Under the pieces are notes generated by a model. The model had not been told where the DNA came from. It was given only the letters and a program-made list of their open reading frames with translations, and did not search any database. From NCBI RefSeq assembly GCF_001194135.2, contig NC_068984.1:29015751-29079750 (forward strand): 64,000 nucleotides of DNA. The letters run 5' to 3'. Each line of letters opens with the position of its first letter. The first letter of the stretch is position 1. Made by a program: the position numbers and the translations under genes. This DNA is from Octopus bimaculoides (lineage: Eukaryota). This document shows positions 1-64,000 of this stretch, piece by piece.

Positions 1-205
1 GATGAAACCTATATGTATTCAATTAAATGCAAATATGTGTTGTCAATAAAAGAGAAAAACCTGTGTAACTGCAAGTGGTTGAAATCAAGTTGTGTATAAA
101 CATACAAAGTTAACAGATTCACATGTATGCTATTATCTGTGTTTATATGTATAGACATCTGAATAGTTATAATGATTTTATGAATATAAAAATGAACAAG
201 TGTTT

Positions 206-206
<1 letters not shown>

Positions 207-254
<48 letters not shown>
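207..254. repeat. Compound (GT)n(AT)n microsatellite
   Basis: Read directly; source of the spurious ORF 123..374. Confidence 0.95.
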
Positions 255-256
<2 letters not shown>

Positions 257-939
257 CGTCAAAGAAATAATCTCATTACACTATATCCATTCTATTAAAA
301 AAAAACAAGGCAATAAATTCCTTAAAATCACACACAAATGCCAGTTCTCCAAAATATTTGATGTTCTTTCATAGTAGCATATCTATAAAACTGCCAAAAT
401 TCTATTCAAAGTTTCTGAGTTTCTAGAGAGAGTAATGTTATTTATATCAGAGTAATACCCCAATATATGGAATTGCAATATACGCACAAGGATCCTAGAC
501 AACTGAAAATGAAAATGTCATCTAGAAAGTTTGTTGACAAAGAGTCAACAACAGACATACGTTTCCTCTCTGTGTTTCAATATACCATGGCTACAACAGG
601 TTCTGCTCTCTTCTGAGCAAAAATCAGAAAACAACGATGTTCTATATTCACCCAAGTCTATCCAATACACCTGTCAATAATCCTGACACTTTAGTGCTAC
701 TGAGTCTGTCCTCAACAGTGTTACACTAAATACTTTTCTCAATAGTTCTGTATGTTTTAAGAAATCTCATCTCTCTCTTCTGCTATATTTTTACTTCATG
801 CAGGTGAATGCATTCTATCCATTAGCTGCTGTCTGGGAGCACATCCGTGACTGAATCTTTGCCAATTAGTTACATAGCCTTTTTTGAGATGTGGTCTGGG
901 ATGTTTGGGTCTATAATAGCAACACTCTTCCATGTTATA

Positions 940-1786
940 CAAAATGATATTGAAAAGTTCCAGGACTAGTTATGTTTCATAAAAAATAACTTATTTATCT
1001 AAGTTTTAACATCATCTCCTTCAAAACAGTTACTCAGCAGTCCAGCCACTCTTGGAATCTGGCCTGGAAATCGCTTTCTGTAAGTGAGTCAAGGACCTTC
1101 TGCAATTCACTCTTGACAACAGTGTTAAAACACCAACCTTTGAGCTGCATTTTCATCTTGGGTAGAGATGAAAGTCTGCAGGTGCTAAATCTGGCAAATA
1201 GGGCAGATGCAGATGTGATACTATGTTGTTTCAGGTGAGAAACTCAAGAGTGAGGATAGCTCAGTGACGGGATGCATCGTCATTGAGATGAATCCAATTC
1301 TTCGTGCTCCACAGATCTGGTCGCTTTCACCAGATGTCCTCCTTCAAAATGTCATTGATTGTCCTCCAGCAATCCTCATGCATGAGGTGATGAATTTTCT
1401 TCACATTTCCAGGGGTGACACTCATGACTGGTCTACCAGATAGCTCATTATCTTCCAGGGATGTTCTTCCACTTTTGAAGTGCATGTGCCACTCAAAACA
1501 TTTGCCTAAGCATGTTCAATATCTCTGTAGCAGACTTCCCAAGTTTAACACAAAATTTCGCAATAGCTCTTTGTTCAAACTTCCTGTCCATGACAAAAAT
1601 TGCAGACTACCGCATACATGTGATCATAAAAACATAAATATCACAACTTGCGAAGTAAACACAGCAATGTCACTTGTTACACTTCCTTATAAAGGTCACT
1701 GCTAGCTCTCACTGCACATGCAACTGTGTGCTGTCATTTGTTGGTATGCTACAGAAGTAGCCCAGGAACATTTTGCTACCACTTTG
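940..1786 (-). mobile_element. Mariner/Tc1-family DNA transposon, internally deleted, non-autonomous
   Basis: Imperfect TIRs (caaaatgatattgaaaagttccaggacta versus the reverse complement of tagcccaggaacattttgctaccactttg) flanked by TA at 938-939 and 1787-1788. Minus strand from ATG at 1591 reads MDRKFEQRAIAKFCVKLGKSATEILNML, then after a frameshift FEWHMHFKSGRTSLED..SGRP (mariner HTH region). The C-terminal part reads PDLAPADF..PKMKMQLKG (YSPDLAP motif). Confidence 0.9.
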
Positions 1787-1829
1787 TACACCAGTAGTTT
1801 CTTCTAGTTTATTTTATTGTGCAAATGCA

Positions 1830-2060
1830 ATATTTCACACTTGACATCAGCAAAGCTTTTGACTGTCTCTATGATGAAGTTTCTTTGTTTTATATACGTG
1901 AGAAGTATACCATTCTTGACTGACTGGGGATGTCGTTTGGTACAAGCTACTAGCTGACAGAAAGTTTGAGAATATGAAATGAATTGTGAATGGTGACCAT
2001 AGGCAAACAACTCAACAAGAGGTTTCTCATGCTAAAGATAGTTGAAAACTTTGCTGATGC
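1830..2060 (+). mobile_element. Degenerate non-LTR retrotransposon RT fragment (CR1/L2/Jockey-like)
   Basis: 1840-1869 translates LDISKAFDCL, matching the RT motif (L/F)D(I/F)xKAFD. The rest is heavily decayed. Confidence 0.4.
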
Positions 2061-4614
2061 CAAATTATGTTGCTTTCACCAAATTTTTCTACAAGAAACC
2101 ATAGTATAACACAAGAGAAACAGAGAATCAAACTGATTAAGTAAATGATTGTACATAACTGCTTTCATCGTTTGTGTGATGTTGAAATTATCTGATTGCA
2201 GCAATGGGTTTTATTATTTCATCAGAGGCATTTCTTTTAGATACTTTATCCACAAAGTCCTCAAGAATAATTCATACTTTTATGTTGATTCATTAAAAGC
2301 CATCATCAAATTGTATAGAACACGTTGTATTAACATTTCATGAGTTGCATGTTCATTTGTATTAAAGAGTTTAAGCTGGCAGCATATTTCCTTTTTCATA
2401 TACTTGCGGAGTATAAATAACAAATATCACAGGAAAAATTACTTTTGACCAGTAAGTGCAACACTCAAAGAGGATTGAACTCATCCAATAAACAATTAAG
2501 AAAATTAAGTATAATTACATAGGATTATCATGATTCATAAATGGATAAAACAGTGTGATAAAGTGCATCTATGGCTATGTATGTGCAAGAATGGTAAAAT
2601 GAATATAAATTATGTATATATGTAAAAGAAAGTTTAGGAAAGTATATATGAATAGATAGTAATTACTTACGTTAAAAAAACTGAGGTGTGCTATATTGCA
2701 AATTGACTGTTTCTATCTATGCATAAAATCAGTTGTTATCAAGTTCAAGAAGTGTTAAGTTTAATTAGTGCTTAGTATAATGACCAATTTGGGTAATCTA
2801 CTTGATTGCTCTACTCAAGTGCTAGAGAATTCAGTGTTCTTCAAACTAGATTATTAGAGCAGTACTCAGGACTCCAATTGAATTAACAGAAATTGCATAA
2901 TAGAAAAGAAAAAGCATGATGACACAATGCACTGATTGTACACACACACATTAAAGATGTAATTTTCTCCATTCATACTATATATATATAGAGAGAGAGA
3001 GAAAGAGAGAGAGAGGTAGAGAGAGTGAGAGACACATATGAACTTATACACACATATTTTAAAATGCAAAAGTGCATACCTGCATGCACATTTACTTGAG
3101 AATAAAAGAGATTAAAAATTAAAGAGAGTTCATAAGCTTCTATCAGTATAGAAATAACTGAATTATCTATATTATAGGGAGTATGATTCTATACATTTAT
3201 AGATGTATAAGAATCAATGCATAGACACGTGTTTCAATATAAACAGAGTTTTTTTTATGTATTTGTGAACATACTTACCAGAAATTCTATTATTATACAA
3301 TTTATTAATATTTGTGTGTGTACATATGCCAATTCCACAAAACCAATATATAAACATATTTGAGCTCATATACAGCTGGCACATTAGTGTTTATATCTGT
3401 GTACATTTAAAAGAAATCAATGTAAATACAGATCTATACACACAAATATACAGAAAGAAGATGTGTGGGGATAGCTGATGAAAGAGCTGAAGAAAAGGTA
3501 AGAAAAGAAAGACAGGAAAGGAGAAAAGAAAGAAAAACGAAGCTCTAAGCAATTTTTGCTTTCCTTTTTCTTAACCAATCTATCCAAACTATCCATTTAT
3601 AGAAATAAGAATAATTTTACAAACCATTACATTCTTCTGGCAAATTCTATCCTTTAGTATGAAAATTAAATGTCTTATATATTCACATTTCAGATAAAGT
3701 AACTAAGACAATATGCCAATCAAGGAAAAATTTAGATATTATATGATACACAAAAAGATCTGGGGAAAGAATTGGTTTTAATAGAAATGACATTATTGGT
3801 CTCTCTTTCAGTTCATATGCCATTACAGGTACATAGTAGTACTAAAAAAATATTTATTGAAGCATATGCTTGGCTTAATATTCTTTCTTCATAAAATTTT
3901 AGAATGGTTATCACGAAGGACAGGTTATAGTTTGTTTTCTATGCTGCACAGAAACATTTCCTTCCAGTATTACTTTTAAATTTTTCACTTTTTAATATTT
4001 GTAACAGATAAGAGATATAAAGAAATAGCACAATTTCCAATTGTAGAAGTTTCTTTTTTTTTTTGTTACTCTTAGCTTTTTAATTTTTCTCTCTTCGTTT
4101 CATTTTTAAATAAACATTTGACATGCAGTCTTTGAAAGCGTTGACTTTATAAACCCCAAAAATCTAACAGTAAAAATGCAACGACAAAAGATAAACAATG
4201 AAAGCAAGAAACAGGGAAACGAAAATAAAGGGGAAAAAAATTACAAAATAAAGAAATAAGCAAAGAAAAAAGAATTAAAGATAGATAGAATGGAAGAAAA
4301 AGAAATATAAAAATATACTTAATAGAATAGTGATGTAAATAATTCAGTTGAAAGAGAAAAGAAGATAAAGTGGTTAGACAACTGACTGACAGAGTATAAG
4401 TGAGTTTACTGATGTAGCTTACAGTAAATTTGGATTGCAAACGTTAGAAGCAAATTTTTGTGTATGAATGCATTTTGTGTGGACAATGTATGCATATGTT
4501 ATTATATATGCATCAGCTGCATAATAAAAGTATATGTAAAGGAAAGGAACATCTCTTCTGACTTGAATTTATTGGAATTCTTCTTTACATGTCAGTCATA
4601 CTTAAATTGCAAAA

Positions 4615-4768
4615 NNNNNNNNNNNNNNNNNNNNNNNNNNNNNNNNNNNNNNNNNNNNNNNNNNNNNNNNNNNNNNNNNNNNNNNNNNNNNNNNNNNNNN
4701 NNNNNNNNNNNNNNNNNNNNNNNNNNNNNNNNNNNNNNNNNNNNNNNNNNNNNNNNNNNNNNNNNNNN
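4615..4768. other. Assembly gap (154 N)
   Basis: Run of N. Confidence 1.
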
Positions 4769-5717
4769 ATATACACACACATGCACATGCATATTTTTTA
4801 TGTTTTACTTTTTCTTGTGGCTTGGAATAAAAATCTTAGATTTTCTTCTTAAATGAAAAGGTGAAAAGAATCATAAAAGAAGCTCAATCAATGATGACAG
4901 CTGTTTGCCACCAAGCTGTTTTCTCTATTTCACAGATCGGCAGCAATACCACACTATTACCTGTTTTTAGAGAGCAAAATTGAGAGATGGAGGCGGAAGT
5001 GAAATGGAAATAAATAAGCTTCAAATAGCAACAAGACATTTTTAAAAAACTTTTTACAAAAAGATTTCAGCTAAGGAAATTTGCAAAGCCTATTGTAGGA
5101 AATATTTCACCTTTTCTTCTTCTTTTCAATGATATTTACATATCTTTTTTAAAATTTTTACTGATAAAAGAATACTTTATTGAGTAATACTTTTCGCTAA
5201 AATAAAAATGGAGGAATTCAAATTCTTTTTGATGAAAATTGATAGGAAAAGGAAGGACAAATCCATTGAAACTTCTATCATGTCTAGGTATTATTTTGGC
5301 TGTATTGAACAGAAAAGATGAGTACCAGGATAACCCTCAATGTTCAACCAAGAACATACACCTTTAGGTGCGAGTAGGTTTGTTGCATAATAGAGATTAT
5401 CATAATTATACAAATAAGAAAATGATTGGTTATTAGAATGATGAAACTGAAGGAAACAGTAAGCTATATATTTCTGTTGAAATCACGAAAGAGAAAGGTG
5501 CATGAACTTATATACCAAGTGTGATAATAAAACAGTAATAAATTTCAAATGAAGCAATAATTCAACAATAAAAAGTTTCCATTTAAGCAACAAGATACAA
5601 GTTATATCAATATAACAAGTTCTTCAATATCTGAATTAATCTTTCACACATAAGCATCATCCACATGCCCCTTAGATGCCTCAAGCTATGCATACAAAAT
5701 TTGCATGAACAATAATG

Positions 5718-5870
5718 CAGGTATGGCTATGTGGTTAAGTTTGCTTCACAACCACATGGTTTTGGGTTAAGTCCCACTGCAAATAACTTTTACACTAATT
5801 TAAGAATGACAAATGCCTTGTAACTGAATGGCAGATGGAAACAGTAGAAAGCCCACTATGTGCATGTGAG
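5718..5870 (+). mobile_element. tRNA-headed SINE family B, degraded 5' part
   Basis: Head tggctatgtggttaag...ggttaagtcccactgc resembles the other family B copies in this window (32798, 6312, 53167). Confidence 0.55.
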
Positions 5871-5999
5871 TAAGAATATTGACATTTCAAAGCTTTCCTT
5901 GAGTGAAACTAGGAATGATGTTGACATTCTTTGTTGGCATATGATTAACTACTCAGCACTTTCAAAGATCTATAGAATGAAAGTACCTCTGACTTGAAA

Positions 6000-6105
6000 A
6001 ACAGGCAAGAGTTGGTAACAGGAAGAGCATCAGACCATAAAATGATACATCAAATACATCCCTGTCCAACCCATGTTAGCGTGGTAAAAAAGATATTAAA
6101 TGACT
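6000..6105 (+). mobile_element. RTE-type 3' tail fragment
   Basis: caggaagagcatcagaccataaaa...ccaacccatgttagcgtgg...attaaatga matches the shared tail seen at 18571-18700. Confidence 0.5.
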
Positions 6106-6311
6106 TAATAAAGACATCATAAACATACTCCAACATACCTCAATAAAAACATGATAATCGTGTCTCCTTCAACTGTGCCAAAACACAATCACTACAAATA
6201 GCAAGACGACATATTACCTTCTGTCATCTGTACTGAAACAAATCGCATATAAAGCTCTAACTTTATTAACATTAAGTGTCACAATCTTCAATGATTTCTC
6301 ATATTTTTCTT

Positions 6312-6650
6312 CCTTCTTTCATTTGTTTCCATCATTAGCCTGCAACTATTCTGGGGCACCGCCTCGAAGAATTAGTGGAATGAACTGACCCCAAGACTTT
6401 TTTAATTTTGAAACTGAAACACATCAATATCGGCTGTCAAGCAGTGGTGGGGGACTGACACAGACACATACACACATACATGTATACGATGGGCTTCGTT
6501 CAGTTTCCGCCTACCAAATCCACTCACAAGGCTTTGGTCGACCAGAGGCTATAGCAAAAGACACTTGCCCAAGATGCCACACACTGAGACTGAACCCAGA
6601 ATCATGTGGTTCAGAAGCAAACTTCTTACCACACAACCACTCCTGCACCT
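6312..6650 (-). mobile_element. tRNA-headed SINE family B, near full length
   Basis: Reverse complement starts ggtgcaggagtggttgtgtggtaag (A-box-like) and has ggttcagtc (B-box-like). Body is ttgggcaagtgtctt...gccttgtgagtggatttggtag, followed by a (GT)-rich middle and ggtgccccag...gaaacaaatgaaag tail. Confidence 0.85.
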
Positions 6651-9600
6651 CATGATAACAATTTATCTATAATAAAACCAAAACCTTTCCTAAGAGCCAC
6701 ATAATATACTATAGATCTAAACTGTTATTGTTTTAATACAATGTACAATTTTCTTTTACACTACTGATGATGCAGGTGATGGAAGAGCTACTATATGCAC
6801 AAGTATTCTAAAAAACAAAGATATTTGACTGAATGGTAAACTTCCACTCTACCCACTCACACATCTATGAGCTATATTCTCATTTGAACTTTTCTGCAAC
6901 TACTACAGTGTTCGTTTGTCTCTGAATTAGCAAGTGTGTACCTTCTGGTTGGTCTGCTTCCAGCCCACCCCTTATTCCTTCTGTGCTTTACCCCCATCCA
7001 CACACTCAGTTATATTGTCCAAAATTTTGCACCCAAACTGCAGACCTGAGACGTCTTTCCTATCCACATTATGCATTATTGAAAAAGTTTAAGTTAAGTA
7101 TCAACTACATTAATTTCAACTAAGAAGTTTATGAACATAGCCATTCTACTTCAAACTATTTGATAAAACAAAAAAGGACTGTGCTTATCAAAAAAAAAAA
7201 GAAAAAATCCAGTGTGAAAGAAATAAAATATTTAATTTTCAAACCATCTTTAAAAGCTTTTCTTCAATGTTTACTGAGTACCCTTGATCACAAAGTAAGT
7301 ATATTAATAGTACTTATACTAATTACTATATATTGTATACTAATTAGAATGCAATTTGAATAAAAGTGAATAGAGATAAAAGATTTAATAGGGAAAACAA
7401 TAGGTATAAACTATATAATTAAATATACCACTCTCCAGTGATTATTCTTTTATGTCAATTAATAGTATCCATTCATAAGTGATAATTCGTTTTGTTATAT
7501 TTGGAAATATAAAAGACAAACACACATTAACCCTGATCCTAAGTATTTCTATGAAGAATGTAAATGGCAACCATTACAAAGGAGGGAAATGCCATGTAAT
7601 ATTAATAATATTATTAATATACCAGGGTTAACATTGCTTTCCATGCTTTTTAGGTTGATAAAATGAATTCTAGATAAGTTGTTGATGATGATGTTCCCAT
7701 CCCTAAAATCTGTGACATCATGACCCTTAGCAGTTACTTGTTCAATCTTTCTGGGTTTAATTGCATTTTTACCATTTTGAGGTCAATGAAATATGTACCA
7801 ATAACAATTTGGAATATTTTTTCTTATAAATATAGTAAACCATCATCATTAGCATCAATATCAGCAACAATTCTAGAGATTGGATTTATTATTCATAAAT
7901 AGCTGTATTGCATTTCCTATTCTTTAAACATAACTTCATTGTTGATGACATTTTTATTAGGGCCGCTAAGGATGATGGAGTGGCAGAACTGTTACAACTT
8001 TCAAGAAAATGCATTGCATTATTTCTTGTGGTTCTTTACATTATGAATTAAAAATAATGCCATGGTCAAACAGTTTCTTTCATCCCTCCAGTGTTGATAA
8101 AATAAAGTACCTTTTTCTCCAACACTGATGTTAGTAGAAAATCCTTTGTCATTCTTCACAACTAAAAATATATACAAAACTGACCTATGGATGAATTTTA
8201 AGAATTCATAACACAAATAACAGCTTGTTACTACAAATATGAATTATGGGACCAAAAACATTAACAATATTGACCTAAATGTGAATTTAACTGAGAGAAG
8301 CACTTAATCTGGTCCTCAACTATTTGTGACAATCCTACTGACCTAATCAATACCAATAATGAGAATAGTAGCAAAAGTAAAACGATTTTATTCTTAACTG
8401 CAGTTTGTCTTTAGCAAATGAGGCATTTCCATAAATTGACTGTCAAGTACAATATCTTATTGTCTGTATAAAACATTTAATTTATTTCAAATACTTATCA
8501 AGAAAGAAATGGAAAAAAAAAGGTATAATGATAAACTATAATATAAACAAAGAAATTAGAAAAAAAAAATGCATGATAAAAAGTTCGAGATCTGAAATGT
8601 ATTCTTTAATTGCATTTTTCTGCCAAAATAAAATCACATTATAGCCATACACAAAATAAATGGACTTTATCTTCCAACAATATGCCATTATTTTTATTTT
8701 TATTTTGTTTGGCTTCATTTTTTATTTTTGGGCCTTGTGATGTAGCCATTGATAGCATAAAAATTTTAATCAATATCATTTATCAAAACTGATGATTATA
8801 ATAGACAAACAATTATCTTAATTTTCAGTATTTGGAATAAAGTTAAGTGTTAAGGTGCAAAATCTAATAAATGTAATGTAAATGTAGACTATCCTAAGTG
8901 TTTCAGTCTAAAAAAAGAAAAAAAAAAACAACATATCTTAGTTAATAGAGTGATGGATTACTAAGAATCAAAAATTTGTAGCTGGTAAAACTGAATGGAT
9001 AATGAGGACATTTAAATCTTGGTGACTCAATTCACTAAGTTGTAATTAAATATTAAAGGTTTATGCATCTCATCAGTATACACAGTAAGAGCACAGTATA
9101 ATTTTTTAAATATTTTGTTAGGGACAAGGATGTGTATTGTCTTGAAAAATGATACTGATCTCTCTTCTAGCTAACAGATTCTAATATCAGCAAAATCACC
9201 AGATTCCAATATAAAATAAAAAAAGAATTGTGAATGAAAAAATCAAATAAATAAAGCATTACCAATGTAACCTTTGCCTATCTAAATTGTAGATATTTTT
9301 ATTCACTAAATTTTGAAAACTTACAATGCTCTTCAAAGTAAGTTTCACATGCTGTCTAGTTTTGTACTATCATTTGCATCACGACACTGTAGCAAAGTTC
9401 AAGTCAAATGCAAGAATATTTTTAACAATTCCTTCCATATCACAGTTCAATTTTTCTGTAAAGGTTAGCCTCTGGATTTTCAAGTTGGGATTAACCATGT
9501 CAAACTCATCATTCAGTAGCAGTCCATGACAGTGACACAGCTTAATCTATGACTTTATACACAACCTACTGAAGTATTTTGTATGGTTTTCATTAAAAGA

Positions 9601-10624
9601 TGTAACAATCTACCTTTAAAATCAAAGGAGTGTGCATTGCAGGTAAACACACACACAGACACACACACACTCTCTCTCTCTCCTTCTCTCTCTGAAATGC
9701 TGTGTATTAACTGAAGCAAGAATATATAAGGATTAAGGATATATAATTGTGGAATTTCAGTTTGGAGTATCCATCACTTAACTTCTGCCAGCTAAAGCAA
9801 ACCCTGGAGTGAACACACACATTCATGAGAAACAAAATCAATAAATTCCTTATCAAATATATTGTCTTAACATGCAAACTTTGGGAAAAGTAATTACTTG
9901 AAAATATGCTAATTTAACCCTGTTCTTTTATTGGTAAAGCTGCATCTATTAATACAATAGTTCAGCCCAGCTTTATGTTCCCCAAGACTAATACATGCAA
10001 TTGTACTTTAAACACTACTCTTTTATAATGAAATAGCCACAAGCTTTGATGCTTAGCTATAACCATAAAGTCTGTTAGCAATAACAATGATTTCAATTCA
10101 GCCAGTTATGTTTTGACATTTGCTTAGTGTCATTTGTTAATAAGGCAAGTAAAATTACATTGAACTTCATAGATGAATGAGTGATTGAACAAGTGAGACT
10201 TACAAGAAACCACTCTCCAGTATTAAGATAGAATACATTTGTTTATTAAAACAGAATACTGGCACAAAAGAAGTAAAACAAATATTTCTCAAATGCAAAA
10301 ACATTCCCATTCTCATTATCACTTGTTAGTTTCCTGTAAACTGCATATTAACAAACTAATGACAACTGCATCACCATCATAATCTTCATTGCCTTAATGA
10401 TTTTTGTACCAGTTTCATGTTGGCATTAGTTAAATGAATCTTTGATACAGAATACTGTTATTCTCAATTTTGTAATATCTCATTGATAAGAAGTGAAATT
10501 CTATGATCTAATGTCACTTATTTTTCCTTATCTTCCTTACTCAACCTCTAGTACCTTGTTAGCTAATAGCACTTGTGTAGGAGTTACCAATTTACAATTA
10601 CATGTTTATGCTAAAACTAGCATT

Positions 10625-11000
10625 CCTGCTCTCACAGAGGCAATGGCAAGTGACCAAGACCATAAGCAATTTGCTATGCTTGAGAAGACACAAGCTAAGT
10701 GAAGTCATGGTTGTGACCAGTGCCAATGACACATATTTGGCACCTGTGGTGAAGACACATAAAGGGCACTCGTGCCAATGACACATAAATGGTACCCATG
10801 CCAGTGACACATGTAAAAAAGACACCCAGTACACTTCATAGAGTAGTTGGCATTAGGAAGGGTATTCAGACATAGAAACCAAACCAAAACAGACTGGAAT
10901 CCGGTGCAGTTCTCTGATTTACCAGCTCCAGTCAAACCATGCAGCCCATAACATCATAGAAAACAGATGTTAAATGATGAAGGTGAAGATGATGAAGATG
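10625..11000 (+). mobile_element. 5'-truncated RTE-clade LINE 3' end (ORF2 C-terminus, 3' UTR, (GAT)-like tail)
   Basis: Encodes LTEAMASDQDHKQFAMLEKTQAK* (end of ORF 10493..10702), similar to LGLTEEM...LEKT..AK* at 48312-48225. Followed by tandem gtgccaatgacacat units and the shared tail ending gatgttaaatgatgaag. Confidence 0.75.
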
Positions 11001-11049
11001 AACTTAACACATCCAATAGTTCATAGTTCTTGCAAACTTATTCAGATCT

Positions 11050-11265
11050 TCCACATTCATACAGTTTGCTTCTTGCATAGGGAGGTTGTTTGCTACCAAC
11101 AGAGGTAATGTTTCCTTGAACATATTAAAACACTTCTACAACATCGTTGTCACTAGTATTACCTCCTGCACTAATTATGGCATCTAGGTAATAGAAAATA
11201 TCTAATGCTTTTGCAAGCCATCTAAGCAAACCAAAGCCTTTGCACCTAACAGAAATAATTTTTCT
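11050..11265 (-). mobile_element. RTE-clade LINE RT-domain relic
   Basis: LDIFYYLDAIISAGG then (frameshifted) FNMFKETLPLL resemble the RTE RT motif (V/D)xFxYLGxxIxxxGG...KFRELLPLL. Confidence 0.55.
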
Positions 11266-11972
11266 CCTTTCATGCCTTTCTTTTGAAAATGAATCAATTA
11301 ACATATCTGTCCTATGTGAATAGTTTCCAAGAAGCAAGTGGTTGGGAAGATAACAATTCTTCTTTCATCATATAGTTCTATAAACATATTCTACATGAAA
11401 CTTAAAGAAGATGATTTTCTAATGTAGATATGGAAATATTAAGAAAGGGCAGTGGAGTAATCATGCTGGTAGCAAATATAACATGAGAAAAGATTAAACG
11501 CATTATGATACATAGATACTAACCATGAAGATTGTGAGTCAAAGGGTGGAAGATAGATAGAAGAAATAATTACAGTTCTTATCTGGTGTAGAGGATTAGA
11601 AAATGAGGGAATGAAAAATTACCTGAAACAAAAATTCTCAACCAGTTAACTTTAACAGCAAATCCCTTTAAACTAAAATCAATATTATTTCATAACTCTT
11701 TTCAATAATCTATTGTGATACAAAATATATGTTGCGTTTTGCATTCCTCCTATCTGAAAACACTAAAAGAAAGAAAAAAAAAGAAAGATATGGAGATTTT
11801 CTTTCAGGATACAGTACAGTTAATTAACACCTTACACAAATATCTCCAGACCACTAGAACTAAAGCTTACAGGCAATGAAACTACTACATCCTTTGAATC
11901 ATGCTTTGTATTTATTTTTCAGTCAAATTTCATTTTATCTGTTTTTATAAGGATTCAGAATATTGTTTTGAG

Positions 11973-12274
11973 CAGTGGTTCCCAATTTTTTCACTATCAA
12001 AGGTTCCTCTTTTATTTAAATGACTTTTCCTAGGCTTTTGAAAAGTCTGACTATTTAATGAGATGATTTTATTGAGTAACAACAAAACTTGTTACACCAC
12101 CTTCAGCTTACGACTGAAAGATATTAGCAAATGAGAAACAATATATAATTGAGTAATTATAAAGTTTACTCTGCAGCCCTTTAAAATTTTGTACCTAGCT
12201 CACAGACTTCCAATACTATACTACCTTTGTGGACCTCCAGGGGTCTACAGACCCCATCAAGTTAGGAACTACAA
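11973..12274 (+). mobile_element. hAT-type MITE, decayed
   Basis: Left end cagtggttcccaa; right end ttaggaactacaa matches its reverse complement at 9/13. Subterminal gtggacctccagggtctacagacccc is typical of such elements. No 8-bp TSD recognisable. Confidence 0.45.
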
Positions 12275-13479
12275 TCCTAGATAATATGCATCTAAATATG
12301 ACTGTTATATTCAAAATGTTTAACAATACAGGTTTATCATAACAAATTACCTGAAGAGTGAATAAAATTGCTAATTGCCATGTCTTCCAAACATAGGTTA
12401 ACTATAACATTTATTTTTAAAATGTGCCAAAATCTCAGTGGAAATTAAGAAATTTAAAAAACAAAACAAAAACTAAGAAAACAAATTTCTCAAATATTAT
12501 ATTAAAAACCACTGGTGTAAGTAATATCAAGTTAAACATTTTTACAACTGAGAATAATTAATAATTTGATTAAAAATTAACTTCAGTCCCATCTTTCGGA
12601 AGTACTTTTCATATTTTCTAAAATAGGTTTAAAAATTAAATTATTTTTAATGGTAAAACTTGAAGTGGATAAAGTTATAAATAATCTCATATGTAGACTA
12701 TTGGATAGAAAAACGCTGAAAGCTTCCCAGGGAACTTGAACAATTAAAAGTTATTTACTTAGTACCTCTCAAACTTTCTAAATTCTTGTAATGTAGACAG
12801 TTTTGAAAATTATTTGAAAGTAAATCCAAATTATGCTAGAATATTTTAAAATTATTTCAGAAGAAATTTGAAAACACTCACAAGCAGTGCATTTCTCAAA
12901 ATGGAAAATAATAGGTATAACAGGGTTTAAAAAAAGCAACAGATCACTACATGTCTTCACATGATAACTTAAACAATTTCCAGGACAGTTTAGCTTTTGT
13001 GTCTCTACATCGTGATCGTAACATGTCAGGAAATACAGATTTTAACAAAAGAAAAAGAAAACCAGATGAAAATTACACTGCTGTATTGATTTTTACCTAT
13101 CTCGAATATTGCTCTTTGATTTCCATAGGGATTTCATTGAATAACAGAAATTTGTATTTAACCATATCACTAACAGCAGCAGTCAACCGTAGCTTTTGTT
13201 AAAGTGATGTTTTGTCTGTTCATGGTGGAATAAATATCAAGTGCCATTGTAGTTAGGTAGGGATTTGTACCATAGTAGATAACAGACTCACTTTCATATA
13301 ACCTGGCATTATTAGCTTGTACATTATATGGTAAAGATAACATGCTAAATGTACTTCATTTGATAGGGAGTTGAAGTTGGTGGGAAAGAGTTGTACCAAC
13401 ACAAACATTAACACCTGAACAGGAAGCTACACAAAGCAAAGAAAAAACATATAATTGATGAATAGTAGTATTTTTTAAA

Positions 13480-13830
13480 CCTGTTATCCACAAATCTCTG
13501 GGATGAGGGAGAGAGAGAGAGATTTTGAAAGGATGGAAGAAAAAGAAAGCAAGGAGGAAAAGAAGGAAACAGTAAATCCAGATAAAAAACATAAAATAGA
13601 AAGGAAGAGTGCAGGATATGCAGAAAAGATAGAGAGGAAATGAAAAAGGAAAGTAAAAGATGAAAATATAGAAATGTGCAGTGATAGGATGACAAGAGAG
13701 AGAAAGAATGAAAAGCTGATAGAGGGAAAATGAATGAGAGAAAGGCAAAGGAAAATGAATGACAGGAAGAGAAATGAAAGAGAAAGGGAATAAAAAGCAG
13801 AGAGAGAGAGAGTGGGAGAGACAATAAGAG
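13480..13830. repeat. Purine-rich (GA/GAA) low-complexity block
   Basis: Plus strand is almost all A/G; produces the F/L/S-rich minus-strand ORFs 13356..13912. Confidence 0.9.
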
Positions 13831-14230
13831 ATTGAAGGATCAATACATATGAGAAGTTCTGAAGTTTCTCCTTGACTTTCCAACCATATTGATGCTTACT
13901 AATTAGAAACATTTCTAAAGAATGATATGAATATATTGACTTGAACTAATGTAGTTAATTATCCATAATCTTTAGTTATCAACACCAAGCTTATATTTCA
14001 AGGAAACCATGTGTTGAAGAATTAGGCAGTTATCAATTTTCTGTCATGTATGTTGTAAAAGTATTGATTTTTTTTTTTTTATTCCTCTACAGTCAACAAA
14101 AGGATCTTTGCTGATGGAAATGTTCAATGAGCTGCAACAGTCATTATGGTTAAGGCAAATGAACTAGCACAAACAGCGAGATATAATAATTCTTCGAAAG
14201 CTACTAAATGAAATAAACTTTCAGAATTGT

Positions 14231-14458
14231 AGATTAATTCCAGTGACCACCATTCTATATTCTAGCTGAAATCCATAAAAACAGCAGTGTAAATTATGAA
14301 GTGCATCTTATAGGAAGCTGTGAATTTGTCACAAATGGCATAGTGAGAGAATAATTAATCTTAAATCAAGAATTCAAACTCAGATACATGAATCATGCAG
14401 TAATTAGGTAAGGCTCATTTACATTAGTTACTTATTCTATCAAGCTGAAATCTATGGC
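14231..14458 (+). repeat. Left arm of perfect 228-bp inverted repeat
   Basis: Base-by-base reverse complement of 14877..15104; no mismatch found. Confidence 0.97.
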
Positions 14459-14786
14459 ATCACTTCCCACATTACAGCTGAGTGATTTAATTGTTAGGCA
14501 GTCAAACTGAAAGTCATTTAATTCTCAAAGCCATGTAGATATATATTATACTCATTTATTGTGCTTTTAATTATTAATTTTTCTGTATGTGATAGTGGAT
14601 TTTCATCGATGAGTTCTTGAAAATTGGTTATTTTCCCTAAAACTATATATATATATGTTGTTGTACTTGGGGATGGTCATATTGCCAGTTTAGCCAATAA
14701 AAACACACGCACTGTATATTTGGTGTTAATTTTTTTTTTTTTTTTTCAGCTTTATATTACATTAATCTTAATCTTAATCTTATTTC

Positions 14787-14831
14787 GGCCAGAGTTCTTT
14801 CGTCACACTTCTGTGACCTCATCAGTGGTCC
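14787..14831 (-). ncRNA. Minimal type-I hammerhead ribozyme-like motif
   Basis: Minus strand reads GGACCA-CUGAUGA-G-GUCAC-agaagu-GUGAC-GAAA-G-AA-CUC-UGGCC. This gives the conserved CUGAUGA and GAAA cores, a perfect 5-bp stem II, a 2-bp stem III, a CUC cleavage triplet and a short imperfect stem I. Predicted cut is between 14792 and 14791. Confidence 0.6.
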
Positions 14832-14876
14832 TTTGTTTCCTTCTTTCTTATGTGTATCTCACCTTGCTAACTATCA

Positions 14877-15104
14877 GCCATAGATTTCAGCTTGATAGAA
14901 TAAGTAACTAATGTAAATGAGCCTTACCTAATTACTGCATGATTCATGTATCTGAGTTTGAATTCTTGATTTAAGATTAATTATTCTCTCACTATGCCAT
15001 TTGTGACAAATTCACAGCTTCCTATAAGATGCACTTCATAATTTACACTGCTGTTTTTATGGATTTCAGCTAGAATATAGAATGGTGGTCACTGGAATTA
15101 ATCT
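14877..15104 (-). repeat. Right arm of perfect 228-bp inverted repeat
   Basis: Exact reverse complement of 14231..14458; spacer is 418 bp. Confidence 0.97.
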
Positions 15105-15140
15105 GTTTCAACACACGATTTCACATAAAAAATCTTGCAA

Positions 15141-15179
<39 letters not shown>

Positions 15180-15191
15180 ATGATGATCTTT

Positions 15192-15322
15192 TAGTTTCCA
15201 TCAATGAAATCCACCTACAAGACACCAGTTAGACCAGGGTGCCACGCAGTGGAACTGAACCCAAAACCACGTGCCTGGGAAGCGAACTTTTCTATGACAC
15301 GATGTTGTGCCTAATGTTCATG
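15192..15322 (-). mobile_element. SINE family B, deleted copy
   Basis: gggtgccacgcagtggaactgaacccaaaaccacgtg...gggaagcgaac is the reverse complement of the family B head. Confidence 0.65.
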
Positions 15323-16869
15323 TTACTGAGAGAAATGAACAGTAGAATTAGAAGTGTATCAGACGAAATGCTTTGAGTATAGTTATGTCCCTTTTCATTT
15401 GCTTTGTACTTAATATTTTTTAAAATAAATGCTGTCTGTTCTATATTAGAAGTTGTTGGCTCAAGTGATTATATATGAGTTAATATAAAGAAAATAAATA
15501 GATAAAAATTTGGCCTATATAAGGTTCAATTTAGTTATTCTTTATGCCAAAATATTGAACTTTATAATGAAAGAAACTTCTTAGGCAAAATGTTTAACAT
15601 CTAAGTAAACTCAACCTTCAAAAGTAAGCTGCACTGAACATTATTCTTCTTAGAATAGAGATAATCTTATACTAGTTATAATGCATTAGAATACCTAGAG
15701 CTTTATTTTCACACAAACTATCTGATTCACAGGGTAAAAAAAAGATATTGTGTGTGTTTTGTGAGTGTATGTGTACACACGCACATACATATGTAAGCAC
15801 ATCTCTCACCATATATAGAAAGATGTCTCTGACCACTATAACACCAAGTGCTTTTATGAGGCCCTTTCTGAAGACTACTCCAATATCAAATAATGGCAAT
15901 TTAATAATCACAATTGGCTATTTAGCTGGACATACTGAAGACCATCATGAGGGAGTGCTGTCTTCACAAACCATTTATCTATCTTAGTGACCACTAGGGC
16001 ACAGAGTATGGAACCCTGCCAAAAACTTAGGTAGAGCAGCTTATTTCTAGCTTAGTGCTTTTCCTACATTTGCCTCACATGGAAAATGGCACTAGTACTA
16101 CTCTCCTGACATAAAGCCAAACACTGTCTCATCTTAGCTAATTTTGTTCCCAATCAATTTGGTTATAACTATTTCTGCAATTTTTATAAACTTGACCAGC
16201 AATTTGGTACCACTGTTATTTCCCCTCTCTAGCTCTCTTTTTAGCCCTTGTAGTAAAGTAACAGTGATGCAGCTATACCCATCATATTAGGATTGACATG
16301 TTCCTGATTGACAAAACATATGACTAGCCCATATCCTACTCTGCCAAACTTGCTAAGCATCTCTGTGGTAACTCAACAGGCTAGGTGATTCTCAACCTTT
16401 ATATCCTTAATTGTCCTGTCTGCCATACTACTGTTAACTTAAATGGCAGGTCCCTCTGTTCAATATACTTGGAAGAGATTCCAACTCCCCCCCCCCCATA
16501 AACTCTCTACATTCAAGAGCTTCTACTAGTACCACATCCTTGTCACTTTCTTTTCTGCACCAGTAAGAGAATGTGTACAATTGCCATTCTATACATATTC
16601 TCAACAACATCTTATTCTCTCAAACCCACTGCCTAGCAATCCAAAACACCTCATGCTTCTGATCTTGACATTACGAAACATCTACAAAACTATTTATACA
16701 TGTGTATGTGTGTATGCGTGTGTGTCAGCATATGTACATGTCTGTGTGGTCTGTGTATTTATGTATGTGCGTACATGTGTACTCACAAGCAAGTAACCAC
16801 TAACATTTTCCAAGTAGTTAATCACTTTTGTAGATATAAATTTTTACAACATTCACACTCACGCCATCT

Positions 16870-16870
16870 C

Positions 16871-16922
<52 letters not shown>

Positions 16923-17009
16923 NNNNNNNNNNNNNNNNNNNNNNNNNNNNNATAGATATATATATATATAGATATATATATATATATAGATATATATATA
17001 TATATAGAT

Positions 17010-17040
<31 letters not shown>

Positions 17041-17130
17041 TGTATATTTATATATATATATGTATGTATATATATGTGTATACCTATATGTGTGTGTATA
17101 TCTATATGTGTATATATATATATATTTACA
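16870..17130. repeat. Compound (TA)n/(TAGA)n/(TATG) microsatellite containing a 29-N gap (16923-16951)
   Basis: Read directly; source of the IY-repeat ORFs. Confidence 0.95.
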
Positions 17131-17686
17131 CACATACATATAGGCATATTTTATTCCATGTTCGCATATGCGATAGCTACAATTCATATGTCCAAAGATG
17201 CACATTCAGAATAAATACACTAAAGAAAAAACATCAACATTGAGGAAAAACACTCTCAATTCAAATCTTTTGTTAGTCTGGGGTAATTGACATTCTTTGT
17301 GATTAACTTACCAATCTGGTGACTGACATGAATATGGTATCAATTGACACTGGCATTTCCAAAGATTTGCACACTTACTTGCCAGTGCTGTTGCAGCTAA
17401 TCAAAGCAATAAACCTAATTCTAAAGCAAGTTTTTGGCATCACTACACTTGGTATTCATTTCTTGTCCAGTTAATGGCTTGATGGGACAGCACTGACAGA
17501 AAATTAGGAGGCATCTTACATTCAAAGCCATACCCCATGAGTCCACTCAACATGTCTTCAACTTTAATAAAGAAAGATGTGTCAGAGCTGATTAGAACAG
17601 CAGCAGTGAAAACAGTTCAATAGGAAAGATGAAGAACAGCAAAACATAAAACAGCAGCATCTTCTACAAAAAAGTCAACAGCAACC

Positions 17687-17688
<2 letters not shown>

Positions 17689-17762
<74 letters not shown>
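17689..17762. repeat. (TG)n microsatellite, 74 bp, followed by a GA-rich block to about 18260
   Basis: Read directly. Confidence 0.95.
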
Positions 17763-17763
<1 letters not shown>

Positions 17764-18346
17764 ATGCACATGAGAGGAGAAAGAGAGTGAGAGAGAGACG
17801 AGAAGAAAGAGAGAGGAGAAAAGGAGACAGAGGGGAAAAGGAGAAAAGGAGACAGAGGCGAAAAGGAGAAAAGTGAGAGACGAGAGGAGAAAGATAGGAG
17901 AGAAGGAGAGAGAGAGAGAGAGAGAGAGGAGAGAAAAGAGATATCAGATTACAAAATAAGTGTTTAGGAACAGTGGCAGAAAAGATAGTGTTCAAGTATA
18001 AGTGAAATGTAATGGAAAAAGTAAAAGAGGAATTTGGAAAATGCTTTAAAAAAATACAGAAAGGAGTAAAGAAAAAGAACATTCATTTGAAGAATGGAGA
18101 AGGTCAATCAAAAAAGCAAGGGGAAAAATGACTGGAGAAATTCTGGTATAGAAATTGTGATATAGTTTATTTTAAGCAGACAGTGAGAAGAGATTGAAGT
18201 AAAAGTAGAGAGTAAAAAAGAGCAATAAACTAACTGAAGGACAAATTACAAGTCTGTATAAATCTATCAGAATTAAAGAACGGTAGAGGGCCAATAAGAG
18301 AATTTATATGAGAAATTATATGGCAGAGGGATCATACAATTATGTA

Positions 18347-18382
<36 letters not shown>

Positions 18383-18420
18383 GTGAATAGATAAAATTGT
18401 TAGTTTGAAAAATTTTGAAA

Positions 18421-18708
18421 GGTAGCGAGATCGTTGCCAGTGCTGCCGAACTGGCTCCTGTGCAGGTGGCACGTAAAATACACCATTTTGAGCGTGGCCA
18501 TTGCCAGTTCCGCCTGACTGGCCTTCGTGCCGGTGGCACGTAAAATCACCTACTACACTCTCAGAGTGGTTGGTGTTAGGAAGGGCATCCAGCTGTAGAA
18601 ACTCTGCCAAATCAGATTGGAGCCTGGTGTAGCTATCTGGTTTCACCAGTCCTCAGTCAAATCGTCCAACCCATGCTAGCATGGAAAGTGGACGTTAAAC
18701 GACAATGA
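18421..18708 (+). mobile_element. Young 5'-truncated RTE-type 3' UTR copy
   Basis: CpG-rich, with two gccagt...ggtggcacgtaaaat subunits. Continues ttaggaagggcatccagctgtagaaactctgcc...ccaacccatgctagcatggaaagtggacgttaaacgac, highly similar to 20162-20310. Confidence 0.85.
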
Positions 18709-19285
18709 AACAGAAATAAAAATCATCATCATTGTCATCTCTATCATTTTGCATCTTTTTTACCAGGCTGCAACCGACAGATTGTTAGAGTCAAACTCAT
18801 CTTAATATGTAGAGCACCTGAGATAACCAATGTCTTACAACGTAGATGGTGTGCATTTTACCATAGCACCAGTACTATATCAGTTGTACCATATCAAAAA
18901 ATCTAAAGGGTCACAAAATACTAGCGTCTTAGACAAATAGCTTGCAATGCTTCTTGTCGAATCCATGCCTCACATTTACATTTTAGTATATTTTCTACAG
19001 ATGAATGTCCTTCCAACATACTTCTAGTCACATTCCAGACTGTACTAGATGCACATAATCATGCCACTAGAACTTAGGGGCTTGCCATATGATAAGACTA
19101 AAGAGTCCCTACCATCACATATTAGTTATTTGGATAGTTCCTTCTAGAAATTTAGTGTGTGCTATGACTAGCAGTGTTCGTGTTTTTCTCCATTCCTGGG
19201 AAGCACAAAGAGTGTAGCCAAGATAAAACTAGTGTAAGAATGGATAAATTTTTTATTTCTTCCTATGATTTATATTTCTCTTTAA

Positions 19286-19493
19286 TCCTTAGCTTTCTGT
19301 CAGATGTAATGCTTATTTATTCATTGTTTTGAAGTAATCGTGGATTATTTTCCAGCTTCAAGATTTCAATCATATGGTTGTATATTTTTAGAATGACATT
19401 GAAGGGTAGGTGTGAGAGGCCAGATCTGGCTTGTTTGAACATAAAACAAGTAGAATAATTTGGTCAGATGTGGCCTGTTTAAACGATGAAGGG
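19286..19493 (+). mobile_element. TTAA-flanked MITE (piggyBac-like ends)
   Basis: TTAA at 19282-85 and 19494-97, right end ...aaggg. The left end resembles the reverse complement of 43545-43582 (ttaaccctttagcattcagattattctgtcaaatgta). Confidence 0.5.
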
Positions 19494-19544
19494 TTAATCA
19501 ATTTTTCTGCACTATTATTTCAATATCAATGAAGACAATGAACT

Positions 19545-20850
19545 AGTGTAATTCTTAGAACATCTGAAAAAATGCTTTCCAGTATTTCTTCCAGCTCTTT
19601 ACATATCAATTTCAAATTCTAGTGAATTGAACTTTACCTTTCCCCATTTTAGGGGTCAATAAAATGAAATACCAATCAAAAACTGAGGATTAATATATCA
19701 AATAATTACCTCCCATCAAAATTACTGGCCCTGTGCCTATGCTGGAAATTTCAATATCATTGACATGATCACATGACATGGCTATGTCAACTCCTTGGTT
19801 GATACATCTATTTTCTCTATTAGCTATATATTTAAACTATATAGCAGTTGCTTAGAGCCTAATGACAGGCATTACCTTCCTGGAAAGAGAAATGCTAGAT
19901 TACCATATCTTCACTTTATTTCTAATATTATTACTGCTGCTGTACTTATTACTTTCTAATTTACAAATTATCATTATTATTACTCATCCATGCTTAACCT
20001 TTCGAGTTCAAATTCTACCGGACTCCACTCTGTTTTTCATCCTTTCAGGATAAAGTACCAGTTGAGCACTGGAGTCGATGTAACTGACTTAGTCCCTCTT
20101 CCTAAATTGCTGGCCTTATGTTAAAATTTGAAGTCATTATCATCATCATCATAATCATTAGGCATAGGAAGGGCATCCAGCTGTAGAAACTCTGCCAGAT
20201 CAGATTGGAGCCTAGTGCAGCCTTCTGGCTTGCCAGTCCTCAGTCAAATCGTCCTACCCCTGCTAGCATGGAAAGCAGACGTTAAACGACGATGATGATG
20301 ATGGTGATGATGATGGTGTTGATTATTATTATTTGGTTTAACTCAGGTTCACTCTAATTCCTGATAGGATTTATGTGGGTAGTGGGTTACAACCTGTAAC
20401 CTGTATCCACAAGTTTTCAGAGGTCTCCTAATAATCTTTATTATCATCATTATTGCTATTATCATTACTATTATTATGCTGAAGTGTAGAGCTTGCAGTG
20501 TTAGCATGCCAGACAAAAATAGTTAATGGCATGTCTCTATGTTCTGAGTTCAAATTCCACCAATATTAACTTTACCTTTTTGTCTTCTTAGGGTTCATAT
20601 AATCAGTACCAATTGAGTACCTGAGTCGATGTAATTGATTTACTTGTGCCAAATTTAGAAAGAAGAGGAGGAGCCGCTGCCACCACCGCCACCACCAGGG
20701 AGGTGAATTAACAGAATCACTAAGCATCAGAAAAGACGTTTTGCAGCATTTCTTCCAGCATTTTACATTCTGAGTTCAAATCCCACCAAAATCAACTTTA
20801 CCATTTGTTCTGCTGGCATCAATAAAAATAAAATACCAGTCAAATACAGA
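19545..20850 (+). mobile_element. Cluster of four degraded tRNA-headed SINE family C copies (about 19545-19750, 19995-20135, 20490-20655, 20700-20850)
   Basis: Each has ttctgagttcaaattcc (B-box-like) or a decayed version and/or ttcatcctttc...aagtaccagt...gtcgatgtaat, as in the cleaner copy at 58742. Confidence 0.7.
20162..20310 (+). mobile_element. Young, strongly 5'-truncated RTE-type tail with (GAT)n end
   Basis: Near-identical to 18575-18700; ends gacgttaaacgacgatgatgatgatg. Confidence 0.85.
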
Positions 20851-21216
20851 TCTGCTGCATTAGTTCGACTTCACCATGCTGACAAAGTGAAATAGACTGA
20901 GACATAAGTCCATACTTGTCTCTTACTTGCAAACAAAGATCAAACTGCTCCTTCGTTAACCATGTACATTACATTGAGAAATCTATTCTACATTTCTAGG
21001 AATTTCCCTTCTCTCAGAGTTGCTAAGATCAGCCATTGAGTTTTTTTCTTTTTCCACTATCAACTCATAAATTTTTCCATTATCAACTTATAAATTGAGG
21101 GAATTTATTTTACACAACATTCAATACGTTACTCTCTATTTCATATAAACACATAAGTGTTTCTACCAAGGTGAGGTACCAAACAGAAGCCCTTATTTTC
21201 TTCTGTTTTTGTTGTA

Positions 21217-21439
21217 CAGTAATCCCTCAACTACCACAGGTGCTACGTTCCAAAACCCCCTGCGATAGGTGAAAATCTGTAAAGTAGAACCAGTATTGTA
21301 CTGTGGGTTTTTTTAAAATCATTTTTATCATTTGTATATATCTATTTTATTATAAATGTGAAACAACACCATGGAGGAATCAACATATGCTTAAATGATA
21401 AACCATGATAAGTGAACAATGATATTCGAGGGATTACTG
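21217..21439. mobile_element. Tigger/pogo-type MITE (223 bp)
   Basis: Perfect 12-bp TIR cagtaatccctc / gagggattactg with TA duplication at 21215-16 and 21440-41. Confidence 0.9.
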
Positions 21440-22774
21440 TACACTTTTGTGTCATGAACCGTAGAAAGGACTTTTGCACAATAATGTTCAGGAATAAATA
21501 ATCTATTTTCATTAGATAAGATAATTTTTTACTATCATTTCAGAATGTAATCTTAAATTTAGTCTTTTCTCACAAAGCAATTCTTTAAGTGAATATAAAG
21601 GGTACATGTGTTAAAATGATTTTTTGATGTCATTACTGTCTGCGCAGCATCAAACAATTTTCATCTTTCCTATTTCAAAATATAATGCATTTGTAAAAAT
21701 ACATAATGTCAAACAGATTTGAGTCACACTAAAATAATCAAAATGATTAATGATTTTAGCAAGTAAGCAAAAGATTTTCAAATCATATACAGATAACATG
21801 TGGGCCCACCTGACAATCAACAGAAAAGCTTACCTAGAAATATCAAGAATCAAAAGATACACATCAATAACAATGAAGGCTGAGAGATATGAGAATGAGT
21901 GTTTCTTGAAAGAAAAAATTTTGTTTTTATGTCTTGAATTTTTCAATTAAGAACATGTATATGTGTATGTGTGTATATAGTTTCAAGTTTTTGTAATGTA
22001 GAATCACTGAAGATATGCCAAGAGGCTGAGAGCAGAGATTTTCTTTGTTCCTCTTGAAGAAATGATACCTTGTAATTATCAATTCCAGTACCTGGATTTA
22101 ATGGAAATGGAAACAATAAAACTCCATGTGTACAACATAATTTAGGATATAAATCTTTTTAGTGTAGTATTATGGGATGTAAATGTTGATATTGATTCAA
22201 GCTTTGATATAGATGTGAATGAATTATTTTGTGATACTATTTCATTTTATTTATGTTGTTATTTGGTTTCTGGTTGATTTTATTCTTTGCAAGTCACCTA
22301 GAAAAAGATGAAACAATGACAGAGAAAATTTTAAAAGGATTGAGAAACTAGTTTGGATATGTTAATTATAACTGAACCACTGCAAAGGAATGTGCATGCA
22401 GCTACTACAAAATAAATTAGGTTAAATTATTACCTGGCAATACACATATACAATAAATGTGAGCAAGACACATTCAACAACCATTATTAGGATATACTAT
22501 TGTGGAAATATCAATAAACAAGTTATTTCCAACAAGTAGTAGTTGGAAATGCAACAGCAAAATGGTTGAAATTAAGATCTAGGCATTCAGTTTCTTTGCT
22601 TTATTTTACTTTTTTGGAAACTTGAAAGCAGAAATTGCAGACACACTTTGCATGTGTATTGGCATCATTATTTATGCATCTGTGTGTGCACATATACACA
22701 TTGTATTCATAAATATATATACATGTAACTTATAAGCTTAAACATATACAAATACGTGCATGTATATATTTATC

Positions 22775-23140
22775 GTTTATGTTTTACTTGTTTTAGTCAT
22801 TGCACTGTGGCCATCCTGGATCATTGCCTTGAAGAATTTTGGTGAAACAAATCAAACTACAGTACCTATTTTTCTAAAGTCTGGTATTTATTTTATTGTT
22901 CTCTTTTGCCAAGACACTAAATTACATAGATGTAAGCACACCAGCACCAGTTATCAAATGGTGGCAGGGGACAAACATAGACACAAAGACTTCTTTCAGA
23001 TTCTGTCACCCAAATCCACTCATGAGGCATTGGCCAGCTTGAAGCTATAGTAGAAAACACTTGCACAAGGTGCCATACAGTGGGGCTGAAACCAGAACCA
23101 CGTGAATGGGAAGCAAGATTCTTACCAGACAGTGCCTATG
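22775..23140 (-). mobile_element. SINE family B, near full length
   Basis: ttttacttgttttagtcattg tail, caaatccactca...gctatagtagaaaacacttg...aaggtgccatacagtggggctgaa head region, all in reverse orientation. Confidence 0.8.
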
Positions 23141-24217
23141 TATATAGAAGGGAAATTATATGTGTGTACACACACAGAGTAGCCTCGTTTAATGAGAACA
23201 GAGACCTGTGTTAATTGTATACTAGAAACTTGAAGACATGTAACTGTATTTCAGCTAACATTTTACAGGTTTGATTAACCTCCTTTGAAGTTGTATCGTT
23301 TTGGCGTATGTTCATCAAACATTTCTTATGTGATTTTACAATAAGAACCCTGGCTTTGTGAAGTCACATATTCTAATGACCATGGTATTATCAAACTGAA
23401 GGAACTAACTAAATTATAGGAGATGTCACAATGACTGGCTTCACTCCAGCATACCTATAATTGCACAGACAGACAAGGGCCACCAGTAGTCACAAGATTT
23501 CAGAGGAGATGCATATTGGATTTTGAGGGAACAATTTGAGAGTGAAAAGTATGAGAACATCAACTCCGAATTGGTCTTAAGCCTTCTCATTTACATAGAT
23601 CAATATTTCTATGTCCTTGTATATTACTGCTAAGTAGTTGTTGACATTAAACTAAGTTCATTCGTCCTTTTGACATGCCTTATTTTTATCTGTTTAAGGC
23701 TTTAAAAACCCTCCCACCAGGCTAACCTCATGGAGGTCCCAGCTTAGATGTTAAAAACCTAACCATGTAACAAATTATATTGGACTGCTGTTGACTGTAT
23801 TAGACTACATGCACATCGGTGGGTGTGAGTGCTCATAAGTTATGCATACATTCATGTGTTTGCATAAAGATAGGCATTTCAACTGCATTAAATATATTTT
23901 TCATTACCTTAATTAGATTTCATACCTGATTTTAAATTGATAACAAATTGCCATTTCAAAGATAAATTTTAGGATGACTTCAATTTTGCCAAAAGCTCGG
24001 TTACCTAACACACTGCAATTTTAATTCTTTGTCACTGTGCAGATATACATTGGTTCAAAATTCTTTAGATCTTCAATATCAATTGCACTGAATTACTTGC
24101 TATCCTTGAAATACTAAAACACTTACCATCACGACTTTCATGCTTTTCTGGTGACTCTGATATGACTAGTAAAAGTATATCAAGTAGATATTTTTGAAGT
24201 CATATTGTAAACTACTA

Positions 24218-24296
24218 CACTGGCCAGCTCCTGTCAAACCATCCAACCCATGCCAGCATGGAAGGAGAACATTAAGCAATGATGATGATGATGATA
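24218..24296 (+). mobile_element. RTE-type tail fragment with (GAT)n
   Basis: gccagctcctgtcaaaccatccaacccatgccagcatgga, nearly identical to 44678-44720. Confidence 0.8.
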
Positions 24297-25097
24297 ACTG
24301 AACTAATGAAATTGCTATTCCATCAGAAATTAAATAGGTTATCATTATCACTTGAGCAAAGCACCAACAAAATTTGAATTAAATCAGACAAAATATGAAG
24401 AAGAAATAGAGACCAGCAACCCACATTCATTCAGTAACATTCAATAAATCATTTATTCTTTCCAAACAGATTGCATATCTGTAGAAGCCTTACTATGTGT
24501 GAGAAAGCGTTGGTGTAAATGTGGAAAATTGAGTTTGGATGAACAACTGTAAATGTAAGCATGCCTAAAAGTATAGTATATGTATGTTCATGTACTGTGT
24601 TTAAACACACACACACACACACACCTGTGTATGAATATGTATGCATACATGACCTATTTGTCTCTTCAGCTTCAATTAATAAAGTTTTCATGACTGACCA
24701 GACACCCAGCAACACTGAACACATTGTTTACAATATTTACCATGAACTGTGAAAAGCAACATAAAACATTATGGTTTATTTATCTGTTTTTGGTTGTTCT
24801 TAACTGTGAAGGTTTAAACAAAATAAGTATTAGAATCAGCTGCTTTGTAAAACCCTTAAAGTATTAAGGAATATCAATATGTGTTGGCAGCATAAGGGAT
24901 TTATAGTGTTAAGTGTATACAAGTTGCATTTAGAACATACAAATGTATGTATGTTTCCACAGAAGTAACTACATAAATGCATATGTATGCTTTTATAAAT
25001 GCACTTTCTTACAAAATTTTCAGTTAAAGATTTATGAGAGAAAATAATTCAATGTCTATTTCTTGTTCTGCTTATAGAGGTTAGAGCAAAAAAATAT

Positions 25098-25133
25098 TGA
25101 TGATGATGATGATGATGATGGTGATGGTGGTGG

Positions 25134-25164
<31 letters not shown>

Positions 25165-25177
25165 GATGATGATGATG
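25098..25177. repeat. (GAT)n/(GGT) trinucleotide repeat, 80 bp
   Basis: Read directly. Confidence 0.95.
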
Positions 25178-25739
25178 TGAATACAGAATTCAAATTATAC
25201 AACTCCAGCATTGCCCCCACCCCAAAAACATGTTTTAGAAAACAGTTTCATTCTGAAGAGATTTATATAATTTAATGAAAATGAATGGTGGAATGCTGAA
25301 TCAGCAAAATTGAGTTCAATTCACATGAGAATGCAAGCTGCAAGTGACAGATGAATTTTACTTTATTTTTGAAAATAAAATTTGAATAATACTCATAGTA
25401 ATCAATGTAAACTTGAATGCTAAGCAGAAATGAAATGAGCAAAGGTAACCAGGAATAACAGTTAAATTGTTAAGTGAAAAACATATTCATTAAGCAAGAA
25501 GCATGTCAGAAAATTGGACAAAGAACTGGTTAAATATACAGTGAGAGCAGGTAAGTAATATCTATGACTATCAGAATAGGTGTTTGTTAAAATGGATAAT
25601 AATATGTGGTGGTTCAGAAGAATCAGTTGTGTGCTCTATAGTTGTGTACCTTTATGCACTGGGCTCAAAAGTCAGCAATGTAGACATTGCATTTTGTTCT
25701 CTGAAGGTCAATAAAATCTGTATGTCTGTAAAAGGCAAG

Positions 25740-25770
<31 letters not shown>

Positions 25771-26079
25771 CGTGAATATAATTTATGCTCATCCACAAAT
25801 TAGCACGCATGTAGCTACAATTTTAGGAGGACATTCGTCACAACCCTAGCTGTATTTTCGCCAAATTATTTTTCCTGAGGCACCCGCGGATAGCGGTAAA
25901 AATCAATTTTCAAGTATAACTTTTACCAATTTTGAAGTTTCCTAACTTGAGTTAAGTCCCGTCTTGCCATAGTGAAGTGAAAATGTGTGTGTGTGTGAGA
26001 GAGAGAGAGACGTTGTGTGTTGATGTGTGTGTGTGTATGTGAGGGAGAGAGAGTTTGACTACGTCTAACAAAAAAAAAA

Positions 26080-26729
26080 NNNNNNNNNNNNNNNNNNNNN
26101 NNNNNNNNNNNNNNNNNNNNNNNNNNNNNNNNNNNNNNNNNNNNNNNNNNNNNNNNNNNNNNNNNNNNNNNNNNNNNNNNNNNNNNNNNNNNNNNNNNNN
26201 NNNNNNNNNNNNNNNNNNNNNNNNNNNNNNNNNNNNNNNNNNNNNNNNNNNNNNNNNNNNNNNNNNNNNNNNNNNNNNNNNNNNNNNNNNNNNNNNNNNN
26301 NNNNNNNNNNNNNNNNNNNNNNNNNNNNNNNNNNNNNNNNNNNNNNNNNNNNNNNNNNNNNNNNNNNNNNNNNNNNNNNNNNNNNNNNNNNNNNNNNNNN
26401 NNNNNNNNNNNNNNNNNNNNNNNNNNNNNNNNNNNNNNNNNNNNNNNNNNNNNNNNNNNNNNNNNNNNNNNNNNNNNNNNNNNNNNNNNNNNNNNNNNNN
26501 NNNNNNNNNNNNNNNNNNNNNNNNNNNNNNNNNNNNNNNNNNNNNNNNNNNNNNNNNNNNNNNNNNNNNNNNNNNNNNNNNNNNNNNNNNNNNNNNNNNN
26601 NNNNNNNNNNNNNNNNNNNNNNNNNNNNNNNNNNNNNNNNNNNNNNNNNNNNNNNNNNNNNNNNNNNNNNNNNNNNNNNNNNNNNNNNNNNNNNNNNNNN
26701 NNNNNNNNNNNNNNNNNNNNNNNNNNNNN
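26080..26729. other. Assembly gap (650 N)
   Basis: Run of N. Confidence 1.
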
Positions 26730-26789
26730 TTTTTCCATTCATTTCTGTTTATGAAATTCTCTGTACGTAATTTTGCTTTTTCGATGGTC

Positions 26790-28265
26790 AAGGCAAATGA
26801 TGATTGACAAAGCAACAGTGCCCTAATGCTGACATTGGATACAATGACCTGATCTGCAATAATGCGCTGATTGAAATCTAGGATGCTCTGCCCGAAATAG
26901 GTGGGGCAGCATTGAACGCATTTGGTTTGCCATCCTCATTAACACACTCCCACCAAAGTTACTTCTGGAGTTGTCGTAGGACGCTGATGGCCTTGCAGAG
27001 TACCTGAGAGTAAATGAACCGAAACTGCTCCCTGCTCAGAAGCTGGTGTACAAAACTGCTGTCAGTGCTGTTGAAAAACAGGTGGGTGGCATTTTTTTCC
27101 TCGATGCTCCTGGAGGTACCGGAAAATCCTTTGTAACACAATTAATACTTGCTAAGATTCGTCACAAGAAACAAATTGCACTAGCCATTGCTTCCTCGGG
27201 AATCACTGCTACATTATTGCCGGGAGGTAGAACGGCACACTCAGCATTCAAGCTGCCTTTAGATTTGGTGAAGGCTGAGGTTTCTATTTGCAACATTGGC
27301 AAAAATTCAGAGGAAGCTGAAGTTCTTAGACAGTGCCTTCTCATTGTATGGGACACAATGACCAATAAGGGTGCCCCTGAGGCACTGGACTGGTCACTGA
27401 AAGGTATCAGGGATTCTACAGCTTCTATGGGTGGTGCAACTCTATTGCTTCCAGGAGATCTTTGGCAAACCCTTCCTATCATCCCTAAGGGAAGCTGGGC
27501 TGATGAAGTGTATGCATGCCTTAAGTCATCCACGTTGTGGCCCAAGGTTAAGACCTTAAGCCTAAGCACAAACATGCCTCCACACTTGCTTGGTGATAGC
27601 ATGTCTGCAGCATTTGCTGAAGACATTTTAACCCTTGGAGAAGGCAAGGTTCCTAGGAATGATAGCGGTGACATATCCATCTCTGAACTGTGCAACACCG
27701 TGGACAACCCTTCCGATCTTTTAGAAACAGTATTCCCCAATCTGGAAAGTAATATGCAGACATCAATTGGTTCAGTGAAAGAACCAACCTGGCCCCCAAA
27801 ACTGTAGCTGTCAAAGCTATCAATGACCAGCTCATAAGCCGAATTCCAGGTGAGGAGCGCATCTACAAATCGATTGACCAGACCTCTGACCCCCAAGACA
27901 TTGTCAATTACCCTATCGAGTTTCTCAACTCATTGGAGCCAGCAGGGCTTCCACATCACGTTCTTAGGCTAAGGGTTGGATGCCCAATTATGCTAATCAG
28001 AAACTTGCTTCCACCTAAACAGTGCAACGGGACCCGCTTAGTAATCAAGTCCCTGATGCCCCACATTATTACAGGGTGTAGGAGGGGTGAAAATGTTTTC
28101 ATTTCAAGGATGCAGTTTTATCCCTCGGGGTCAGACATGCCGTTTAACTTTCACAGATCGCAGTTCCTAGTGAGACCATGCTTTGCCATGTCCATCAACA
28201 AATCCCAAGGTCAAACACTATTGGTGGCAGGCATCCATTTGGGGTTTTCCATTCAAACAGGATAA
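26790..28265 (+). pseudogene. Helitron RepHel Pif1-like (SF1B) helicase domain, disrupted
   Basis: Motifs FFLDAPGGTGKSF (Walker A), ASSGITATLLPGGRTAHSAFKLP, LIVWD, LLPGDLWQTLPII, ACLKSSTLW, LSTNM, LRVGCPIMLIRNL..CNGTRL and FAMSINKSQGQTL. Has an upstream in-frame stop near 26878, a frameshift near 27790 and no motif VI. Confidence 0.92.
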
Positions 28266-30954
28266 AAAAATTGATAAACCGATTCCTTATAGGATTTCCC
28301 ACTAAAATTGACTACACCCCATTTTCAACCATAACTTTTACCAATTTTGACATATTTTGCTCAAACCTGATGCCAGCATTACTTAGGATTCATGGGATCA
28401 TTGAATGCTTTAAGTTCTCAAAAAAAACAAAAAACAATCAAATTGCCTGCAACCCATTTTCAGCCAAACATTTACCAATTTCAACAGATTTCGCTCAAAT
28501 TTGATGTTAGTGTCACTTATTTTGGTTTGAAATATAGTGCTTGATCACTTAATAATCCTAACTTAATCCCAGGCAATGCCAGGCTATACTGCTAGTAAAT
28601 ACTAATTGAACAATGGAATTTAGTTTATTTGTGGCACCCATCCACCAAATCGGAAGTCTTATATCTATGTAATAAATCAATGTTTGATGTGAATGGATGG
28701 AGAAAGATTGAGAGATGAAAGGAAGAGCAGAATTGAAGACAGTAACCCAAGTAAAACATGTACCTAAAGAGATTATAAACAATATTCACTTAAAAATTAA
28801 ACAAATAAAATATGCCAAGATGGAGAATTATCTACTGTGAACAACACTACTGTACATTGTTTTCATGCCACCTTACTCTTCTGATTCCATAAATTTTACA
28901 AAATACACTAAATTTTCTAGTTAATCTTTCAAACAATTAATGACAAACAATTATTCACTAAAAGTCAGAATATCTTATCTCTACCAGCTTAGCACCTTTC
29001 CATCTAATCTTTCATTATCAACCTATCTTGGCAGAAAAACACGTACCAAAATAAAATACAAACTTACAAGTTGGCAAGAACATTTCCTCTCTCTCTCTCC
29101 CTCTTATATAAATTTACTTTCAATTCTGAAACTCTCTTAGAAAAATACTTTTCATAGTTTATTTGAGGATTTGCTTCATTTCCTTTATGTTTCATCAATG
29201 GCTTTTAATAGCAATTAACATGAATTCTGATTAACAATAATATTAAATTAGGGTAAATACTAGCCAAATGACACAAGATATAGTAACGTTGATCAGCCAC
29301 TCAAAATTCTAAAACATTCTATCCAATGCTTCATAAAAACATTAGATGTTCATCACAAATAATTATATTGGTTGATGTAAAAGACAACGTTATTTTACTT
29401 CATAATTAATATAATTCTATTTGCTTGTATATTTACATTTTTATATGTTGAACTTATGATTAGATACTAATAACTACTTAATTGTTACACTAAAAACAAT
29501 ACAGCACTGATAGATTGTCAGTGGGAATTGATTAGGTAATATAAATGAAATTAATAATGGTACCAGAATATCCACAGTAATATTCGATCTTGTTTCTATT
29601 CCTCTAGAGTAATATCAATTGAGAATTTCTCTTAATTAAAAGGTACCTCAAGAAGAGGAAATTAGAATCAATGTAAAGCAAGTCGGGAAATAGTATATTT
29701 TGAATTAATTATGTGATGTCTATATATATCATCACTTCCATTGTTTTCCTTTGTTGTTTCATGTATTTAGAGAAATCTCCTATATAAAGAAGAAAACAAA
29801 AAAACATTCTCATGCTAAGTGAAAGAATGGAAACAAGTGTTTTGGAAATGAAGTATCACAAATCATTTTATTATGAACCCTGCCTAGCTATGTCTCATTT
29901 CTTGTTATATAAACTGTTTTTGTATATTCCTTAATTTGCAACAACCTAAATCTGAATTTTTTAGTTTATATTGTATATGTGTTTGTGTGGGTGTGTCACA
30001 TTAACATTGTTTATGCCTTTTTCCATAATAGAGGCATGCATTAGACAGGACATTATTGCTCTCCTTCATGGATCAGATAACCACATCTGGCTCAAATATT
30101 TCATTTTGACTTGGTTTCTACAACTGGATGCCCTTCCTAAGATCATACACACATTCTTACATTACTGTTAAAGTTTATTATTTTGTTATTACAAACATCA
30201 CATTGTATATCAACAAAAATGCATTTTTTTAAATGCTGCATATGCATGTTCTTGTGTGCGTGTGTGTATTAGATACTGTATAATCCAATACTCTATTTGT
30301 TTCCATAATAACCATTCTCATTTTGGAGATTACAAACATCAGGAAATATTCATTTCTTGTGGATCATTGTATTATCTAGGTAATATTAAATTTTAAAAAA
30401 GCTAAAACAGAAGAGATGCCAGAAATATATCATACTGGTTTTTTGGGGCATTATATAGGAAGATCCTTTCAGCATAATGTTTTATTATACATGCTAACAT
30501 GCTTCTTGTATATTGTTGTTATGGGGACAGCTGTAACCACTCTGATACAGCCATATCCATGTAAAACAGATAACTCGATGAGAGTAAAAGTAAATACACA
30601 TTAATTCATAAACAACTGTAAATAGTTTAAGTTTTATGCTTGCAGTTAATTCAGATATACTAGATTTTGAACTTTCATTTCCATTCATAAGCAAAGTCAT
30701 TTTCAGATATCCAGGGAATTTTGTATGAATGGTCAACACAATAGTGTAATGGTTAACCATCTAATATATTTGTTTTATAAAGTAATAATATTCCTGGAGA
30801 AAATTTGAGCTTAAAAATGTTTCAATTCCTATCAGCAGTAATGTATTTATTGCATCCTTGGCCAAAATAATACTGTGACATATCTAGCTCTAAATAAGCA
30901 CTACAGATATTATAATTAACTAATATCAGCAACAACATGAGGAGCTGCATTGTG

Positions 30955-31140
30955 TTTGCTTGAAGTTTTAGAAATAGTAACCAAACAGTCTTCAAATAGT
31001 AAAATAACTTTCTTTGAAAAGAAAGGACATATTGGACATTGCAGTTTTAGATGCCTGAAAAAAGAATGAGGGATGGTCATGGACAGGTTAGGCCCAATCA
31101 GTAGGAGTGACCTAGAGCCATAAAACAAACAACAATGTTG
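30955..31140 (+). mobile_element. Old dispersed repeat family D (other copies about 43955-44125 +, 50395-50600 +, 54950-55070 -)
   Basis: Shared pattern tggt..ttga..t..tagaaatag.agc.aaa...tcaaa...gaaggaca...gaaaaaa...gatggtcat, with an (AAC)-like tail in some copies; strongly diverged. Confidence 0.4.
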
Positions 31141-32797
31141 TGAAGATGATTGCAGTATAGTATTCAATGGGAAAAGTTGAAGCTGAAAAACAAACTAACA
31201 AAGAGAAGATTTCTATCAAATCCTCTTAATACTATTGAAAACCAGAAATCTGCACTGGCCTTATAGATCCTTACAATTCAGATAGCATTAGCTTGTCTTA
31301 ATGCTTTAGTTTCTCAAATGGTTAGATAGTTCAGCTTTTCTTCAAGCAGTATTATAAGAGGTATCATGAGGTCAGCATGCAATTTCTTAACAATTTACAT
31401 TGCCTCAATGACTGTGAGGATTACTAAATTAGTGGGGTTTTTACCATGATGATTATTTCTATATGTTCTTTTATCTTCTTTTTATAAATCATAAAACACA
31501 GAATTTACCATTACCATAGGATACTGCAAATTTCAGCTAAAACTGAAATGGGTTCCTTTCACATATTTGCAAGAAAAGGTATTATCTGCTCTTATAAATG
31601 TGAGTTTTCCATTACCACTTACCTGAAAAATACAGAAACAAAAAAAGCAATGTAGATTTTATTTCTAAATATATGAAAATAAACAGATTATCTAATTGTA
31701 AAAACAATATATTGAAAATTAGAGAAATCAAATAGAATTTTTTTTAAAAAATAAACTATTGGACAATTCTCCCTTTACTTCTAATTTTTGTTACCTTTAG
31801 TCCAAACTTAAACCTATACAACACCTACTATTAACACAGAAACAACACTGACTAGTCACTTCTGAGACACAACTCATTCATTCCATATCTTCGTATCATC
31901 TCTCTTGTTCAGGCTAATTTTACATAAATTTTTTTTTCAAAAGCATACAAAATTTATAGTCACTCCTGAACATCCAAACTATTCCAACCACTGTGTACCG
32001 TTCTACAACCAAGATAGCGTTATATGTAGCACCATAAAAGGCATTGAATTTGCTGGCACTCCTGCTTCCAACACAACAGAGCAAAAATTCAACAAAGCTT
32101 TTACATACTCTCCATCTCTGCTCCATCAGCCTCAATATCACATACACAAAGTTGGTTGCTTTACTTGAACAATTCTCCAGTCACTCCTGTTCAATAAAGC
32201 AACCAATTCTTAGAAGGGTTATTTCCTGAGATAGCACTAATCTTACCAAACTCTTAAATCTCTCTCTCTCTCTCTAAAGGTAGTATCTCACCCAAGCTAT
32301 GGAGTAACATGACACTATGTGCAATTCTCAAGGAAGGCTATTACTTTGAACCTACCAGTTCCTTCTCTACTTCCACTAGTTTCAACAACTCAAAGGTGAT
32401 TGAAACAATCCTAAACAGTAACATTCTAGTGTCTCCTACAATTTTCAAGAATCAGTAGTATTATTTCTGCAAAGTGTCTCTTCAGAGATCTACAGAGATC
32501 ACAGATGGTTCTCCTGCTTTTGATAACTTGATGAAAGCAAGACTGTTATCTTGAACTATAAAGCAAACCATATTATGTTGTCTTCTAGTTGGTTCTATTC
32601 ATCATATCTCATGAACTGGATGCTAGTTCATCAGGTGTTTTTGCAGCCTAAATTTTAACAAACTCAGAATTGTGCCATGGTTTAGTTATGTCTTTTATGC
32701 TCTTTTGTTTACACTAAACTCCATAATGTGGGGGACATTATAACCAAGTTACCCAACACATTTACCTCTCTTCTCTCACCCTACCTTAACACACAAC

Positions 32798-33180
32798 GGT
32801 ATGGCTGTGTGGTAAGAATCTTGCTTCCCAACCAAATGATTTCAGGCTCAGTTCCACTTCTTAAGAGCTTGGGCAAGTGTTTTCTACTATAGCCTGAGGC
32901 TGACCAAAACCTTGTGAGTGGATTTGGCAGAGAGAAACTGAATAGAAGTCTGCCATGTGTGTGTGTGTGTGTGTCCTTGTCTCCCACAACTGCTTGTCAA
33001 CTGGTGTTGGTGTGTTTATGTCCCTATAACCTAGTGGTTCTATGAAAGAGGCCGATAGAATAAGTACCAGACTTTAAAACATTAAGCACCTGGGTCAATT
33101 CATTCAATTAAAAATTGAAATTGGTGCCCTGGCATAGCACAATCTAATGGCTGAACCAAATAAAAATAAAAAGATCCTTC
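32798..33180 (+). mobile_element. SINE family B, near full length
   Basis: ggtatggctgtgtggtaagaatcttgcttcccaacc head, ttgggcaagtg...ccttgtgagtggatttggc body, (GT)n middle, gatagaataagtacc...ggtgccctggcat...aaataaaaataaaa tail. Confidence 0.85.
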
Positions 33181-36100
33181 TTTCATCAATTTCTATTCAT
33201 TGTGTTAAACACTTCAATCAATCATTTTTCCTTAGATCAGTACCCACCTTTTTCTTACCTATGTTTTTTGTGTACACATCAATCTATAAAGATTTAAACA
33301 AAACATCATCAATATGAAGTCTACCAGAATGGGAAAGCATACAGAAGTCAGGGATGCCACATACTCTCCATAGACAAAATTTTAAAAATACACTGGAGTG
33401 TGTTTGGTTATGTTGAAAAATAATTTTTAACACAAAAATGAGATTTATAGATCTCACTGTTATACCACATTATCAAAATAAAATAAACTGGACACCTCTT
33501 TTAACAACTCTTGGGTAACTGAACAGGATCAGAACCTGAATTAATTGCATGAAATATTTAGCCATATGCATTTTATAGCAACGTATTTTTCCTGTCAAAT
33601 CCATTTATCACTTTATAATTTTCTGCAAGGTTAATTAAGTCAAGTAAAGAGGTTTATCTAAGGGCACAACACATTACTGGTAATAAACTTTGAGCTTATG
33701 GCCTTCAAGTGAATAATGCAAAATCTCAATCACTTGATCAAACTTTTTTATATCTTTTATCAGAAATTAAAATTTTCTTAAAATGATTTCACTTAAAATG
33801 AAACATATTTTTGATAAAATCCATCTACAGGAGCAAAAATGACACTATATATATAAATGGAAGCTATTAGGAACACGATTATGCATAAGAAGTTAACAGC
33901 TATTCCATAAATGTATATAATATACAGAAAATAAACTGAACATCATAAATGAAAAACAAATGTTTAAGAGATAACATCCTTTTAAACAAAGTGCTGTATT
34001 CATTCCTCACTTACTTGATGATGCTGATGATGATGATAACAACAACACAGATGATGATGATGATGATGAGTAAATAGTGGTGATGGTGATAATGATATAT
34101 TATGGGGTTTGTTATTTTGTATCAGATTTGTTTCAGATCTTTGTAGCTCTTGCCTTACAGGATCCATTTTTGATAGAATCTTGCCATGCCGATAATAATA
34201 TAATGCCCAGAGACATCAATTAAAGAGAGAGATTCTGATGACAAAAATCAGGAATTTCTCTCACTTACAATATTCTCACATTCTTACAGTCACGAACACT
34301 TTTATGCTGATGGAAATGAAAACATAGTTTTACTTCATAGTTTTGATTGCTACATGCTTCCAAGATATATGGATGCTAACTGCATTTAACTTGAATATTA
34401 TTACAGACTGTTATCAAATTAATGTATGTGCACAAACTATGTATGTATGTGTGTGTATGTACAGTCAAATGTAAGTATACATGTATATGAGAGTAGCTAT
34501 CTATGTGCAACTCAAGTTGTTTATATATGTGAGTATGTTTTCAATCCTTAATAGTTTTGCTTTCATGACAATGTTGAAATCTACTCCGCAACTGGCATGC
34601 TTATAAAGACATATTCTTCTTTTATGTAAATATATAACATAAAATACTGAACGAACAAAATCAAGGGCATTAACGGAAACTAAAGATGAAAAAAAAAGCT
34701 GAAAGACTTGAAGAAGAAAGTTGAAGGTATAGAAGTTACAAGAAAGATCATGAAGAATTATAATAGCTATGTGCTTTCATATACTGTACTAATTTAAAGA
34801 AAACCATGACAAACATTCTCTTGCACCCAATAGTTGTAAAGAGAAAATAACAGATTATATTCAGAATATTGATTTATTTTTCAACCCGTTTCTCTATATT
34901 ATATACCTATAATTTCTTGAGAGAAATCAGAATATATTTTGACGACTATAGTAGATATAATTTATGTATTTAATTATCATTTGTCTGCCATGTTATAATG
35001 AGACTAAGATATTTACATGAATTATAGCAGCAATTTATTTTAAAGCTAGATGCTAATAGCCTTCTCTCAACTAACTGATTAATGACGGCCTATATTTTTA
35101 AACCAGGTTGCTTAAGGCAAGCTGCATTAAATATGAAGCTCATGAATACAAATATTGTGCCAGTCACAATATTTTAAGTCGAATGCATTATCACCAATCC
35201 AACTACTCTCTTATGTTCAGATGACACCATAGGAATACATACATTTGTTGAAAATGTATTCATACATTTATACTATATTACATGCTGATAGCCTGAGCAA
35301 GGTAAGTTATACTGATGTTTAATTCATATATATACAAACACTAATCGACATATTAATGAATAAAGAAGGGGAATAGACAAAACAATATATTAGGTTGTTA
35401 ACTCCATATTATTCTGGAGTTTTACTTTTGTGAAAGACATTTTGAGTAATTATTGTTCATTGTCTTTTGTTGTTGCTGTTTTTTTTCTTACAAGAAGAAC
35501 ACAGTAAGAAAGGAGAAAAAAATTGTTAAAAAGTGGTAACATGTGTAACAAATGTAATTTCTTACTGCACAGACTTAACAGAAGCAATACACAGCCAATG
35601 TAATGAAGCACACTACTTATTTTATAGAACTTCATGGAATGAAAAAAAGTTTATTTGAACTCAGAACATAAGTCACGAGGCATTTTGTATAACACTCTAT
35701 TATTTCTACCATATCAGCTGTTTCACAGCACTAAAAATAATTATCAGAAGAATACAGGTATGTGAAAACAAGGTCAATAATAGGATTTTATGAAGGATGG
35801 AATCTGGAATAACAACAGGATTTGAGTAGGACAGAAGTTCGATATAAATATAGCAAATAATACTAAATTTGTATATTAATAACTTCTATATTACATATTG
35901 ATAGAAGCTCAAACAGCAAAAATCAAGGAAAATATAACACTACACTTTGGTTTCACACATTTAAAATGAAATGGACCTTATGAATTTTTAAAATCTCCAT
36001 TGAGAAAAAGAAGTTAAACCCAGTAATTAGGAATATTCAGCATTCAGAAAATTGTAATTTTAGGAGAGGCAAGTTGTATAAATTTAAGTAAGAAGTAAGC

Positions 36101-38221
36101 CTGATGGTTTGTGTCAAAAAATGCTTCTATACAAAGAAAAAAGTAAAATAATGATCAGTTACTAATCAATATCTAAGTAAATGAATACTACATAAATTAA
36201 TGAATTTATATTGTTTATTGATTTTGCTATGACCAAATATTTCATGATATGACAATACAAGATTACTGATTTGTCTGAATTTGAAATTTATATTTTAACA
36301 AGAATAAGAAATGTGAGACAAAATAGCAAATAGGAATTCTTTGAATCAAGGGGTTCTTTAATCACAATAAATGTTAACTAAATTAAAATTTACAGCATTT
36401 TGATTAAGCCCATTATAACATGGAAAACGGTTATATGCTCATAGTACATACTGCTTTAGTGCTTCTGTTACAGATGAAGATTAGTTTTCTATAAGTCTAC
36501 CTGTGGTCCCACTACACTTGTGTGTCCATATCTTAATTTAGGTACAGCACATGAAGTTTATGGCTTTTTCTTTTCAGCTTATACATATACCAGCGTGTGT
36601 TTTCAATAGAATATGGTGACTATCATTTTACAATTCTTTTAGTAAAATAATAATTCCAGAAAAAAGAAATAATAGTTCAAAATAATCTCTAATATAGTTT
36701 TAAAATCATTGCAGAAATACAGTTGTTTTTTTCTATTTTGTGTGTATGTGCATGTGCATCTGCAATAATTCACTTTTGCTTCAAATGCTTTTTTTAATCA
36801 ACAGATAATATTAAATCCTCTCATTAAAACCATTCCAATTCATAATTACTGATAACTAACCAATTTTAATTTAATTTTAATTACAAATAAAACAATTTAA
36901 AATTACAATATTTACTTCTTAAATGAAAAATTGCAGCTACACACAGACATTAATGGTCAAACAGTGTAGTTGTGCAACAGAAATATTTATTGCCTTAACA
37001 GAGAAGGTAGTTTCTTGCAGCTGAAAATCTTGAGAGTGGAAATTGTTTTCTTTCCTTCTGTCTTAATAACAAATATCAAAAATAAACAGAACAAAACTGA
37101 ACTGAGTTCAGAAACTTGGGGATTACCAAGAACCAGACTTCAATGATGATTAACAATATGTGATTCCCATGCTTCTTGATTAAGAATCTGACTATAGAGA
37201 AATCCCCTAACTGAAAATGTACTTTCTTCAGGGTTTAATGTATATAAACAAATGGGGGTGGGGGAAAAAACAATGATTTTTGATATGCATTTAATAGCCT
37301 GTATGCTTGTAGGTATAAGAATTATGAAGACAAATTTATACGTTGCAATCTCATACAATGACAAAAAGAATCTGTTATAGCATTCTTTACATACACATTA
37401 GCCAAGCTGCTTTAGTGTGTCGTATTCTATTTAATCAACAACATCATCATCACCATCAACCACATTATCATCACTATCACTACTATCATTTGCACCACTA
37501 TCTAACCTACATAATGTCTATTCATTTGCTCACAAGTATCAGATAGTCTGTCTTAGCCAAAAAAACAAGCTAAAGATTGGTCCTCTCTTTATTGTGTTGT
37601 CTCTGTTGATTCATGCCTTTCTTTCCCAAGCAACTTTGTAGTAGAGAGCTAGAAGAAGAATAGAAAAGCGACAAAGAGAGATTAGGGTGGAGCAGGGAGG
37701 ACAGGAAAGCCTGAGTAACAAGAGAGTAAGAGGAGGTGACATAAAGTCACATTATATCTGTTGGTCATACTAAATAGAAGCAATATGACCAAGAGGGTGG
37801 TGAAAAAAAAAAGACAACTGAAGTGATAGAATAGTGAAGGAGGGAGTGAAAGACAGCTAGATGATGACTATTGGTAAAGGGATCGAATAAGAATAGTATG
37901 AAAAACATGTCAGAAACGAGAATGAATAACTGCAGAGGCACAAGAGGCATAGTAAAATCACTGGTAGGCTTAGAGGCAAAAATCTTCATATGTAACATTT
38001 GCATAGTAGCAGTTAGCCATAAGAGTACATATGAAAATAATTCCTTTATAAGCTAAAAAGGCTCTCTAGAAGGTCATTGATAGATTGTATTATCTAAATG
38101 ATCCTAATCAACTGTGGAATTAAATACAAGAGAGAAATGATGGAAGAAAACAAATGAAGCATGTCACTAATGAGTGATAGAAAAAGAGCTGTGTGAGAAA
38201 GAGAGAGAGAGTGTTTATTAA

Positions 38222-38435
38222 GGCAGCTAGCTGGCAGAACTGTTAGCACATCAGAAAGAATGCATAGTGGCATTTTGTCTGTCTTCACATTCCAAGTTCA
38301 TAAGCTACTCATGCTGACTTTGCTATTCATCTTTCCGCGATTGATAAAATAAGTACCAGCTCAGCACTGGGGGTCCCTGTAATCAGTTGCCCACCTCCCA
38401 CAAAGCTTCAAGCCTTGTGTCTATAATAGAAATCA
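38222..38435 (+). mobile_element. SINE family C
   Basis: gctagctggcagaactgttagcac head, gataaaataagtaccagctcagcactgggg, gccttgtgtctataatagaa tail; aligns by eye with 58742-58951. Confidence 0.75.
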
Positions 38436-38439
38436 TCAT

Positions 38440-38800
38440 CATCATTATAATCATTTTATGAGTGCTTTTCTATGCTTGCATGAGTTGGATGGGTCTTCTG
38501 TATCACTGTATTTGCCATTTGTTGCAATCCTTTGTGCATCTCCTTCATAAGGTTGAGGCTTCTGAAGCCAGTTTTATCAATGCATCCTATGTATTACTTG
38601 ATCTTCTACTTCTAGAAATTCCATTTAATTTGAGTACTTAGCACTTATTTATACAGCTGTGTTGCATATAGAGGATGCCTATATTTATAAGCAGTCTCCA
38701 TATGCATCTCTCCATGTGCATCAAATGTTTGCTGCAATGCAGTCTTCTTACTTTTACACTACATCTCATTCCTCTTATAACCAGTTATTTTTTCCTCTTC
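38440..38800 (-). mobile_element. Old RTE-clade LINE 3' end
   Basis: Minus strand gives RRLH...HLMHME (compare RRLRWYGHVMRM), and the tail ccaactcatgcaagcatagaaaag...atgatgatg. Confidence 0.55.
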
Positions 38801-39379
38801 TTTTGTATTTGTTATTCAAGCACACTCATAATGTATATCCAACTGAATATACTCACTTTCAAGACTATGCAAATCCCCTACATTCAAGGCCCACATCTTG
38901 CTACCATGTAGTATCGTATTTCATACACAAACATTATAAAATCTTCCCCTTACATAGAGCCAGGTACCTCCATTAATGCCAGAAATGATAACACTCCCTG
39001 AGTTCTTCCCAATTTGTATTACTCTTGCTACTATACTTTTAGAATGCCCACCTCTAATCAGAGATATTGGGATTTTGTGATTTCTTAAAGGGAAAATTGG
39101 TTTATTATCTAATCAGCTGAAAAAGATGAGAGATTTGTACCAAAGGAAGGAATACTATAAGTAGCTTCCATATTAGCAGGATGTAAAAGATGTAACCTAG
39201 TTTGGATGAAATTGACAGATTTATTATTATATGTTTTTGGTTGTTTCATGCTGAGACCTTCCTTTAAAGGTTCTGGGTTGATCATGTCAATTCTGGAAGT
39301 ATTCCAGTCAAGTGGTTATTTTATTGATTTCTATTTATCAGATGGCTAAGACATATCAGTTTACACTGGTACACACACA

Positions 39380-39530
39380 CACAGTTTCTACCCACCAAAT
39401 TACATTCCCAAGGCACACGTCAACCAAATGCTGAAGTGGAAGACACCTGTGCAAGGTGTTACACATTGAAATCAGTCCAGGAACCACATAGTTGTGAAAC
39501 CAACTTCTTAATCTTACAGATATGTCAGCA
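39380..39530 (-). mobile_element. SINE family B, degraded
   Basis: cagtttctacccaccaaat...gtggaagacacctgtgcaaggtg...ggaaccacatagttg is the reverse family B head/body. Confidence 0.6.
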
Positions 39531-42500
39531 CCTATGTATAAGTGAAGATTAAATACGTCTGCTGAAAGTTTATACAAAGAATTACACAGATTAAGTTTAA
39601 AATGGAATTGCTGTATAAAATTAAATTATAAAAACTTAGATATTGGAATCATTTTATTTTCTATTGTCAATGTAAGACTAAACTAATACAAAAACTTACA
39701 AGACAAAATAATTATTGTAGACTGAAAAAGTTCACTAAATAAGAACCAACCATGTTATTATAAAGATATTCATAAACTAATACCATTGGTCTATACAAAG
39801 ATTGACTGAATTTATACAAAAACATAAAGACATTCAAACTTTTAACATTCCCAAAGCAAAAAAGACATAATCTACTTGAAGTTTTACCACATAATAGAAA
39901 AAATATTTGGCTATCTAAACATTTTGGAAAGGAAACAAGCATTAATCTCAGTAAAAGACATGACAGAATCTAAGGAAAATATGTGAAACAAAGCACTAAG
40001 CTTCACTATTGCCATCAATTCTGTTCTGTTTGATATTGAGCTGATTTTGAATAAGTAAAATGAGATAAATGGTCTGTGCAACACATAGAGCTATAACCTA
40101 TAAATCTAAAAGTGAACATCTTATTCATTCAGCCATTCTGACTTTATATTTGTATATCACATGTCAATTGTGATACAAAGTGGTGAACAGTAATATATAT
40201 GAAACTACTAAACTACTATGTCCGAAGTTAATAGATGTATGAAACTAATAAATTATGCTGTAGGAATTATCTAGAGTTCAGCATATAAAAATTATAGGTT
40301 ATTCTTCTGAAACTAATGTTTTATTGAAATAGAACTATGTTTGTTCTACAGCTATCTTTAAGTGCTATTTTCACTTAGAGCTTAAAATAATTTACTTCCA
40401 CATAATCATATCCAAGTAATCATTGGTCTTTAACCTTTAGTGCAAACTTTTGAGATATTAGGAGACTATAGTTTTTCCTGTTACTTTTACACAGAACCGT
40501 TTTCAAACCATTTTTTCATGTTTTTCAGGTAAGTTTAGAAATTTTGGTATTTGTACAAAATATTAAAGCAAATGTTTTGTAACTGGATTCTTTTAATACT
40601 AACCAGTGACAAATAAGAAGTAATCATCATGTGGATAAAATATACAATAGGTGAATAAACTATCCAAAGATATATATATTTCTTTATTCACTTCAGTGAA
40701 ACATTTTAGACTACATACATAACTAGTCATATTTTCTCTTGTTACACAAAGACCACTGACTTTTCCAAGGTATATCTCAATCACTGAAGTTTAAAAGATA
40801 TGCATTAATTTTCAATACAATAATAGTTACAATGATCTGTATTAGAGACTTAGGTTTCAAATAAAACTGTGAGCATCTTTTACATTTAAAATTCAAGCTA
40901 TCATACAATTCCTTGATCTGCTAGATATACCAACCAAATTTCCTTCAAATGTTAAAATGGATTAGAATGATCATAACTATAACACTCATGCTCAAATCAA
41001 TCAAGGGTAGATTAGGAACTAAACAGCAAGTAAGGCGGGCTTTTTTAAACAATTTTTGTTTTTACTTCTTATTTTAAATCAATGAAATGATAAAATGTAA
41101 ACAATGAAAGCAAAGCCATAACTGAAAGGATACCTTTTTATGCTTGAAAGATTTTGCTCATACCATTGACTTGCTAACATTGTCATGTTAACTTGACATT
41201 GACCAGGTTCTTAGTCTAAATACTAATTTATTTTTTTTTTGCTGGCCTGGCGAGTGCACAGAAACAACATAAAGTGAAATACCTTGCACAATGACACAAT
41301 GCACCTCCTGGACTGGGAGTTGAACCCATGACTATATGGTTGGGTGCCTAGTTGCCTAACCAATTAGACAATTAATCACTCAGAAAACGAAGACTATTAA
41401 AAAAATTGTGCTGTAAAAGTAGAAGTTACTGGTTACACTTGATGTCAAACCTAGTTTCAAAGTGTTTTAGTAACTAAAATTTAATTCATGTTATCAGAAG
41501 TAAAGGTGTTATGAATATATTGATTAAATCTGTCCAATTTGAAATTATAAAAAAATTTGTGATCTTGATAGATATCCTCCTTAGTTAACAAAAACAGTTT
41601 TGTCAGATAGAAAAATACTTAAATGGTATTAGAACCTATAAAAACTCCTTAACCTAGGTTTTTTTTTTATTAAAGAAATTAATATCACAGCCTATCTAGA
41701 AAGATGGCAATATTTTTTAGAAGTAAGTTATAAATCAACATTTACTCTAAAGTGGCAGAATGTTCTAAGATTTGTTCTGACTTGTTCTGTATAATAATAA
41801 AATTTGAAAAAGTAAAATGCAATAGATCAAAGGAAATGAACTGAAATTTGAGTTTTAATACTAAATAAATGAATAGACCAGAAATGTTAATTTTACATAT
41901 AAAAACTAACATTCCTGTATGAACTTATATTACTTTGTAACGATTATAAAATTCAAGTGTCAAAGACTTATGAATGTTATTTCAATTTTAAATTTGAAAG
42001 TCATGGAGTTGCAGTGAAACTGGTAATATATCAAGAAAGATAAATTAATTTTTAAGTTAAAATGATTTTCAAAAGATTCCTATAAATCTTTTCAGTTTAC
42101 ATAAATTGCTTTAAGCTGGAATGGGTTTGATTATTCAAGAAATTCCAAATGTTTTCCATAAATTGTTAGAGTTTATATTATATTGCAGGATACTTCTGCA
42201 AGATACTCAGCCACATCTAAGTGCAATGCATACTTTTTTTTAACTAAATTTAAGTATGTTGATAACAATAGTGATACATATATTTTTTTCTAGAATGTAA
42301 CACAATTCTAGTAGAATAAACCAATCTTAAAACTTTCATATGCAGACTGAAATTATAATAATCCATATCACATGCTGCTACATCCAATGAATTCACCAAC
42401 TTACATATCAAAACTTTACATTTCAATGCAAAAAATGGTGTGTTAATGTATAATGAGTTAGTGCAAATATTTTGACAAAAAATATTTCTATTGGATGCTG

Positions 42501-42899
42501 ATACAATATAATAAATAAAAAAAAATGATTCTGTGTTAAAACTACTCAAGCATTATAAAAAGCGAGACACAAAATTCTTCAGCATTATAATTGAGGAAAT
42601 AAAAATGAAGGCAATTTATCTGTGTAAGAATAGAAGAATTTGAAGCAATGGAACACCTGATTTATCAATAAGACGCTGTTCCAAACACATGATATTCTCA
42701 ATAAAGGGCAACACGTACAGAGAAATTTCCTAGTAAGAAATTTCTGTAAACATGTTGCTCTTTATTTCCTTCTGGGAAATTTCAATCATAGCATAAAAGT
42801 AGAAATTAATGGTATTAGCTGAATGACAACATTTAGTTAATAATTATATATATATATATATATATATATTCATCATTTTAATACAATTTCTATACTGAT

Positions 42900-43190
42900 A
42901 TGGGTCAGACAAAATTTGCAGAGGTAAATTTTCTATAGACAGATGCTCCTCCTGTCACCAACACTCACCTGTTTTTCTATAACCAGATATATTTCCCAAT
43001 AACCAGATATATTTATAGGGAAACTTGGAAAGAAAGACCACCACTTGCATGACAGTGAAACTTGCTTACAATAATGATGTGATATTAAAGCAAAGAGACA
43101 GTAACAAACACATAAATGATAGGCTTCTTTCAGTTTCTGTTGAAAAAAATCCATTCCCAAGTCTTTGATCAGCCCAGGGCTATAGTAGAA
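42900..43190 (-). mobile_element. Composite SINE: family B body with RTE-type tail
   Basis: ggcttctttcagtttc...gggctatagtagaa (family B) joined to the reverse of acaggtgagtgttggtgacaggaggagcatctgtctatagaaaattta (RTE-type tail). Confidence 0.6.
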
Positions 43191-43424
43191 CACACACATA
43201 CACAAGTATGGTAATAAAACAGGGAAACTAGATCTCAGCACACTAAACTAGAACCAACGTATTTTTAAATTTATCTTTAAAGCTACAAAAGTTACTTAAG
43301 ACTGACAGATTTATGTGTTGCATTTTCCAAATTTGATAAGTGCAATATGTGAAACTCTCACCACTTGAGACACTTATGTAGCTAAATAAAGATACAAATA
43401 CCCACTCATTTATATATAATCATC

Positions 43425-43582
43425 ATCATGTAATGTCCACTTTTCCATGCTTGCATGGGTCAAACAGAATATATTGCGACAAATTTTCTCTGGCAGAGTG
43501 CCTCATTTGTTTCCAAACATGGTATTATTTTCCTATGACCAGACATACATTTGACAGAATAATCTGAATGCTAAAGGGTTAA
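43425..43582 (-). mobile_element. RTE-type tail fragment abutting one end of a TTAA-type MITE
   Basis: tcatcatcatgtaatgtccacttttccatgcttgcatgggtc at about 43425-43470; ...tctgaatgctaaaggg TTAA at 43563-43582. Confidence 0.6.
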
Positions 43583-44139
43583 GTCAGTCAAAGCTAGGCT
43601 TGGAGATTAAACAACATAATTAGGCAGGCATACTTTTCTCCAGAAAATTTTAAAAATTCCATGTGACTTCCAATGAATAATGTAAGAGACAAATACTAAG
43701 AAAATTATTTTATACATTGTAAAATCTAGTAATTAATTATTAATTTGATAAGAATTTGATATGGCTGTTACTGATTTGAGACGATAAACAAGTCATTAAT
43801 TGATCAATATTTTCAATAAGTAAAATTTCAATTAGTGTTTCAACAAGTCATTACAAAAAAATCTGATCTCCTGAATTTTAAATTTAGTAACTCTCCATGA
43901 GACCCAATTTCCTATATGATTTTATAAAGTCCTATTTACTTTATCATGAGTCCATATGTGGTTACTTGATTTGTTATGAATAGTAGCTACATAGCTTTCA
44001 AATCATAACTTAGTATCTTCAAAATGGAAGGACATATAATGGAATCCTGAATGTCAGAAAAAAAGGTGGTTACACAAAGAACAACTTAGATCATAGGTAT
44101 GCATAGTTAAGGCTTATCAGGAATGAAAATATTGACATT

Positions 44140-44750
44140 CACATAGGTTACACAGTGGAACAATGTACATGTGGGTAATGTCAATGTGCATGTATGACAG
44201 TGTGTAAATCATTTAACATAAAAATTGGGCATGTGAGGCATCAGAAGTAGTGTGCAAGAGAGAAGACTGTGCTAGTATGGTCATGTGATGTGTATGGATG
44301 AGGACAGCTGCATTAAGAAGTACCGATCTTTAATTGGGGAGGGAAAACATGTAGAAGGGGTAGACCTAGGGAAGACATTGGACAAAGTGATGAGAAAGGA
44401 TCATCCCATGATGGGCCTCACAGAGGAAATGACAAAGGACTGAGACTGTCTATGCATACAGGCATGTCCTCTACATCCCTCTCTTAGCCGAGAGATCATA
44501 ATCTTGCAGGCTTATGGGTGCTGGTGCCATGTAAAAAGAACCATGCTGGTGCCACATAAAGGCACCCATGCCAGTGTCATATAAAAGCCCCCAGTACACT
44601 TTGTAAAGCAGTTGGCATTAGAAAGGGGATCTAACCATGCCAAAAGAGGCAAATGGAGCCCGAGCAGCTCTCCAGCAGGCCAGCTCCTGTCAAACCATCC
44701 AATCCATGCCAGCATGGAGAGCGAATGTTAAACAGTGATGATGAGGATGA
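44140..44750 (+). mobile_element. 5'-truncated RTE-clade LINE (ORF2 C-terminus, 3' UTR, tail)
   Basis: GIRSSVQERRLC*YGHVMCMDEDSCIKKYRSL...RRGRPR...KVMRKD...GLTEEMTKD matches the RTE C-terminal pattern RRLRWYGHVMRM...GRPRKTW. Followed by tandem UTR units and ccaatccatgccagcatgg...gttaaacagtgatgatg. Confidence 0.85.
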
Positions 44751-45865
44751 TAATAGTGAAATAATGTAGATGATTGTGAACTTACTTAGATGTTATCTTA
44801 TTTCTCAATTCAAGCCCCAGCAAAAACAACTTTATATTCAAGGAATACCCATTAATTCCGCTAAATATATCTCCATTCTTCACAATGCTGATTATTCTCC
44901 AGGTCAAAAGAAATAATTGTAGTGGACATGAAGTAAATGCTTGTTAATGCAATTTCTTTAGTCCTTATATATACATCTGCTGTTTAAACTTCCAGCTTTG
45001 TTTCTTTATGTATTCCTAATTACCAAAATCAATGCAATTACTTCAAACTTAGAGAGTAACTCATTAAAATTTTAGGAGTTAATCATTTTATAAGAAATGG
45101 TGTTCATTTGTTGGTTGTTGGGTTTTTTTTTGTGTATGTTTTTTTTTTAACTGGTTTGATTTGGATGAAAAGGTTATCCTCATGTCCTTTGCAGGCCCAC
45201 TATGTGGACGGTGCTCCTCTTGAATATCAATAAGTTAAAGGTAGTGACATAAACATGGTAACAGAGGAAAGTTCAGTTTGTTGACATTCAGGAGAGAGGA
45301 AGTTTGAGGCCTGAGGAGGGTTGTGGCAGGTGCAGTATGTTTAGAGATTAGACAGTTGATTTGTAATATTTCATTCTTGAATCCAATCAAGAACTACAAT
45401 ATTTGATTATAGTATTAATTTTATCAACTTGATAAGATGAAAGGTTAAATTGATCTTAATGACATTCTAAATCATCTCTATAGTTTCCATATTTGTTATC
45501 AGCATAAAGCCTACTACATTGCCAAGTGGTTGAAAAAGAGCATTATTTTGCTTCATTATTGAATATTTCAAGTTACATATTTCAAAAATACTTTTGTTAT
45601 AATGTTTGCATTTTCATTGTTGTAACTGTATGGAAGACATCTTCTATTGCAAATTATTATGATTTGACTTGATTCTTAAAATTATTTGATTATCTATTGT
45701 ATTTATTCAAAACTCACAAACAAACAATTGCTCACCTTATGTAGATAAGATATCTGTATGTTTATATATTGATATCATATGACTTTAAAATATTGGTACT
45801 TGGAAATTTCATGAGATCATATATTTTTCAAATTCAATTCTTCACCTGTTTAAATTATTTATATC

Positions 45866-46170
45866 ATATCATCATCATCATTTAACATCCGTCTTCCATG
45901 CATGCATGTGTAAGACAGGTGACAGGAGCCAGCCAGGTAGAAATCTACCCTAGGCTATTGTGTCTGTTTTGGCAAGATTTTTATAGCTGGATACCCTTTC
46001 TAACACCATCCACTCTGCAGAGTGGACTCAGTGCTTTTTCGTGACATTAGTTTTGGAATGATTTTTACAACTGGATGCCCTTCCAAATGTCAACTGCCTA
46101 ACAGTGTGAACTGGATGCTTTTTATGTGGCACCAACATTGGCAGTGACACCAAGTAACTCGCAAGACAAG
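45866..46170 (-). mobile_element. RTE-type 3' UTR copy with internal duplication
   Basis: catcatcatcatttaacatccgtcttccatgc tail; ttttatagctggataccctttctaac and tttttacaactggatgcccttccaaatg occur as two related blocks. Confidence 0.7.
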
Positions 46171-46704
46171 GAATTATGAGAGGGGCAAAGGCATTTGAGA
46201 AGGGGAATTTGTGTCAGAGGATGAAAGGTTAGAGTGACAGAAAAACAGAGAGGCAGAAACATGTGTCTTGCTATAGTGGAGGGAGCATTGGAGAAAGAGA
46301 TCCGGTATCAGATGATGAAAGGTTAGATGTGACAGAGAAATAGAGAGGGATAAATTGCTAGTGTGAAAATTACAAAATAACATACGCAGTTATACACAAT
46401 ATAAAATCAAAAAGAAAAAAATTCAACTGTTACTAATTGCGACTGAGGGTACTAGGTAGCACTTATATTGCTAGAAATAAGAGTTAAACCCTTAGAACTA
46501 CAAGGAAGCACATTTTCATATACTGACAGGGGAGATAACCGCTCTATAAGCAAAACTAGACCACTGGACTAGACTAGTTTCATTGGTAAAATTGCAGACT
46601 CATCACCAGTGACTATTCCATAATTGAATGGCTTCACTAAATCCAGATGGTCAGAATATATATTTACCATATAAATTCATGGGTGGGTTAGCAAAGTGCT
46701 AACG

Positions 46705-46741
<37 letters not shown>

Positions 46742-47928
46742 TACTGAAATGTCAGTTTTTTAAATAATTCTATTATTTTAATATTGAAAGTATTATATGA
46801 GATTACTGAAACTGCTTTGTAAAATCCGGAGATTGAAAAGAATTCTACATGCACTCTAGTACTCAAACTATTCAATCAATGCTAGGAATAATTTGTCAAA
46901 ATTTCAAATAACAAACTTTTTCACTGGCTAATAATTATATCCTAAATGTTATCTTCACTATAATCATCAACAGTTTAATGGCTCGCTTTATACCAATGTA
47001 TGTTAGATAGCTGTGCATAATAAGCTCTCTCATTTGGGTAATAATTATAAATAAAAATAGGAAATGAAATAATTATCGAGAAATACACTGGTGTTCAAGT
47101 GTTAAATCTTTATTTCATTAATTAGTTAATTTCATTAACTAATTGAATTTTTTCCCCCAAAAAAATAAGGATGACGGATGATGAAATCATAAATCAGTTT
47201 AGATCAGTAATAAAACTACGCATAAATTTTTTTTCTTTTTATCATTTAATTGCTAAAACAAAATCCTATTTGAAGTCTGCCAATCTATAACACAAAAATA
47301 AATAAGAAATAATAATCTCAGTTTCATTTTAAAATAGTTTAGCCGCATTTGCATGCGTGTGTGTGTAAGAATTTTCAAAATACCTCAAGAAATATTAGAG
47401 TCTACAAATGTATGAATCACCAGGGTACATCATGCAAACTGACCAATTTATAAAAATGTACAGTTATGAGCTTCATCAGCCAAACTGAAATGAGAGTTGA
47501 CAAGAATTTTTCTAGATAAAATAGTCCCAAGGTATCAAAATTTAGTCAACCTTCAAGAGAAGTAAGTACTAACTTTATTGCCAAGTGCATCATCAAACAT
47601 AATCACAGCTGTATTCAGAGCTATTAATATATCATTTTCTAAAATAAATGAAGAAATGGATTTCAAGAATCTGGAGCAAAAGTCTATGAGTACTAAATAA
47701 ACTAACATCAAGAGCTTCATTGATTGACTGATGAAGGAAACAATACTATTAAAAGGTGAAAAATTATTGTGATCCCTAGTCAGTAGTTAATGGAGATAGG
47801 GCTTCCTCTTCTTGCTTCATGTAGCATAATGTGTGTGTGTGTGTTTACAAGCATTGCTAGCATAACTCCTAAAGGAGTTCTTGAAGAATATTTTTTTCTC
47901 TTTTATCTTATCATGGATAATTTTACTA

Positions 47929-48312
47929 TTCATCATCATCATCATCATCATCGTTCAACGTCCATTTTCCATGCTGGCATGGGTTGGATGGCTTGACAGG
48001 ATCTGGTCAGTCAGGGATCTGTCCAGACTCCAATTGCTTGTTGTGGCATGGTTTCTAGAGCTGAATGACCTTCCAAATGCCAACCACTTTATTGAGTGTG
48101 CAGAATGCTTTTTACATACCACCAGCATAGCTGCAGTCATGCAGCACCAGCATGAGTGCATTTTATGTGGCACTGGCACCTGTAAAAGACAAGCCTGTAT
48201 TTATGGATGGCAGTGATTTTACTTGGCTTGACAGGTTTTCTCAAGTACAACAAATCACCACAACTCCCAGTTCCTTTTCATTTCCTCAGTGAGGCCCAGT
48301 ATTAGCTTGCAC
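47929..48312 (-). mobile_element. 5'-truncated RTE-clade LINE 3' end with (CAT)n tail
   Basis: Minus strand LGLTEEMKRNWELW*FVVLEKTCQAK*, then UTR units, then ccaacccatgccagcatggaaaatggacgttgaacgatgatgatg. Confidence 0.85.
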
Positions 48313-48761
48313 ATATCTCTCCTTTTAATATTTCACAAGAGAATGTAAATTTTGTAATGCAAAGTAACGAAACATCAGTCAGTAACAGAGCACTTTACTG
48401 AAAAACAGATGGTTCAGAAGTTTGCATTACAACCACAATGTCCCGTGTTCAATCCTGCTGTAGCATCTTAGACAAATGTCATTTTCTATACCCTTTGTTT
48501 AACTCAAACATTGTGAACAAAAACTGAGTAGGCAGAAACTGTACAAAAGACCTTGTCATATACTGAGTCATATTGAATCTGTCTGAAAGTTATTTTAATT
48601 TTGAAACTTTCACATTAAATCAGAAGTAGGTAATACAGTTCATCAAACAACTAAGTCCTCATTGTCAAACAATGGAGAACCACTAACATAACATGATGAC
48701 ATTTTGGCCAGCATGCCAGCTACAATTATCCAGTAGATGTTTAAACAAGTTATTTAGTATT

Positions 48762-49225
48762 GGTACAGTTATGATTATGTGGTTAGGAAGTTTGCTTCCC
48801 AGCAATTTTGGTTTCAGGTTTAGTCCCACAGCATGGCACCTTGGACAGTTCTCTTCTACTATCTCCCATGGGTAGCCAAAGCCTTATGAGTGAATTTGGT
48901 AAATGGAAACTGAAAGTGAGTTGTGTGTGTGCATCACTCTCTCTCTCTCTCCATCCCCCTCTCTCCCTCTCTTTCTCTCTCTCTTCATTCTCTTCATTTT
49001 GACACTGCATAATAGTTGCAAATGAGTGTCACTGCCACAAAAACATTATCATTCATTTCTAATCTTACATGAAACCATGTTTAATCATGAGAAAATATTA
49101 CCTGGCTCAAAAGTAAATGAGAGTTAGCGAAAGGATAGGCATCTGGCCATAGAAAATCTGCATCAACAAATTCCTTATGAACTTTGCAAGCATGGAAAAG
49201 TGAATGTCATGATGATGGTGATGAT
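48762..49225 (+). mobile_element. Composite SINE: family B head with RTE-type (GAT)n tail
   Basis: tgtggttaggaagtttgcttccc...tttagtcccacagcatggcaccttgg head; ends ggcatctggccatagaaaatctg...gcaagcatggaaaagtgaatgtcatgatgatgg. A further degraded family B head lies at about 48408-48560. Confidence 0.7.
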
Positions 49226-52104
49226 GGTGTATATTGGTTTTTCAGAAGCAGTTAGAAGATTTAACATTGGAAATAATGTGTGAAGAGAATTGTTATAACA
49301 AATTAATAAATAAATGGGAATTTTGCTTTGGTGTTTTTTTTTTAGCTATTTTGCTGGAAAGTCTAATATCAGTATGCTTTTTGTTATCTTATTAATCTGG
49401 AGAGAGAGAAAAATGAATATGTGGAAAAAGATATCTTCAGAAATATAGGACAAATTAATTATATTAAGTCATAGCTTTAATCTCATCATCTTTCAGTTTT
49501 TCCTATTTTAGGTAGTTTTTATTTATATATTCCAAGTTCTCTCAGTTGCCCAGTCTAGCATTTTTCACCTGCCTTAGTACTCTCTCTCTCTCTCTCTCAT
49601 ATACATATCATTCATTACAAAAAGAAAAAAAAAACAAACAAACCACTCTTGACATTCTATTACTATATTCTTCAAGACCACTCCCCACAGTCAGCCAGGT
49701 TCTCTGTTTCTCTCTCTCTCTCTCTATCTCTCACTCCCTATGCAGTTCCGTCTCTCTTTCCGGACTTCATTTGTGTCATCATGAGTACCAAAACGCATAC
49801 TTATGTGGTTAAGAAGTTCTTATTATATGGTTTCCAGTTCAATCCTATTCCTAATTATAAGTTAAAAGTTGTTAATTCATTTCAAATTAGCCTATTTTAA
49901 GAGTAATGAATGGGACAATATCTTCCTTTGTGTGGAAATATATAGCATTAAATGTGTCCATTATTTTGAAGTTTGATGTTGACATTTACCACACTCTTAT
50001 GTCTATATATTTACCCTGCTACCACCCTTTGTGCCTCTACACAGTCACTATTTCATAATTCTGTAAATGATCTTCAAGTTGTAGCCAACTGTACTGAATA
50101 GCCCTTGATTTAAAGCATTGTCTCCACTCTAAGATATACAGAAATAAAAAGTCCAGAAAAATAAATTTTGTAGTTTTTCTTTCTCTCTATCTCTTTATAC
50201 TTCTCTATCTTCACAACTTGCTTAGTCTACTTTTTTTGGTGTTCTCCACTGCATGTTATTTTATTTCTTCTTTCCATAGCAGAAACAGTATCAAAGCATT
50301 GCTTGCAAACTCAGCGTAGAGGAAGTTCATTGTCATTTTGTAACATTTGAAGAGTCCAGGATGTTGTTAAACAAGTTAAACTGATCTAATGAAGGAGTCT
50401 AAGTGGTCATTTGACCTACTACAAACATCAACAAAATCTCCCTCAAGACACACTTTAACATCTTAAAAAAGGAAAAACATTTTACAACACAGTCTTACAT
50501 AGAATATTTGAAAAAAAAAAAGCAATGATTGTCATGTGTGGAATATCCATGATTGAGCATGATAAGTCTGCAAGGTCAATATTGGGGATTAAACAACCAC
50601 AAGGTAAATACATCCTTCTAGGTGTGAGATCAGAACTTTATAGCAAAAGATGTTTAACAAGTGAATGCCAAAATATTCAATTTACAGCAATTTTAAATTA
50701 ATTCATTTATTACCAACATAACTGGTATATGGTGTCTGATATTCATGTAATCTATCCTATTATACTAATCAGATGAAAGTCAACTGCCAATTGTCTAGTT
50801 TCATACTGATTAAAATACTCAGAGGAAATCTCTGAGACAATATCAAAAGCTTTTAAATATTTTATCATTCTCCATTAAATGTTCTTTCTAAATGTTTATC
50901 GCTAAACAAGGTAACATATCAAAGTTGACATGATAAGCAATAGAACGTATCATATTTCTTTGGAGTATAAAGTATATTATTAATAACAAAATTGATCAGA
51001 TATGAACAAGAAATGAGCTAAACATATAAATACAGTAGAAATCCACATGGTCATCAGATAATTCTATAGGTCATAACTCTGCTGTTGTCCTTTCACCATA
51101 AATCAGCAGTGCATAGGTCATTTGTTGACAATATATGTCTAAAGCAGTATTGTAGATCTGCTCATCTGTAACCAAGTATCCATACAAAAGTGATAACGAT
51201 ATTTCTTATTTGTATTCAGGATAATTGTTAGTTGCAAAGACTACATCATTGTGTCACGAACACATTGTGTTATTATTTGATATATGGTTAGAGAGTCAAG
51301 TAATTTCCTCATATTAAGTCAATAGAATCAACATTGAAAGGGAAAAGTGATAAGAGGAGTTAGTTGCTAGTTCATAGAATTATTAAAGCATGAGGCTAGT
51401 TAGATTATGTTTAGCAGAAGGCTAAATAGCACTTAGGTATTGCTGTAGAGGAAGTCCACTATTCATTATTAGATAGAATGATGATAAAACAGATAAACAT
51501 AAAAGAGTGAATAAAGTTGTGAGGATTGAACAAACAATAAGTTCATTCAATCAGCCATTACATGTCATATATTACAACTTCTAAGTAATTGTAAGTAGAT
51601 GCATGACACAACATGAGCAGATAGTCATGAAGTTTCTGGGTTGCTTACACTTCACAGTTTCTATTTTAAACATACTGAAATGATCCAAAAGAAAGATATT
51701 AAATGTATTATTTGGAGAGGCAATGGAGTGCCTGTAACATTAATTTTACAAAATAGAATTAGTGTATACCACTGGAAGAGAAAGGCTACACTCAACAAAA
51801 AATCTCTATCTGAAATATTAAATTTGTTTCTCTACACAATGCATCAACATATTCTACTTTTGATCTCTAATTGAATTCTTTGTTTGTTGGGGGGGGGGGG
51901 GCTGAGTTGATTCAGACAATCATTACTTCCCTCTAAATCTAAAGCTTTCAAAAGTTTTAATAAATCTAGGTGGCTACATTTTTCAGACCCTTCACAAAAC
52001 TTAAATCAGAGGGCAATCTACAGTAATTACTTTGTCTCATCTCTTCCCAATTACATAATATTCTACCAATTATATTCATTTAAAATCTTCATCAAATGCA
52101 CAGA

Positions 52105-52440
52105 TGCAGGCATGGCTGTGTTGTAAGAAGTTTACTTCCTAACTACATAGTTTTAGATTCAGTACCACGAAGCCTGTCAAATGCCACTTTGGAAAGTAGA
52201 CATTAAATGAGTGTGTGTGTGTGTGTGTTTGTCCCTCTACCCCATTGTTACCACTATTTGACAACCAATGCTAGTTTATTTACATCCCAATAACTTAACA
52301 GTTAGGCAAAAGAGACAATAGTATAAATACTAGGCTTTAAAAAATAACTACTGGGATTTATTCACTCAACTAAAACCCTTCAAGACAATGCCTCAGCATT
52401 GCTACAGTCTAATGACTAAAGCAAGTAAGAGATAAAAGAA
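52105..52440 (+). mobile_element. SINE family B with internal deletion
   Basis: gcaggcatggctgtgttgtaagaag head, (GT)n, ggcaaaagagac...tactaggcttt...gcaagtaagagataaaaga tail. Confidence 0.8.
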
Positions 52441-53166
52441 ATATATATATATACAACACAAGTTTTTAACAATCTCACGGTACAAAATTTTAAGACTACT
52501 AATAAGAATTTGTGGTAATATAACGTTTTTGTAAGTTCAAACAAAATCAAAGAATTGGCCACACTTAACTCACATTTCATTATTAATTAAATTTATCAGA
52601 TAATTACCTGATAATTTGAAATAGAAATACCTAATATTTCAGCAGTAGCAACATTTTAAATACCATTTCCAAAACATCTGTCACTTTTTATTATTAGTAT
52701 TATTATTTAATCAGAACAGCAATGGCTTGGTAGAATCAGTAACTTATTGGTTTATATGCAGTTTCTCCTCTCAACAAAGCTTTTTAAGGTTCATCTCTTT
52801 TGACTTCCAAAGTCTTTCAATTTCTCATTTAAAAGAACTTCAGCAAGTGTATACAATGTTATTGATGCAATTCATATGTTACATTCTAGCTAACTCTTGA
52901 ATACAGTTGAAATTTGGTAAAGAATCTGAAAAATATCAAATTACTTTTTAACACAGCTCTATTGCTATAAATGCATTGAATTTTTTTGGACAGGTTCAGA
53001 CACTGTGAAATTACATAGGTTTAACTTCTACTTTTTGCTTAAAGGTAGCTGAGTATTATATAAGGGAATGGATACTTGTTATCTGGAAAATGTATCTTTC
53101 AGGTGACACATTCTTTTTGTATAAACTAATATGTTAAAGCAGAGTATTTTTTACTCAATACTGAGA

Positions 53167-53568
53167 TTCTTTTATTTTTGACTTGTTTCAATCACTGGGT
53201 TATGGCCATGCTGGGGCACTATTTTGGAGGGTTTAGCTGAACAAATCAACCCAGGACTCACATATGTTTTTAAAACCTAGTACTTATTATATCGGCCTCT
53301 TTTGCCAAACTGCTAAGTTATAAACAAACCAACACTACTAATCAAGTGGTGATGAGAGACAAAAACACAAAGATATATGCACACATATAGATACATGCAA
53401 ACACATAGATATATATATATATAAATACATGTGACAGGCTTGTCTACCAAATCCACTCACAAGGCTTTGGTCAGCCTGGGGCAACGGTAGAAGATCAAGA
53501 TGTCATGTAGTGGGACTGAACCCAGAACCATGTGTCTAAGAAGCAAAATTCTTACTACACAGCCACTG
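53167..53568 (-). mobile_element. SINE family B, near full length
   Basis: ttgtttcaatcactg...ggccatgctggggcac tail; ctaccaaatccactcacaaggctttggtc...gtgggactgaacccagaaccatgtg head, in reverse. Confidence 0.85.
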
Positions 53569-54189
53569 TATGAAAAGAGAGGCTCATCCAGTGGTTGTTG
53601 GTTCTAGATCACTGATATCCTGACACTTGCTTCTGTCATTTACACCAATGTAATAACGAATGACAATCGTTTCTTTCTCCATAATAAATTGCATTAATGT
53701 AGTCTCCAGTGCTACATCAATGCAATGTCCTCTTGATTGTTACCAGCCATGAAGGTATCATCTACACATCTTACCTTAGTTTCAAGCTTACGTGTTGTAC
53801 TTTCTGCAACTAAGTTTTTGAATTAGTCCATGTAACCATGTCAACCATTAAAGGTGGAAATGGTGAATCCAAAGCCATCCCTTCTTAATATTCATAAATT
53901 TGATTTTTGATTCAGGTGTTAGCTAGTTTTAATTACAGTGTTATTATTTGCATGATGTTATCACTTGATATTTTCATGCAGTTCTTCAAAATTTGTTCAG
54001 AAAAAATACCATGTCATATTTAGTTAATGCTCTTTACATTTTGAATTCAAATTCCACTAAGAACTTTGCCTTTCAACTTTCCAAGAATGATGAAATAAGA
54101 CACCAATCAAGTTCTGGCTTGACATAATCAACTAAGCCCTCCTCTCAAATTTCTGGATTTGTATCTCTATAAGAAATCCCTTGTGGGTA

Positions 54190-54490
54190 TTTAAAGAGTC
54201 TTTCTAGTCAGGACATTTCTAGTCAGGCAGCGCCTTGTTTCTTGGAACCATTGTAAATAGGCTCATCACATCAAGGCTAACCATTTGACAGGACATGATT
54301 GACCGGTGAACAACTAATTCTACAAAGTGTGCTAAATATTTCTTGTAAGAAGAATTTCTGTTCATGAAAGAGGTGGTAGACAGCATATGGCTCAGCAAAA
54401 GACATATTAAGTCTCAACACTTGTAACAGGCCTTTAAGTTACCATAGGTTTATGTATTTGGTGAGACTTACATATGTGGTACTTTAATAT
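54190..54490 (-). mobile_element. Penelope-like element reverse-transcriptase relic
   Basis: Minus strand QIHKPMVT*RPVTS (compare PKIHKPxxPLRPIVS) and QMVSLDVMSLFTMVP (compare VSFDVxSLFTNVP); multiple stops. Confidence 0.7.
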
Positions 54491-55666
54491 GAAGTTGGAT
54501 AGACTATTTGTATTAAGTCAGTAATTTGTGCTAATTTGAAGCCTGTTTCTGGATGTAGATGACTGATGTTGTACTGTAGTTCAGCAACATTGTGTGATAT
54601 CAGCCTTTACTGTTAAACAATATGAAAGATCATTATCAAAATTACTAGCACCATTTTTATCATAAATGCATTTCTGTATACAGAAAGATTGTGCACATGA
54701 AAAAGGTGTGTGGGGAGATTGTGTATGTGCATATTGCAACAGGATAAATACAAGGCAGTATTGTGGTACTCCAATTGAAGAATTGCAAATTCTGGATATT
54801 TTATGTCATTTTTTAAAGATGTGTTAAGTAATTTTGTGAAGGAAGTTTCTCTGTTTTCTAGAACTTAAAACAAAAGACATTGAGAAAGTTATATTTTAAA
54901 GAATATGCTCTAAGGATGCTTCTTTTAATTTATGACACCAGTTTGTAACATCATTTTTTTTTCAGACATAGTACATCTAGAAAAACTTCCACTTCTAAAA
55001 GGGTACAATGATCTGATGGTGATTTAGCAGCTATTTCTAATAGGTTGAACAACCAGGTAGAGGGCTCTTTGTTTCTTGTCATTTTAGGTATATTGTGAAT
55101 GTGTCCTTGATAAGTGGTCATGAGAAGAACAATAAATATTGATAATTTTATGTTGGAAAGAATTTTAAATAGAAGTAACATGACAAATAAAAATATAAAT
55201 ATTTATCTGAATAAGTCTTTAAGATGCATTGTTTTAAATTAAATATTTGAAAAGGTCTGGTGTATTGTATTCTACCAATTATAATCCAAAAACAAAATAA
55301 AAGTTTACAATATTATTTGTTCTATTAATTTCAGATTCTGGTTAGAATAAATTAAATGCATAAATTGATTAATATAGAATTATGGAGAAATAAGGAAATA
55401 GCATTTACACAGTGACACAAAAATCAGTAAAAATAAGAGAGGAAAATAGCAGTCTGTAATTTTGATTATTACATCAGAGTGTAAAATACTTGTTAGTCTA
55501 ATTCAGAAAAATAAATGGAAAGAAGAAATTTGGTCATTACAAATTTCAACAAAGAAGAGCTTAATTATAAATGGAAATTAGTGACAAATGAATATCATTT
55601 GTTCTGAAAAATCAATGTTGAAAATGGGTGGGATTAAAATATGGCTTCACCCCATTTTGTTTTATG

Positions 55667-55697
<31 letters not shown>

Positions 55698-55899
55698 GTA
55701 TTTTACTCTAAGCATAAAACAATTTTAGGTAAGGTTATAGACTATTTCAGACAATTTTTCAGACTATTTTATGCTTTTGAAAGATACTCTTTGAACTTCT
55801 GATGGGCTTAGATACTTATTTAATGGGTGTTATGGAATTATCACACTGTGCAAAACAGATTTGGCCAATCCTCTATGAAAACTTTTTCTTTCATAGTGA

Positions 55900-56042
55900 A
55901 AAAGAGAAAAAAGAAAAAAGACAGATGTAGAGATAAAAAGAAAAGAGTGTGGCAACAAAGGAATGAGTACAAGAATGAGAGAAAAAAAATAGAAGAAGCA
56001 AAAGGACTGAGAGAAGAAAGGAAAGAACAAATAAGAGAAACA

Positions 56043-56077
<35 letters not shown>

Positions 56078-56400
56078 AAGAAAGAGAGATAGAGAAGGAG
56101 GAATAGATTAAATAACTGAACAAGGGACAGACTGAATGAGAGAAAGAAATAACGAGGAAAGATAGAAAGTGAGAAACTAATAGACACAAGACTGATAAAT
56201 AAAAAAGCAAGGAGGTGTGGAATGAAATTATTGATGATAACGATAAGAGTAAGATACATGTATTAATGTATAAAGAGATGAAAAGTCTGAGAGATTGCGG
56301 AAAATAAGACACAAAAATCATGTTTGAGAGAAAGATGAAAGAAAAGTGAAGAATGAACTGGATACAAAGCGCAAAAGCTGAAACATAAAATGGAGAATAT
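55900..56400. repeat. Purine-rich block with (AG)n/(AGAC)n
   Basis: Read directly; source of ORFs 55827..56321. Confidence 0.9.
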
Positions 56401-56536
56401 AAAAAGCATATACATATTATTGTTAATATATTATTACAACATATAAATTATAATTCAATACTGTTCATTATCATTATATATATGGCTTTATTATTACAGT
56501 ACTGAGGCAATAATCTACAGCAGAATACCCATCTTA

Positions 56537-57598
56537 TCGGGTTATCCCATAAATAATGCGGTTTTTTTATACTTCTTTTATTTTTCAAAATTATGATAAA
56601 CAAAGTTCATTTTTAATCTAAAATATACTCTCCTTCATTTTCTACAATACTCTTCCATCTATCTGGTAGACCTGAAAGGCCCCTATTCCAAAATTCACTT
56701 GTCTGTGACGAGAAATACTCTTCAAACCAGAGATGGTTGTTCTTCTTCTAGTGCTCATTTAAGCTGCTCAAAGTGGATCTCCTTTGTTATCGTTTGGTAT
56801 GGGTTTAAAAGTTAAAATTGTACTAAACCTCTCATAAACCATCAAACAGATAACAACACCTTACAGAGGTGAAGACCTTTATCTTGGGGTATCGGTGTTT
56901 CTCCTTTCCCTACCCATTGTTTTCAGTGGTTGACATTTTTATAGCGAACCCATTTCTCATCACCAGTCACTATTCAGTCCAAAAAAGGTTCATTCGTGAG
57001 ACGTGACAGACAGCAAAGAACACTCATTTACTCTCTGTACGCGAACAGACTAGGAAAGTTTGTGAGGAACCCGCTGACCCAATTTGCTAACTTTTCTGAT
57101 GGCATGCAGGTGTCAATGAATGGTTGAATGACCAGATCCAAGCATCTCTGTTTGTTCCTCAACAGTTACAATGTGATTTTGTTTCACCAGGGCTTGCAGG
57201 ATGTCCCTGTTGAGTACTACAGCTCTTCGAGAACAAGGCACGTCTTCTAGGCTGTAGGTTCCAGCTTGGAATTTCTGGAACCACCGTTGACACTGGCTTA
57301 CACTTATTGTCCGATCCCCATATACTGCATTAATATTTCTCACACTTTCCGTTGCACTGTTGCCTTTATTGAATTCATAAAGCAAAACATGCCAAATATG
57401 TTTGCCACTTCCATTACAGCATTGAAAAAATAACTGTTAAAATTGAACAGTACTCTTCAAAACTTGTAGTAAAAATAAGGACAAGGTAAAATTACTACCT
57501 GCTTTTATAGCAAGTTAATGCAGGTAGTTTATCCCGTCCCTCTCCAACTTTTAGTTCATGCAAATGAAAAAAAACGCATTATTTATGAAATGATCCAA
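56537..57598 (-). mobile_element. Mariner element, internally deleted and frameshifted
   Basis: TIRs tcgggttatcccataaataatgcggttttt versus the reverse complement of aaaaacgcattatttatgaaatgatccaa, with TA at 56535-36 and 57599-600. Coding relics are HTH region LLYEFNKGNSATESVRNINAVYG...QRWFQKF, RVPHKL (WVPHEL motif), IVTGDEKWV and the C-terminus LPDRWKSIVENEGEYILD*. Confidence 0.92.
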
Positions 57599-57719
57599 TA
57601 CTTATTTCCTAAACTACTTTATTCCACAGCTTTTTGATTATTGACCAGCTGTACTGTGGGATATATTGTTTATTCAGAACAAAAACATCACCATTGGCCT
57701 AGGCAGTGACAGTATGAAG

Positions 57720-57900
57720 ACACATGAAGACAAATACATACACACACAACAGGCTTCCATATAGTTTTCATCACAAGCGACAGGGCATTATCCAACCCAT
57801 TGCCATAGCAGGAGACACTTCACCAAGGTACAACATAGTGAGATCAAACTGAAACCCTACTGTTACAAAGTGAGCTTGTAAAGCTTCTTAACTACATAGC
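57720..57900 (-). mobile_element. SINE family B, degraded
   Basis: acaggcttccatatagtttt...gccatagcaggagacactt...caaggtac resembles the reverse family B body. Confidence 0.45.
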
Positions 57901-58222
57901 ATTGCAAATATATATCATTTTGAAAACATTCATATCATTTATGTCTTCTATACTTGGTCAGTAAGCTGTACAAATTCTCATAATGTTTTGTTTGGTATGG
58001 AAATAGCACAGATGGTGATAATGTTTTAAGCTGGGAAAGCCCTTTTATTGAAGACACATCAAACATGCAAAAGTAAATTTATTACAACTCATTTCCTAGC
58101 ATATTGTCTCAGTATTTCAGTGCCAACAAATAAACTGCCAATATGCAAATAACCATAAACCAATGCATGTTGCTCATTGCATTTTTCACGAGTTGTTGTA
58201 AGCCTCTCTCTGTTTCTCTCTA

Positions 58223-58262
<40 letters not shown>

Positions 58263-58741
58263 ATATAAACTCACTTGACAAGCCAGTAATGACCAGGCAA
58301 ATCTAGTCAAAATGTTCTTGGGTCCATCTTGTACAGAGTCAGTCATTTAATACGAAGATTTATTTACACAGTGATACTAAATGCATGTTTATTAAACAAA
58401 TACAAGTAAACACATTATCACATATATGTGTGTGTATGTGTTTGTCTCAGGATGTCTTCATGTTGGCAAAGCTTGACCACCAGTAACATATGTTAATACT
58501 TGTAAAAAATGTCTGATAGCTCAGTTTTATTGGTTTTTACACATAAAGTAAAAATACCTAACTTGGAGGTGTACTGAGCTATTGAGTAGTGCCTAAGTTT
58601 CATCTAACCTTTGCCAGTATAGAAAAAGAGGACATTAAAATGAAGAGGAGAAGGACACTATATGTATATGCATAAATGTAGTCATATAACAAAATCATTC
58701 TATAAAAGAGGCCTTATTACAACATTATAGCAAGTTTTCAA

Positions 58742-58951
58742 GGGCGGTGAGCTGGCACAATTGATAACACACTGGACGAAATGTTTAGCGGTATTTCACC
58801 CATCGTTATGTTCTGAGTTCAAATTCCAGAGGTTGACTTTGTCTTTCATCCTTTCAGGGTCGATAAATTAAGTACCAGTTACGTACTGGTGTCGATGTAA
58901 TCAATTATCCCCCTCCTCCAAATTTCAGGCCTTGTGTATGTAGTAGAATGG
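58742..58951 (+). mobile_element. SINE family C with intact 18-bp target-site duplication
   Basis: A-box-like ggtgagctggcac and B-box-like gagttcaaattcc; TSD attatagcaagttttcaa at 58724-58741 and 58952-58969. Confidence 0.92.
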
Positions 58952-60854
58952 ATTATAGCAAGTTTTCAATTAAGCATTCTTTTTAATATATCATGTATTC
59001 TGCATATTCTACACTGAATTATGAATTTGCCACATGTCATTGTGAAACTTTCTATCTTGTGAATTTTACAATTCACTTGCATTCCCAAATTTGCAATTTT
59101 TAGCCTTCCTAATTATTATTTGACAACATCACTTACATGATATTGAAAGTAAAGGTATATAATATTTATGAAGATGCTTTGTTCCTTCAGGCTGCCTTCG
59201 CAGATACATGACTCTTAAACTCTAAGATTTGACATGATGGTTCTTGTTATAAGAATGCAGTGTTATTGTTATGTCATCATTATTATTACATAAGTGAACA
59301 ACCACTGTCTTCCACATTCCTAACATTTCAACTACTAAAGTGATAATACCAGAATAAACAAACAACTATAATACACACAACTCACTTCAATAAACCCATA
59401 AACACCACAATAATTCTTATTTTATCACATTAGGATGCTTTTATTTTCTTTTGAATTTTTTCTTTTCTATATTTCCATATTGCTTTCTATTCTTGCAGAA
59501 TATAATAGCACTGAAATATTGCCAGTTTTGTCAATTATTTGATCAAAATATTGGCTTCTTCAGCATTAAGGACAGAAATACGTAGCAATACAATAGTAAA
59601 AGCAGAAATTTCCAATGTATGATTAAATATTCTTCTCATTGACAGACAAATTGATTGAAGGCCATGCAACTGGGCAAAAGTTACAAGAATAACTGATTGC
59701 TTATAGTAATGGCAACAGCTTGAAAAGTATCCAGAAAGACAGATAGAAGCTATAATGAAATCACGTCTTGCACAAAAAGAATCAGAAGCTATATATCTGA
59801 CAAGACATAAAGCTAAGTAGATTGATCGGTGTACTTAATATTACATAATCCTTATTGACAAGAAAAGGGGTTATCGATTGGTGTTGACCATTTCTTCTGC
59901 TGCGTTAGAGCCCAATCAAATTTTATGCTAGTCTTGTTTCACAGGACACAACAGAGATAAAGAAGACAAAAGAAAATTATATAGGTGAAAGAAAGGAAAG
60001 GAATGATTAGGGGATAGAATTATGTTAATTAATAATACTTGAGTCCAAATTCAAGAAATGGCTAGAGATTGACTGCTTAATCCATTGATTTATAAACACA
60101 GCCACACAAGTCAGAATACTAGAAAATGAAAACAAATTTAAAGAATTATAGAAGTGTATTCACAAACATACATGATATATGTGTGAGTAGAGTATATATA
60201 TATATATATATATTCACACAAACTGGTTTATACACACACAAGAATGTAAGTGCAAAATAAAGGGTAAAAACAGAATTAGTACCAAAGGTAGAGAACAAAA
60301 GTATTTTATTGAAGCTGAAAAGACTTCACAAGCTGTTACTCAGAGTTTCACATGACCAAATTCGGATAGTCAAGTGTATTTAGAACAATGCAATGCTTTA
60401 TAGATATTCATGAATATTCATAATTACTAAGTAGACATTTAAAACTGGCTGAGCAGGAAAGTTGCTTTTTGAAATAATGGGAATACAGAGAATGAGAAAG
60501 ACCTTATCAGATATAAAAAGTTGCAAGTGATAAAATATTGGAATTAAAATGGAAATTGAAATCAAAAATTATTTGAAGAAATCAAGAGAAAATGAGTACC
60601 ACAAAATAAATGAAAAATAATAAGCTTATTAAATTGTGGTCATGGATGAAAATGGAATAGAAACACATGAAAGTTAGGGAGAAAGAGAATGAGAAAAAGA
60701 AAGAAGTATAAAGAAAACACCGAAATTAAGTGATACATACAGGCATCCGTTACATTAATATATCATGTAACCAATACCGACATCATCACTTCTAACACTA
60801 AATGTTACAATAGGCACAAATAAACCTACAGTCTCCAATACACAGCCAACCAGC

Positions 60855-61151
60855 AACTGCTCAATGGGAGGATCCTAGCTCTTAAGTGGTGTGCTCTATA
60901 GAGCCACCCTCACTCCATCTGATTGTATTACAAGGTACTACACAAACATGAGAGCTAATAAGTTCAAGGGAAGGTATATAAAGTATTTGTACTCTTTCAA
61001 GAGCAGGAATAGGGAAAACACCTAGCTGTCCTGTTTTATCTGGAGGTTCTATGATCACTGGAAGGTCTTCCCCAAGATTGAATGGACTATCATTGAAGGC
61101 ACCCGTCCATACTCACTTAGAGCATGCAAATGCCAATTCTGTATACATAAC
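60855..61151 (+). mobile_element. Penelope-like element GIY-YIG endonuclease relic
   Basis: One frame reads NCSMGGS*LLSGVLYRATLT...RYYTNMRANKFKGRYIKYLYSF...NT*LSCFIWR...KIEWTIIEGTRPYSLRACKCQFC. This matches the PLE pattern NCPLxGxCL..vIYxAT...YIG.T...FK.RY..H..SF...T.LS.Y.W...I.W.I....Y....C.LC. Confidence 0.65.
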
Positions 61152-61344
61152 TGTTGGAGGGTGGGATCTGTCTATATTTGTGTCATTTTGTCTCCAAATG
61201 AGCATGAAATGAAATGTTATGAGTAAGCATTGGCAATAAGAGTAGATTCAATTAACATAAATGTCTGCTTCAAGAAAGACCTACACAAGCATAGAAAAGT
61301 TGATGCTAAGATAAGAAGTAGGAAGATATATATGTGTGTATGTG

Positions 61345-61384
<40 letters not shown>

Positions 61385-61874
61385 TATTAATCGAAGTGTA
61401 CACTATTATATATCCATTGTGGCTTATCTCACCAATCACTAGGGGTTCAATGGAGTGTTAGGTAACAGTCCAATTATGTAATCCTGTGTTCATCAGAGGT
61501 AGCAATTATAGAATGAAATGGAGGTGCATGAACACATCTAGTTTGTGGCTGCTGTGAAAAAGATGATGAAACAAATCAAGCAGAGGATTGTGTTAAGAGT
61601 TATGTCCCTTGGTACCAAAACCTCATTTGTCGTAGGTCAGCAAGAGTTTTCTGAAAAGCGTTTGTGGGAAATGTGTATGCCTTCAAAGTCGGTATTCTTG
61701 TGGAAATGGAATGTGTGTAGTGGTACTATATGTACAGCCCTTGTGGGGACGGGGAGATACACTTCTGTGTTTGTTAGTGTGTTTCCTTTCCTTTATGTAT
61801 TGGTTAAATTCGCGGGGCATCTACGTGTGCATGTGGTGTGTGTGTGTAGGGGTACAATATGTATACAGTGTATA

Positions 61875-61905
<31 letters not shown>

Positions 61906-62808
61906 TTATTCATTCATGTTCACACACACACACACACACACATGATTATGAGTGTTTGTTGATCTAAATGAAATGGCAAAGAAGACTTCAATAATTATTC
62001 ACAGAAACACGTTTGACACTGATGAATCAGAAAGAGGCAAATGAAAAAAGAAAACAACCGAATCAATTTTCGTCAGAGAGAAATATTTTCAGCAAAAGCA
62101 AATCATCCTGACATTAGATTATGTAGTTAAAGCGTCAATCTGAAAGCATTATAAAACCTTTCCGGGCAACTATAAACAAGAAATAACAAATATTAGTACA
62201 ATAAAGAAGGAATATAGCAAATGATAAAGGAATATTTAAAATATCCTTCAAGTTAATGAATACTGCAGTCAGTAGTCCAAACCTTTAATGCAACAGACAG
62301 AACAATTTTAAAGTTTCAAAATTTTTCTCTTTTTCTGTCTATAATATAAAATGAATAAAATATTTGTCGTAAAACGATGCTTTAAATTCTTCAATAAGAA
62401 AAGTGATGCATCATCAATTAGAGTTTAAGATACATAGTTTAAGACTGGAAGACAAGAGATGGTCTAAAATATGTCACAGGGAGGGCAATACAGACCTCAG
62501 TAAAAGAGGTTATTCATCTTCTAAACTAAAACGCTGGCACCCAACCTATAAAATAACTGCGTAGTCCTACAATATGTTTCACATAACATTTTGCAATATG
62601 GAAGTTCAACATTTTCCTAAATTGCTACAGCACTGACCTCCACAGCCTTTAGAAATCGGTAAAAGATATATAAGAATAAATTAAGAATTTGATGAAAACT
62701 ATAAACAAAATGGAATTAATTTTGAAAAGTCTATTATGCACATATGATGATATATGTATCAAGTAAAAACATTGCTCTACATATTTAGTACTTCGTATGA
62801 TTTTCTGA

Positions 62809-62845
<37 letters not shown>

Positions 62846-62848
62846 ACA

Positions 62849-63055
62849 AGTGTAGGCTGCATAGTTAAGAAGTTCTCTTCACAGTTACATGGTTTGGGGT
62901 TCAGTTCAACTTTGTAGTACTTCAGGCAGATGTCTTCTACTATAGCTACTGGCTTTCTGGGTGAAATTGCTTGATAGAAACTGCAAAACATTCCTTTTAC
63001 ATATAAATGTGTGTGAGTGCATGCGTGCGTGTGTGTGTCCCCATGTCTTAATATC
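62849..63055 (+). mobile_element. SINE family B, degraded
   Basis: ggctgcatagttaagaagttc...ggggttcagttc...gtcttctactatagc. Confidence 0.65.
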
Positions 63056-63164
63056 AGATGCTAACTGTACTGTAAATAGGCTTCACTATCATATGACTGG
63101 CATTGTTTGTCTGAAATCTTCAATAAAAACATGTTCTGACTAGGAGAAGGAAAGGAGTGAGGGC

Positions 63165-63265
63165 CCGAGGAAAAGCATCTGGTCACAAAATTCCAGTGTT
63201 AATGGATTCCTTTTGATCCATGCAAGCATGGGAAAGTTGATTTTAAGACAATGAATGATGATGAA
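63165..63265 (+). mobile_element. RTE-type tail fragment
   Basis: ggaaaagcatctggtcacaaaa...ccatgcaagcatgggaaag...gatgatga. Confidence 0.55.
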
Positions 63266-64000
63266 TAATAATAGGTAATCTAAAGCTGCTTTATTTTATA
63301 TTTTGAAAAATTGGAGTTTAGTACGAGGGAAAAAATGAAGTTCCATAAGTGTGTGCATGTCTTTTGAGTAATGAAGTGGAGCTATGTGCATACATATGTA
63401 TTTATATATAGGTACCGTATGTTTCTGGTACAAGCATTTGTGCGTGTAGTTACATATGTTCAGTATACATACATTCACACATACATACACACCACAACAT
63501 TTAAGCTTCTATTTAAAATAAAAGAAACATAACAGAAGACTACAAATGTATGACTTTCTAACATTCTGCAAAGAAATTACTTTGCTCAGAAGAAATCGCT
63601 GAATGTTGGCAGTGACCTTTTAAGTCAGAAAAGGCTAACCTAGGTACTTATTCTTCTATTGTGCCTGTCTGATATTTCCTTTCCATTCGGGCTCTTTCTC
63701 ACAGAGAATAGAAGCTAATTCAATAATTTAAATACACTCGTAGACTACACATATATGCGATCTCACTACTTCACTTGTTTCACTTGTTCAGTTTTCTGCC
63801 TGTATCTTATTGTTTTTATGCATATCTCTTATCCCTCTTTTTGTCATTCTATTCTCTCTCTTTCTTGCTCTCTTCTCTCTTTCAGAAAAACTCACTCTCA
63901 GCCTGTTTTTTTTCCATCCTCTCTTTCTCTCCCCCTTTCTCTCCCACTTATCTATATCACTCTTAACCAAATCTAAAAGTTCTTTTCTCCCATCTTTGTG

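Follow-up and report, generated by a model that had tools for sequence, protein, structure and literature searches.

The 64,000-nucleotide stretch of Octopus bimaculoides DNA analyzed here, which we refer to as the window, contains a perfect inverted repeat with 228-nt arms within an intron of the annotated gene LOC106883834. This repeat is probably real: a stretch of ordinary intronic DNA that was duplicated locally and recently, in inverted orientation, without a function of its own. The evidence for this reading comes from the structure of the repeat, where it sits in the gene model, the absence of target-site duplications and of further copies in the sampled DNA, the energy of its predicted fold, and what is published about the assembly and about similar repeats in the same genome.

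A repeat search and direct comparison placed the two arms at 14231 to 14458 and 14877 to 15104 and found them to be 100% complementary over 228 nt each, 418 nt apart. These are the same coordinates that had been given for a perfect 228-bp inverted duplication with a 418-bp spacer by an earlier reading of the letters alone (here, the sequence-only reading). The parts of the repeat are as follows.

14231 to 14458, no strand assigned: left arm (X), 228 nt, AT-rich and non-coding; the exact reverse complement of 14877 to 15104.
14459 to 14876, no strand assigned: spacer or loop (S), 418 nt, non-palindromic, with (TA)6, a T17 run, and three copies of CTTAAT.
14877 to 15104, no strand assigned: right arm (X'), 228 nt, from the repeat search and direct comparison.

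Complementarity ended sharply at all four junctions, with 2 of 14 bases pairing outward and 2 of 14 inward, which is the level expected by chance. The second-longest exact repeat in the 64-kb window was 33 nt, and a search for further pairs with a length of ≥60 bp and an identity of ≥95% found none there. The claim of the sequence-only reading that the arm matches no repeat family elsewhere in the window held, as sensitive blastn (word size 9) found no second copy of it; the same search found no similarity to the spacer elsewhere in the window. The predicted RNA fold of positions 14201 to 15134 had an energy of -472.7 kcal/mol, compared with -186 +/- 8 kcal/mol for shuffled sequences (z = -35.5), and it contains the 228-bp stem, a long hairpin precursor of the kind that an hpRNA or endo-siRNA locus requires. 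The repeat and its fold cannot be products of chance.

Some short motifs in the repeat are recorded here as observations. The spacer begins and ends with ATCA (14459 to 14462 and 14873 to 14876), as a direct and not an inverted repeat; such a pair occurs by chance in 1 of 256 cases, before allowing for the several features inspected, and it is tied to no mechanism. Each arm also carries an internal direct repeat, TATTCTA(..)GCTGAAATC, with one copy near the outer end of the arm and the other near its inner end. In the left arm, the copies lie at 14257 to 14275 and 14433 to 14455, about 176 nt apart, and they are mirrored in the right arm at 15060 to 15078 and 14880 to 14902. The exact 10-mer of this internal repeat was reached in 88 of 2,000 shuffles, making it marginally non-random; it could be an old target-site duplication within the arm, or chance.

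The window has a G+C content of 32% and abundant transposons and microsatellites, and a composition scan found its coding signal to be transposon derived only. A 275-aa Helitron-type helicase open reading frame (ORF) at 26980 to 27804 was 100% identical to the protein of LOC106883834 of O. bimaculoides, and the locus encoding that protein (GCA_001194135.2, chromosome CM046604.1, 29,018,701 to 29,053,557) is identical to window positions 2951 to 37807, N runs included. O. bimaculoides is a coleoid, the group that the sequence-only reading had invoked. The exons listed below are the sole splice-consistent reconstruction whose translation exactly matches the annotated protein.

12951 to 27807, plus strand: coding extent of LOC106883834, four exons, from the NCBI gene model.
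12951 to 13082, plus strand: exon 1, from the splice reconstruction.
14093 to 14154, plus strand: exon 2, STKGSLLMEMFNELQQSLWL-S, with the GC donor AAG/GCAAAT; 76 nt separate it from the left arm.
14155 to 25494, plus strand: intron 2, 11,340 nt, GC-AG, the location of the inverted repeat.
25495 to 25550, plus strand: exon 3, from the splice reconstruction.
26999 to 27807, plus strand: exon 4, a truncated Helitron PIF1 helicase ORF.

By this annotation, both arms fall within intron 2 of LOC106883834 on the plus strand, with 76 nt between the 5' splice site and the left arm. The gene model is a predicted transcript that would span both arms. The sequence-only reading had made its RNA proposals conditional on transcription, and the position of the repeat inside an annotated plus-strand unit renders that condition plausible. 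We found no homologues of the N-terminal 82 aa (exons 1 to 3) by word-indexed search, and an exhaustive HMMER search of 1.84 billion representative proteins with the same segment returned the LOC106883834 protein itself only. Loci with Helitron paralogues from O. bimaculoides and O. sinensis (L002 to L008) share with the window only the interval from about 25750 to 28600 and not the repeat region. The 5' exons of LOC106883834 are probably not under protein-level selection, and the model has the appearance of a chimeric transcript derived from a transposon, not of a conserved gene. The host of the repeat is thus a young, transposon-derived, and probably non-conserved transcript model. Exact-product look-ups of three ORFs of the window found no independent contigs of the locus on record.

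Other features of the host region and its relatives were noted along the way. The 650-N gap (26080 to 26729) falls within Helitron-family DNA (about 25750 to 28600). The last 13 nt of exon 1 together with the first 8 nt of intron 1 (13070 to 13090) are complementary to the left arm (14275 to 14295) at 18 of 21 positions, and equally 18 of 21 positions are identical to the right arm (15040 to 15060), with an exact 12-nt core, TTACACTGCTGT; a match of this quality is close to chance for a 3.5-kb comparison, yet it is placed on the splice donor. A long compound microsatellite at 17689 to 17935 consists of (TG)37 and then an imperfect (GA)n array with a 25-bp period, and a purine-rich low-complexity block in host intron 1 (13356 to 13912) is similar to this array. 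In the O. bimaculoides paralogue locus L002 (CM046611.1, 11234 to 14255), a gene for a 432-aa thermolysin-like Peptidase_M4 protein is annotated 136 bp downstream of a Helitron helicase ORF, and HEXXH and NEAFSD motifs are present in an ORF at 13248 to 14255. Bacteria and fungi are the main sources of M4 peptidases. Helitron gene capture, horizontal transfer, and contamination are each worth checking as the source of this gene.

The O. bimaculoides assembly of Albertin et al. from 2015 was reportedly built with Meraculous from Illumina reads. The repeat might be an artefact of such an assembly, either with a spurious second arm introduced by gap closure or scaffolding or with an inflated identity, in which a difference of a few percent between the arms was pooled; we consider this unlikely, if far from negligible. 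The chromosome-scale assembly was obtained by adding Hi-C data to the earlier published shotgun assembly, such that version 2 reuses the 2015 shotgun contigs (PMC9068888), and it still comprises 713,915 contigs (PMC10700109). The N runs in the window (154, 29, and 650 bases) are gaps of estimated size, typical of short-read scaffolds. If Meraculous was the assembler, contigs were formed only from k-mers with unique high-quality extensions, and repeats were left as gaps and refilled from mate-placed reads, a step in which its authors noted rare errors (PMC3158087). Reads of that era were shorter than the 228-nt arms and the insert size was larger, and arm-specific reads would consequently be unassignable. 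Since the arms lie 646 bp apart and are inseparable by mates, both may carry one pooled consensus, and their 100% identity is therefore not reliable evidence of true arm identity or of youth.

Several observations argue against a spurious structure. The nearest N run is 1.8 kb away, so no gap adjoins the repeat, which lies at no contig end; it is also not a spacer-less palindrome, its long non-palindromic spacer being unlike fold-back chimeras. For Meraculous to close a gap, its two flanks must be linked by one unique k-mer path whose size is as expected (PMC3158087). Under these rules, all four junctions should carry repeated read support, as each needs well-supported k-mers and a size-consistent closing path (PMC3158087). 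We found no other perfect repeat of the same kind in 141 kb of the same assembly, indicating that this is not a frequent systematic artefact. Furthermore, 62 kb of the long-read O. sinensis assembly contained two non-microsatellite inverted repeats, one with 71-nt arms at 96% identity and a 671-nt spacer and the other with 199-nt arms at 98% identity that forms a head-to-head SINE dimer; structures of this scale are thus not peculiar to the short-read assembly. A heterozygous inversion combined with haplotype mixing was considered separately and rejected: by our own enumeration of junctions, inverting X, S, or X+S never gives both S/X' and X'/B, and no single inversion yields all four junctions.

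We infer that the structure is correctly assembled. A weaker version of the artefact, in which the structure is real and its identity is overstated, is quite possible, and it is compatible with a real duplication. Taken at face value, 0 differences at 228 positions place a bound of about 1.3% (95%) on the divergence of the arms. Alignments to the window of Helitron-family copies (82 to 87% identity) and of SINE copies (about 62 to 88%) from the sampled DNA are far more diverged than this. The sequence-only reading had described the perfect arms as recent, homogenized, or artefactual; the list of options was right, but the perfect identity is weaker evidence of youth than it seems.

About 203 kb of Octopus DNA was sampled in this work: the window and a further 78 kb from O. 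bimaculoides (together 141 kb), plus 62 kb from O. sinensis. The divergence of the O. vulgaris/sinensis clade is put at about 34 My (PMC10700109). The extra loci (n = 7, L002 to L008) were fetched through Helitron paralogues, and the sample represents less than 0.01% of the genome. Within these ~203 kb (<0.01% of the genome), there was no second copy of the arm or of the spacer. The absence of the arm from the rest of the 64-kb window is by itself almost uninformative on how many copies a 2.3-Gb genome holds, and a sample of 64 kb or 200 kb is compatible with a family of hundreds of copies. The repeat could accordingly be a low-copy, non-autonomous foldback or long terminal inverted repeat (long-TIR) MITE transposon of 874 bp, with 228-bp TIRs, that inserted into the intron. 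Long perfect TIRs around an AT-rich non-coding loop, in less than 1 kb, are the shape of such an element; the TATTCTA..GCTGAAATC repeat inside the arms could be a subterminal binding motif; and the window and its relatives are transposon rich.

We nonetheless judge a transposon to be improbable here. No target-site duplication (TSD) of at least 4 bp flanked the 874-bp unit or either arm at offsets of -4 to +4, and the flanking matches were limited to GT/GT and an offset TGT, which is the chance level over 81 offset combinations. The absence of a TSD and of MITE-type ends had been asserted from the letters, and our comparison bears this out in that neither the unit nor the arms have a flanking direct repeat of at least 4 bp. 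The internal motif, as described above, is only marginally non-random. To our knowledge, the termini of the repeat (AGATTAATTCC...) fit no transposon superfamily motif. A scan of the window with Rfam 15 gave no match at gathering score, and a relaxed threshold gave a single sub-threshold match, at 16 bits against a cut-off of 290 bits, that we read as chance. No tRNAs were found in the window, and a 24-mer of the arm had 0 matches in metagenome and viral contigs.

An old SINE copy lies close to the right arm.

15122 to 15300, minus strand: old tRNA-like SINE copy with a (GAT)4(AT)15 tail, identified by nhmmer; it lies 18 nt beyond the outer end of the right arm and does not belong to the repeat.

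A profile of this SINE family (403 positions) matched in nhmmer from model position 220 to 389 at 15122 to 15291 (E = 1.5e-25), and no match to the profile reached into the right arm. The right arm as the 3' half of the neighboring SINE was ruled out, as the family profile covers 15122 to 15291 only. The (AT)15(GAT)4 tract at 15146 to 15186 is the SINE's own microsatellite tail and not a duplicated target site. The sequence-only reading had expected an empty allele lacking 14657 to 15146; the tract on the right is part of the SINE, and we therefore rejected this (TA)n-bounded empty allele as unsupported. If the left and right flanks were contiguous in a relative, all 874 bp would be an insertion; at the O. 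sinensis locus L007, the signal for this was not significant, with 20 of 294 random controls scoring equally.

At that same locus (CM016877.1), positions 1272 to 1225 match window positions 15100 to 15147 over 48 nt at 85% identity (E ~3e-8). The homology ends no more than 5 nt from the outer junction of the right arm, and the locus is otherwise unrelated; the match may mark the border of an uncharacterized repeat. Besides the copy next to the right arm (15122 to 15300, minus strand), the SINE family has window sites at 6308 to 6640, 22773 to 23135, 32802 to 33174, 48772 to 48948, 52113 to 52439, 53168 to 53566, and 62855 to 63051. This abundant tRNA-like family includes a composite form of ~400 bp and a short form of ~180 bp, with (CA)n or (TA)n between or after the units, and is common to the window and the O. 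sinensis loci L004 and L008.

For the local duplication that we favor, a copy of one 228-bp segment would have been placed about 650 bp from the original, in reverse orientation. The route would have been a replication template switch or templated break repair and not transposition, an origin that we consider likely and that was chosen by exclusion. No microhomology is visible at the borders, because any would be hidden inside the arms. The arms may be too young to have diverged, or they may have been kept alike by arm-to-arm gene conversion.

A perfect long double-stranded RNA (dsRNA) stem is a preferred substrate of ADAR. If intron 2 of LOC106883834 is transcribed, pre-mRNA crossing it would fold into a perfect 228-bp hairpin with a 418-nt loop, which would be a typical substrate for ADAR hyper-editing and would be deaminated promiscuously before the intron is degraded. 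Published measurements make this setting concrete. Porath et al. (2017, Genome Biol 18:185; PMC5625713) measured near-identical neighbors in reverse orientation across 19 species, as the fraction of random 50-mers that match another sequence within 2 kb in reverse orientation, over at least 40 bp and at >95% identity. The density in O. bimaculoides was 4.4e-3 (0.44%), with octopus and frog exceptionally high; octopus also had the strongest hyper-editing of the 19 species, and predicted dsRNA regions were enriched for editing (PMC5625713). On the same criterion, 508 bp of the window is counted (0.79%), of which 456 bp is the inverted repeat (228 bp, 100%, 418 nt apart) and 52 bp is an (AT)n tract. 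From the published genome average, roughly one repeat of this size is expected in every 64 kb, and the repeat is an ordinary example of near-perfect local inverted repeats, a class already known in this genome. In favor of the proposal that the stem would be an ADAR substrate, it fits the published criterion in the species with the strongest hyper-editing (PMC5625713). Promiscuous A-to-I editing is the expected fate of intron 2, if transcribed, and fits the published data for the species.

In the O. sinensis locus L008 (CM016870.1), positions 17794 to 18191 form a spacer-less palindrome that is followed by an (AT)n tract, a potential source of long dsRNA.

The companion proposal, that the stem would be an ideal Dicer substrate, is weak: no evidence for an endo-siRNA pathway emerged from a small-RNA survey of molluscs that included O. 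bimaculoides and the same assembly (PMC12479628). This bears on a functional alternative, in which the repeat is a hairpin RNA gene selected for endo-siRNAs of the Drosophila hpRNA type or for splicing of the GC-donor exon. In favor of such a gene are the perfect 228-bp stem and the weak GC 5' splice site 76 nt away. We find it extremely unlikely. The repeat has no Rfam match, and no coding sequence in the sampled DNA is similar to the arms, so that no hairpin target is evident there. The 5' exons of the host are orphans that probably lack protein-level selection, which we also count against a functional hairpin, and perfect identity is what a neutral young duplication would show.

A more far-reaching joint reading can also be framed. 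It would hold that the repeat is a de novo, non-transposon duplication formed within the last ~1% of divergence; that an active process in octopus creates perfect intronic hairpins and supplies the dsRNA pool behind the extreme ADAR activity of coleoids; and that this hairpin alters splicing at the weak GC donor 76 nt away. The conjunction of these claims is very unlikely in our view. The repeat matters little alone, being one more near-perfect local inverted repeat in a transposon-derived, non-conserved intron. It is possibly a clean test locus for the action of octopus ADAR on a perfect 228-bp intramolecular stem of non-repetitive sequence, from which reads would be uniquely mappable outside the arms. 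The locus could likewise serve to test whether all of the "dsRNA-forming" loci that were counted in the O. bimaculoides short-read assembly are real, and it carries the caution that 100% identity of close repeats in a gap-closed short-read assembly is unreliable evidence of age.

Set beside known systems, the repeat resembles Drosophila hpRNA loci and those of LIRBase in its arm-loop-arm layout, which is able to yield a long hairpin RNA. It differs from LIRBase loci in that its 228-nt arms are below the >400 nt that LIRBase requires (PMC8728187), and hpRNA function depends on an siRNA pathway of the Dicer-2/Ago2 type, for which the mollusc survey found no evidence (PMC12479628). With foldback elements and long-TIR MITEs, it shares long TIRs around a short non-coding loop and a total of <1 kb; unlike them, it has no TSD, no recognizable terminal motif, and no other copies in the sampled DNA. 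The SINE dimer in O. sinensis L008 is likewise a near-perfect inverted repeat with arms of ~200 nt in non-coding Octopus DNA. That dimer, however, consists of two GC-rich tRNA-like SINE copies at 98% identity with no spacer, whereas the O. bimaculoides repeat is unique AT-rich sequence with a 418-nt spacer. Finally, in most species, the pairs in the class of Porath et al. are two copies of a dispersed repeat (SINEs and, in frog, palindromic Harbinger elements), in contrast to the octopus arms, which fit no repeat family in the sampled DNA, are 100% identical, and are putatively edited. The repeat otherwise has much in common with this class: the species and the underlying assembly are the same, it is non-coding and inside an annotated transcription unit, and the published density of 0.44% is close to the 0.79% of the window.
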